IMG/VR virus record: IMGVR_UViG_3300024038_000010
Location: 1-38,654 of that record
Length of the DNA stretch: 38,654 nucleotides
From: a virus
Lineage: Duplodnaviria > Caudoviricetes
Strand: one strand, 5' to 3'
The notes under the pieces are model-generated. The model was not told where the DNA came from, did not search any database, and saw nothing but the letters and a program-made list of their open reading frames with translations. Shown piece by piece: positions 1 through 38,654 of this stretch. Made by a program: the position numbers and the translations under genes. Within the stretch, counting starts at the first letter, position 1; each line of letters begins with the position of its first letter.

Positions 1-94
1 CATGTTCATACGCGGTGGACCAGCCGCCGCCGCCAGCGAAAATGTCCACGATCAGCTTGGCGCTTAGCCCAAGAACGAGCTGTGGGTTCAGCAT
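1..94 (-). CDS. DNA (cytosine-5) methyltransferase, N-terminus only (runs off left edge)
   Basis: Not in ORF track. Hand translation from ATG at 94 gives MLNPQLVLGLSAKLIVDIFAGGGGWSTAYEH; DIFAGGGG matches C5-MTase motif I (D-x-F-x-G-x-G). The start overlaps the stop of the upstream gene (ATGCTGA). Confidence 0.8.
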   Translation of the reverse strand, partial: MLNPQLVLGLSAKLIVDIFAGGGGWSTAYEH

Positions 95-651
95 TCCGCA
101 CCCCCTTTGCCCTGCTGGGCGGCAATGACGGCGTCGATTGCGTCGTTCCAGCCTTCGGTGTAGCCCTCCTGATACGATTCGTTGCTGGGGTATTCGTCGC
201 CAGCACCTTCAAACGGAGGCATCTTGTCGGGCAGCGCGATCGGCCGCGCATCGCCAGCAGCGGGAGCGGGGCGGCGCCCGTCGGGGAGGTAGCGCAGTTC
301 CTGCTCATGGCCTTTCACGCCGCACACCACATGGCCCCAGCTCGACCACTGGCCGCCGGGCAGCCGATAGCGGGCCTGGTACGCGCCGTCGTCGTCCTGG
401 TGCGTGCGGTCGATGTCGCGCAGCACGTGCTGGATCAGGGCGTTGACTGCCATGGGGCTACCAAATTCGGTATAGCCCTGCGCATTCGTGCGGCCGCCGA
501 CGTGAGCGATACGCTCGCCCAGGGTCATGCCGTGAGTCGCGCTGCGCTCGTCCTGCTCCACCGTGGATACGGGGGATGCAACCAGTTCTATCGGCTCCAG
601 CGCCCCGGGCGCATCTTGGGAAAGGCCGTGCTTGATTTCGAATTCGGTCAT
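88..651 (-). CDS. Hypothetical phage early protein (187 aa)
   Basis: GAGGTG RBS upstream, co-oriented and tightly packed in the left operon; no family recognised. Confidence 0.75.
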   Translation of the reverse strand: MTEFEIKHGLSQDAPGALEPIELVASPVSTVEQDERSATHGMTLGERIAHVGGRTNAQGYTEFGSPMAVNALIQHVLRDIDRTHQDDDGAYQARYRLPGGQWSSWGHVVCGVKGHEQELRYLPDGRRPAPAAGDARPIALPDKMPPFEGAGDEYPSNESYQEGYTEGWNDAIDAVIAAQQGKGGAEC

Positions 652-655
652 GTCG

Positions 656-799
656 TCACCTCAGAAATTGGTTGAACGCCATGCTCGCGATGGCGCAGAG
701 AATCAGCAGCCCAGAGATAGCTCCGACAATCCCGTATCCCAGGAGTCGGTCCGACGATTCGTCGTCTAGGTCGGTGGGCATGTGCTTATCCGTATCCAT
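656..799 (-). CDS. Small single-TM membrane protein (47 aa)
   Basis: ATG at 799 preceded by AGGAGA; MDTDKHMPTDLDDESSDRLLGYGIVGAISGLLILCAIASMAFNQFLR has an acidic N-terminus and one hydrophobic helix. Confidence 0.65.
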   Translation of the reverse strand: MDTDKHMPTDLDDESSDRLLGYGIVGAISGLLILCAIASMAFNQFLR

Positions 800-878
800 T
801 TGGAATCTCCTGGGCAATAGAAGGGCTGCCCCGCCAGCTTTGCGGGGATACAGGTGGGTGATGCTGGGGGGCAGGCGG

Positions 879-1373
879 CTAGATATGCGCCCAGAGCTCG
901 CGATGGACGATGCGCCAGACGGTATCGCCGGAGACGCCGTACTTCCTTCCAAGGGCTGCTGCGCTTCGCCCAGGCGTGCGCTTGGCGTGCATAGCGCGAA
1001 TTTCGAGGACCTCAGCTTCAGTCAGTTTGCTGCGCGGATGATTCGACCCAACAGGCGCGGTGCCGTGACTGCGCTTATCGAATTCGTTCTCCGAGGCAGT
1101 CGATATGCGCAGGTTGGATGCCGCGTTGTCGGTTTTATTGCCGTTGATGTGGCATACGACCAGGCCATCCGGAATATCGCCAAGATGGGCCAGGGCAACA
1201 AGCCGGTGCACAAGGCGCCCGACACGCCGTCCGTCGTCCTGTGCCACCTTGACCTTCAGATAACCCTTGCGGTCTGGGAATGTTGAAACCAGCCGCTTTT
1301 CGCTGCGCACCAGGCCTGTGTTGCTGGCTGAGTACCGAGGGAACCCAGGTATAGGCTTCCATACAACGTCCAT
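879..1373 (-). CDS. HNH homing endonuclease (NUMOD4-like N-terminus, HNH, C-terminal HTH)
   Basis: WKPIPGFPRYSASNTGLVRS (NUMOD4-like), VHRLVA...VCHINGNKTDNAASNL (HNH), KLTEAEVLEIR (HTH-like). AGGAGG RBS before ATG 1373. Confidence 0.9.
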   Translation of the reverse strand: MDVVWKPIPGFPRYSASNTGLVRSEKRLVSTFPDRKGYLKVKVAQDDGRRVGRLVHRLVALAHLGDIPDGLVVCHINGNKTDNAASNLRISTASENEFDKRSHGTAPVGSNHPRSKLTEAEVLEIRAMHAKRTPGRSAAALGRKYGVSGDTVWRIVHRELWAHI

Positions 1374-1413
1374 GAAAATCCTCCTAGGCCCAGTGTGCAG
1401 GGCCATGGCATCG

Positions 1414-1428
1414 GCGGGCTACGCCCGC
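1414..1428 (-). promoter_or_regulatory. GC hairpin with GNA loop downstream of VR-like repeat 1 (putative DGR target-recognition hairpin)
   Basis: GCGGGC-GTA-GCCCGC on minus strand, 28 nt after the shared 99-bp core; no U-tract follows. Confidence 0.7.
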
Positions 1429-1434
1429 AAAGGG

Positions 1435-1848
1435 TTAAAGGGATGAAGCGATGATGCTGCGGACGGGACGAACCCGGAACTCGTCGTCGCGGAGCCAGAC
1501 GTCGACGCCGCCGTCCTCGAAATTCACCGCCCAGGCGCTGAGGGAGCCGTAGGGCTTGTTCGTCCAGTACCAGTCGTCCTTATCGAACAGGTCCGGCACG
1601 TTGATGTAGGCCAGCATCATGTCTTTCTGGTCAGGGGCGTGCCAATCGCCATGGCCGTTGACCTCACCGCGTCCGGCCACGGCCGAATCGAGGTCCTTGA
1701 ATTCGACGTCTACCAGGTCGAATTCAGAGCCGCCGGGAATGATGATGTGATGGGTCACGCCGTCGATGAGGCGCGACCCGATGAAGACGCCGCCCTGCTC
1801 GGGCCATTCCTGCCCGATGGAGGGGGTGCTGGTTGCGGTTGCGGTCAT
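1435..1848 (-). CDS. DUF1566/Lcl-type C-type-lectin-fold protein 1 (putative DGR target)
   Basis: QGGVFIG, GHGDWHAP, YWT...AWAVNFEDG...FRVRPVR motifs; AGGAGA RBS. Confidence 0.85.
   Translation of the reverse strand: MTATATSTPSIGQEWPEQGGVFIGSRLIDGVTHHIIIPGGSEFDLVDVEFKDLDSAVAGRGEVNGHGDWHAPDQKDMMLAYINVPDLFDKDDWYWTNKPYGSLSAWAVNFEDGGVDVWLRDDEFRVRPVRSIIASSL
1457..1555 (-). repeat. VR-like repeat copy 1 (99 bp)
   Basis: Aligns without gaps to 1904-2002 and 6567-6665; differences only at codon positions 1-2. Confidence 0.9.
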
Positions 1849-1859
1849 GCAAGTCTCCT

Positions 1860-1874
1860 GCGGGCTGCGCCCGC
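1860..1874 (-). promoter_or_regulatory. GC hairpin with GNA loop downstream of VR-like repeat 2
   Basis: GCGGGC-GCA-GCCCGC on minus strand, 29 nt after the core. Confidence 0.7.
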
Positions 1875-1890
1875 TTAAGGGGTAAATGGA

Positions 1891-2463
1891 TCAATAGGTG
1901 AATCTGCGGACGGGACGAACCCGGAACTCGTTGAGGCGGGTCCAGTTGGAGACGCCGCCGCCCTCGAAACGCACCGCCCAGGCGTAGAAGGAGCCGTAGG
2001 GCGTCGAGGTCCAATAGACCTCCTTCTTGAACAGGTGGAGCAGATTTGCCGCGATGATCTGCAGTTCCCGCTTGGAAGGCAGATAAAAGTCGGCGTGGCC
2101 GTCTGCGCTATAGGCCTTGGCGGCACGCGCTGCCGGGTGGCTGCCGGACCGGCCGAGCAGGGTATTGGTGTTCACCAGGCCATCCCAGCTACTTGCTTGA
2201 ATCTCGCCTTCGTCCGGGCTCCACAAATACTTGCCCTGCAGGTCATCCTCGGCCACGACCAGTCCGTAGACAGTGCCGTCGTCGCCTAGGATGTCGCCAG
2301 CGTAGATACCGCCTTGGCCGGGCAGCGAAGCGCCGATCAACGCGGGGCGGGACAGTCGGGAGGGTGTGGAACTCAGGCGCTCGAGGAGCGCGTCAAGCGC
2401 GATGCGTGCAGGAACCTCCAGGCGCGAACCGCCGCCCAGATCCAACTGGATCGTGTCGTTCAT
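1891..2463 (-). CDS. DUF1566/Lcl-type C-type-lectin-fold protein 2 (putative DGR target)
   Basis: QGGIYAG, DGHADFYLPSKREL, YWTSTPY...AWAVRFEGG...FRVRPVRRF. Confidence 0.9.
   Translation of the reverse strand: MNDTIQLDLGGGSRLEVPARIALDALLERLSSTPSRLSRPALIGASLPGQGGIYAGDILGDDGTVYGLVVAEDDLQGKYLWSPDEGEIQASSWDGLVNTNTLLGRSGSHPAARAAKAYSADGHADFYLPSKRELQIIAANLLHLFKKEVYWTSTPYGSFYAWAVRFEGGGVSNWTRLNEFRVRPVRRFTY
1904..2002 (-). repeat. VR-like repeat copy 2 (99 bp)
   Basis: See copy 1; identity with copy 3 extends a further 11 bp (to 2013 and 6676). Confidence 0.9.
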
Positions 2464-2511
2464 GGTTTTCCTTGGGAGTTTGCCGCGGATGCGGCGGTGG
2501 AACTTACCGTG

Positions 2512-2550
2512 GGGCGCAGGAAGCCTTTCGGCGTTCGAGTTCCTGCGCCC
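2512..2550. other. 11-bp inverted repeat immediately after the ssb stop codon
   Basis: GGGCGCAGGAA...TTCCTGCGCCC; no U-tract, so possibly an mRNA processing or stability hairpin. Confidence 0.5.
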
Positions 2551-3018
2551 TCAATCAAAAGGGATGTCGTCGTCCATGTCCGCGAGATTGGCGGCAGGGG
2601 TAGATTGCTGCTGGGCTGCCCGTTGTTGAGGGGCCGGGCGTTGCGCTGGAGCAGTGCGCTGCTGGCGCGGCGCGTCGTCGTGGCCACCGCTCTCTTCGCG
2701 GCCGCCCAGCATCTGCATCTGGTCAGCGACGATTTCGGTGCTGTAGCGGTCAGCACCGGTGTCCTTATCGGACCATTTCCGTGTCGTCATCCGGCCGGAA
2801 ACGAAGATCTGCTTGCCCTTGGTCAGGTACTCGCCGCAGATCTCACCCAACTTCCCGAAGGCAACGACGCGGACCCATTCCACGCCCTCCTTCTCCTTGG
2901 TTTTCCAGCCCACAGCCAAGGAAAAGTTGCAGACTGCTGCACCATCTGGCGAATACCGCACGTCGGGGTCTTTGCCAAGTCTGCCAATGAATTCGCAGCG
3001 GTTAAGGTCATTGCTCAT
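2551..3018 (-). CDS. ssb: Single-stranded DNA-binding protein
   Basis: LNRCEFIGRLGKDPDVRY OB-fold start, YSTEIVADQMQML, acidic tail DDDIPFD. Confidence 0.97.
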   Translation of the reverse strand: MSNDLNRCEFIGRLGKDPDVRYSPDGAAVCNFSLAVGWKTKEKEGVEWVRVVAFGKLGEICGEYLTKGKQIFVSGRMTTRKWSDKDTGADRYSTEIVADQMQMLGGREESGGHDDAPRQQRTAPAQRPAPQQRAAQQQSTPAANLADMDDDIPFD

Positions 3019-3470
3019 ACGTATTTCCAGTTCTTCCGTTTGATGATGGCGCTCATGGTCTGCTGAGGCACCCCGAAGGCTTCTGCCAAGTCCTTTTGCC
3101 GCACAGCTAGATCATTGAGCCGTCGTATAGCTCGCACTTCGCGCTCCGTCATGCGGGTGTGGCCTTGGCGCTCACCGCGTGGCGAGCGGCCTTTGCTGAC
3201 CATGTCCAGCGAGTTCTCTTTGGCGGTACCAGCAAAGAGGTGCCTGGGGTTGCAGCAGGGCGGGTTGTCGCACGAGTGGCAAATCAACAGACCTGGCGGA
3301 ATGTCCCCGCGGCTTAGGATGAATGCCACTCGGTGTGCGATCTTGGTAAGTCCGGGCGGAGAGCGGAACTCTCCATACCCCTTTGGGTGCCTTGCGCCCT
3401 TCCAAAGCCAACACTCATCCGGCCCCGCCCGGGCTACCTTCGACCAGAATCTTTCTGCCCAATCCGCCAT
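3015..3470 (-). CDS. HNH homing endonuclease (Zn-binding) with C-terminal HTH
   Basis: RFWSKV...ECWLWKG...AHRVA...ICHSCDNPPCCNPRHL; overlaps both neighbours. Confidence 0.9.
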   Translation of the reverse strand: MADWAERFWSKVARAGPDECWLWKGARHPKGYGEFRSPPGLTKIAHRVAFILSRGDIPPGLLICHSCDNPPCCNPRHLFAGTAKENSLDMVSKGRSPRGERQGHTRMTEREVRAIRRLNDLAVRQKDLAEAFGVPQQTMSAIIKRKNWKYV

Positions 3471-4105
3471 TACGCCGCCTCCTTCTTGAGCAGGTTTTCG
3501 TACTTGCTGACCATGCGTTCAAACGCCATCAGATCGCCCTCCAGTTCTTCGATGGCATCATCATCGCGCTCGATCCGGATGATCGTGAGATGCCGGCCGA
3601 TAGGTTCCAGGTCGGGCGCCCACAAAACGAGGTCTACCCATTTGCGCCCTAGCAACCACATTGCGCCGTTGCATTGGTCGGTGTACGCGCTGATATCGCC
3701 ATCGACTACGGCCGTGAACAGAGTGTCGGACGAAACCATCGTTTTGATTTCGATGATTCCGTCGTCGTCGACGAGGCCGTCCACGCTCACGCCAAACAGG
3801 CCGTCGCCCGTGGTAATGAATCCCGCCTCATCGACAAAGTTGCCCGTCTTCGCTTCGTAGGCAGCCCGCGCAAAAGGCTCCTGCTCCGTGCCGGTACGCA
3901 TAGCTGCGTTCGCGAAGACTTCCGGTGCCCGGCCGCCGACACGTTCGCGCGCAACATCCATCGCGTACTTGAGGCAGTCTTTCGACGGCCCCCCGGCTTT
4001 CAGCCTGGACCGTGCGTCCTTGAAACGGCTGCCGGTTATGACGCCGCGGCGGGAGTCCAGCCATTCCTGAGACCCTTGCGGGGCGGTGTGGATGATCGGG
4101 TCCAT
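3470..4105 (-). CDS. YqaJ/lambda-exonuclease family recombination nuclease
   Basis: QGSQEWLDSRRGVITGS, GTEQEPFARAAYE, SVDGLV...IIEIKT, QCNGAMW motifs. Confidence 0.93.
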   Translation of the reverse strand: MDPIIHTAPQGSQEWLDSRRGVITGSRFKDARSRLKAGGPSKDCLKYAMDVARERVGGRAPEVFANAAMRTGTEQEPFARAAYEAKTGNFVDEAGFITTGDGLFGVSVDGLVDDDGIIEIKTMVSSDTLFTAVVDGDISAYTDQCNGAMWLLGRKWVDLVLWAPDLEPIGRHLTIIRIERDDDAIEELEGDLMAFERMVSKYENLLKKEAA

Positions 4106-4884
4106 TACTTGGCCTCCTGCTTGAGCATGTTGCGTTTGTCGCCATAGGCCTGCTTGAAAGCTGCAAAGGCCGCGAGGTTATTGGTCTGTTCGATTGCTTT
4201 GCAGCCCGCCTGCCAGATGTCAGCAGCCGCTTCCAGAGTTTCGGCCTGCGCAAGCTTGCTGATCCATTCGTCCCGCAGCTCGAAAGCTGCGTCATCAGCG
4301 CCGGCGCCGTCGTTGTCGTCGCCCTTTTCGGAGATGCCGCAGACCGCCTTCAGCGTGTGGCGCTCAAGGTAAGTGGTCGTCGACGCGATCGCCTGGATCG
4401 TGTTCTTCTTCCCGCTTTCGTCTGGCGGCGCGCTCAAAGTGACGGACTTCTCGTGGCCCAAGCGGTGCACCAACGTGCAGGTGACGTGGATCCGGCCATC
4501 TTTCTGTTCGACGTCCCAGCCCCAGGCGAAGCCGTGCTTGGACAGGGCAGGGCCCACGGCCGTGACCACATCGGACAGCTCGGCGTGCTTGTAGCTGGTG
4601 GTGCCGCGGTCGGTCTTGAATTCGACCTGCTTGCGCTTGATGATCTCCACCGCCTCGGACTTGAAGGCGGCGAAGGCGTCGTTGAATGCCTTGCGCGCCT
4701 CGCCTGCTTCCCACTCGCGCTGGATCGCCATCATTTCCTTGATCTGATCCAGGGGGATGCCCTGTTGAACTGCGGCCATCATCATGCCCATGGGCGAATT
4801 GGCGGCGAGAACGGCCACTTGGCCGGCGGCCGGCTCGGGTTGCATGGCCACTGTGCGGGCCGGGGCGTCGATAACTTCGGTCAT
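4105..4884 (-). CDS. erf: ERF-family single-strand annealing protein
   Basis: YKHAELSDV...LSKHG...VTCTLVHRLGH...IQAIASTTTYLERHTLKAVCGI...DDNDG pattern, next to the exonuclease. Confidence 0.9.
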   Translation of the reverse strand: MTEVIDAPARTVAMQPEPAAGQVAVLAANSPMGMMMAAVQQGIPLDQIKEMMAIQREWEAGEARKAFNDAFAAFKSEAVEIIKRKQVEFKTDRGTTSYKHAELSDVVTAVGPALSKHGFAWGWDVEQKDGRIHVTCTLVHRLGHEKSVTLSAPPDESGKKNTIQAIASTTTYLERHTLKAVCGISEKGDDNDGAGADDAAFELRDEWISKLAQAETLEAAADIWQAGCKAIEQTNNLAAFAAFKQAYGDKRNMLKQEAK

Positions 4885-4891
4885 GTCGTCC

Positions 4892-5989
4892 TCAGTAAGT
4901 GATTCGGATGTTGGGGATCATGCCCTTGGCGATCAGCGTGATCGCTTGCTTGGCGCAGTCCTCGGTCATGCCGCCGGCGACGAACGCATCCAGGGCGGCG
5001 CGGTTGACCTTGCCCTTGTGGGCCTTGTCGGCTTCACGGCGGGCGGCTTCGGCTTCCTCTGCTGCCTTGGCGTCCGCCTGGCGCTTGATTTCGGCTTGGC
5101 GCGCGTCCTCGGCTGCCTGGATTCGGTCCCGCTCGGCCTGCTCAGCCGCCAGGCGCTCACGCTCCGCCGCGGCCGCGCGGTCGATCTCCGCCTGTCGTTC
5201 GGCGGCGATGCGGCGCTGATCGGCAAGTTCGGCTTCCAGGCGGGCCTTGTCCGCAGCTTCTCGGGCTTCGGCTTCACGGTGCGCGGCCGCGTCGCGCTCG
5301 GCCAGGGCTGCAGCCGCTGCCTCACGTCGGACCATTTCCTCTGCTTCGCGGGCGATGCGCTCTTCGCGGTCCTTCTGCGCGCGCTCTGCCTCGGCGGCGC
5401 GCAGGCGGGCCAGTTCGGCCTGTTCCGCGTCGTATTTCACGCGGGCGGCGAGGCGATCGCGCAGGTTGGTCAACGCTTTGTCTTTCGTTCGAGCGGCCTC
5501 CGGTTCGAACTCTTCCCACTCGGGACCGATGGCGATGGCCTCGACCGCTGAGATGGCGGCTCGAATCGATTCCGCCGGCCCGCCACAGTCGATCACCAAA
5601 GCGTCGATGCCCTCAATGGCGTCCTTGTGGCGCTGCACGCGGTCGTTCTCGGCCTGCTCCCAGGCAGTGAGCGGCGCCCGGACCTCTTCCTTCAGGGCAT
5701 CCAGTAGATCCCGCATGCGCTTGCGCTCCGCGTCGATCTTCTTGGGCACATCCTTCAGCTTGGCGACCAACTCCTTGCCTATATCGTCCAGCGCGACTTT
5801 GGCCTTTCCGACCTTATGGGCCCGGCTGGCGATCGCGTCGCGTCCCTTCTTGGTAGTCAGGTCCGGCGCTTGGCCGGTCACTTCGGCGCGGATCTTTTCA
5901 AGCCAGGGATCCAGACCGCCGGGCTTGGAGTAGACGTCCAGCGCGGTTTCCGCCGGCGGCAGCTCGGCAAGTTGGGTTGCTTCGGTCAT
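4892..5989 (-). CDS. Conserved coiled-coil phage early protein (often mis-annotated as TolA-like)
   Basis: PDLTTKKGRDAIASRAHKV N-terminal motif, long Ala/Glu/Arg coiled coil, C-terminal IAKGMIPNIRITY; typical position upstream of a recombinase. Confidence 0.8.
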   Translation of the reverse strand: MTEATQLAELPPAETALDVYSKPGGLDPWLEKIRAEVTGQAPDLTTKKGRDAIASRAHKVGKAKVALDDIGKELVAKLKDVPKKIDAERKRMRDLLDALKEEVRAPLTAWEQAENDRVQRHKDAIEGIDALVIDCGGPAESIRAAISAVEAIAIGPEWEEFEPEAARTKDKALTNLRDRLAARVKYDAEQAELARLRAAEAERAQKDREERIAREAEEMVRREAAAAALAERDAAAHREAEAREAADKARLEAELADQRRIAAERQAEIDRAAAAERERLAAEQAERDRIQAAEDARQAEIKRQADAKAAEEAEAARREADKAHKGKVNRAALDAFVAGGMTEDCAKQAITLIAKGMIPNIRITY

Positions 5990-5990
5990 G

Positions 5991-6182
5991 TCAGTCCTTC
6001 GCGGCGACTGCTGTCTTGCCGCAGCCTTCGCAGGCGGTGAGGGTGGATTGGGCTTGTTCGTCGCGCTGCTGGACTTCGCCGTAGCCGAATACTAGGGCGG
6101 TCAGCACGCCGGCGACGGTGAAAGCGGACAGGCGGGCGTCGCGGTCGCGCAGAAGGTGCAGGATGGAGTTAAGAAGGATCAA
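5991..6182 (-). CDS. Small membrane protein with C-terminal CxxC (~63 aa; start uncertain)
   Basis: TTG start overlapping the upstream TGA with a GGAG RBS; one hydrophobic segment; CEGC near the C-terminus. Confidence 0.55.
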   Translation of the reverse strand: MILLNSILHLLRDRDARLSAFTVAGVLTALVFGYGEVQQRDEQAQSTLTACEGCGKTAVAAKD

Positions 6183-6505
6183 TCGCCGCTCCATTGCGGC
6201 CAGTAGCCGCGGACATGTTGCATAGTTCGGTGGTGGGCGACGTGGGCAATAGCCAGCGTCATCTGGTCGCGGCACTCGCGGCCGAGAATCCCTGAGGCGG
6301 CGAGTTCGAGGATCTTTTCCTGCTGATCCGCGTTGCCAGCGATGAACGCCAGCATCTCCGCATCCGGATCCGGGAATTCCTGCTCAAACGCCTCTATGAC
6401 AGCCTGCCGGTGGGTGAACAGATCACCCTCAATTCCCTTGACCACCTCCCCATACTTCTCATCGTAGATTTCCCGGGGAGGGCTGAAGCTGAATCGACTG
6501 CCCAT
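6179..6505 (-). CDS. Hypothetical protein (108 aa)
   Basis: AGGAGG RBS, co-oriented in the operon. Confidence 0.7.
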   Translation of the reverse strand: MGSRFSFSPPREIYDEKYGEVVKGIEGDLFTHRQAVIEAFEQEFPDPDAEMLAFIAGNADQQEKILELAASGILGRECRDQMTLAIAHVAHHRTMQHVRGYWPQWSGD

Positions 6506-6521
6506 GTCGCCCTCCTGCAGC

Positions 6522-6538
6522 GCCAGCCTGCGGCTGGC
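6522..6538 (-). promoter_or_regulatory. GC hairpin with GNA loop downstream of VR-like repeat 3
   Basis: GCCAGCC-GCA-GGCTGGC on minus strand, 28 nt after the core; stem sequence differs from copies 1 and 2 but structure, loop type and position are kept. Confidence 0.7.
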
Positions 6539-6553
6539 AAAGGGTTGAATTGA

Positions 6554-7006
6554 TTAAGGGATAAATCTGCGGACGGGACGAACCCGGAACTCGTGGCCGC
6601 GGGTCCAGCGGAAGACGCTGCCGTCCTCGAAACCCACCGCCCAGGCGTTGCCGGAGCCGTAGGGCGTCGAGGTCCACACATCGCCAACGTCTTCGCTGAA
6701 CCCTTCGGCTGCCAACAGCAGCAGCGCTTCGCGATGGGAGGGCAGGTAGAAATCGGTGTGGCCGTCGGCGGAGTATTCGGACGCGGCCAGGGCGGCAGGA
6801 TGGCCACCGCGCTCGAGCAGCTTGCGGGTGTTCTCGGCACCGTCCAGGTCGGAATAGCCTTCCAGCTCATCGCCGTAGCCGCCAAATTCGAACTCGCCGT
6901 CCAGCAGCTCTGCCGCGGCGAACAGGTGACGCCCCTGCGCGGTCTTGCCGATGTAGATCCCGCCCTGGCCCTCGGCGTACTGGCCAACTATGAATGCATT
7001 GCTCAT
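6554..7006 (-). CDS. DUF1566/Lcl-type C-type-lectin-fold protein 3 (putative remote DGR target)
   Basis: QGGIYIG, DGHTDFYLPSHREA, WTSTPY...AWAVGFEDG...FRVRPVRRF. Confidence 0.9.
   Translation of the reverse strand: MSNAFIVGQYAEGQGGIYIGKTAQGRHLFAAAELLDGEFEFGGYGDELEGYSDLDGAENTRKLLERGGHPAALAASEYSADGHTDFYLPSHREALLLLAAEGFSEDVGDVWTSTPYGSGNAWAVGFEDGSVFRWTRGHEFRVRPVRRFIP
6567..6665 (-). repeat. VR-like repeat copy 3 (99 bp)
   Basis: See copy 1; about 4.6 kb from the other two copies. Confidence 0.9.
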
Positions 7007-7085
7007 GTGCGTTCCTTGAAATTGCCCCGGGGATCGGGTTGTTAGGTGTGTTCATTTGTCTGCGTCCTGTCACGGCGCAGGCTGA

Positions 7086-7310
7086 TCACTCAAATATGTA
7101 TTCCGGCCAGGGGAAGCCCTCATCGGTATCTGCACGACGCACAAGCTTCCCTGCGGCCTTGGCGGCGGCTGCGAAATCTGCGTTGCAAAGGCAGTTTTCG
7201 CGAGGGTCAACGCTGAAGGCCTTTGCATCGATCCCCAGCGCGTCGGCCAACTCGCCCACCGTTTCTATCAAGTCGCCGTCTGCAATCGCTACGACTGTGC
7301 ACATGACCAT
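7086..7310 (-). CDS. Hypothetical acidic protein (74 aa), first plausible gene of the pL operon
   Basis: AAAGGAG directly upstream (second Met at 7304 has better spacing); no family recognised. Confidence 0.6.
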   Translation of the reverse strand: MVMCTVVAIADGDLIETVGELADALGIDAKAFSVDPRENCLCNADFAAAAKAAGKLVRRADTDEGFPWPEYIFE

Positions 7311-7318
7311 CTCCTTTG

Positions 7319-7827
7319 TTCATTCGTCAGCCATCGCTCATGGAACGGGCTGACGGATGAATTCCGGGGCAGTGCATGGCTTAGCTGTTCCCTCGCAACC
7401 ATCTGGAATTTCCGGATAGTTGGTCATCGGCTCCAAGCCACGCACTGCCTCTTCAATCCACCGCAGGACCAGCAATGCAACTTGCCGGCCAAGGGAATGG
7501 ATAGCCTCATGCAGCGGCGCCTTTAGGGCGCTTGCATCGTCGTCTTTGGTCAGGGGAAGAGGATTGCGCCCTGGGCCTAGCCACCTTGCGGTCATCGGCC
7601 TGTTCTATCGCTTTGCATTGAGAGATCACGCAACATCCAGGTCTGGCGCCGGCTCGGGCCGCCATTCATGCCCGACATTCTTCCGACCCGGAATCGGCGT
7701 GGTGTACGTCACTGGGCGTCTACTTGGTGCGGGCCGACTCCCGCTCGAATGACCTCACAGCACGCATGCCTGCGGCTGCTTTCGACGTTGCTGACACCAG
7801 CGCCAGACCTGGCTGCTCGTGATCTCT
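7319..7827 (-). ncRNA. Long structured pL leader RNA (candidate)
   Basis: Long inverted repeats at 7621-7652/7797-7827, 7368-7382/7435-7449 and 7319-7332/7348-7361; no convincing ORF. Confidence 0.5.
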
Positions 7828-7829
7828 GG

Positions 7830-7842
7830 TTGTTAAAGAACG
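7830..7842 (-). promoter_or_regulatory. boxA antitermination element
   Basis: CGTTCTTTAACAA on minus strand, close to the boxA consensus (C/T)GCTCTTTAACA, about 110 nt downstream of pL. Confidence 0.7.
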
Positions 7843-7958
7843 GTGCTCGCCTTCCCCCATCCGACTTCGTGGCGGTACGTCTCCCTCTTGAGGCGATGCC
7901 CTGACTGCTGGCTGAGGGTCCGTGGGGGTCTTGCTGCGCTGTTTGATAGCGTGAAGTC

Positions 7959-8001
7959 ACTTTAGCTAAAGCGAAAGTTAAAGTCAAGCAAATGCGAAAG
8001 C
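7959..8001 (-). promoter_or_regulatory. pL promoter with two OL operators
   Basis: TTGACT (7987-7982)-17 bp-TAAAGT (7964-7959); 20-bp operators at 7959-7978 (ACTTTAGC-TAAA-GCGAAAGT) and 7982-8001 match the OR motif. Confidence 0.85.
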
Positions 8002-8009
8002 TAGGGACG

Positions 8010-8033
8010 AAAAAAAGCCCGCACTTGGCGGGC
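8010..8033 (-). terminator. Rho-independent terminator closing the immunity-region transcript
   Basis: GCCCGC-CAAGT-GCGGGC followed by T7 on the minus strand. Confidence 0.85.
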
Positions 8034-8048
8034 CGCATGGTTCTGCTG

Positions 8049-8237
8049 TTATCGAAGCCGCGGCGGAATGTTTGGCATCGCACTTCCGAACATTAGCACG
8101 AAGCAGCCGAACAGGACCACCAAGATCGTCGCCACGGAGAACACCTTTGCAATGATGGAAACGTCGCTACGGCCGAGCATGTCGACCATACGGGTGAAGA
8201 TGTAGGCGCCCATCATCAAGCCAATTATTGGTATCAC
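8049..8237 (-). CDS. Small two-TM membrane protein (62 aa), moron-like
   Basis: GTG start with AGGAGG RBS, TACAAT -10-like box at 8271-8266, two hydrophobic helices, terminator downstream. Confidence 0.75.
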   Translation of the reverse strand: MIPIIGLMMGAYIFTRMVDMLGRSDVSIIAKVFSVATILVVLFGCFVLMFGSAMPNIPPRLR

Positions 8238-8293
8238 TCTATCCCTCCTGTTGAAATGTTTTCCGATTGTAAGGCTAGAGGGCTGCGCTCAAC

Positions 8294-8319
8294 AAAAATC
8301 CACCCGGAGGTGGCTTTTG
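8294..8319 (-). terminator. Terminator-like hairpin after the 92-aa gene
   Basis: CCACC-TCCG-GGTGG followed by ATTTTTGTT on the minus strand; T-rich flanks on both strands. Confidence 0.6.
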
Positions 8320-8323
8320 CAAC

Positions 8324-8602
8324 CTACTTGCTCGTCATTTCCCGGATATGCCGGTGAGCTTCCAACTCTGAAATCGGCCGCCACGGTTGGCGTGGATTGC
8401 CATAGAGAAAGGCTTTTCCATTCTGGCGCCTGGCGGGCGTTACCCATAATAGGAAGTGCTGGCCTACTGGCTCGCTCTCGCGCATCGCCTTGGAGCATTC
8501 AACATTCAAACCGTCGCAGCCCTGACCAGGAACAGCTCGAGCTCTAATCTTTGACGAAGAAGCTTCGTTGGTGGCTCGGTATGTCACGATGACGATGTCC
8601 AT
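8324..8602 (-). CDS. Hypothetical protein (92 aa)
   Basis: GAGG RBS, bounded by two related hairpins. Confidence 0.65.
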   Translation of the reverse strand: MDIVIVTYRATNEASSSKIRARAVPGQGCDGLNVECSKAMRESEPVGQHFLLWVTPARRQNGKAFLYGNPRQPWRPISELEAHRHIREMTSK

Positions 8603-8618
8603 TGCCTCGCTCCAGGGA

Positions 8619-8638
8619 AAGCCACCCGAAGGTGGCTT
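8619..8638 (-). terminator. Hairpin with UUCG tetraloop after the DUF1828-like gene
   Basis: AAGCCACC-TTCG-GGTGGCTT; only a short T tract. Confidence 0.5.
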
Positions 8639-8642
8639 AGCT

Positions 8643-9395
8643 TTACTGTATCTGCGACGCGATCAACGTGCTGAAATCCAACGGGTTGAAGCTTACGGTC
8701 TTCCCCGTGTAGTAGTTCGCGCGTTCGAATTGTTTGGTCCCTACGGCGCGTTGGCTTTCAACTGCGGCGAGGACAAAGCCCGGCATGTTTTCTTGCTGAT
8801 AGCGCATGTGGATTAGCTCGGCCTCCAAAAGACGCTGTATCCCGCTCGCTGCGATTACGATCAAAGGTGTAGGGCTGTAGATCACATGGTCCGCCTTAAA
8901 CTCACCGGCGATAGGCAACTCGACATCAGTGCCATATTTGAACCCAACTTTTTGGGCGGCAGCCTCTACCGCTTGTGCCACTTTGATCTTGAAGTCGCTT
9001 TCCTTCCGCGGCTGCCGCGCCGTAGCTAAGGCGTACAAATTCTGTGCGGCCTCCGCAACTCGAAAGATATAAGCTGGGATCAAGCGCTCATCGGGTGCGT
9101 GCGCTCGGAGGATTTCGTTTTCGTCCGCTGACACAGGCGAGTGATCTGGCAGCTCTGCGAGCCAACGCTGGACAGATTCAAGTTCGACGTCGCCGTCTGC
9201 CATGTTCGCGTACAGCGCTGACTCGCCATTCTCATCGATGCTGAAGCCATGCTCTTCCGGCCGCACTCGCACGACAATACGGTCTCCGCTGCCTGAATAT
9301 TCTAGAGGCGTGACTATGCGCTGCACCCCGTTTTCATCGGAGTGCACTTCAAACAATGCGCAGATAGCCTGCTTGATTGTGCGGGTCAATTCCAT
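8643..9395 (-). CDS. DUF1828-like protein with possible C-terminal PD-(D/E)XK-like domain
   Basis: IVTPLEYSGSGDRIVVRV...FSIDENG resembles the DUF1828 N-terminal pattern (recognised by eye, no HMM run). Confidence 0.65.
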   Translation of the reverse strand: MELTRTIKQAICALFEVHSDENGVQRIVTPLEYSGSGDRIVVRVRPEEHGFSIDENGESALYANMADGDVELESVQRWLAELPDHSPVSADENEILRAHAPDERLIPAYIFRVAEAAQNLYALATARQPRKESDFKIKVAQAVEAAAQKVGFKYGTDVELPIAGEFKADHVIYSPTPLIVIAASGIQRLLEAELIHMRYQQENMPGFVLAAVESQRAVGTKQFERANYYTGKTVSFNPLDFSTLIASQIQ

Positions 9396-9886
9396 AAAAG
9401 GCCCGATCGATCATCATTCCTATTCTGTATTTGGATGCCGCAGATCTGGCAGAAGAACTCTATCAGGGCGAGTCTATCGTCATCCTTGGCAGGGTCGAGA
9501 TGCGGACGGGTGGTCAGGTTCAATTCCTGGCAATGCGTCAACATCCGCCCAGTGTAGTCTACGTCCGATCCACAAGGCGTGACACAGTGAAAGCCCTTGT
9601 GGCTCGGATGCCAATGGAACTCCAAGAGCGTTCGGTACTTTTCACCAGGAAGGCAGTCAACGAGGTAGCCATAGAAGTGCCTATCTGTGAAGATATCGCC
9701 ATCGCGCCAGATGAAGAACACGCTGTGGGAGTTGGACACTGGCAGCAACTTGCTGCCATGGGCTCGGGGCCTGCCCAATCGCCGATATTGCCCCGGCAAC
9801 GTATTTTTTTTCAGCGGCGAGAATGTAGGAATGTCCGCCAGAACTTTAGGTTCGCGTTTGTGTTGCCGAAGTACACGTTGGTCCAT
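9386..9886 (-). CDS. Hypothetical protein (166 aa), partner of the DUF1828-like gene
   Basis: Overlaps the start of 8643..9395 by 10 nt; His-rich motif EFHWHPSHKGFH. Confidence 0.7.
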   Translation of the reverse strand: MDQRVLRQHKREPKVLADIPTFSPLKKNTLPGQYRRLGRPRAHGSKLLPVSNSHSVFFIWRDGDIFTDRHFYGYLVDCLPGEKYRTLLEFHWHPSHKGFHCVTPCGSDVDYTGRMLTHCQELNLTTRPHLDPAKDDDRLALIEFFCQICGIQIQNRNDDRSGLLWN

Positions 9887-10041
9887 TTTTCTTATCGGAA
9901 TAGTTGACTCAATCTCGCCTTTGTAAACTGCTGCGGGGCTAGCATCTGCGCGCTCTCTACTGCACGTCCAGGAGCTTGGGCATCACGACCGCACCCACTG
10001 CCCCGCCTCATCGTCCCGCAGCCGCGCTGGCAGGCCGAAAG

Positions 10042-10434
10042 CTATTGCCCAGACACCTTCAGAGCCTTCGCGGTGCCGAAATAGCGAAAGTAGCAGTTGT
10101 AGCCAAGATTTCCCGGCTGCTGGACGATCTTAATGTCGCTTATTCCGTTAGCACCTTTGCCGAATGCATTGATCAGCAGATCGGACCGCACGGTTTCCTC
10201 TGTGGGTTTGGGCTCGTATAGATTTGCGTGGCAGCGGATAGCCGACACGTTGGCCAACACTTCAGCGCCTTCTGGTGTGGCGTCGTAAACGGTGAGTGCT
10301 TTGGTTGCCGCCTGGAGATCCACCACGCTGGCCGGCGCATTGCCACGACGCACGGTGGCGTCCTTTTCTTCTGGAGCTACGCTAATGCAGCCAGCGAGGA
10401 GGGCGACGGCAGCACAAAGAATTAGATTTCTCAT
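10042..10434 (-). CDS. Lipoprotein with RcsF-like domain
   Basis: Lipobox LLAGC. VSAIRC...P...VRSDLLINAFGKGANGI...NC...GTAKAL parallels the RcsF pattern (VSGDSC...P...ARKRMQINASKMKANAV...GC...GSAL) as recalled. Confidence 0.65.
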   Translation of the reverse strand: MRNLILCAAVALLAGCISVAPEEKDATVRRGNAPASVVDLQAATKALTVYDATPEGAEVLANVSAIRCHANLYEPKPTEETVRSDLLINAFGKGANGISDIKIVQQPGNLGYNCYFRYFGTAKALKVSGQ

Positions 10435-10454
10435 TTGGTCACATGGTCGTCGAA

Positions 10455-11138
10455 TTAAAAGTCACGGCTGCACCAAACTTTCAGCACGCGCCCGAACACT
10501 TCAAAGTCCATTCCAGGCGAAATGTCCCAGGAGTCATACTCTTTGTTCTCCGATTTGGCACGGAGGATCATCCCCGCTTCAGTTGGGATGCGTTGGAGCC
10601 TCTTGATGAACCCCTCTTGGCCGACGCGAAAAAAATAGACAGCATCGAACTCAACCGTAACGATTCCCACATCAATGATCAGGGGGTCTCCCGGGTTGTA
10701 CATGGGCTGCATAGAGTCGCCAAAGCCAGTGACGATGGCTAGGTTGGTCGCTGCCGAGTAGCTTTTTACGTTCTTCTGAAGCCACTCAGGACTGACTTTC
10801 AAACTTTCGATGATCCCAGGCTGGTCGCGAAGCTCAAGTCCGTCCCCCATCTTCCCCCCAGTATCAAACCTAGGAATAGAAAGCCGCTCTTCTGACCGTT
10901 TTGTTTCGGCCAACGTGTCCATCTCTGGTTGATCGAGTGCGCCAACCGGGAGACCGCATTTGGATTCGATCTTTCGAGCAGAGGACTCTCCCATGTTCCG
11001 CTCGCCACCAAGCCATTGGCCCGTCTGTGACAGGGAAATCCCTGTGCGATGTTTAAAGGCGGTGTGCGACCCTCCGAATTGCTCCGTTAGAAGTATCGCG
11101 AGGTTGCGGCGGCGAAGGGCGGCAATAGGGTTCTGCAT
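10455..11138 (-). CDS. cI: CI-like repressor (HTH plus S24 autopeptidase)
   Basis: N-terminal HTH, GDSMQP catalytic Ser and FIKRL catalytic Lys; divergent from cro. Confidence 0.95.
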   Translation of the reverse strand: MQNPIAALRRRNLAILLTEQFGGSHTAFKHRTGISLSQTGQWLGGERNMGESSARKIESKCGLPVGALDQPEMDTLAETKRSEERLSIPRFDTGGKMGDGLELRDQPGIIESLKVSPEWLQKNVKSYSAATNLAIVTGFGDSMQPMYNPGDPLIIDVGIVTVEFDAVYFFRVGQEGFIKRLQRIPTEAGMILRAKSENKEYDSWDISPGMDFEVFGRVLKVWCSRDF

Positions 11139-11147
11139 GGCTCCAAA

Positions 11148-11205
11148 ACTTTAGCATCAGCTAATTTCGCATAGGCTTGAATTTAACTTTCGCAAGTGCT
11201 AAAGT
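11148..11205. promoter_or_regulatory. OR operators with pR (and pRM-like promoter)
   Basis: Three 20-bp imperfect palindromes ACTTTMGC-N4-GCKAAAGT at 11148-11167, 11163-11182 and 11186-11205. pR = TTGAAT (11177)-17 bp-TAAAGT (11200). Leftward TAAAGT at 11153-11148 with a poor -35. Confidence 0.85.
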
Positions 11206-11211
11206 GATGGC

Positions 11212-11490
11212 ATGGAAAAGCGAAAACTTGAAGCCCTAGCGGCTTACACGAAGGCGAAACGAGGTCGGTTCACCGAGCTGGCGAAGCATCTCGACGTGTC
11301 AGGTTCGTACCTATCTCAAATGATTTCGGGCGAACGCCCGATGCCGGTCGTTTACGCGGCAGAGGTTGAGAAGTTCACTCGTGGCGAAGTTCCCAAAGAG
11401 TCGTGCAGACCCATAGACGGCTTGGCTATTTGGCAGCCCGCCCGGGGCAGAAGGCGCGTGAAGAGCGATGCCGCCTTGCCGGTCGGCTAG
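11212..11490 (+). CDS. cro: Cro-like HTH regulator (YdaS/Cro family)
   Basis: ELAKHLDVSGSYLSQMISGERP HTH, EKFTRGEV; divergent from cI. Confidence 0.88.
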   Translation: MEKRKLEALAAYTKAKRGRFTELAKHLDVSGSYLSQMISGERPMPVVYAAEVEKFTRGEVPKESCRPIDGLAIWQPARGRRRVKSDAALPVG

Positions 11491-11577
11491 TAGTGCGTGC
11501 TTGTTGTTTTTGAGTTGTTCCATGCGGTGAATCTTAATTGTGCGCCGCGCCAAAGAATATGTTCGGAGTCTGTCCCC

Positions 11578-12015
11578 ATGAACACAAAAGATGCTGCGTA
11601 CCACACCGTCCACGACTATGCGGGCGGTAGTGAATCGCTGGGGCCGCGTGTCGGCATATCTGCTGCGGTGCTGCGCAACAAGGTCAACCCGAACAACGAG
11701 ACCCACCATCTGACATTCTCCGAGGCACAGCGAATCGTCGATATGACGGACGACGATCGGATGCTCCGGGCATGGGCACACGCCCGAGGATTCTTGCTGG
11801 TTAAGGCCCCGGAAGGTTCGGATTGCGACATGTCCGTCTTGGAGGCGGTTGTTGAGACCGGCGTTGCTCACGGTCAGTGGATGCAGGCAATCCATTCAGC
11901 CCTGGCGGACGGCAAGGTGGACACGAGCGAAGTGCAGGCGATCAAGGCAGCTAAGCGTGCGTTGCAAACGGCTGCCGCGACAGCCACCCAGCGTGTTGAA
12001 GGCATGGTGGGCTAA
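11578..12015 (+). CDS. cII: Phage regulatory protein CII (CP76-like)
   Basis: DAAYHTVHDYAGGSESLGPRVGISAAVLRNKVNPN...HHLT and ALADGKVD motifs; GGAG RBS before ATG 11578. Confidence 0.85.
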   Translation: MNTKDAAYHTVHDYAGGSESLGPRVGISAAVLRNKVNPNNETHHLTFSEAQRIVDMTDDDRMLRAWAHARGFLLVKAPEGSDCDMSVLEAVVETGVAHGQWMQAIHSALADGKVDTSEVQAIKAAKRALQTAAATATQRVEGMVG

Positions 12016-12425
12016 TGGAACGCCAGGTGTTCATCCTCTCCCACCCGCTAGCGCGCCGCAATGCGGCTTACGCCTGCGCAAACGCTCCCGACGGCTACCG
12101 GGTAGAGATCAAGGAGCGCACTCGCACCCTTGATCAGAACGATTTGCTGTGGTCGATCCTGACGGATTTGTCCAAGCAGGTGGATTGGTCGATTAATGGC
12201 AAGTTGGAAAAGCTATCGCCGGAAGATTGGAAAGACATCCTGACGGCCAGCCTGGATCAAGAGCACCGTATCGCTGAAGGTATCCGCGGCGGGTTCGTCA
12301 TGCTCGGGCGCCGGACTAGCAAGATGGGTGTTCGCAAGATGAGCGAACTCATCAACTTCGCGCACTCAGTGGGTGATGAGAAGGGCGTCCAGTGGTCGCC
12401 CACCTCCATCGGGAGGGGAGCATGA
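12015..12425 (+). CDS. ninB: NinB/Orf family recombination protein
   Basis: RTLDQNDLLWSILTDLSKQVDW...EDWKDI...GRRTSKM motifs. Confidence 0.9.
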   Translation: MERQVFILSHPLARRNAAYACANAPDGYRVEIKERTRTLDQNDLLWSILTDLSKQVDWSINGKLEKLSPEDWKDILTASLDQEHRIAEGIRGGFVMLGRRTSKMGVRKMSELINFAHSVGDEKGVQWSPTSIGRGA

Positions 12426-12862
12426 CCTGGAACTCCACCCTCAAGCGAAGTACACCCTTTCGATCGCGTGGCGTCATTGCGCGCCGCAGTCAGCCCATGA
12501 AGTCAAAGGGCATGAAAGGCTCGTCGGTGTCGACCGCTCAGAAAACATTCCATGACCAGCTCGCGAGCCGCATTGGCTGCGTTGCGTGCCGTATGGACGG
12601 AATCTTCAACGACTACGTGTCGATCCACCACATCGACGGCCGGACGAAGCCCGACGCACATTGGAAGGTGTTGCCGCTCTGCGGAAGTCACCACCAAGAC
12701 GACGGCTTGGCTATCGCCGTCCACCCGCACAAGGCCATGTTTGAGACGCGCTATGGCAAGCAGATGGATCTGCTGGTGTGGTGCATCGAGCAGATTCAGT
12801 CGCAGGGCAGCGGCGTGCCTGACGGCGCACTTGCCGCCGCTGGGATGTTGGAGGTTGTGTGA
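12422..12862 (+). CDS. ref: Ref-family (recombination enhancement) HNH-like nuclease
   Basis: GCVAC...IHHIDGRTKPDAHWKVLPLCGSHH; ATGA overlap with ninB. Confidence 0.82.
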   Translation: MTWNSTLKRSTPFRSRGVIARRSQPMKSKGMKGSSVSTAQKTFHDQLASRIGCVACRMDGIFNDYVSIHHIDGRTKPDAHWKVLPLCGSHHQDDGLAIAVHPHKAMFETRYGKQMDLLVWCIEQIQSQGSGVPDGALAAAGMLEVV

Positions 12863-13782
12863 ACGCGATGCCGAAGTCTCCGCAGGTCGAGGACGGCCAC
12901 ATCAAGATCGCCAATGAGCTGTTCGAGGCGATCATGGCTTTTCCGTTCAAGCAGACCACGCTGCGTGTTCTGTTAGCGGTCCTGCGCAAGACGTATGGCT
13001 ACGGCAAGAAGGAAGACGACCTTTCTGCCTCTCAAATCGGAATGCTGCTGGGCGACATGAAACGCCAGCACATCACTACGGCGTTGAATGAATTGGCTGC
13101 CATGGGCGTTATCAGCAAGCGCCCGGGAAAGTACGGATCGTTAGTCGGAATAAACAAGGATTATTCGCGCTGGATCGCTAGTCCGAAATCCGGACAGGTG
13201 AACGAATCTCGGACTAGTCCGAATCTTGGACAGGTGAACGAAATCCGTGCATCTGCTAGTCCGAAATCCGGACAGGTGAACGAATCTCGGACTAGTCCGA
13301 ATCTTGGACAGGTGAACGAAATCCGTGCATCTGCTAGTCCGAAATCCGGACAGGTCGATAGTCCGAATCTCGGACACACAAAAGACAACCTTCCAAAAGA
13401 CAACCAACAAAATGAATCTGCTAACGCAGATTCCTGCGGCGAGCAAAGCGTCAAGCTCGCACTTGTCCCGACTCCGCCTCCCGTCATTGCTCTTCCGGTC
13501 AAAGACGGCTCCGAGTTCGAGATCACTGAAGACTTGGTGGCTGAGTGGAGTGCTGCCTATCCCGGAGTGGATGTACGCGGCGAGCTCGCAAAGGCTCGTG
13601 TCTGGCTGCGTGCTTCCCCTCAAAACCTGAAAACTCGCCGTGGCATGGGCAAATTCGTGGTGGGTTGGCTTAGCCGATCTGCCAAGCCCTCGTCAGGCTT
13701 TTCTTACGCGAGGAAATCAGCGCATGGAAACTTCAGCTTGCAGGACTACCACGCCGGAGTTGCAGCAGATGGCACTTTCTAG
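12859..13782 (+). CDS. Phage replication initiator (lambda O-like N-terminal domain)
   Basis: EDGHIKIANELFEAI...RKTYGYGKKED...SQI; internal iteron repeats; followed by a DnaC-like gene. Confidence 0.9.
   Translation: MNAMPKSPQVEDGHIKIANELFEAIMAFPFKQTTLRVLLAVLRKTYGYGKKEDDLSASQIGMLLGDMKRQHITTALNELAAMGVISKRPGKYGSLVGINKDYSRWIASPKSGQVNESRTSPNLGQVNEIRASASPKSGQVNESRTSPNLGQVNEIRASASPKSGQVDSPNLGHTKDNLPKDNQQNESANADSCGEQSVKLALVPTPPPVIALPVKDGSEFEITEDLVAEWSAAYPGVDVRGELAKARVWLRASPQNLKTRRGMGKFVVGWLSRSAKPSSGFSYARKSAHGNFSLQDYHAGVAADGTF
13177..13420 (+). repeat. Replication origin: iteron array with 78-bp tandem duplication and A-rich flank
   Basis: 78-bp unit starts at 13177, 13255 and (partial) 13333. It is built from ~18-bp imperfect palindromes TAGTCCGAA(ATC/TCT)YGGACA and followed by the A-rich stretch CAAAAGACAACC x2. 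Confidence 0.85.
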
Positions 13783-14521
13783 CCTGACTCCGGCCAAGGG
13801 CCACTGCGAGAAGCATGGCGACTTCGACGGCTACACGCTTGGTGGTGGTCCGCACTGCCCGACATGCGCCGAGGAGCAGATAGAGCGGGATCGCGCTGCT
13901 CAGCAAGAGGCCACGATGCGCGAGTATCGGCAACGTCGAGCCGACTACCTGCTGGGCAAGGCTGCGATCCCGCCCCGGTTCGCTGATCGCCGACTGTCGA
14001 ACTTCGTGTCCCATGCTGCAGGCCCTGCCAAAGCACTGCAGGTCGCGCAGCAGTTTGCTGACGAGTTCGAGGAATGTCAGAAATCCGGACGCAGCTTGAT
14101 CTTCTGCGGAGGGGTTGGTGCCGGGAAAACGCACCTCGCCGTAGGAATCTGCCACGAGATCATCGCCAAGGACAAAGTAGCCGTGTTCACGTCCGTTCTC
14201 TCAGCTATCCGTTCGATCAAAGAGACTTTTCGGAAGGGGTCTGAGCAGACTGAGGCCGAAGCCATCCGGGCGTTGGTGCAGCCCGACCTTCTGGTCCTCG
14301 ATGAGGTTGGCGTCCAGTTCGGCTCCGAGACGGAAAAGATGTACCTGTTCGAGATCATCAATGGTCGATATGAGGCCATGAAGCCGACCATTCTCCTAAG
14401 CAACCTGGCCAAGGACGCGTTGACCGAGTTTATCGGTGAGCGCGTGATTGACCGCCTACGTGAGGGTGGCGGCCGAATGGTGGTGTTCGATTGGCCCTCG
14501 TACCGGAGGGTTGCGCAATGA
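13769..14521 (+). CDS. DnaC/IstB-like ATPase (helicase loader)
   Basis: CEKHG...CPTC Zn site, Walker A GGVGAGKT, Walker B LLVLDEVG, GERVIDRL; start uncertain (13724 also possible). Confidence 0.93.
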   Translation: MALSSLTPAKGHCEKHGDFDGYTLGGGPHCPTCAEEQIERDRAAQQEATMREYRQRRADYLLGKAAIPPRFADRRLSNFVSHAAGPAKALQVAQQFADEFEECQKSGRSLIFCGGVGAGKTHLAVGICHEIIAKDKVAVFTSVLSAIRSIKETFRKGSEQTEAEAIRALVQPDLLVLDEVGVQFGSETEKMYLFEIINGRYEAMKPTILLSNLAKDALTEFIGERVIDRLREGGGRMVVFDWPSYRRVAQ

Positions 14522-14883
14522 CTGCATTGAAGAGGAGCCCGTCCGCGCCCTTGATCCTGAGGCACATCGCTAAGAATGAAGGCGTGTCATCGGTGGAAAT
14601 AGCTCAGGCGCTTGGCATGTCTCCTGACACGGTTCGATGGAACGTAGCCAGGCTGCTGCGGCACCATGAAATCCGAGTATCGGACTGGACCCCGCGTCCC
14701 CATGTTGGGGGACGTGGCCGCGCTCTATACGCCATTGGCCCGGGGCTAAGTGTGCCGTATCCCGCAAAGACGCGAAATGAAATCCTCAGCGCGCACAGGG
14801 AACGCGGAAAACTGAAGAAGCGCCTTGATAGAGGCGTCAATAGCGGCCCATTCCGCGTCTTGGTTGCGCAGGTGACGGTATGA
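14518..14883 (+). CDS. Winged-helix DNA-binding protein
   Basis: SSVEIAQALGMSPDTVRWNVARL HTH; ATGA overlaps with both neighbours. Confidence 0.75.
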   Translation: MTALKRSPSAPLILRHIAKNEGVSSVEIAQALGMSPDTVRWNVARLLRHHEIRVSDWTPRPHVGGRGRALYAIGPGLSVPYPAKTRNEILSAHRERGKLKKRLDRGVNSGPFRVLVAQVTV

Positions 14884-15212
14884 GAACGCCCAAATATCGC
14901 AACAGGAAGACGACCCAGGATGGAATCGAGTTCGACAGCAAGCGAGAGGCCGCTCGCTACTCGCAGTTGCGCTTACTGGAACGTGCCGGACAAATCCGCG
15001 ACTTGTCATTGCAGCCCAAGTTCACACTGGTAGACAGCCAGCGACGCGCTGATGGCAAGGCGGAGCGGCCCGTCGTCTATATCGCGGACTTCATGTATTT
15101 CGAGGGCGATACCTGTGTGGTTGAAGACGCCAAGGGCATGAAGACGCCCGAATACATCATCAAACGCAAGCTCATGCTCTCCCGGCATGGCATCACAGTG
15201 AAAGAGGTCTGA
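14880..15212 (+). CDS. DUF1064-family PD-(D/E)XK endonuclease
   Basis: KYRNRKT..DGIEFDSKREA..Y..L, YIADFMY, VVEDAKGMKT. Confidence 0.88.
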   Translation: MRTPKYRNRKTTQDGIEFDSKREAARYSQLRLLERAGQIRDLSLQPKFTLVDSQRRADGKAERPVVYIADFMYFEGDTCVVEDAKGMKTPEYIIKRKLMLSRHGITVKEV

Positions 15213-15213
15213 T

Positions 15214-15570
15214 ATGGCACTTCCTAGAAGCGTAGAAGATTCGAACAAGCAAATGCGCGCTGCGGCCATCGAGCGTCTGCGGACAGAGTTCGGCGTCAAG
15301 TTAACCAAACATAACCGCTGTTCGACGCGGATAGCGGATGCCATTCGCCAAGTTGAACCGGGTCTAGATGCGGCGGATCCGATGCTGCTGATTCGCGCCT
15401 GGGTGGCGCTCAAACCTTCCGAGGTGGTCCCTGGGCGCCAACTTATGGAAACCGGCCGGCCCTATAGCCTGGACGCCCGCATGCGCCAAGCGGCCCAGCG
15501 GGCCAGCTATCAGCCTCACCTGATTTCCATGAGCAGCAGCGTGCTCTACAACCCAGAGGTCACGGGATGA
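15214..15570 (+). CDS. Hypothetical protein (118 aa)
   Basis: GAGG RBS, tightly packed between neighbours. Confidence 0.65.
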   Translation: MALPRSVEDSNKQMRAAAIERLRTEFGVKLTKHNRCSTRIADAIRQVEPGLDAADPMLLIRAWVALKPSEVVPGRQLMETGRPYSLDARMRQAAQRASYQPHLISMSSSVLYNPEVTG

Positions 15571-16094
15571 GAGCACTTCTCCCCAAGTGGGCTATGGGCG
15601 ACCCAGCCATGGTCTGCGAACGACTGGAAGGCATCAGACGGAAGCCGCCACGGCTAAGCCGCCAGGAAGAAGCAAAGAAGGGCTTGGAGCAGCTATTCAG
15701 CGAGGAACATATGACGAAAGACGAAAGCGAACAACTGGAGGAACTGCTCATGACCTGGTACCACTGGGCCAAGGCGCACCGGGAGCATCTGGGGCATAGT
15801 CGAGTGGCGCCCGGATTTCACGGGGTCTCTGACCTGGACGGCTATGGGGACGACGACGAGACCGACGCGAAGCTGAACCGGTGCCTAGCTGAACAGGTGG
15901 ATGTTTGCCTGAACACGCTGCCGGTTGACCTGCGCGCCGCTGTCGGGATCAGCATGCGCAACAAAGACGCGCCCAATCAGGTATTCCGCAATCCGCGCTG
16001 CACGCCCGAGGAACAGCACCAGCGGTACCGGGAAGCCAAGGCCCGATTGCTGCCTATGTTGCGCAAGCGAGACATGATCAAGGTGATTGCGTGA
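15567..16094 (+). CDS. Putative late-gene antiterminator (Q-position protein); alternative start 15711
   Basis: Last early gene, directly followed by a pR'-like promoter and terminator; LEELLMTWYHW helical N-domain. Function assigned from position. Confidence 0.65.
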   Translation: MRALLPKWAMGDPAMVCERLEGIRRKPPRLSRQEEAKKGLEQLFSEEHMTKDESEQLEELLMTWYHWAKAHREHLGHSRVAPGFHGVSDLDGYGDDDETDAKLNRCLAEQVDVCLNTLPVDLRAAVGISMRNKDAPNQVFRNPRCTPEEQHQRYREAKARLLPMLRKRDMIKVIA

Positions 16095-16098
16095 GGGG

Positions 16099-16127
16099 TT
16101 GCATACGCTGTACGCGCCCACTAAGAT
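16099..16127 (+). promoter_or_regulatory. Late promoter pR'-like
   Basis: TTGCAT-17 bp-TAAGAT immediately after the Q-like stop codon. Confidence 0.75.
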
Positions 16128-16162
16128 CAACCCAAGTGGACGGCGCTCGTCCATAGGAAACG

Positions 16163-16194
16163 AAGCCTCGGCAGATGCCGGGGCTTTTTGCTTT
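16163..16194 (+). terminator. tR'-like terminator
   Basis: AAGCCTCGGC-AGAT-GCCGGGGCTT followed by TTTGCTTT, about 35 nt after the pR' -10 box. Confidence 0.8.
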
Positions 16195-16206
16195 GGAGCC
16201 GCCCCA

Positions 16207-16476
16207 ATGGCCAGACGCCTTGAAGTGGGAGAATCTTTCACCATCCCTGATGGCGCATGGCTGCTTGACGCATCAACGCATGAGGGAAAGCTGTACGTTG
16301 TGGTAGAGCCGGATATGGGCAGTGTCCAGCCCGCTCCTACCCAGATGGACCGCATCGAATCCCTGCTGACCACGTTGGTTGAATTGTTGGCAGATGAAGG
16401 CGAAGAAGACCAGCAGGAATACACGCTGGATGGCGAGGCAGTAGGCGGCGAGCGGGACGATTCCCAACCGCTATGA
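16207..16476 (+). CDS. Hypothetical acidic protein (89 aa)
   Basis: GGAG RBS before ATG 16207; first late gene. Confidence 0.65.
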   Translation: MARRLEVGESFTIPDGAWLLDASTHEGKLYVVVEPDMGSVQPAPTQMDRIESLLTTLVELLADEGEEDQQEYTLDGEAVGGERDDSQPL

Positions 16477-16483
16477 TCTGACG

Positions 16484-16738
16484 ATGGCCACTAAAGACAT
16501 TACCGACCTGCAGGTGTGTGAGGCGTTCGCGCAGATGAGATCCCGCCGTGAGGCAGGAGAGATCAGTGTTTACGTTGACGATATCCTGCACCAGCATACC
16601 GGCGAACACATGAAGGTTTGCTTCCGAGCAATGGAGCGGGCCTGCTCTCGCGGCTTAGTCGATTACGGGGTATCGTTGCGTGGTGGTTGGCTGACTGAGG
16701 CCGGTATCGAGCTCATCAGTTCATCCAAACTTAGATGA
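16484..16738 (+). CDS. Hypothetical protein (84 aa, winged-helix-like)
   Basis: Packed in the late operon; RGLVDYGVSLRGGWLTEAG resembles a wing motif. Confidence 0.7.
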   Translation: MATKDITDLQVCEAFAQMRSRREAGEISVYVDDILHQHTGEHMKVCFRAMERACSRGLVDYGVSLRGGWLTEAGIELISSSKLR

Positions 16739-17025
16739 GCGGCCAACCCTGGAGCGCTTGGTACAAGACCTGGCGCTGGCAGAAGCTGCGGGAGCGGCAC
16801 CTGCGGGCGCATCCACTGTGTGTGATGTGCCAAGCAGAGGGAAGGGTGACAGAGGCAAAGGTGTGCGATCACATCGAGCCGCACAGGGGCGATCCAGAGA
16901 AGTTCTGGAACGGCCCCTTTCAGTCATTGTGCAAGGCACACCACGATTCAGACAAGCAGGCGCTCGAGAAGTCAGGGCGGCGGAAGGTGCAGATCGGGGT
17001 GGATGGCTACCCGATAGAGAGCTAA
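16735..17025 (+). CDS. HNH endonuclease, HK97 gp74-like terminase cofactor
   Basis: WQKLRERHLRAHPLCVMC...VCDHIEPHRGD...QSLCKAHHD; upstream of terS. Confidence 0.88.
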   Translation: MSGQPWSAWYKTWRWQKLRERHLRAHPLCVMCQAEGRVTEAKVCDHIEPHRGDPEKFWNGPFQSLCKAHHDSDKQALEKSGRRKVQIGVDGYPIES

Positions 17026-17103
17026 GAGTACGAAATGACGAAGCCCCTGACCGTTAGCGCGGTGCAGGGGCTTCTTGCTTTGAACCAACGATAGGAGTTG
17101 GCC

Positions 17104-17913
17104 TTGGCTGAGTTGAATTATAGGTGTCTGGGTTGCGCGGCTGCAATCTTTCCTAATCTGACCAAGACGGGAAAGGTGAGCAACCACCCCCGTAAGTACT
17201 GCGGTGCTGAGTGCAAGCCCAAGCGTGAATGGCAGCGCACACCGCATAAGCCGAAGTTGGTTGTGTGCCAGCACTGCTTCACTGAGAAGTACAGGCGAGT
17301 GCGTGGTGGCGCGTCGGATGCTGGGAAGTACTGCTCTCGTGAGTGCTCTTTCGCCAGGTCGTCTTTGGTCTCCCGTGAGGTGATGGCCATTAAGGACCTG
17401 GGCGCGAAAGCGAGAAAGCAGGCAAGGGCAGCAGCCGCAGCTAAGGCGAAGAGACAGGCATGGCTTGCCACCCGCCATCGCGTATGCCCGGAATGTGGCA
17501 ACGGCTTTGTGGCTGAGCTACGTCAATCGGTTTGCGGCGACGAATGCAAGAAGGCAAGAGCAAGAAAGGCGAGAGCCAGATACGAGCAGACCGATTCCTG
17601 GAAGAGGGCGCGTCGGGCGGCTAAGAAGCGATACAAGACGGTGCGCAGGGCGAGGGTTGCGATCCAAGCTGAGACCATCGACCCGATCAAAGTGTTTGAA
17701 AGGGATAGGTGGAAGTGTCACCTGTGTGGCGAGAAGACGCCGCGAGGATTGCGAGGGACAAGTCAGATGCAAGCACCTGAGCTTGACCATATCGTGACCC
17801 TTGCAGATGGCGGCTCGCACACATGGGGCAATGTGGCCTGTGCATGCAGGCGCTGCAACCTAGCCAAAGGCGCCCGCTCCATGGGTCAGCTAGGTCTGGG
17901 GCTGGGCGCATGA
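17104..17913 (+). CDS. HNH endonuclease with multiple N-terminal Cys/Zn-finger modules (homing-type)
   Basis: Repeated CxxC...YC-x3-C modules, then ERDRWKCHLCG...ELDHIV...GGSH..GNVACACRRCNLAKG; TTG start (17098 or 17104) after AGGAG. Confidence 0.85.
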   Translation: MAELNYRCLGCAAAIFPNLTKTGKVSNHPRKYCGAECKPKREWQRTPHKPKLVVCQHCFTEKYRRVRGGASDAGKYCSRECSFARSSLVSREVMAIKDLGAKARKQARAAAAAKAKRQAWLATRHRVCPECGNGFVAELRQSVCGDECKKARARKARARYEQTDSWKRARRAAKKRYKTVRRARVAIQAETIDPIKVFERDRWKCHLCGEKTPRGLRGTSQMQAPELDHIVTLADGGSHTWGNVACACRRCNLAKGARSMGQLGLGLGA

Positions 17914-17917
17914 CACT

Positions 17918-17990
17918 GGGGGGGGCTGGTCAAAATCGGGGACGGACTCAAAAACCAAGACCGGCCGCTCAACTTCTTTTTCATAAACAC
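17918..17990. other. Putative cos (packaging) region
   Basis: Non-coding gap before terS with a G8 run, GGTCAAAA and AGACCGGCCGC, typical in position and look for HK97-like cos regions; cut site not determinable. Confidence 0.45.
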
Positions 17991-18022
17991 GTAGAAAAAA
18001 GCTAAATCGGAAAGGTAAAGAA

Positions 18023-18466
18023 ATGGGAGCACGTGGCAGGAAGTCGGAGGCTGAAGTCCTGGCCCCGGCCCTAGTTGCGTCCATTTCGAGCGAAAGCCGC
18101 TTGGTCGCGCCTGCGCACATCACGGACGCCGAGCGAGCGGTCTGGTCGGAACTGGTCAATGACCAGCCTGCATCCGCCTTCTCACCCACGCACATCCCCC
18201 TGCTGGAACAATACTGTCGGCACATTGTCCAGGCCCGTTTGATCGCCGACGAGATCATGAACTTTGACCGCGCTTGGCTGGCCGATGATGACGGCTTGAA
18301 GCGGTACGACAAGCTGCTGGGTATGCAGGAGCGGGAGGGCCGGGCGGCGTCATCTTTGGCGACGCGGTTGCGCATTACCAGGCAGGCCGTCGTCCATCCC
18401 GAGGCTGCGGGGCGCGGCGGTGGCAAGGCGAAGGCACGGAAACCTTGGGAACTGGTCGACGCCTGA
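18023..18466 (+). CDS. terS: Terminase small subunit (P27-like)
   Basis: MGARGRKS, PAHI...VW, LLEQYC, LATRLRIT; precedes terL. Confidence 0.85.
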   Translation: MGARGRKSEAEVLAPALVASISSESRLVAPAHITDAERAVWSELVNDQPASAFSPTHIPLLEQYCRHIVQARLIADEIMNFDRAWLADDDGLKRYDKLLGMQEREGRAASSLATRLRITRQAVVHPEAAGRGGGKAKARKPWELVDA

Positions 18467-19959
18467 CGCGGGGTGACCGCAACATCGCTTGGATCGAGCA
18501 GTACTGCCGAATCCCTGAAGGGAAATTGGTGGGGAAGCCGGTAAAGCTGACGAAGCACCAGCGCGGCTGGATCAAGCAGATATACGACACGCCGACACGG
18601 CTGTTCATCCTGAGCATGGCTCGGAAGAACGCCAAGACGGCGCTGTCGGCTTTTCTCCTGCTTTTGCACTTGTGCGGACCAGAGGCGAAGCCGAACAGTC
18701 AGCTTTACAGCGCGGCACAGTCGCGGGAGCAGGCGGCTATCTTGTTCGCTCTGGCGGCAAAGGTCGTGCGGATGTCGCCGGACCTGTCGGAGTACGTGCT
18801 GATCCGGGACACGGCGAAGCAGTTGTTTTGCACGGAGATGGGCACCCTGTATCGGGCGCTGTCTGCTGAAGCCAGTACCGCCTACGGCCTCAGCCCCGCT
18901 TTCACGATTCATGACGAGCTGGGCCAGGTGCGCGGCCCCAGATTCGAGCTGTACGAGGCGCTGGAAACGGCGAGCGCTGCGCAGGATTCCCCGCTGTCGA
19001 TAGTGATCAGCACCCAGGCGCCGACCGACGCGGACTTGCTTAGTCTGCTGATCGACGATGCGCTGACCGGCGCGGATCCGCGGCAGAAGGTTGTGCTGCA
19101 CACGGCCCCGATGGATTTGGAGCCGTTTTCGGACGAAGCGATCAGGGCGGCGAATCCGCACTTTGACGACTTCATGAATCAGGACGAGGTGCGGCGCCAG
19201 GCGGCAGATGCCAAGCGCATGCCAAGCCGGGAGAACTCCTACCGCAACCTGATCCTGAATCAGCGGGTGGAGGCACACAACCCGTTTGTGTCCCGGGCGA
19301 TCTGGGAAGAGAACGGCGCGCAGCCGGAGCGTTTGGAAGGCAAGACTGTTTACGGCGGGCTGGATTTGTCTAGCGTGTCGGACTTGACGGCCTTGGTGCT
19401 GGTGTCCGAAGAGGGGGACGTCCATCCCCGCTTCTGGCTGCCGGAGGAAGGGTTAGCCGAGAAGTCCCGCAATGACCGGGTTCCATACGATGTGTGGGCC
19501 GATCAGGGGCTGCTGCTGACCACCCCGGGTCGGGCGATTGAGTACGAGTTTATTGCGCACGAGTTGCGCAAGGTTTTCGACACCTGCAATGTCGTGGCAT
19601 TGGCATTCGACCGGGCAATGATGCGGTTCCTGAAGCCCTGGCTGGCACGGGTTGGGTTTACCGAAGAAGAACTGGCGAAGTTCGTCGAGTTTGGGCAAGG
19701 GTTTATGTCCATGAGCCCGGCGCTGCGCGAACTGGAAGCCCGGTTGCTGGGAGCCAAGCTGAAGCACGGCGAACACCCGGTGCTGACGATGTGCGCGATG
19801 AACGCTGCAGTCGTCCAGGATCCAGCTGGAAACAGAAAGTTTACGAAGGCGAAATCGTCAGGCCGTATAGACGGCATGGTTTCGCTGGCGATGGCGGTGG
19901 CGGCGATGCCCCAAGAGCAGGCGCCGACGCGAAAACTCATTCTGGCAACGGCAGGCTGA
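18445..19959 (+). CDS. terL: Terminase large subunit
   Basis: Walker A ARKNAKT, Walker B IHDELG, nuclease motifs GGLDLS and RIDGMVS. Confidence 0.96.
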   Translation: MGTGRRLTRGDRNIAWIEQYCRIPEGKLVGKPVKLTKHQRGWIKQIYDTPTRLFILSMARKNAKTALSAFLLLLHLCGPEAKPNSQLYSAAQSREQAAILFALAAKVVRMSPDLSEYVLIRDTAKQLFCTEMGTLYRALSAEASTAYGLSPAFTIHDELGQVRGPRFELYEALETASAAQDSPLSIVISTQAPTDADLLSLLIDDALTGADPRQKVVLHTAPMDLEPFSDEAIRAANPHFDDFMNQDEVRRQAADAKRMPSRENSYRNLILNQRVEAHNPFVSRAIWEENGAQPERLEGKTVYGGLDLSSVSDLTALVLVSEEGDVHPRFWLPEEGLAEKSRNDRVPYDVWADQGLLLTTPGRAIEYEFIAHELRKVFDTCNVVALAFDRAMMRFLKPWLARVGFTEEELAKFVEFGQGFMSMSPALRELEARLLGAKLKHGEHPVLTMCAMNAAVVQDPAGNRKFTKAKSSGRIDGMVSLAMAVAAMPQEQAPTRKLILATAG

Positions 19960-19960
19960 C

Positions 19961-20083
19961 ATGTGCCAAGGCTGCATCAACCGTCAAAGGAAGCTGGTCG
20001 CGTGGCTATGTCGGCGCGGCATGACAAGGATGTGCGAGAAGGCTCAAGCCAGGCTCGCCAAAATGGAAGCGAGTCAGAAATGA
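19961..20083 (+). CDS. Small basic CxxC protein (40 aa), not in ORF track
   Basis: MCQGCINRQRKLVAWLCRRGMTRMCEKAQARLAKMEASQK; starts 1 nt after the terL stop and ends in an ATGA overlap with the protease start. Confidence 0.6.
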   Translation: MCQGCINRQRKLVAWLCRRGMTRMCEKAQARLAKMEASQK

Positions 20084-20685
20084 ACAATCAACGGGCATAC
20101 GCGGCATTTGAGGTGAAGGCATTGGATTCGTCCAAGCGTACCTTCAAAGGCTGGGCGACGACGCCCGCCGTTGACCGAGTGGGCGACATCATCAATCCGC
20201 TGGGAGCCAAGTTCAAGAACCCGCTTCCTCTGCTTCATCAGCATCGCCATGACATGCCGATTGGTTTGGTCAGATTCGACACCCCAACCGCTAAGGGAAT
20301 CGAATTCGAGGCTGAGATCCCGACTATCGACGAACCGGGATCGCTGAAGGACCGTCTTGACACCGCGTGGGGAGAAATCCAGCACGGGCTGGTTCGGGCG
20401 GTCAGCATTGGCTTTCGTCCTCTGAAGTACGCCTACAAGGAAGACGGCGGCATCGATTTCCAGGAAGTAGAAATCTACGAGCTTTCGAGCGTATCCATCC
20501 CGGCTAATGCCGCGGCGATCATCAATGCCGTCAAGTCGATGGATGGACGTCCACTCTCATCCGAAGCAATCAACGTCATCAAGTCGTTGGACTTCGCGTT
20601 TCGTAAATCAGGCCCTGTCCAGCTTGTCACCGCTGCTCGGCCGCAACCGAATCTCAACGGGGCCGTTCGGCTGAGCCGCCCCTAG
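20080..20685 (+). CDS. HK97-family prohead protease
   Basis: GWATTPAVDRVGDII, LLHQH, AVSIGF, ELSSVSIPAN. Confidence 0.93.
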   Translation: MNNQRAYAAFEVKALDSSKRTFKGWATTPAVDRVGDIINPLGAKFKNPLPLLHQHRHDMPIGLVRFDTPTAKGIEFEAEIPTIDEPGSLKDRLDTAWGEIQHGLVRAVSIGFRPLKYAYKEDGGIDFQEVEIYELSSVSIPANAAAIINAVKSMDGRPLSSEAINVIKSLDFAFRKSGPVQLVTAARPQPNLNGAVRLSRP

Positions 20686-20742
20686 CTTTCCGATCCGCCG
20701 CCTGCCGTTGAACGCAGGCCGCACCGATCAAACCCCATACGC

Positions 20743-20770
20743 AACCGCCCTCGAGGCGGTTTTTTTATTT
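20743..20770 (+). terminator. Rho-independent terminator between protease and capsid genes
   Basis: AACCGCC-CTCGA-GGCGGTT followed by TTTTTATTT. Confidence 0.8.
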
Positions 20771-20786
20771 CTGAAAGGAATTCGTC

Positions 20787-22169
20787 ATGAAGACGTTTGC
20801 TGAACAAGTCGCGGCGCTGAAGGCGACCCGCCAAGAGAAGGACGCCGCCATGCGTGCGGTGGCCCAGAAGTCGGTCGACGAAGGTCGTTCGATGGATGAG
20901 GGAGAATCGGAGCAGTTCGACACGCTGCAAAGCGAAATCAAGCGCCTGGATGCCGATATCGGCCGCCTGTCGCTTCTGGCCCAGACGGACGCCGCTACGG
21001 CTACTCCGGTGAGTGGTGCCGCTAAGGCGGCCACTCCTGCCGCCGGTGGTTCGATGCCCGTTCAGGTCAAGAACACCGAGAAGCTTGAACCCGGAATCGG
21101 ATTTGCCCGGGTGGCCCGTGTGAAGGCGTTGGCTCACATCGAGCACATGGACCCCGCGCAAATCGCCAAGTCGATCTACCCGGACGACGAAGCCCTGGTC
21201 AAGTCGTTCACGAAGGCCGCGGTGCCCGCAGCCAACAGCGGCAATGCCACCTGGGCGGGCAACCTTATCCTCGAAGGTGGCGGCTACTTCGCCGACTTCG
21301 TGGAATACCTGCGCGCTCGTTCCGTGGTCGGTCAGATCAGCGACCGCCTGCGCCGCCTGCCGTTCGATACCCCGGTGATGATCCAGGGTTCGGCAGGCGC
21401 GGCCAAGTGGACCGCTGAAGGTGCTGCCAAGCCCCTGACGCAATGGACCTACACGAAGACCAAGCTGGAACCCCTGAAGGTCGCAGCAATCGCTGCAGCT
21501 ACGAAGGAACTCCTGAATCGGGCTTCGGTGGCTGCGGACGCGCTGATCCGTGACGAACTGGCCCGCTCGGTCAACGCCGCAATCGACGGCACCTTCGTGA
21601 GCGCCTCGGCCGCCGTGGCCGGGTCGACTCCGGCTGGCATTCGCAACGGTGTGACGCCCCTGACGCTGACCGGTGACGGCAGCGTCGAAGGCATCCGCTG
21701 CGACGCCGCGGCCATGCTGAAGGAGCTGGTTGGCGACAACCTGAGCGTGGCTGGTGCCTTCTGGGTCATGCCGGAAACCGTCGCTATCGACCTGTCGTCG
21801 GCGGTCAACGCCATGGGCGCCCCTGCCTTCCCGGGCGTCACCCCCACGGGCGGCACGTTCATGGGCCTGTCGGTCTTCACGTCCCAGTACATCCCGACCG
21901 ATTCGAGCGGTTCGGTGGTGATGCTGATCAAGGGCGACGAGATCTTCCTCGGCGACGAAGGCGGCGTGCAGGTGTCGATGTCCGACCAGGCTTCCCTGGT
22001 GATGGACGACGCGCCGACCATGAACAGCACCACGCCCACCGCGGCTCAAGTGGTGTCGATGTTCCAGACCAACAGCGTGGCCTTCCTGGTCGAACGCTTC
22101 ATCAACTTCGCCAAGCGCCGCCCGCAAGCGGTCGTCTGGGCGAACGCGAACTGGAACCCCTGCGCCTAA
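20787..22169 (+). CDS. HK97-fold major capsid protein
   Basis: N-terminal coiled-coil delta domain, WTAEGAAKP, KVAAI...ELL, MFQTNSVAFLVERFINF. Confidence 0.95.
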   Translation: MKTFAEQVAALKATRQEKDAAMRAVAQKSVDEGRSMDEGESEQFDTLQSEIKRLDADIGRLSLLAQTDAATATPVSGAAKAATPAAGGSMPVQVKNTEKLEPGIGFARVARVKALAHIEHMDPAQIAKSIYPDDEALVKSFTKAAVPAANSGNATWAGNLILEGGGYFADFVEYLRARSVVGQISDRLRRLPFDTPVMIQGSAGAAKWTAEGAAKPLTQWTYTKTKLEPLKVAAIAAATKELLNRASVAADALIRDELARSVNAAIDGTFVSASAAVAGSTPAGIRNGVTPLTLTGDGSVEGIRCDAAAMLKELVGDNLSVAGAFWVMPETVAIDLSSAVNAMGAPAFPGVTPTGGTFMGLSVFTSQYIPTDSSGSVVMLIKGDEIFLGDEGGVQVSMSDQASLVMDDAPTMNSTTPTAAQVVSMFQTNSVAFLVERFINFAKRRPQAVVWANANWNPCA

Positions 22170-22184
22170 TAGGTCGTCAGGTTC

Positions 22185-22210
22185 AAGGGGCTTCCGAAGG
22201 GAGGCCCCTT
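22185..22210 (+). other. Stable hairpin after the capsid gene
   Basis: AAGGGGCTTCC-GAAG-GGAGGCCCCTT; weak T tract. Confidence 0.55.
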
Positions 22211-22231
22211 CTGCAAGACGAAAGGACTGAC

Positions 22232-22516
22232 ATGCAAAAAGTGACCTTCACCTACAAGAACGGGCGTGAACGGATGCTGTCTGCTCGCGATGCCGAACTG
22301 CTGCAGCGTCTGGGAAAGGGCGCCTACCTGACTCGAGACATGGCGGCAGCCCGTCCGATGCCCGTTGTAATGCCGGCCGCTGACAACACGGACGTCGATC
22401 TGGATAACCTGGATGGTGACGCCCTTCACGCACTCGCCCGCGAGCGAGGCGTTAAGGTTCATCACAAGGCCGGTGCGGATAAGGTTCGCGCCGCCCTGCG
22501 AGAGGCTGCCGAGTGA
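22232..22516 (+). CDS. Hypothetical head-region protein (94 aa; C-terminal helix-extension-helix-like)
   Basis: AAAGGA RBS; LHALARERGVKVHHKAGADKVRAAL. Confidence 0.75.
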   Translation: MQKVTFTYKNGRERMLSARDAELLQRLGKGAYLTRDMAAARPMPVVMPAADNTDVDLDNLDGDALHALARERGVKVHHKAGADKVRAALREAAE

Positions 22517-23886
22517 AGATTCTCGGGCTAACCTTCGGGCGTCAGAAGGCGATGGAAGCCGTTGGCGGTACGTGGCGCAATGCCTGGCGGATCATCAGTG
22601 AACCGTTCACTGGCGCGTGGCAGCGCAATATCGAGGAAAAGCAGGGTGACTTGATCACCTATCCGACGCTGTATGCGTGCATCTACCGCATCTCTTCGGA
22701 CATCGGGAAGCTGCCATTTTCTCTGCGCAGCCGCGACGCCAACGGTGTATGGACTGAGGTATCCAATCCTGCTTATGACCCGGTGCTGAGAAAGCCCAAC
22801 GGCTTTCAGACGCCGGCCCAGTTTCGCGAGTACTGGATTATCACCAAGCTGACCCAGGGGAATGCATACATCCTAAAGCGCCGAGACGGTCGAGGCGTGG
22901 TGACGGAACTGTTCGTGCTGGATCCTGAGCGCGTTTTGCCGATGGTGTCTGACTCGGGCGCGGTCTACTACCAACTGCAGACCGACAAGCTGAATAGCCT
23001 GCCCGATGGGTATCCGGCGGAGAACCTGATCGTTCCGGCCAGCGAGATCATTCACGACCGCTGTATGACGGTTCACCACCCTCTGATCGGTGTGCCGCCG
23101 GTCGCCGCTGCGCACTGGCCGGCGCTAAAGAACATGAAGATCATGCGCTCGGCGACGGAGTTTTTCGCGAACAACGCGCAACCTGGTGGCTTGCTGACGG
23201 CCCCGGCTGGCATGTCCGAAGACGATGCAAAGGCGGTGCAGAGCTACTGGAATACGGAATTCTCAGAAGGAAAGTCCGGCAAGGTCGCAATTATTGGCGC
23301 GGACATGAAATTCACGCCGTTTGCCATGAAGAGTATTGACGCTCAGATGATCGAGCAGATGCGCTACAGCGACGAGCAGATTTGCCAGCCGTTCGGAATT
23401 CCCCCTTTCAAGGTCGGGATCGGCACCATTCCGTCCGGTCTGGGCGTCGATGGCGTGAACCTTATGTACTACAGCGATGCGTTACAGGCTCCCATTCAAC
23501 ATATGGAAGATCTCCTGGACGATGGTCTTAAGGTTATCCGCCCACTCGGCGTCGAGCTGGATACTGAGCCGCTGTTGCGGATGGACGAAGCGAAGAAGGC
23601 GGATATCAACACGAAGCTTGTAGGCGGAATGATCAAGACTCCTGACGAAGGGCGCCGGCCGTTCAACCTGGCTCCCACTGCTGGCGGTGACACGCTGTGG
23701 GGGCAAAACCAGGATTACCCGCTGGGCATGCTGGCTGATCGTAAAGAGTGGGATCCCGCCATGCAGCCCGCGGCTACGCCCGCGCCCGATCCGGATCCTG
23801 ATTTAGAAGAATTGCGCGCCTTTGCAGGTACCCACAAGGCTATCGCCGCAATGAAGAAAGCCCTGGAGCCTACCTATGTCGTTTGA
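22513..23886 (+). CDS. HK97-family portal protein
   Basis: YACIYRISSDIGKLP, LRKPN, GNAYI, EIIH, FFANNAQPGGLL. Confidence 0.95.
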   Translation: MKILGLTFGRQKAMEAVGGTWRNAWRIISEPFTGAWQRNIEEKQGDLITYPTLYACIYRISSDIGKLPFSLRSRDANGVWTEVSNPAYDPVLRKPNGFQTPAQFREYWIITKLTQGNAYILKRRDGRGVVTELFVLDPERVLPMVSDSGAVYYQLQTDKLNSLPDGYPAENLIVPASEIIHDRCMTVHHPLIGVPPVAAAHWPALKNMKIMRSATEFFANNAQPGGLLTAPAGMSEDDAKAVQSYWNTEFSEGKSGKVAIIGADMKFTPFAMKSIDAQMIEQMRYSDEQICQPFGIPPFKVGIGTIPSGLGVDGVNLMYYSDALQAPIQHMEDLLDDGLKVIRPLGVELDTEPLLRMDEAKKADINTKLVGGMIKTPDEGRRPFNLAPTAGGDTLWGQNQDYPLGMLADRKEWDPAMQPAATPAPDPDPDLEELRAFAGTHKAIAAMKKALEPTYVV

Positions 23887-24646
23887 CCCTGAACTGTTCG
23901 GCCAAGCCATGGGCGACGCGATCATCAAGGCCGTGCAGCCACTTAAAGACGAGATTGCGCGTTTGAAAGCCCAGCTTGCCGAATTGCCGCAACCCATAGC
24001 CGGGAAAGACGGCGTTGACGGCCGTGACGGTAAGGATTGCGACATGGAGGTCGTCAAGCAGATGATTGCGGACGCCGTGAACTCCATCCCGGTCGTGCAT
24101 GGCAAGGATGGGGCTGATGGGAAGGACGGCGAACCCGGTGCCAAAGGCGAAGACGGCCAGAAGGGCGCGGACGGCGTTGGGATGGCCGGAGCCATGATCG
24201 ACCGTGATGGCGCATTGCTCCTCACGATGACCAATGGCGAGGTCAAGAATCTTGGCCCGGTGGTTGGATCGAACGGTCGTGACGGCCGTGACGGAAAGAA
24301 TGGGGCGGACGGAATAGGCCTGGACGCCTTCGAGATGGAATACCTGGATGAAACGCACGAAGTGCGGATCAAAGCGTCTTGCGCTGGCCGAGTGAAAGAG
24401 GTCCGCTATCCTGCGGGCGGCATCCGGCCAGGCGGCTACTGGCGCGATGGCACCAAGGCCAAGGCTGGTGAGGCTTGGGTCCATGACGGATCGCTTTGGA
24501 TCGCAAAGAAGGACACCCCGGCCAAGCCCGAATCCGCGGGTGATGATTGGGTGATCGCTGCTCGCAAGGGGCGGGATGGTGAGCGCGGCCCGAAAGGCAA
24601 GGACGCTACTCCTGAAGCCCCGATCAAACTGAAGGGCCAAGCATGA
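23876..24646 (+). CDS. Collagen-like (Gly-X-Y) head-associated protein
   Basis: GKDGVDGRDGKD, GKDGADGKDGEPGAKGEDGQKGADG and GRDGERGPKGKD runs. Confidence 0.85.
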   Translation: MSFDPELFGQAMGDAIIKAVQPLKDEIARLKAQLAELPQPIAGKDGVDGRDGKDCDMEVVKQMIADAVNSIPVVHGKDGADGKDGEPGAKGEDGQKGADGVGMAGAMIDRDGALLLTMTNGEVKNLGPVVGSNGRDGRDGKNGADGIGLDAFEMEYLDETHEVRIKASCAGRVKEVRYPAGGIRPGGYWRDGTKAKAGEAWVHDGSLWIAKKDTPAKPESAGDDWVIAARKGRDGERGPKGKDATPEAPIKLKGQA

Positions 24647-25017
24647 ACCTCGTAAGCGTCGAGGAAGCTCGCATGCACCTTCGGGTTGACTCGCTGGACG
24701 ACGATCCGTGGTTTGCAACGTGGATCCCGGCCGTCGAGAACGCTGTTTTCACATGGCTGAAGGAGTCATGGCGCGCCTATGAGGCATCGGGCGACGTCGA
24801 TAGTGCGGGTGATCCTATCCCTGCTGAGGATTCGAATGGAGACCCGATCCCAAAGTATGCGGTGAAGGCCGCCATCTTGGTTGAACTGGCCCAGCAGTAC
24901 CGGTTTCGCGATGGGTCAGATGCAGGTGCTGTGCCCGCCCATTGGGGCCACGGCTACGTCCTCGGAGCGGGTGCGACCAGTCTCCTGTCGGGTCTGCGAA
25001 AGAGTACGGTTCGATGA
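24643..25017 (+). CDS. Head-tail connector (HK97 gp6-like)
   Basis: LVSVEEARMHLRVD...AVKAAILV...YRFR. Confidence 0.85.
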   Translation: MNLVSVEEARMHLRVDSLDDDPWFATWIPAVENAVFTWLKESWRAYEASGDVDSAGDPIPAEDSNGDPIPKYAVKAAILVELAQQYRFRDGSDAGAVPAHWGHGYVLGAGATSLLSGLRKSTVR

Positions 25018-25349
25018 GTCTGGAAGCTGGCCGCCTGCGTCACCGAGTATCGATTGAGCGCATTTCGCACGTGCAAGACGCGACAACCGGGGCGGTGGTG
25101 GAGACGTGGGCGGAAATCGCAAAGGTGTGGGCTGCCGTTGAACCGCTGTCGGCCAGGGAATTTGTCCAGTCGGCTGCGGGACAGTCTGAGGTGACGGCCC
25201 GCATCACTATCCGCACCCGCGACATCCTGGCCACTGATCGCATCATCTATCGTGGAACGGTCTACAACATCCGCGGCGTGCTTGCGGACAAGGATAGCGG
25301 GCTGGAGTACATCACCCTTCCGGTCGGAGCCGGGCTTAACGAGGGCTGA
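25014..25349 (+). CDS. Head closure/head-tail adaptor protein
   Basis: AGRLRHRVSI...W....VWAAVEPLSAREF...RITIR...YNI. Confidence 0.9.
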   Translation: MSLEAGRLRHRVSIERISHVQDATTGAVVETWAEIAKVWAAVEPLSAREFVQSAAGQSEVTARITIRTRDILATDRIIYRGTVYNIRGVLADKDSGLEYITLPVGAGLNEG

Positions 25350-25350
25350 A

Positions 25351-25842
25351 TTGGAGTTTGTGTTGCTGGCGCCGGGTCCTAGCATGAGCCGCGACCTGGC
25401 GGAGTCCATGCGCGGTCAGCGAGTCGGCGTGGTCAGCAACGTGTTTGAACTGGCACCTTGGGCGGACTTCCTGGCGGCAAACGACCGGGCCTGGTGGCGT
25501 GCCTACCCGGAAGCGCTCAAGTTCGCTGGGCATAGGTTTTCCAGCAGTGAGTTCCCGGGTGTCGAACGATGCCGACCGGGCAATACGCAGTGGGCGAGTG
25601 GTGTTCTGGCGCTACAGGTGGCTGTGAACCTTGGGGCGAAGCGGATCCGGCTGTACGGATTCGACATGCACGGCTCGCATTACTTCGGCGACTACACGAA
25701 CGGACTGGTCAACACGAAGCCCTATCGCCGTGCTGTTCACCTGCAGCAGTTCCGAGATTGGGCTCGGACGAACCCGGGGGTCCAGGTGGTCAACTGCACG
25801 CCTGGTTCGGCGTTGGACTGCTTCCCGATGGAGGCAGTTTGA
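25351..25842 (+). CDS. Putative glycosyltransferase-like protein (Maf/DUF115/sialyltransferase-like Rossmann fold)
   Basis: LLAPGPS...V(S)N...D..WW...SGVLALQVAVNLGAKRIRLYGFDM...VVNCT; start (TTG 25351) uncertain. Confidence 0.65.
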   Translation: MEFVLLAPGPSMSRDLAESMRGQRVGVVSNVFELAPWADFLAANDRAWWRAYPEALKFAGHRFSSSEFPGVERCRPGNTQWASGVLALQVAVNLGAKRIRLYGFDMHGSHYFGDYTNGLVNTKPYRRAVHLQQFRDWARTNPGVQVVNCTPGSALDCFPMEAV

Positions 25843-26684
25843 TAGTTCGGGGGATGAAGGGGCTGGGCGACAACATCTACCAGCGCGCCTTTGTGAAGCG
25901 GTTGCAAGCCCCGGTTTACCTAGAGACACCCTGGCCGGAGCTGTACGAGGACTTGCGAGGCGTCAAGTTTGTTAAGGCCGAAACGCCGCTGCGGACGCAA
26001 TCCAAGAACATGGCCCTGCAGGATCCGGGGCGATGGGTGGCTGCACCGAGAGAGTCTGTGGTGGCGGTTCAGTACGGCACGGCTGGAATCGTGACGGGCA
26101 TGCGGCGGTGCTTCGGTGTAGCCCCCGGCGAGTTTGACTTGCCGGACTTTGGCCCGTCTCCGGTGCCCGGCCGGTACATGGTGGTGCGCCCGGCAACTGT
26201 GCGGGCTGAGTGGGTAGCGGAGGCCCGTAACCCGCTGACCATGTACATCGCTGAGGCGGCTGAGATGGCCCGAGCGGCGGGCTACCGGGTGGTGTCGGTG
26301 GCGGACCTGGAGCCTGGCAAAGAATGGGCCGTTGGGACGTTGCCGCCAGCGGACGAGGTGTACCACGCCGGGGAGTTCAGCGTCCGGCAGTTGATGGGCC
26401 TGGTGCAGCACGCCGCGGCGGTGATTGGCGGGATCGGTTGGATTCTCCCGGCCGCCATAGCAATGAAAGTTCCCGCTTGGGTGATATGCGGTGGGCAGGG
26501 CGGATTCAACGCCCCGGAACTGATTACAGACGAAAAGTACATGGACCTGAGCCGGATTCGGTTCGCGGTCCCGGACAACCTTTGCCGCTGCCGGCAGAGA
26601 CAACACAACTGCGACAAGCGAATCAAGAACCATGCAAGTGACTTTGCCGACTGGCTGCGAAGACTCCCTGATTTGGTGGCCTGA
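25839..26684 (+). CDS. Putative GT-B glycosyltransferase (GT9/heptosyltransferase-like)
   Basis: GLGDNI N-terminal motif; SVRQLMGLVQHAAAVIGGIGWILPAAIAMKVPAWVICGG resembles the GT9 C-terminal motif; TTG start overlapping the upstream stop. Confidence 0.7.
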   Translation: MIVRGMKGLGDNIYQRAFVKRLQAPVYLETPWPELYEDLRGVKFVKAETPLRTQSKNMALQDPGRWVAAPRESVVAVQYGTAGIVTGMRRCFGVAPGEFDLPDFGPSPVPGRYMVVRPATVRAEWVAEARNPLTMYIAEAAEMARAAGYRVVSVADLEPGKEWAVGTLPPADEVYHAGEFSVRQLMGLVQHAAAVIGGIGWILPAAIAMKVPAWVICGGQGGFNAPELITDEKYMDLSRIRFAVPDNLCRCRQRQHNCDKRIKNHASDFADWLRRLPDLVA

Positions 26685-27246
26685 GCGTGGGATGGGGTTC
26701 CATCCCCGGCCCGCTATGGACTACACGACCAGCTATTGGGAAGAATTCCGCCAGCGCGATGCTTCGCCTATGGGGGAACTGCTGACCGAAGCGCGCTTGG
26801 CGCTCGTTCGTCGGCACTATTCCGGCCAGGTCGTGGACATCGGGATTGGTGGCGGCCGATTCGTGGAGTACGCGGCCGCGCAGGGCTACGACGTAAATGC
26901 TGAGGCCAACGAGTGGCTGCGCCAACGCGACGCCTATTGCGACCCTTACAGTCGCCCGGTAGATGCGATCACGTGCTGGGATAGCCTGGAGCACATTCCA
27001 GACCCTGCCGCGCTGCTAGCGCAGGTGCGCGAATGGGCTTTCATCGCCATCCCGATCTTCGAAGAGGGCGATGGCGTCCCGGCCAGCCGTCACTACAAAC
27101 CGGGTGAGCATATTTGGTACTTCAGCCACCGCGGCTTGGTCGACTGGATGAAGGCGCATGGCTTTGTCTGCATGGAACACAACGACGCCGAGACTGAACT
27201 CGGCCGCGAAGGCATCCGTAGCTATGCGTTTATGAGGGTCAAGTGA
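26632..27246 (+). CDS. Class I SAM-dependent methyltransferase
   Basis: VVDIGIGGG motif I, YDVN, DAITCWDSLEHIPDP, EHIWYFS. Confidence 0.85.
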   Translation: MQVTLPTGCEDSLIWWPERGMGFHPRPAMDYTTSYWEEFRQRDASPMGELLTEARLALVRRHYSGQVVDIGIGGGRFVEYAAAQGYDVNAEANEWLRQRDAYCDPYSRPVDAITCWDSLEHIPDPAALLAQVREWAFIAIPIFEEGDGVPASRHYKPGEHIWYFSHRGLVDWMKAHGFVCMEHNDAETELGREGIRSYAFMRVK

Positions 27247-27740
27247 AAGTTGAGGTCAAGCTCTCCGGCGTCGACGGTGTTCTGGATTTGTTGAAGAGCT
27301 TGCCACCCGAAGTCGTTTCGAAGCGTGGCGGCCCGGTGAAGCTTGCGTTGGCGAAAGGTGCCCGGCTTATTCGTGACGCGGCGCGCCAGAATCTGCGTGC
27401 AGCTATCGCGCAGAACGGGGAAGAATCCACGGGGCTGCTGCTTGAGAACGTGATTTCCAGCCGAGGTAAGGCGCCAGCAGACGGTAAGGGCGAGCGTTAT
27501 TTGGTGCGAGTGCGTCGCAAGACCTACCCGGGCCGAAAGCCAGAGAAGGGTGGCGGGGTGCCCAATGTGCGGAAGTCGGCGCAGCTAATGGAGTACGGGT
27601 CGGAACACCAACCGGCGCGGCCCTGGTTGCGGCCGGCTGTGATCCAGAACGGGGAGCGCGCCATCAGCGTCATCACCGAAGACCTGAAGAAGCGTATCGA
27701 CAAGACGGTATCTGATCTGGCCAAGAAGGGGTTGAGGTAA
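27243..27740 (+). CDS. HK97 gp10-like tail-completion protein
   Basis: TGLLLENV, MEYGSEHQPARPWLRPA. Confidence 0.88.
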   Translation: MKVEVKLSGVDGVLDLLKSLPPEVVSKRGGPVKLALAKGARLIRDAARQNLRAAIAQNGEESTGLLLENVISSRGKAPADGKGERYLVRVRRKTYPGRKPEKGGGVPNVRKSAQLMEYGSEHQPARPWLRPAVIQNGERAISVITEDLKKRIDKTVSDLAKKGLR

Positions 27741-27743
27741 ACC

Positions 27744-28109
27744 ATGCTGCCCAAGGTATTCCCCGTTCTGAAGACGCCTGCAGTCCTTGCGATAGTTGGC
27801 GGCGACACAGTGAGGATCTTCCGACATGGTGCCGCCCCGCAGGCTACGGACAGGCCCTACGTCACATGGTTTGAGGTCAGCGGCCAACCTTACGACCAGA
27901 TAAGCGGTCTTCCTTGCGGTGACTTTGACAGCGTGCAGATTGACTGCTGGTCGATGGATGACGCACAGGTTGACGCGCTGGCGACCGCCGTTCGTGACGC
28001 GGTGGATGCCGCGGGATTCGCGAACCGGTTGATCATCAATCAGCGCGACCCTGATACCAAGCTGTACCGGATCGGCCTCCAGGCCGACTTCATCAACACC
28101 AGTCGTTAA
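27744..28109 (+). CDS. Tail terminator (DUF3168-like)
   Basis: APQATDRPYVTW..VSG, VQIDCWS, LYRIGL. Confidence 0.85.
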   Translation: MLPKVFPVLKTPAVLAIVGGDTVRIFRHGAAPQATDRPYVTWFEVSGQPYDQISGLPCGDFDSVQIDCWSMDDAQVDALATAVRDAVDAAGFANRLIINQRDPDTKLYRIGLQADFINTSR

Positions 28110-28127
28110 TCCTACCTACTTTCACAT

Positions 28128-28155
28128 AGCCCGCCCTGAGCGGGCTTTTTGTTTT
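28128..28155 (+). terminator. Rho-independent terminator before the tail tube gene
   Basis: AGCCCGC-CCTGA-GCGGGCT followed by TTTTGTTTT. Confidence 0.8.
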
Positions 28156-28165
28156 GGAGCCAGCA

Positions 28166-28648
28166 ATGAGCAATGGAAGCGTAAAAAGCCAAGGCACCGC
28201 CCTCTACCTGCGTATGGTGGACTCTGGCGGCGCTACCCTCGTCTTGATGGAATGCCCGACCGGCATCAGCGGCCTAGGCGGCCCTGCCGATCAGATCGAC
28301 GACACCTGCCTGAGCGAGACCGTGGACCGCAGCTTTGTCCGCGGACTTGGCAACCCCGGCCAGGTCTCGGTGCCGTTCATCTTGAAGCCTATGGCTGTCA
28401 GCCATCAGGAACTTTTCGCTCTGAAGGACGAAGGCGAGACGCTGGAATGGATCGCCTGCCTGTCTGACGGCACTGCTGCGCCGACGCTCAACTCGGCAGA
28501 TAGCATCCAGCCGCCTGTCGACCGCACATCCTTCATGTTCTACGCCTATATCGCAGACGTGAACATCGACATCGCTTCGAACGACGTCGTGAAGGGCACC
28601 CTGACGCTGCAGCGTTCGGGCCGCGTTATTCCGACCTGGAAGGCATAA
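28166..28648 (+). CDS. Major tail tube protein
   Basis: SQGTALY, GLGGPADQIDDTCL, GLGNPG, LTLQRSG; position before the chaperones. Confidence 0.88.
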   Translation: MSNGSVKSQGTALYLRMVDSGGATLVLMECPTGISGLGGPADQIDDTCLSETVDRSFVRGLGNPGQVSVPFILKPMAVSHQELFALKDEGETLEWIACLSDGTAAPTLNSADSIQPPVDRTSFMFYAYIADVNIDIASNDVVKGTLTLQRSGRVIPTWKA

Positions 28649-28650
28649 GC

Positions 28651-28980
28651 ATGCTCGATTCATCCTTCTTTATATCTGGCGGGGTGCAACCCCGAGATGT
28701 GGAGCTGTCCGATGGGAAGAAGCACAGGCTTTACTTCAAGGAATATTCCGGTGCGGCCTTCACTCAGTATGCCCTAGCGATTCGGTCCAAGGATCTCAAG
28801 GAAAAGGCCGTTGGCATGGCGATCTTGATTGCAGCCAGTCTCTGCGAGGCGGACGGCTCGGCGGCGATCACTTTCGAACGTGCCTGCGAACTCAAGCCTG
28901 AAGTCATGCAGGCGATCTTCGCCAAGGTGATGGAGGTGAACGGCGTCAAGAAAGAGGGCGAAGGCGAAAAAAACGCATAG
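28651..28980 (+). CDS. Tail assembly chaperone G
   Basis: Between tube and tape measure genes; ends in a slippery sequence. Confidence 0.85.
   Translation: MLDSSFFISGGVQPRDVELSDGKKHRLYFKEYSGAAFTQYALAIRSKDLKEKAVGMAILIAASLCEADGSAAITFERACELKPEVMQAIFAKVMEVNGVKKEGEGEKNA
28968..28974 (+). other. Programmed -1 frameshift site (A AAA AAC)
   Basis: X XXY YYZ heptamer in the correct frame; the -1 frame (KRIEAGSDEWMWF...) is open into ORF 29001..29282. Confidence 0.88.
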
Positions 28981-29000
28981 AGGCCGGTAGTGATGAGTGG

Positions 29001-29282
29001 ATGTGGTTCACGCTGGCTCTCAGCCTAGGCGGACGCACTGTCGAAGAGCTGCAGCACGCCATGAAACAAGTGGAGTTCGAACGGTGGCGCGATTTCTATG
29101 AGCGCTTCCCCTTTGATCCGACACACATCTACTACCGGCCAGCGGCGTTGATTTCTGGGTCCATGGCGGGCGGGAAGTTCGATGAAAAGCTCGATTGGCT
29201 ACGCCGCCCGCTCGTGGAGGACTCCACTGATGCGGACCTTAGAACGATGAAGACTTTCGGCTTCGGCCCAGGAGACAGGTAA
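29001..29282 (+). CDS. Tail assembly chaperone T segment (expressed as G-T fusion)
   Basis: LALSLGGRTVEEL...EFERW..FY...PF; reached by -1 frameshift. Confidence 0.82.
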   Translation: MWFTLALSLGGRTVEELQHAMKQVEFERWRDFYERFPFDPTHIYYRPAALISGSMAGGKFDEKLDWLRRPLVEDSTDADLRTMKTFGFGPGDR

Positions 29283-31663
29283 TGGCTACGGCAGGAAGTA
29301 TTGTCGTCGACCTCCTGATGAAGACAGGATCGTTCGAGACAGATGCGCAGCGCGCATCTCGGGCGGCCCAGAAGAACTTCAAGGAGATTGAGCGCCAGGC
29401 TCAATCCGCGGCGGACGGCATCAATAAGGCTTTTGCAGGGCTGTTGTCTGGCGCCGTGTTCGGCATTGGCGTCGGTTCGGTCTTCAGTAAATTCATCCAA
29501 GAGACGAAGAACGCTCAGAACGAGCAGGCGCAGCTTGCAGCGGTTCTGAGGTCTACGGGCCAGGCGGCTGGATATTCGCTTGACCAACTGAACAAGATGG
29601 CTACGGGTCTTTCCAATGCCAGCGTGTTCAGCGAAGGGGATATCAATCAGGCTCAGACTCGCCTGCTTTCCTACACAGGGGTGGTTGGTGAAGAGTTCCC
29701 CCGGGCTCTACAGGCGGTCATTGATATGTCCGCCCGCCTCGGGATGTCGGTCGAACAATCGGCCGAGACTATCGGCAAGGCGCTGGATGTTCCGAGTCAG
29801 GGTCTGACTGCGCTTTCCAAGCAGGGGTTCCGCTTCACCGAGGATCAGAAGAAGCTGGTTGAACAACTGGAGAAGGCCGGCAAGACGGCCGAGGCGCAGG
29901 GGATCATTCTGGCGGCTTTGGAGTCTTCATACGGTGGTGCCGCTCAGGCTGCCAGGGACACGCTTGGCGGTGCGCTACAGGCGCTTCAGAACCAGATCGA
30001 CGATTTGATGACGGGCGACGATGGTAGCGTCAATGGGCTTACCCAAGCAGTCAACGATTTCACGGACCTTCTGGGGTCCTCCGAGACCAAGGAGACATTC
30101 GCCACCTTCACGCAATTCCTGGCTGAGGTTGCGACTGGTCTGGTTACTGTTATCAACGAATTTACCAAGGCTGCGCGAGCGGCGGATAGTTGGTTGGAGG
30201 CAATCAACGTCAAGGTCGCTGACACCATTTTTGGTGACTCGGATGCTGCCAAGGAAGTCGAGACAATTACAAAGCGGCTGAATGAGAACCGGGAAGCCGT
30301 TGAGAAGCTGCGCGCAGCGCAGGCTGCCAATCCTTCCGGCAAGTCGACGAATATGTTCGGCTTCGAGCAAAACGAGAACTATCAGCAACGTATCAATGTA
30401 ATTGAGTCTGCTATTAAGGCAGGAGAGGCACGACTCGTTTTCGCTCAAGGTAGATTGAGAAGCCAAGACAAGGCTCTTCTAGATGGTCTAACAGGGGTGG
30501 GAGAGACGGGTGGCCCGACAGAAACCCTGAATCCGATCCGTACTACTGACTCACTTCCGCCAGCAGGGCCTAAGGGGCCGCGGAATAGCGTAGACCAAGG
30601 CCAAAGGCTGATCGATCAACTAAACCAGCAGATCGCGCTGACTGGAGAGCTAACCGAGTACGAAAAGCTCCTGGAGAAGATTCGGCTGGGTTCTGTAAGT
30701 TTCAAGAGCCACGCTCAGCAGGAAGAGGCATTAGCTTCAGCTCAGACGCTAGATTTCATCAAAGAGCAGAACAAGGCGTACGAGGAATCGCAGAAGCAGG
30801 CATCGGAGCTTGCGAAGCTGATGGATAGTCTTTATCCGGAAAAGGCTAAGACAGACCAGTACATCCTACAGCTTACTCAGCTATCGAACGCTCTTGAGCA
30901 AGGTTGGATAAATGCAGATCAATTTGCCGATGCCACCGACCGGCTGAATAAGAGCTTCGAAGACGATACGGGGGAGATGGGGGAGTTCGCAAAGGAGGCG
31001 GCTCGAGGCATTCAGAATTCTCTCGGCGATGGTCTGTATCAGATCATGCAAGGAAACTTCAAGAACATTGGCAACGCCTTTCTGCAGATGCTTCAGAAGA
31101 TGGCGGCCGATGCATTGGCGGCACAGATCGCCAAGAAGCTGTTCGGGGATTTTGATTCAGGGGGCGGGTTTGGCGGAATCGTTGGATCTTTATTCAAAGG
31201 GATCTCGGCTGGATTTGGTGGTGGCATCGGCTCAGCTACGGCAGCAGATGTGGGTGCGGCGGGCGATGGGCTGATGTTCTTGGCTGAGGGCGGATATACC
31301 GGACACGGTGGAAAGTTCGATTTGGCTGGATTTGTCCACCGCGGGGAGTACGTGATTAATGCGGACGCTACCAAGCGCCTTGGAAGAGGGTTTCTCGATC
31401 GTCTGAACGGATACTCAGAAGGCGGATATGTCGGATCTGATGACAGTCCTCTTGGCCTCGGGACTGGAGGAATGAATCTGACTATTGAAACCAGGGGCGT
31501 GGACATCGAGGTGGTAGAGGCGCGCCAAAACGAGATGTACATGATTGCGCGCCAGGTGGTGGCGACTGATACGCCGTCGGTCATGCAGCGTGAGATCGCA
31601 AACCCGAGCAGCCGCTCCTCGCGCCAGCTTTCTCGAAGCACGACAGCAGAACGGCGCAGGTGA
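29282..31663 (+). CDS. Tape measure protein (793 aa)
   Basis: AGSIVVDLLMKTGSFETD start, long helical Ala/Gln-rich body, C-terminal AEGGYTG.GGK...AGFVHRGEYVI. Confidence 0.95.
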   Translation: MATAGSIVVDLLMKTGSFETDAQRASRAAQKNFKEIERQAQSAADGINKAFAGLLSGAVFGIGVGSVFSKFIQETKNAQNEQAQLAAVLRSTGQAAGYSLDQLNKMATGLSNASVFSEGDINQAQTRLLSYTGVVGEEFPRALQAVIDMSARLGMSVEQSAETIGKALDVPSQGLTALSKQGFRFTEDQKKLVEQLEKAGKTAEAQGIILAALESSYGGAAQAARDTLGGALQALQNQIDDLMTGDDGSVNGLTQAVNDFTDLLGSSETKETFATFTQFLAEVATGLVTVINEFTKAARAADSWLEAINVKVADTIFGDSDAAKEVETITKRLNENREAVEKLRAAQAANPSGKSTNMFGFEQNENYQQRINVIESAIKAGEARLVFAQGRLRSQDKALLDGLTGVGETGGPTETLNPIRTTDSLPPAGPKGPRNSVDQGQRLIDQLNQQIALTGELTEYEKLLEKIRLGSVSFKSHAQQEEALASAQTLDFIKEQNKAYEESQKQASELAKLMDSLYPEKAKTDQYILQLTQLSNALEQGWINADQFADATDRLNKSFEDDTGEMGEFAKEAARGIQNSLGDGLYQIMQGNFKNIGNAFLQMLQKMAADALAAQIAKKLFGDFDSGGGFGGIVGSLFKGISAGFGGGIGSATAADVGAAGDGLMFLAEGGYTGHGGKFDLAGFVHRGEYVINADATKRLGRGFLDRLNGYSEGGYVGSDDSPLGLGTGGMNLTIETRGVDIEVVEARQNEMYMIARQVVATDTPSVMQREIANPSSRSSRQLSRSTTAERRR

Positions 31664-31665
31664 TT

Positions 31666-32163
31666 ATGGCCGACTTTCAAAAGATGCCGTTCTGTCCTGC
31701 CCAGGCAGGGTACTCCGGCGAGTTCGGCGACGGCACCTTGCGCGTGGCGCTTGATGGTGGCTCGGGCCGCTATCGGGCGGGTGTGTCGGGGAACTCTGAC
31801 ATCGTCACCGCGACATGGGTTCTGAAGGGAGAGGAGTACTCCGCGTTCATGGGATTTGTGCGCAACCAGAAGCGCAGCGGATCCATTCCTTTCCTTATCG
31901 ATCTTCCGCTTCAGTCGCATGAGCTGGTGGAGTATGAGGCCGCATTTGTCCCGAAAAGTGTACGACTAGCGTCAAAGTCTGGAGCCGTTTTTACCGTGTC
32001 TGCCTCGCTCGAGGTTTTCTCAAAACTAGAGTTCGACGAGGCCGGCCTGGATTACTGGGCGTCGCTGGTGATGATGCTGGCAATCTACGGGAGTATTCCA
32101 GCGGCGCAGGAGATCCTTAACCTACTTGCCAAGCTTGTGAACGAGGATTTGCCGCATGCCTGA
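31666..32163 (+). CDS. Distal tail protein (putative)
   Basis: GYS...LRVALDGG.GRYR...PFLIDL; directly after the tape measure gene. Confidence 0.65.
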   Translation: MADFQKMPFCPAQAGYSGEFGDGTLRVALDGGSGRYRAGVSGNSDIVTATWVLKGEEYSAFMGFVRNQKRSGSIPFLIDLPLQSHELVEYEAAFVPKSVRLASKSGAVFTVSASLEVFSKLEFDEAGLDYWASLVMMLAIYGSIPAAQEILNLLAKLVNEDLPHA

Positions 32164-32671
32164 TCAACCTGAAGATTATGTTGATTTCTTCTTCGGGGCG
32201 CCGCAAAGCGCTGCCGAGTTGCAGACATTGGAGATTAGCCAGCCGAGCTTTTCGCAAGTATGGCGGTTGCAATCGCACTATCGGGAAGGGTTCTACGCTC
32301 GCCTTGAGACTGGTGAGCAGGTCTTTTTTCAGTACGTGCCGATGAGTCTCAAGCCGCTCGAAGAGCGTGCCAATCTTGATTTCGGCCTGACAGTGATGCT
32401 TGGAGATCTTGGCGAGATCCTTCCAGAAGAGATCCAGCGAGCTAGAGTCGCAGGGACGTTGCGCACAAATCCTCCCGTCGTGAAGTACCGCGCATATAGA
32501 ACTGACAACGTTGAGGCGCCGATGTTCGGACCAGTGACGCTAGAAGCGCGTCAGATAGCTCGCAGTGAGGACGGGGCCAAGTTCAATGCGATGGCGCCGG
32601 AAGCAAATGCCAACAAGACTGGGATCTTGTATCGCTCAGACGTCTTCCCAATGCTGCAGGGGTTCTTGTGA
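32156..32671 (+). CDS. Minor tail protein (DUF1833-like)
   Basis: LQTLEISQPSFS, VKYRAY, NKTGILY...FPML; tail-tip position. Confidence 0.7.
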   Translation: MPDQPEDYVDFFFGAPQSAAELQTLEISQPSFSQVWRLQSHYREGFYARLETGEQVFFQYVPMSLKPLEERANLDFGLTVMLGDLGEILPEEIQRARVAGTLRTNPPVVKYRAYRTDNVEAPMFGPVTLEARQIARSEDGAKFNAMAPEANANKTGILYRSDVFPMLQGFL

Positions 32672-33012
32672 GCATTGATGAGCTTCTTTCCAGAGAGTTC
32701 GACCGAAGTACCTATAACTGTCTGCATTATTCAGCCGACTGCTGGGAATTTTTAACCGGTGACGACCGCCTCAAGAAGGTTAGAGAAGATGCGATCGAGG
32801 GTCAAAGCCTGGCGCAGATTTTTCGCGAATTCAGGAAGTGTATCGAGGCCACCGTTGCGCCGTCGATTGCGTTGATGGATACGTTAGACGGAAAGACGCA
32901 TATGGGTGTCTGTTATAGGCGGCGTCTGCTTCATATCAATGAAGCTGGCTGCCAGTTTCTACCTGTTGATGCGTTCAGTTCTATGTATAAAAACATGAGG
33001 TTCTACCAGTGA
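32668..33012 (+). CDS. Tail-tip assembly protein, NlpC/P60-like
   Basis: YNCLHY...W and HMGV...LLH give a Cys-His-His arrangement. Confidence 0.65.
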   Translation: MSIDELLSREFDRSTYNCLHYSADCWEFLTGDDRLKKVREDAIEGQSLAQIFREFRKCIEATVAPSIALMDTLDGKTHMGVCYRRRLLHINEAGCQFLPVDAFSSMYKNMRFYQ

Positions 33013-35903
33013 TCGTTGTTCACCTCATTCGTGCGCCGGACAGTAAAAAGCAGACCTTTTATGTGAATGATCTGCTGTCGTTCCTAGTGTCCGAAGTGGG
33101 TCCGAGGTTCCCCGCGGGAAGCCGTATTACTGATATGGCAACGGGTCAATCAGTGACCCCAAAATCTACCGAGGAGATCCGTGCCCTTCGGTCGCTTCCC
33201 GGCCCGTTCGTTGTAGAGATAAGTCCCGGAGAGTTTGGCTTCTGGACGGCATTGGCAGTGGCTGTCGCGTCGTCGACGGCATCGATGATTATCTCGTCCA
33301 TCTTCGCGCAGGATCCTCCGAACGCGACCGCTAGAAATGTTCAGCAGGAATCACCGAACAATGGACTGTCTGAGCGTACCAACAAGGCTAGAGTTAATGG
33401 CCGTGTGCCCGACATCTATGGCCAGGTTCGGTCGACACCGGATCTATTGGCCCCCCCTTACAAGGTCTTCGAGAACCACGTCGAGAAGGAAGTTGCCTAC
33501 ATGTGCATCGGTCGTGGATCTTATGAGATCCATGATGCGCGTGACGACACGACGATAATTTCAGAGATTGCTGGGGCATCGGTCGAAGTCTATGCGCCTT
33601 TCACATCTCCCAATAGCGGTGACACGCCGCAGTTGAGGATCGGTAACGCGATCAACTTGCCGGTCATCACCGCGAAGCGAGTGAACAGCGTAAACGGTCA
33701 GGTGCTGCAACCCCAGGACGTTGGTAGCGTCATCCGCCGAGGAATGATATTCCGATCGCCGAATGAAGTTGTCTCCCAGGATTCAAACGTTGATTTCGGC
33801 GATGTCTTTATTCCGGGTGACGTGATTCAGATCCAGAACGCGGCCCAGACGCAGGGAACGTACTCTTATACGCCGCCGGCCGGCGCAGTTTTTCGTTCGC
33901 AAGCTTCTCCTACGCCAGAATGGGGGGAATTGGATTTCGCCGGCGACCATTCGGCTTCGTGGTCTCCAAGCCACATCGTGACTCTTTCCAATGGCTTTGT
34001 CACTTGGACAGATTCTACGGGAGGGGGATCGGATCTTCCTTACACCGCATCGAGCAATGTGACTGGCGTGTACGGTGTCCTCAGCGTTACTTATTTGCCG
34101 GTAGATGGTGTTACGCGAATTCGGCTCGACGTGACGCAGAACTCGGCCGCGTGGGGGGCTTTCCGAAACGCTCCGACTGAAGTTACCGGCTCTCCCACGT
34201 TGACGAGGCCATCTGATGTGGTCCAGTTTGACCTGTCTGGGCAATACGTCATTACGACGGTGACGTCGGGCTTGTTAACCCTAAACAACCCCTCCGCGGT
34301 TAATCCCGGTTGGACGACGATGCAGGACGACTACGGCGGGCAGTCGACCGTCATGAACCCGACCATCACGACGGTTGGGGAGCGTTGGGTAGGGTGGTTC
34401 ACCGTCGAGGCGGTGCGTCCCATCACGAGGATAATTTCCAATGTTGTGGCGCTGAATGGTCTGTACAAGGACAACGGGCGTCAACAGTATAGGCGCGACG
34501 TAAGTTACCGGATTGAAGCTCAGCGGGTCGATGGATCAGGAAACCCAGTAGGGGCGATTAGCTCTTTCGATCGCACCATAGTTGGTTCGGCGGTTACCCG
34601 TTCGACTCGGGCAGACACCTTGGATATGGTTCTGGGTGGGACATCAAGTACGCGCTGGCGTTTCCGAGCCCGCAGGCTTACCGATTCCGATACCGAATTT
34701 GAGGGTTCGGTTGTAGACGAAATCAAGTGGCGCGATCTATATGCCTGTAGCTCCGTGGACCAGTTGCACTTTGGTGATGTTACGACCGTTCAGTCAGTCA
34801 CGTTCGCCACCGACGGGGCACTGGCCATAAAGGAGCGCAAGCTCAATCTGTTGGTTACGAGGAAGTTGCCGCAACGCATATCCGGCTCCACCTTTACTAC
34901 AGAGCGCTACCCTACTCAGAACGTGGCTGATATCTTGTCCGCCATTTGCTTGGATCCGCAGATTGGGAACAGGCCGGCCGCTGAGATTGACTTTGATAAC
35001 TTCTACCAGACACGTCAGGACATCGTCGATTACTTCGGCATCGACATCGCCCAGTTCAACTACACGATTGATAGCGACAACCTGTCTTTCGAAGAAACTA
35101 TCTCGATGATCGCCGAGGCCGTCTTTTGCAGGGCCTACCGCAGGGGAAGCGTTATTAGGCTCTTCTTCGAGAGGCAGACAGACGACTCCGCCATCCTATT
35201 CAACCACCGCAACAAGCTGCCTGGCTCTGAGCAACGCACAGAGGGAAGTGCGGCGGAGAACGATGGCATCGAGTACCAGTGGATCAACCCAGCGAACGAT
35301 GCCGCCGAGACAATCTACCTGCCGGAGGATCGCTCTGCGGTCAATGCGAAACGCATTGAGTCTGTCGGTGTTCGCATTGAGGCACAGGCAAAGATTCACG
35401 CCTATCGAGAATGGAACAGGCTTCAGTTCCAAGATGTTGTGACAGAGTTTGATGCCCTACCGGAAGCCAATCTTCTGACGGTGAGCGAGAGAATCCTTTG
35501 TGCAGACAACACGAGGGCAGGCAGTCAGGATGGTGAGATTGTTGCCACCGATCCAGACAACCCATTGCTGGTGACCTTGTCCCAGCCATTTGACTGGACG
35601 GTAGGCGGCCCGTTTCGGATTTTTCTGCAGAACAGCGATGGCCAGGTTGAATCAATGCCCGTGCAGTCTGGAGGAGGGGCTCGCCTTGCACTTCTGTCAA
35701 CCGAGCCCCGCACCCCGATCATTTTACGGGGAGACGGATACAACCCTACCGGATACATCCTTGGGAAAGGATCTAGCCCACGCCAGGCCCAGCCCTTCCT
35801 TGTGACGGAGAAGGGCGTTCCCAACGACGACGGCACGATTCCGCTGACAGCGATCAACTACGACGACAGGTACTACCAGAACGATCTGGACTTCCACCCC
35901 TAA
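33009..35903 (+). CDS. Central tail-tip/host specificity protein (TipJ-like, 964 aa)
   Basis: SPNNGLSERTNKARVNGRVPDIYGQVRSTPDL, LFNHRNK, terminal AINYDDRYYQND. Confidence 0.85.
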   Translation: MIVVHLIRAPDSKKQTFYVNDLLSFLVSEVGPRFPAGSRITDMATGQSVTPKSTEEIRALRSLPGPFVVEISPGEFGFWTALAVAVASSTASMIISSIFAQDPPNATARNVQQESPNNGLSERTNKARVNGRVPDIYGQVRSTPDLLAPPYKVFENHVEKEVAYMCIGRGSYEIHDARDDTTIISEIAGASVEVYAPFTSPNSGDTPQLRIGNAINLPVITAKRVNSVNGQVLQPQDVGSVIRRGMIFRSPNEVVSQDSNVDFGDVFIPGDVIQIQNAAQTQGTYSYTPPAGAVFRSQASPTPEWGELDFAGDHSASWSPSHIVTLSNGFVTWTDSTGGGSDLPYTASSNVTGVYGVLSVTYLPVDGVTRIRLDVTQNSAAWGAFRNAPTEVTGSPTLTRPSDVVQFDLSGQYVITTVTSGLLTLNNPSAVNPGWTTMQDDYGGQSTVMNPTITTVGERWVGWFTVEAVRPITRIISNVVALNGLYKDNGRQQYRRDVSYRIEAQRVDGSGNPVGAISSFDRTIVGSAVTRSTRADTLDMVLGGTSSTRWRFRARRLTDSDTEFEGSVVDEIKWRDLYACSSVDQLHFGDVTTVQSVTFATDGALAIKERKLNLLVTRKLPQRISGSTFTTERYPTQNVADILSAICLDPQIGNRPAAEIDFDNFYQTRQDIVDYFGIDIAQFNYTIDSDNLSFEETISMIAEAVFCRAYRRGSVIRLFFERQTDDSAILFNHRNKLPGSEQRTEGSAAENDGIEYQWINPANDAAETIYLPEDRSAVNAKRIESVGVRIEAQAKIHAYREWNRLQFQDVVTEFDALPEANLLTVSERILCADNTRAGSQDGEIVATDPDNPLLVTLSQPFDWTVGGPFRIFLQNSDGQVESMPVQSGGGARLALLSTEPRTPIILRGDGYNPTGYILGKGSSPRQAQPFLVTEKGVPNDDGTIPLTAINYDDRYYQNDLDFHP

Positions 35904-35919
35904 AACAGCCTTAAACCAC

Positions 35920-35947
35920 AGCCCCGCCAAGTGCGGGGTTTTTTATT
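35920..35947 (+). terminator. Rho-independent terminator after the TipJ-like gene
   Basis: AGCCCCGC-CAAGT-GCGGGGTT followed by TTTTATT. Confidence 0.8.
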
Positions 35948-35958
35948 GAGAGTCGCAC

Positions 35959-37671
35959 ATGGCCTATATCACTCCACAAGAATTGACGAACGCCAGCGTT
36001 GACGCTGGCACTTTGGCGAAATTCTCTACTGGTCCGGCCGGTCAACCCAATATCAATCGAGTCTGGAATGATGTAAAGAATCTAGCGACAATTCGCGTGG
36101 AAGCTCTGGACGCCGCGTCAGCGGCTGCGAATCTGCGTACCTATCTCACCAAAGCGGCTATGGAAGCCGATGTCGGCCAGCCAGTTCCCACGACCGGGAG
36201 GGTGACGATTGATCCGACGCCGGCCAATAATGGCGATTACGTTTGGAACGGAACCGCCTGGATCCGTTCTGAAATTCAGCCAGCAACAACCGCCTCGGTT
36301 CTGGAGGTGGAGGAAGGGGTTCGAAGTAACTCGAACAAGATTTCCCTGAAGGCAGGCTATGGACGTTTTCCCTTGTCCGTTTGGGGGGAAAGTGCGCGTG
36401 CTGTTGATGTCGATCCGCAGGGCGATACTGCCGGCGGTGGAGATGTGACGGAAGCCCTAGAGAGCCGTGTCACCACTTTGGAGAATGGCAGTGGTAGTCG
36501 CGTTTCTCGGGGTCACATTGCTGTAGGGCAAAGCAATGCTCGCGGAGCGGGCGACCCGGTGCCATTCCCGCTCACTGCCACGGCAAAGTACGTGCACCAG
36601 GCTTTCATGCCTGGCGGCCCGGGCATGAATGTCGCCGTGGGTACGGGTGCTGACGGCAGCTACGACCCGATCAATCCTGCGAACTTTCAGTCCTTTGTCC
36701 CTTTGCGCTCGACGCAGTTGAGCGCAAGCAACAGTACTACGCTGTTAGAGGGCATCGGGTGGGCGCAAGCGCAGCTTGAGGAATTCAAGGGTCAAGAGTT
36801 CGAACGGCTTTACTGGACGACGGCCCAGGGCGGTGTCTCGCTGGCGGCGCGTAGCCCTGGCACCATTCCCTACGCCAATATGCTGGAGGCCTTGGGCCGT
36901 AGTGTGGCCATAGCGCAGGACGCCGGTAAGTCCTATGTTGTCGAGGCTATGCACTCGGCCGAGGGCGAAGCCGATACGGCAACCGTAGGCTTTGATCAGG
37001 ATCTGATCAGCGTATACGCCGAGCAGCTCACTGCTGATATTAAGGCAGCCACCGGGCAGACGTTCGACCCGCCCATCATTCTCTCGCAGCCGTCCAGCTT
37101 TTTTGGCAGCGTCGAGGGTGTGCTGGGCATCTATCGAGCGGCCAGAGACAACCCGCGCATGCATCTCGCCACAGCGGGCTATCACCTGCCGTACTGGACT
37201 GACCTGCTGCACTACACCGGGCTGGGGCACGTCATAAATGGGGAGTACCACCTGCGTGTGCTGCGCGCCCTGCGCGCCGGCCGCATTTGGCGCCCGGTGA
37301 TGCCGAAGTTCATTAAGTGGGATGGCGGCACCGGCCTGGACGTGTGGTTCCACGTTCCGGAGCCTCCCCTCGTGATCGATCTGACGGCACCGCACCATGG
37401 CGACTACGGCTTCGTGATTCGCGCCGACGGTGCCAGCCAAGCGATCTCATCGATTGAGCAAGTGGGCCCTGACCACATCCACTTCGAGACCGCCGCGCCG
37501 CTGGGTGCGAACCGCTCACTGCAGTATGCGATGCGTGGCTACCAGTCCAGTCCGCGGCAGCCGGGCGATGGTCCCATGGGTGCGCTGCGTGATAGCTGCG
37601 ACACACCGTCGATATTTGATCCAGCGCACATTCTCTGGAACTGGGGTGTGCATTTCTTGGAGAGCTTCTGA
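35959..37671 (+). CDS. Tail fibre/spike with SGNH (sialate O-acetylesterase-like) domain
   Basis: N-terminal virion-anchor-like region (DPTPANNGDYVWNG), then GQSNA, GG.S, EGEAD and DLLHY catalytic-type motifs. Confidence 0.75.
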   Translation: MAYITPQELTNASVDAGTLAKFSTGPAGQPNINRVWNDVKNLATIRVEALDAASAAANLRTYLTKAAMEADVGQPVPTTGRVTIDPTPANNGDYVWNGTAWIRSEIQPATTASVLEVEEGVRSNSNKISLKAGYGRFPLSVWGESARAVDVDPQGDTAGGGDVTEALESRVTTLENGSGSRVSRGHIAVGQSNARGAGDPVPFPLTATAKYVHQAFMPGGPGMNVAVGTGADGSYDPINPANFQSFVPLRSTQLSASNSTTLLEGIGWAQAQLEEFKGQEFERLYWTTAQGGVSLAARSPGTIPYANMLEALGRSVAIAQDAGKSYVVEAMHSAEGEADTATVGFDQDLISVYAEQLTADIKAATGQTFDPPIILSQPSSFFGSVEGVLGIYRAARDNPRMHLATAGYHLPYWTDLLHYTGLGHVINGEYHLRVLRALRAGRIWRPVMPKFIKWDGGTGLDVWFHVPEPPLVIDLTAPHHGDYGFVIRADGASQAISSIEQVGPDHIHFETAAPLGANRSLQYAMRGYQSSPRQPGDGPMGALRDSCDTPSIFDPAHILWNWGVHFLESF

Positions 37672-38423
37672 TGCATACGTTTCGACGTGTCGAAAAAGTA
37701 CAGCCCACCATCGCTGCTCGATATGGTGCGGTCGCGATTCCTGCTGTATCAGAGATTGACTATTTCCTCGCCAATCTGGCTGACGATGACGGTAGGCCTC
37801 TGATCGATTTCTGGATTTCGCCGTTGGCTACGACGCTGGCTCCCGATGGCTCCAGCATTATGGATCGCCGCCAGCCTCAAGGCATGAACTGGGCGGTCGC
37901 AAGTGGGGCGGGCGTGGTGTCGGTCGCGGAAGGGCGGATTGTGCTCCCGGGGACTCTCAATCTTGCTGCCGGCGTGGCCGCGGCTGTCAACCCGTCTGCG
38001 TTTACGGTAGTCGCGCGGGTGCATCCCGTTGCAAGTTCCATCCTGGTCGGCACCGAACGGGCCTCGATATCGGGGACCGGCGCTGTTTCGATCGGAGCGT
38101 CGGGGATCCTGACTGCCGCTGGTGGCTCCGGGAACGTTGCGGATAACGCAGGCAGTCTCATCAATAGCGACCTTGTTGCTACGGTCACGTTCTCCACAGA
38201 GCGGGGCGTGTCCATCCGGCGCGACGGTGCCCAGACATACGCGAACGCGGGCCGCACCGCCTCCAACCTGGGCTCCCGACTCTACTTCGGCGGTACTGGC
38301 ACTTCGACGAACTACTACAACGGGAACATCGGCTACCTGCTGTACTCGCTGCGCGACCTGTCCGACCCCGCGTATCGAGCGGGGCTGTCCGCCATTGAGC
38401 GCGCTCTAGTGGATCTGGGATAG
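37671..38423 (+). CDS. Concanavalin A/LamG-like beta-sandwich protein, tail-associated
   Basis: AFTVVARV, VATVTF...IRRDG, LYFGG...YYNGNIG...LS pattern; translationally coupled to the spike gene. Confidence 0.6.
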   Translation: MHTFRRVEKVQPTIAARYGAVAIPAVSEIDYFLANLADDDGRPLIDFWISPLATTLAPDGSSIMDRRQPQGMNWAVASGAGVVSVAEGRIVLPGTLNLAAGVAAAVNPSAFTVVARVHPVASSILVGTERASISGTGAVSIGASGILTAAGGSGNVADNAGSLINSDLVATVTFSTERGVSIRRDGAQTYANAGRTASNLGSRLYFGGTGTSTNYYNGNIGYLLYSLRDLSDPAYRAGLSAIERALVDLG

Positions 38424-38425
38424 CG

Positions 38426-38654
38426 ATGGTTTCGAAAGCAACTGAAGAACGGGCCGCTGACGTGTACCTCTCCGAAGCTTTCATCAAGAGCCTGCACGCA
38501 CAGGTTGTGGAAATGAAGGGCGATCTATCCGAGTGCACGCAGGCTACCAAGCGGAACACCGCGGCGATCGAGCAAGTGCAGACGAACACCCAGGATATCG
38601 TCGATACGTTCCAAGCCCTGGCCGGAGGGTTTCGGGTTCTGCAGGGGCTGGGCC
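38426..38654 (+). CDS. Putative holin-like lysis protein, N-terminal part (runs off right edge)
   Basis: Hand translation MVSKATEERAADVYLSEAFIKSLHAQVVEMKGDLSECTQATKRNTAAIEQVQTNTQDIVDTFQALAGGFRVLQGLG: a coiled coil leading into an amphipathic segment, positioned after the tail genes. Confidence 0.5.
   Translation, partial: MVSKATEERAADVYLSEAFIKSLHAQVVEMKGDLSECTQATKRNTAAIEQVQTNTQDIVDTFQALAGGFRVLQGLG

Follow-up and report, generated by a model that had tools for sequence, protein, structure and literature searches.

A free-standing HNH endonuclease gene in place of the avd-TR-RT core of a three-target phage DGR

Organisation of the locus

The window, by which we mean the whole stretch of 38,654 nucleotides analysed here, is a linear phage fragment with a CheckV completeness of 77%. 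It carries three small DGR target genes, each with a variable repeat (VR), and a set of recombination genes:

2551..3018, minus strand: SSB (Pfam PF00436); the target-DGR cassette comes next
3470..4105, minus strand: YqaJ-type exonuclease (Pfam PF09588, E 1.7e-17), a context gene
4105..4884, minus strand: ERF single-strand annealing protein (Pfam PF04404, E 2.7e-15), candidate recombinase for allele exchange
1435..1848, minus strand: target gene T1, 137 aa, Lcl_C/DUF1566 (Pfam PF07603, E 1.7e-7)
1458..1555, minus strand: VR1, 13 differences from the L001 template, all at adenines
1414..1428, minus strand: hairpin after T1, 6-bp stem, GTA loop (from the fold; same in DGR-positive sisters)
1891..2463, minus strand: target gene T2, 190 aa, Lcl_C/DUF1566 (Pfam PF07603, E 2.4e-8)
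1905..2002, minus strand: VR2, 14 differences from the L001 template, all at adenines
1860..1874, minus strand: hairpin after T2, 6-bp stem, GCA loop (from sequence and fold)
6554..7006, minus strand: distal target gene T3, 150 aa, C-terminal Lcl_C/DUF1566 (Pfam PF07603, E 6.6e-7; relatives at 74-95%)
6568..6665, minus strand: VR3, 14 differences from the L001 template, all at adenines
6522..6538, minus strand: hairpin after T3, 7-8 bp stem, GCA loop (from sequence and fold)

The PF07603 scores of all three targets are just below the curated cut-off. Compared with the template (TR) of the DGR-positive sister phage L001, the three VRs differ at 41 positions, all 41 of them adenines and none a non-adenine (24 of the 98 positions are adenines), and so the repeats are true DGR variable repeats whose engine has gone. 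All three are followed by a hairpin with a stem of 6-8 bp and a GNA loop, the folding z-scores being modest (-1.0 to -1.7 over stretches of 61-63 nt).

The slot after T1, where the engine would be expected, is made up as follows:

1391..1406, minus strand: avd stub, the first 16 nt of avd (16, not 14), identical to the intact avd of L003 and L029
1374..1390, minus strand: spacer carrying the ribosome-binding site (AGGAGG) of the HNH gene and ending in 7-8 nt that resemble avd codons 8-10
879..1373, minus strand: predicted NUMOD4-HNH-HTH endonuclease, 164 aa, replacing about 1.72 kb of avd-TR-RT (Pfam, phrog_59)
829..847, minus strand: GC-rich inverted repeat after the HNH gene, read in the sequence; the lowest-energy fold did not recover it
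811..830, minus strand: conserved boundary motif of about 20 nt, at which DGR, HNH and empty alleles rejoin
656..799, minus strand: small downstream gene that DGR-positive relatives also have (87% to L030 across 45 compared residues)

Along the minus strand the stop codon of T1 (1435) is followed by the hairpin (1428-1414), 7 nt and an ATG at 1406 that reads MALHT; then come AGGAGG (1385-1380) and the ATG of the HNH gene (1373), whose stop codon is at 881-879. This is the order that the first-pass annotation had read from the letters, and Pfam agrees with its naming of a NUMOD4-HNH gene. The HNH reading frame is that of the avd ATG, giving an ORF of 175 aa (879-1406).

No DGR engine was found in the window. 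The Avd and RT of a sister gave no match as tblastn queries, the RT search of the window's own record returned 0 candidates (the positive control, L001, gave E 1e-257), and a scan with the 98-nt repeat core found three copies, none with the template 3' end. Adenine-only VRs and hairpins are thus present in this 77% complete record and template, RT and avd are absent, save for the 16 nt of the avd stub; the claim that the DGR machinery is missing and that an HNH gene stands in its place stood up. The sequence places the window outside the class of complete DGRs but as a direct derivative of one.

This early region is rich in HNH genes. A second HNH-HTH gene lies at 3015-3470 (minus strand) between the exonuclease and SSB genes and is absent there in relatives including L004, L006 and L010, and L006 has another of its own. 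Elsewhere in the window, five to six repeats of 36-42 nt within an O-type replication gene (13177-13395) are likely to be origin iterons, and a 43-nt inverted pair (84%) on either side of the repressor region (7957-7999 and 11165-11207) likely represents the left and right operators.

The slot in related phages

Searches with T1 gave 14 viral, 2 genome and 10 metagenome loci; without the window's own record, 25 non-self loci are left. At 19 of these (16 distinct records once three duplicates are removed) the shared sequence runs through the MALHT codons and the same ATG opens an avd-TR-RT cassette, consisting of a 128-aa Avd, then the template, then a 366-aa RT. This is what had been predicted of relatives, and the contrary case, that they never have avd or RT at this position, did not hold. 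In L001 avd, TR and RT follow the target in that order, with matches to bAvd (E 3e-11) and RVT_1 (E 4e-16); its Avd and RT belong to phrog_3206 and phrog_1423, PHROG using the label 'Avd protein of DGR', while NCBIfam DivGenRetAVD scores 50.5 bits, under its cut-off of 80. The suggestion that proteins with this MALHT start are Avd-like held. The templates of the 16 phages are nearly identical. The comparison with these relatives shows that a free-standing gene for a predicted NUMOD4-HNH nuclease replaced the avd-TR-RT of a three-target phage DGR.

Of the other six loci, L006 has the window's HNH allele and L038 a different gene, L012 and L039 stop short of the slot or are uninformative, and L013 and L014 are distant, the former with a distant avd and RT and the latter with nothing. 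An HNH-filled slot is thus the minority state (2 of the 21 informative non-self loci). L015, a supposed DGR-less prophage, was dropped, its record stopping within SSB, before the slot; L017, L020, L021 and L012 are fragments.

Both named genomes that carry the cassette are Achromobacter, which is also named for close nuclease variants in an identical-sequence look-up. An intact DGR with this layout but more distant, its RT 66% identical, is present in another Achromobacter genome (L153, on G068:C98). No DNA match to window positions 600-2500 was found in the cultured-phage collection, where the HNH proteins are distant (below 60% identity; 553 records).

Several relatives have rearranged repeats. 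The L011 template (8972-9069) has lost several of its adenines and matches VR2 in its 3' half, which looks like the copying of a VR back into the template; the T1 repeat of the same phage is also heavily discordant. A one-base insertion in the VR of the T3 homologue of L001 (3541-4000) causes a frameshift, and a fourth target comes after it. In L012 (5272-6020) a T1 gene with a T2-type tail precedes another T1 copy, a tandem duplication that probably arose via recombination between repeats.

The junctions

The exchange replaced about 1,724 nt of avd-TR-RT with 560 nt. On the left, the window does not differ from L003 over the 66 nt up to the junction. The avd-like stretch of 7-8 nt before the HNH start suggests a crossover guided by imperfect similarity. 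On the right, the DGR and HNH alleles rejoin at 811-830, within the interval (near 800-870) that had been predicted. A scan of the collection for the boundary motif found 14 loci with varied genes directly before it, SSB itself in four; the motif comes directly after SSB in the DGR-less relatives L016, L159, L160, L164 and L165. A GC-rich element similar to the inverted repeat after the HNH gene precedes the motif in DGR-less relatives and is absent after the RT in DGR-positive ones, so the right end of the HNH allele is likely to derive from a DGR-less phage. No DGR-less donor with the window's HNH before the motif was among the 14 loci.

The nuclease

Pfam recognises NUMOD4 (E 7e-7) and HNH_3 (E 1.9e-16) in the 164-aa protein. 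Its sole match in the PDB is 1u3e (E 5e-10; residues 4-118, the NUMOD4 and HNH core), an entry titled 'HNH homing endonuclease' that we take to be I-HmuI of phage SPO1. In an alignment of 11 sequences His75, Asn87 and Asn96 are invariant and Asn83 is nearly so; by analogy, His75 and Asn96 are presumably catalytic. The HNH core and DNA-binding domains are therefore kept together with the putative catalytic residues. The 11 close variants fall in two protein clusters and are all full length, one being annotated from the avd ATG, and the next relatives are only 44-46% identical. The window's HNH, used as a query against 62 Achromobacter genomes, was not found at E 1e-15. An in-frame MALHT-HNH fusion as the functional product was considered and rejected: the allele from run X4 (see below) lacks one spacer base and is out of frame, and so the fusion is not required.

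One allele in several backgrounds

The HNH allele is present in at least three backgrounds. Besides the window it is found, with the same junction, in L006, a provirus rated 100% complete and without an RT, and in an independent run (X4), where one contig spans window positions 649-1473 with 32 differences and 4 gaps and departs from the L001 sequence at the same avd base. An allele swap at one locus, as originally proposed, is therefore supported. The nuclease genes of the window and L006 differ at 45 of 495 bases, with dS 0.35, dN 0.025 and dN/dS 0.07; judged by these substitutions the gene is old and conserved under purifying selection.

The flanks of the carriers are not each other's nearest, each carrier having instead a near-identical DGR-positive sister. 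Across the seven segments of the T2-T1 region, the window is nearest to DGR-positive L001 in six (0/215, 17/242, 0/56, 1/100, 12/100 and 3/92 differences) and L006 to DGR-positive L009 in five (9/215, 2/242, 2/56, 2/100 and 0/100), L006 leaving the L009 type about 45 nt before VR1. An old nuclease with such sisters suggests that the allele is likely to invade DGR-positive phages repeatedly.

The non-adenine positions of a template leave a fingerprint in the VRs. In the 16 DGR-positive records a phage's own template fits 37 of the 43 VRs and 6 are discordant. VR2 and VR3 of L006 fit only the L009-type template among the 16, and its VR1 fits the window's type; the L006 fingerprint consists of one strict site and one supporting site, the latter unchanged in 13/13 VRs of the five phages with that template base. 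VR1 of L006 appears to have been imported together with the nuclease, in a tract that covers VR1 and about 45 nt upstream and resembles co-conversion, a trace that plain recombination would also leave. The six VRs of the two carriers show 0 non-adenine differences from some known template, whereas freezing since the split of the HNH genes should have left about 3.5 in each; the DGR was thus probably lost only recently in either lineage. Read most simply, the allele arrived in both backgrounds not long ago and took the place of a functioning DGR, and the three repeats of L006 have not been harmonised since.

Other gutted DGRs and orphan targets

The second filled slot, that of L038, contains a 146-aa HNH gene of phrog_3377 after the same avd base as in the window. 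The two nucleases share just a weak local match (26%), and the L038 avd stub has different synonymous bases, which match the intact avd of L010. Among the matches listed, the best 80 relatives of the L038 HNH include six in gutted DGRs, the top three among them; the breakpoints vary, the template and most of the RT are lost and four keep a C-terminal stub of the RT. A search of five of the six records found stubs or nothing, two of the five being at least 90% complete. The avd profile used for these labels took in the avd of L073 itself, whose match is also supported by tblastn with the L001 Avd. On a quick, weakly supported tree, the gutted-DGR label clusters among these listed relatives (3 changes against 6.8 when shuffled, reached in 0 of 500 shuffles). 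None of eight phrog_3377 matches in 401 sampled Burkholderiaceae genomes had DGR parts. A general link between NUMOD4-HNH genes and DGRs was dropped, as 0 of 80 loci of more distant relatives (up to 41% identity) had such parts. L072 (2850-3100) and L089 (3700-3980) have a similar GC-rich non-coding stretch before the HNH gene of their gutted DGRs, which suggests that a larger cassette was inserted.

Orphan targets also occur with no HNH in the slot, in L016, L018 and L024 (90-100% complete, no RT) and in G072 (L152), where one VR was found and a template or RT was not. Each has one or two fresh-looking VR genes, and the two repeats of L024 share a fingerprint absent from all 16 templates.

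How the allele may spread

On balance we lean towards the HNH allele spreading into DGR-positive relatives by intronless homing, leaving the targets frozen at their last variant. The allele would have originated in a single crossover at short imperfect similarity between the 5' end of avd and the ribosome-binding region of the nuclease gene. Co-infection or double lysogeny would then allow the nuclease to nick the DGR-bearing genome, probably within avd-TR-RT or across the avd junction, because the carriers have no long common flank. Repair, probably by the phage's Erf/YqaJ pair, would be anchored at the left by the homology of T1, hairpin and avd stub and at the right by the boundary motif, and may sometimes co-convert VR1. 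As repeats and hairpins are intact, a returning DGR allele, or one acting in trans, should still be able to rewrite the targets, which would otherwise be fixed. The HNH gene is present or absent at one site in related genomes, with signs of movement between backgrounds, and homing fits the combination of a gene kept under purifying selection though of no evident benefit to the phage, its repeated recent entry and the co-conversion-like tract. Free-standing HNH genes of T4 are described as nicking DNA, being over-inherited and co-converting their flanks (PMC2988022).

A second account, to which we give distinctly less credence, is that the HNH allele arose once and is shuffled at conserved boundaries by Erf-type recombination with the DGR allele uncut, loss of the DGR being neutral or favoured after good target variants have been found. 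The Erf and YqaJ genes adjoin, the flanks are a patchwork (the window and L001 differ at 17/242 and 12/100 in two segments of this mosaic region), and the boundary motif is used by many unrelated upstream genes at its 14 loci; with Erf and an exonuclease encoded in a mosaic region, allele swaps need no nuclease. Recombination between short diverged sequences is reported for an Erf and exonuclease pair (PMC3945230), orphan targets occur in DGR-less phages that have no HNH (L016, L018, L024 and G072), and Wu et al. discarded over half of their candidate DGRs as broken or incomplete (PMC5758913). Shuffling leaves unexplained the purifying selection on the nuclease (dN/dS 0.07), the joining of two unrelated HNH genes to avd at the same base and, among the matches listed, the clustering of phrog_3377 genes in gutted DGRs.

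Rewriting in trans is compatible with either mode of spread but seems unlikely: a DGR-positive sister, co-resident or superinfecting, would continue to diversify the orphan targets, and the HNH phage would be a freeloader. As such rewriting would have it, the three VRs of the window match sister templates without a single non-adenine mismatch and have retained their hairpins; it would account equally well for fresh VRs, and templates as alike as those of the 16 phages would also suit it. The repeat and hairpin, both kept by the window's targets, suffice for targeting in BPP-1 (PMC3240598), and avd, TR and RT are reported to work in trans from a plasmid (PMC5758913; PMC3240598). Most variable codons of VR1 are different in the window and L006 despite its tight linkage to the HNH gene, but crossovers near the junction would explain this, and the two fingerprints among the three VRs of L006 argue against a single helper having rewritten all three. 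Moreover, the repeat was found in 5 of 62 Achromobacter genomes and a donor-plus-orphan pair in none, and G072 has one VR with neither template nor RT found. Contigs, which show presence and not absence, cover nearly all of avd-TR-RT in run X5, and runs X1 and X4 gave none over avd or the template (L001 8514-9192). A single X1 contig covers 500-1930, and the X4 contigs break in the repeats, as shared repeats alone could explain. Of the two fates first put forward for the targets, frozen or diversified in trans, the template fingerprints favour the former, recently frozen, short of proof.

That this is a normal dispersed DGR with its engine in the missing part of the genome, or a junction made chimeric by mis-assembly, is very improbable and largely refuted: the record is linear and 77% complete, and prophages with non-adjacent targets have been described (PMC5758913), but the slot is occupied, the avd stub marks the old position, the same junction recurs in the 100% complete, RT-less L006 (which also counters an intact TR-RT lying just outside the window) and in the X4 contig, and one contig spans 500-1930 in X1, the likely source run.

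DGR cores might be a recurrent homing target, a broader proposal that we make tentatively. Several HNH lineages would be specialised in cutting and replacing avd-TR-RT, populations would cycle between DGR-on, HNH-off and empty states at one slot, and orphans would be kept rewritable by a co-infecting or back-recombining DGR-positive sister. Selfish-element conflict would then set the population rate of targeted hypermutation. Of the on/off mechanism of the first-pass annotation, the off direction is the only one observed; 'switch' exceeds the evidence.

Comparison with known systems

No paper on HNH genes replacing DGR cores was found by title and opening of the abstract, subscription papers lying outside the reach of the search, and 'HNH' has 0 occurrences in the main texts of three DGR surveys (PMC5758913, PMC6642488 and the Roux et al. 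preprint). Because such surveys take the RT as their starting point and broken elements are discarded, orphan targets escape them, as do the agents that orphan these. Distal second VRs have been reported, in RT-bearing prophages (PMC12629997). This case adds a series of alleles at a single slot and sequence evidence that invasions have been recent and repeated. The slot provides a natural series (DGR, two different HNH genes and empty) in closely related phages, with matched donor and recipient sequences. Two questions thereby become directly testable: can a homing endonuclease target a retroelement and delete it, and does the DGR of one phage diversify the genes of another in trans?

The closest retroelements are the BPP-1-type phage DGRs, the small DUF1566/Lcl_C targets corresponding to category 'd', CLec2, of Wu et al. 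2018 (PMC5758913). As in these, the sisters have the order target-avd-TR-RT, adenine-only differences between VR and TR, a GC-rich hairpin after each VR and several targets, one non-adjacent. Unlike them, the window has no TR, no RT and all but 16 nt of avd missing, and its targets are small proteins encoded in the early recombination region and not tail fibres.

By analogy we infer that the window's nuclease is comparable to a free-standing homing endonuclease. Unlike the protein in 1u3e it is not encoded in an intron, it has Cys for Asp before the catalytic His and its C-terminal HTH is different. At one site SegH/Hef reportedly stand in place of mobC/mobE. As with MobA/MobE and Seg of T4, the window's NUMOD4-HNH-HTH gene is intergenic and polymorphic at one site among related phages, and as with the free-standing T4 HNHs there are possible signs of flank co-conversion and different nuclease genes can occupy a single site (PMC2988022). 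The I-HmuI-like HNHs of Skunavirus belong with these free-standing homing endonucleases (PMC12724721). The present case differs from both in that the nuclease-free allele is a 1.7-kb retroelement deleted by the swap, and in that homing is here proposed from sequence. In the adjoining Erf/exonuclease pair and the exchange of alleles at short conserved flanks it resembles the Rad52-like mosaicism of lambdoid phages (PMC3945230), which by itself predicts neither a conserved nuclease nor its recurrence at DGR cores.

What the first reader, a model, noticed from the sequence alone, without database searches (positions are those of the whole stretch)
1435..7006. Three early-operon DUF1566 (CLec-fold) genes carry DGR-type variable repeats
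Seen: 1457-1555, 1904-2002 and 6567-6665 align without gaps over 99 bp (32 full codons). All 17 variable columns fall in 10 codons and only at positions 1-2: CTC/TTC/GGC, AGC/TAC/AAC, AAT/CGT/GGT, GAC/GGC/GAC, GGC/GGC/AGC, GAC/TCC/TTC, GTC/AAC/CGC, CTC/ACC/ACC, GAC/CTC/GGC, GAC/AAC/CAC. Every third position is invariant, and 12 of the 17 columns still show an A in at least one copy. Internal control: in the conserved ADGHxDFYLPSxRE block just upstream, genes 2 and 3 differ at six synonymous third positions in 14 codons. So the paralogues are old but their 3' ends are homogenised and non-synonymously diversified. Established: DGRs (Bordetella BPP-1 paradigm) copy an AAY-rich template repeat with A-to-N mutagenesis into the C-terminal variable repeat of CLec-fold proteins. 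Inference: one template, approximately CCC TAC GGC TCC AAC AAC GCC TGG GCG GTG AAT TTC GAG RAC GGC ARC GTC AAC AAC TGG AAC CGC AAC AAC GAG TTC CGG GTT CGT CCC GTC CGC AG, has written into all three genes.
Basis: partly seen in the sequence, partly recalled or inferred. Interest (0 to 1): 0.92.

Follow-up and report, generated by a model that had tools for sequence, protein, structure and literature searches.

The report
Endonuclease replaces phage hypermutation engine
Three small lectin-fold genes of this Achromobacter-type prophage carry the adenine-only mutation pattern of a diversity-generating retroelement, but the retroelement's engine is missing and an HNH endonuclease gene sits exactly in its place, a swap that recurs in Pseudomonas phages and likely reflects a selfish gene that evicts the engine and freezes the genes' last variants.

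Summary
Three DUF1566/CLec genes share a 99-bp repeat with 17 variable columns. Related Achromobacter prophages carry the predicted template (TR), avd and reverse transcriptase right behind gene 1. Against that TR the window's repeats differ at 41 of 72 adenine positions and 0 of 219 others. This multi-target DGR layout is already catalogued (Wu 2018).

A NUMOD4-HNH gene (879-1373) fills the slot from base 17 of avd to the RT stop.

The same swap recurs: a second Achromobacter-type provirus, cultured Pseudomonas phages Medea1 and Aurca01 versus DGR-bearing Cruim01, and two further Pseudomonas junction types. Identical HNH modules (0 of 540 differences) adjoin repeats that differ at 15-17 template adenines, so the module likely moves repeatedly into freshly diversified phages.

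Best reading: genuine but orphaned, likely frozen DGR targets, displaced by a likely homing endonuclease. Cleavage and homing are untested. Neutral mosaic recombination and in-trans rewriting remain rivals. The scan noted DGR-core-for-HNH swaps three times before on other DNA. My paper searches found no description.

The parts
1435..1848 (-). Target gene 1, 137 aa stand-alone CLec (Lcl_C/DUF1566) domain; adjacent to the former avd
   Evidence: model pLDDT 90; fold match Lcl C-terminal domain Z 14.7, rmsd 4.0, 122 aligned
1457..1555 (-). Variable repeat 1; 13 of 24 template adenines changed, 0 of 73 other bases
1414..1428 (-). GC-rich inverted repeat (6-bp stem, 3-nt loop) after VR1; likely DGR target hairpin
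   Evidence: present in MFE and centroid; z -1.0, not significant on its own
1891..2463 (-). Target gene 2, 190 aa, CLec domain with N-terminal extension
1904..2002 (-). Variable repeat 2; 14 of 24 template adenines changed, 0 of 73 others
1860..1874 (-). GC-rich inverted repeat after VR2
   Evidence: z -1.6
6554..7006 (-). Target gene 3, 150 aa, non-adjacent target about 4.7 kb upstream, beyond the Erf/YqaJ/SSB genes
6567..6665 (-). Variable repeat 3; 14 of 24 template adenines changed, 0 of 73 others
6522..6538 (-). GC-rich inverted repeat (7-bp stem) after VR3
   Evidence: z -0.8
1391..1406 (-). First 16 bases of avd; left junction of the replacement
   Evidence: identity with DGR-bearing relatives stops at 1391-1393
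879..1373 (-). NUMOD4-HNH_3 endonuclease gene, 164 aa, with its own AGGAGG ribosome site at 1380-1385, in the slot of avd-TR-RT
   Evidence: the upstream avd ATG is out of frame in the X5 contig, so the 1373 start is preferred
656..799 (-). Small hydrophobic ORF whose homologue follows the RT stop in several relatives; marks the right junction
   Evidence: read by eye from the sequences behind RT in L008, L010, L011, L012, L013

Best explanation
The three genes are genuine targets of one phage DGR template whose avd-TR-RT core has been replaced in this prophage by a free-standing NUMOD4-HNH endonuclease gene, so their variable tips are likely frozen, and the HNH gene likely spreads by homing into DGR-bearing sister phages. 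Shown: adenine-only differences to the relatives' TR; the CLec fold; the exact slot swap; the same swap in other phages, with near-identical HNH modules next to different variable repeats. Inferred: during co-infection or superinfection the HNH would cut a DGR-bearing genome in or near its core, and repair from the HNH genome would use the conserved 3' end of the repeat (or the avd start) and the DNA at or after the RT end as homology arms, deleting the core but keeping the recipient's newly diversified repeats. Inferred, weaker (about 0.4): the targets are small cytoplasmic binders made from the early leftward operon (no membrane segment, no cysteine; variable codons rich in Tyr, Asp, Ser, Gly, Asn) that would bind proteins inside the infected cell rather than a surface receptor.
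For: DGR origin: 41 of 72 vs 0 of 219; in 12 DGR-bearing relatives 30 VRs differ from their own TR at 344 of 715 A and 5 of 2195 non-A positions; Avd (phrog_3206, E 5e-28) and RT (phrog_1423, E 4e-108) in L086. Slot swap. Second complete provirus L005/G003 has the same left junction and no RT match; a contig of run X5 shows the junction a third time; one contig of X1 spans 600-1930 unchanged (X1 may be the source, so not independent). Recent exchange: window gene 1 is closer to DGR-bearing L086 (16 of 294 bases, 7 of 98 third positions) than the window HNH is to the L005 HNH (45 of 528, 34 of 175); VR1 of window and L005 differ at 12 A sites and 0 other sites. HNH proteins 99% identical go with gene-1 scaffolds only 82-88% identical and 9-10 of 10 variable residues different (linkage inferred from equal contig lengths). 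Recurrence: Medea1 vs Cruim01, 96.7% over 5.1 kb, core replaced by a 164-aa NUMOD4-HNH. Medea1, Aurca01 and L231 share junction plus HNH with 0 of 540 differences, yet their abutting VRs differ at 15-17 TR adenines, the last change 24-25 bases from the junction, and L231 joins the module to a different target paralogue. L227 and L228: HNH 0 of 495 differences, VR 14. In those Pseudomonas types the sequence after the VR is replaced; in BPP-1 a downstream hairpin is needed for efficient retrohoming (PMC3240598, abstract). The 13 best of 64 loci found with the HNH alignment all have a target directly upstream, and 9 keep an RT tail downstream; 94 of 97 other HNH loci have no target within 3-4 kb. 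The Pseudomonas slot HNHs form one clade, 96/96. The window HNH matches a solved HNH homing endonuclease, 1u3e_M, E 5e-10.
Against: No cleavage, target site or biased inheritance was tested. The Achromobacter HNH does not group with the Pseudomonas clade in the free tree (0% of 200 bootstrap trees; one clade is not rejected, p-AU 0.456). HNH genes are common filler in these phages (3 of the 55 window ORFs scanned), and the phage encodes Erf and YqaJ recombination proteins that could shuffle modules over short homologies without a nuclease. Cores are also lost without an HNH: phage U9 has two targets followed by unrelated genes; L001 and L100 hold a single target. The HNH allele is rare: 0 of 62 Achromobacter genomes, where 4 of 62 have TR plus VRs. 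All three window targets keep their downstream hairpins, so in-trans rewriting stays mechanically possible. The 13 slot loci include repeats of the same phage (L224=L005, L225=L207, L226=L208; L231, L232, L234 share one VR). The direction of exchange (HNH in, or core back in) is not fixed by these data.
Confidence: 0.6

Rival explanations
1. Passive filler: the core was lost (cost, or selection to lock in good variants), an HNH gene happens to fill the slot, and ordinary phage recombination over the conserved repeat end moves the allele between DGR-bearing backgrounds without the nuclease taking part.
For: HNH genes are frequent in these genomes; Erf and YqaJ genes lie next door; cores are also lost without HNH (U9); at least two HNH lineages plus an unrelated nuclease-like ORF in L264 fill such slots; the L230 HNH has a stop at codon 8.
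Against: Needs repeated crossovers inside 24-25 bases: five different VR haplotypes beside one junction among 7 P. syringae-type records. A whole HNH clade with three junction types stays in the same slot, while 94 of 97 other HNH loci have no target nearby.
Confidence: 0.25
2. In-trans service: the orphan targets are still rewritten by Avd, RT and TR RNA from a DGR-bearing prophage in the same cell, which would make the HNH phage a freeloader on another phage's DGR.
For: All three window VRs match current TRs with no non-A drift and keep hairpins; avd, TR and brt work in trans on a plasmid (PMC5758913 section 13).
Against: In L005 VR1 fits one TR type while VR2 and VR3 fit another, so they were not re-homogenised by one donor. 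L231, L232 and L234 keep an identical VR. The Pseudomonas junction types lose the sequence after the VR, yet show the same pattern.
Confidence: 0.12
3. No DGR: gene conversion among three paralogues plus diversifying selection, or an assembly artefact, made the pattern.
For: No TR or RT in the window.
Against: A matching A-rich template beside avd and RT exists at the same place in relatives, and all differences face adenines. The junction recurs in independent records.
Confidence: 0.02

Closest known systems
CLec2/DUF1566 DGRs with layout TG-TG-AVD-TR-RT plus one non-adjacent target: Burkholderia cenocepacia H111, B. thailandensis MSMB43, Pseudomonas sp. GM67; Ralstonia solanacearum CMR15 has one adjacent and two non-adjacent targets (PMC5758913, supplementary table rows seen); Burkholderia phage Magia (PMC7883833, passages)
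   Same: Short DUF1566 targets, C-terminal VR of about 90-100 bases, 24-30 template adenines, two adjacent targets and one a few kb upstream. 71 of 80 RT loci fetched here have two or more targets by a loose scan.
   Different: The window lacks avd, TR and RT; an HNH gene fills their slot. Achromobacter has 0 occurrences in that supplementary file.
Bordetella phage BPP-1 DGR (mtd-avd-TR-brt)
   Same: Adenine-specific TR-to-VR differences, CLec-fold target (Mtd Z 6.6, rmsd 3.4, 120 aligned), hairpin after VR.
   Different: Targets here are three small early-region proteins, not the tail receptor-binding protein; no VR copy lies in the tail genes; no engine in cis.
Free-standing phage homing endonucleases ('intronless homing': T4 seg and mob genes; HNH enzymes MobA, MobE, I-HmuI; PMC2988022, passages)
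   Same: Optional HNH gene at a fixed site among related phages; NUMOD4-HNH layout; match to 1u3e_M (the name I-HmuI for that entry is recalled).
   Different: The displaced allele is a complete retroelement core; cleavage site and mobility are not shown.

Membership tests
Diversity-generating retroelement (complete element) | VR differs from a TR almost only at TR adenines | tested here: met
   41 of 72 vs 0 of 219 against the TR of L086; TR taken from relatives
Diversity-generating retroelement (complete element) | TR present in the element | tested here: not met
   only three copies in the record, none A-rich; no RT-15 RNA
Diversity-generating retroelement (complete element) | DGR reverse transcriptase gene | tested here: not met
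   no RT motif in six frames and no Pfam RT hit; present in relatives. The record may be incomplete at its ends, but the slot itself is replaced.
Diversity-generating retroelement (complete element) | Accessory gene avd | tested here: not met
   only the first 16 bases remain
Diversity-generating retroelement (complete element) | Target with CLec fold and C-terminal VR | tested here: met
   Foldseek 8q4e_A E 3e-7; VIA Z 14.7 for Lcl C-terminal domain, TvpA 6.9, Mtd 6.6; only gene 1 was folded
Diversity-generating retroelement (complete element) | IMH and hairpin downstream of VR | tested here: inconclusive
   inverted repeats follow all three VRs, z -0.8 to -1.6 against shuffles; VR and TR diverge at the 3' end as expected
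Diversity-generating retroelement (complete element) | Ongoing mutagenic retrohoming | not testable with these tools
   only assembled contigs were available
Free-standing HNH homing endonuclease | HNH nuclease domain with DNA-binding modules | tested here: met
   HNH_3 E 2e-16, NUMOD4 E 8e-7; His75, Asn87 and Asn96 are invariant among 12 homologues; 1u3e_M E 5e-10
Free-standing HNH homing endonuclease | Optional presence at a fixed site among related genomes | tested here: met
Free-standing HNH homing endonuclease | Signs of recent lateral spread or co-conversion | tested here: inconclusive
   identical modules beside different VRs and paralogues fit homing but also recombination
Free-standing HNH homing endonuclease | Cleaves the allele that lacks it and is inherited in excess | not testable with these tools
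   needs biochemistry and mixed infection

The most novel reading that the evidence does not exclude
DGR cores are a recurrent prey of specialised HNH homing endonucleases. These cut DGR-bearing sister phages, evict avd-TR-RT and keep the recipient's newly mutated targets: a parasite of a retroelement that acts as a contagious off-switch for hypermutation and explains orphan DGR targets in proteobacterial prophages. Cultured phages Medea1, Aurca01 and Cruim01 allow a direct test.
Probability: 0.45. Interest if true: 0.82.

Novelty: new variant of a known kind. Interest (0 to 1): 0.64.

Why it matters
Genome surveys find DGRs through the RT and TR, so orphaned targets such as these would be missed, and how DGRs are lost is little studied. 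If HNH enzymes home into DGR cores, DGR frequency in phage populations is set partly by a conflict between two mobile elements, not only by the benefit of diversity. The swap also gives natural pairs with and without the engine (window vs L086; Medea1 and Aurca01 vs Cruim01), which makes the open question of what these small early-region CLec proteins bind, and whether their diversification pays, testable in cultured phages.

Tried and rejected
1. TR or RT elsewhere in the record: none. RT search of G001-G003 found 0 of 3 (no positive control in that call; the same query found Cruim01).
2. A trans donor in the possible source run: X1 contigs do not cover most of L086's avd, TR and RT at 80% likeness, apart from a 56-base piece of a more distant RT, and show no other letters at the VR positions listed. 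Contigs drop rare variants and a hole proves nothing, so this is not used as evidence.
3. HNH allele in 62 Achromobacter species genomes: 0. The junction pattern gave 1 viral record and, in metagenomes, only a record of the window's own length.
4. One search reported no target near any of 81 HNH loci. That was a false negative for L127 caused by a narrow profile; it was redone with a broader profile.
5. The Avd identity came from a wrong reading frame and is discarded.
6. One origin for all slot HNHs: neither shown nor rejected. L230 fell out of the tree (7 residues); the context of P0124 itself is unknown and that of P0122 is inferred.
7. L093 was left out of the pooled TR/VR count because its TR carries VR-like bases (13 non-A mismatches in 3 VRs); L086's frameshifted fourth VR was not counted.
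8. The longer 879-1406 ORF as an Avd-HNH fusion: rejected, the frame is not kept in X5.
9. Hairpin stability is not above shuffles.
10. Paper searches. One search (DGR, HNH endonuclease, replaced, reverse transcriptase, template repeat) gave 0 papers; one search gave 11 papers, seen as listings only, none on this by title or abstract start. The library lacks most subscription papers.
Full report
Setting. The window is the whole record held, a lambdoid (pro)phage: repressor, Cro-like, CII, O and P-type genes at 10455-14521, head and tail genes to the right, and a leftward block with Erf, YqaJ and SSB genes that holds the three genes in question. That this block is the early leftward operon is inferred from gene order. 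Named homologues of gene 1 come mostly from Achromobacter.

Observation. Confirmed in every detail checked: 99-bp gap-free repeats, 17 variable columns in 10 codons at positions 1-2, 12 of 17 with an A, and 6 synonymous differences in the 14-codon control block. The model of gene 1 (pLDDT 90) matches the Legionella Lcl C-terminal domain (Foldseek E 3e-7; Z 14.7, rmsd 4.0, 122 aligned) and, more weakly, TvpA and Mtd. The three proteins have no hydrophobic segment above 1.05 (19-residue Kyte-Doolittle mean) and no cysteine, so they are likely cytoplasmic.

The template. Pattern and protein scans fetched related prophages. In them the order is gene 3 ... gene 2, gene 1, avd, RT-15 RNA, TR, RT. 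Against the TR of L004, L086 or L092 the window's VRs differ at 14, 14 and 13 of 24 adenines and at none of 73 other bases each. In 12 DGR-bearing relatives, 30 VRs differ from their own TR at 344 of 715 adenine and 5 of 2195 other positions; L093 and one frameshifted VR were left out. Lineage-specific non-A changes are shared by a TR and all its VRs, as expected when one template writes all targets. This layout is known: Wu et al. list TG-TG-AVD-TR-RT plus one non-adjacent DUF1566 target in Burkholderia and Pseudomonas (PMC5758913; passages, section 13 and matching supplementary rows seen), and 71 of 80 RT loci fetched here have two or more targets by a loose scan.

What the window lacks. No TR, RT motif or RT-15 RNA. 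Identity with DGR-bearing relatives stops 16 bases into avd; a 164-aa NUMOD4-HNH gene with its own ribosome site follows; behind it lies the small hydrophobic ORF that follows the RT stop in several relatives. About 1.75 kb of core is thus swapped for about 0.55 kb. The complete provirus L005/G003 has the same left junction and no RT match, and a contig of run X5 shows it again. Eleven closely related HNH sequences exist in two clusters, some named from Achromobacter.

Signs of recent, repeated exchange. Window gene 1 is nearer to DGR-bearing L086 (7 of 98 third positions differ) than the window HNH is to the L005 HNH (34 of 175). VR1 of window and L005 differ at 12 adenine sites and no other site; at the HNH's third-position rate, no difference in about 30 codons has probability near 0.002. 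So each VR met a working DGR after the two HNH alleles diverged.

The swap recurs. Cultured Pseudomonas phage Cruim01 has two targets, avd, TR and RT; Medea1 is 96.7% identical over the 5.1 kb upstream but has a 164-aa NUMOD4-HNH (37% identical to the window's) joined inside the 3' end of the VR, with an RT tail left behind. Aurca01 has the identical HNH gene. Among 7 records of this type, five VR haplotypes abut the same junction; Medea1, Aurca01 and L231 have 0 differences over 540 bases of junction and HNH but 15-17 differences at TR adenines, the last 24-25 bases from the junction. Two more junction types occur (L207/L208; L127, L227-L230). No DGR RT was found in the five such records searched whole, with Cruim01 as positive control. 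The 13 best of 64 loci found with an alignment of these HNHs all have a target directly upstream, some being repeats of one phage; 94 of 97 other HNH loci have none. The Pseudomonas enzymes form a clade (96/96); the Achromobacter enzyme is unplaced, and one common clade is not rejected (p-AU 0.456). The paper that describes Cruim01 and Aurca01 has no occurrence of 'reverse transcriptase' or 'retroelement' in its main text (PMC11256456, passages).

Mechanism. Shown: DGR-written targets, a precise core-for-HNH swap, and near-identical HNH modules on different VR haplotypes. Inferred: intronless homing as described for T4 seg and mob genes, where a free-standing nuclease cuts the sister genome and repair copies the nuclease gene across the region (PMC2988022, passages). 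The conserved VR end or avd start and the RT end would serve as arms, which keeps the recipient's VRs and removes its engine. After the swap the VRs are likely frozen: L231, L232 and L234 keep one VR, and L005 carries VRs of two TR types side by side.

Against. Nothing biochemical was tested. HNH genes are common in these phages, Erf-type recombination could shuffle modules alone, cores are also lost without an HNH (U9, L001, L100), and the allele was absent from 62 Achromobacter genomes of which 4 carry the full DGR. The window's targets keep their hairpins, so service in trans is possible (PMC5758913 section 13; PMC3240598 abstract). Target function is not shown; Roux et al. report that viral DGR targets are mostly structural and place the Legionella DGR in a clade with uncharacterised targets (10.1101/2020.04.01.020958, passages; its supplements were not seen and may list these elements).

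Novelty. The multi-target DGR is a new member of a catalogued kind (also Magia, PMC7883833, passages). The window itself fails the membership test for a complete DGR and is best called orphaned DGR targets. The recurrent replacement by HNH genes was not found in ten paper searches, which cover open-licence papers and bioRxiv only. This scan's own notes report a three-target Pseudomonas DGR and three HNH-for-core swaps on other DNA; they are unchecked AI notes. I had reached the swap from the window's own relatives before reading them, and they prompted the search that found the Pseudomonas cases.

Verdict. Observation confirmed, DGR reading supported but incomplete. New variant of a known kind; interest 0.64; homing as the mechanism about 0.6, and the bolder claim of specialised DGR-evicting enzymes about 0.45.

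Noticed in passing
L086 5541-6002 and 6018-6620: The closest DGR-bearing sister has four targets; the gene-3 homologue has a one-base insertion inside its VR that shifts the frame, and a contig of run X2 also shows an inserted base at the matching window position 6624.
   Followed up: partly
L093 10973-11070: The TR has lost six adenines and its 3' half matches VR2 of the same phage, as if a VR had been copied back into the template, or an assembly chimera.
   Followed up: no
L264 1-1842: A gutted DGR of another type: target and whole avd kept, part of the TR and most of the RT replaced by a 206-aa nuclease-like ORF with no Pfam hit, RT tail left.
   Followed up: partly
L230 about 2990-3015: The slot HNH has a stop at codon 8, a decayed copy.
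   Followed up: no
L124 3260-4890 (phage vB_Pae_U9): Two DUF1566-type targets with VRs but no avd, TR, RT or HNH behind them.
   Followed up: partly
L001 9164-9633; L100 about 1470-2040: Single orphan targets in records with no TR match.
   Followed up: partly
L094 5272-6020: Gene 1 appears tandemly duplicated at the contig end, the first copy ending in the gene-2 tail.
   Followed up: no
window 7957-7999 and 11165-11207: 43-base inverted repeat flanking the immunity region, likely left and right operator/promoter regions.
   Followed up: no
window 13177-13395: Five 36-42-base-spaced repeats inside the O-type replication gene, likely origin iterons.
   Followed up: no
window 25569-27740: A 371-aa ORF of unknown function (phrog_6804) and a methyltransferase-domain ORF sit among the head-tail joining genes.
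   Followed up: no
window 3015-3470 and 17098-17913: Two further HNH-domain genes; the first is distant from the slot HNH in the tree.
   Followed up: partly
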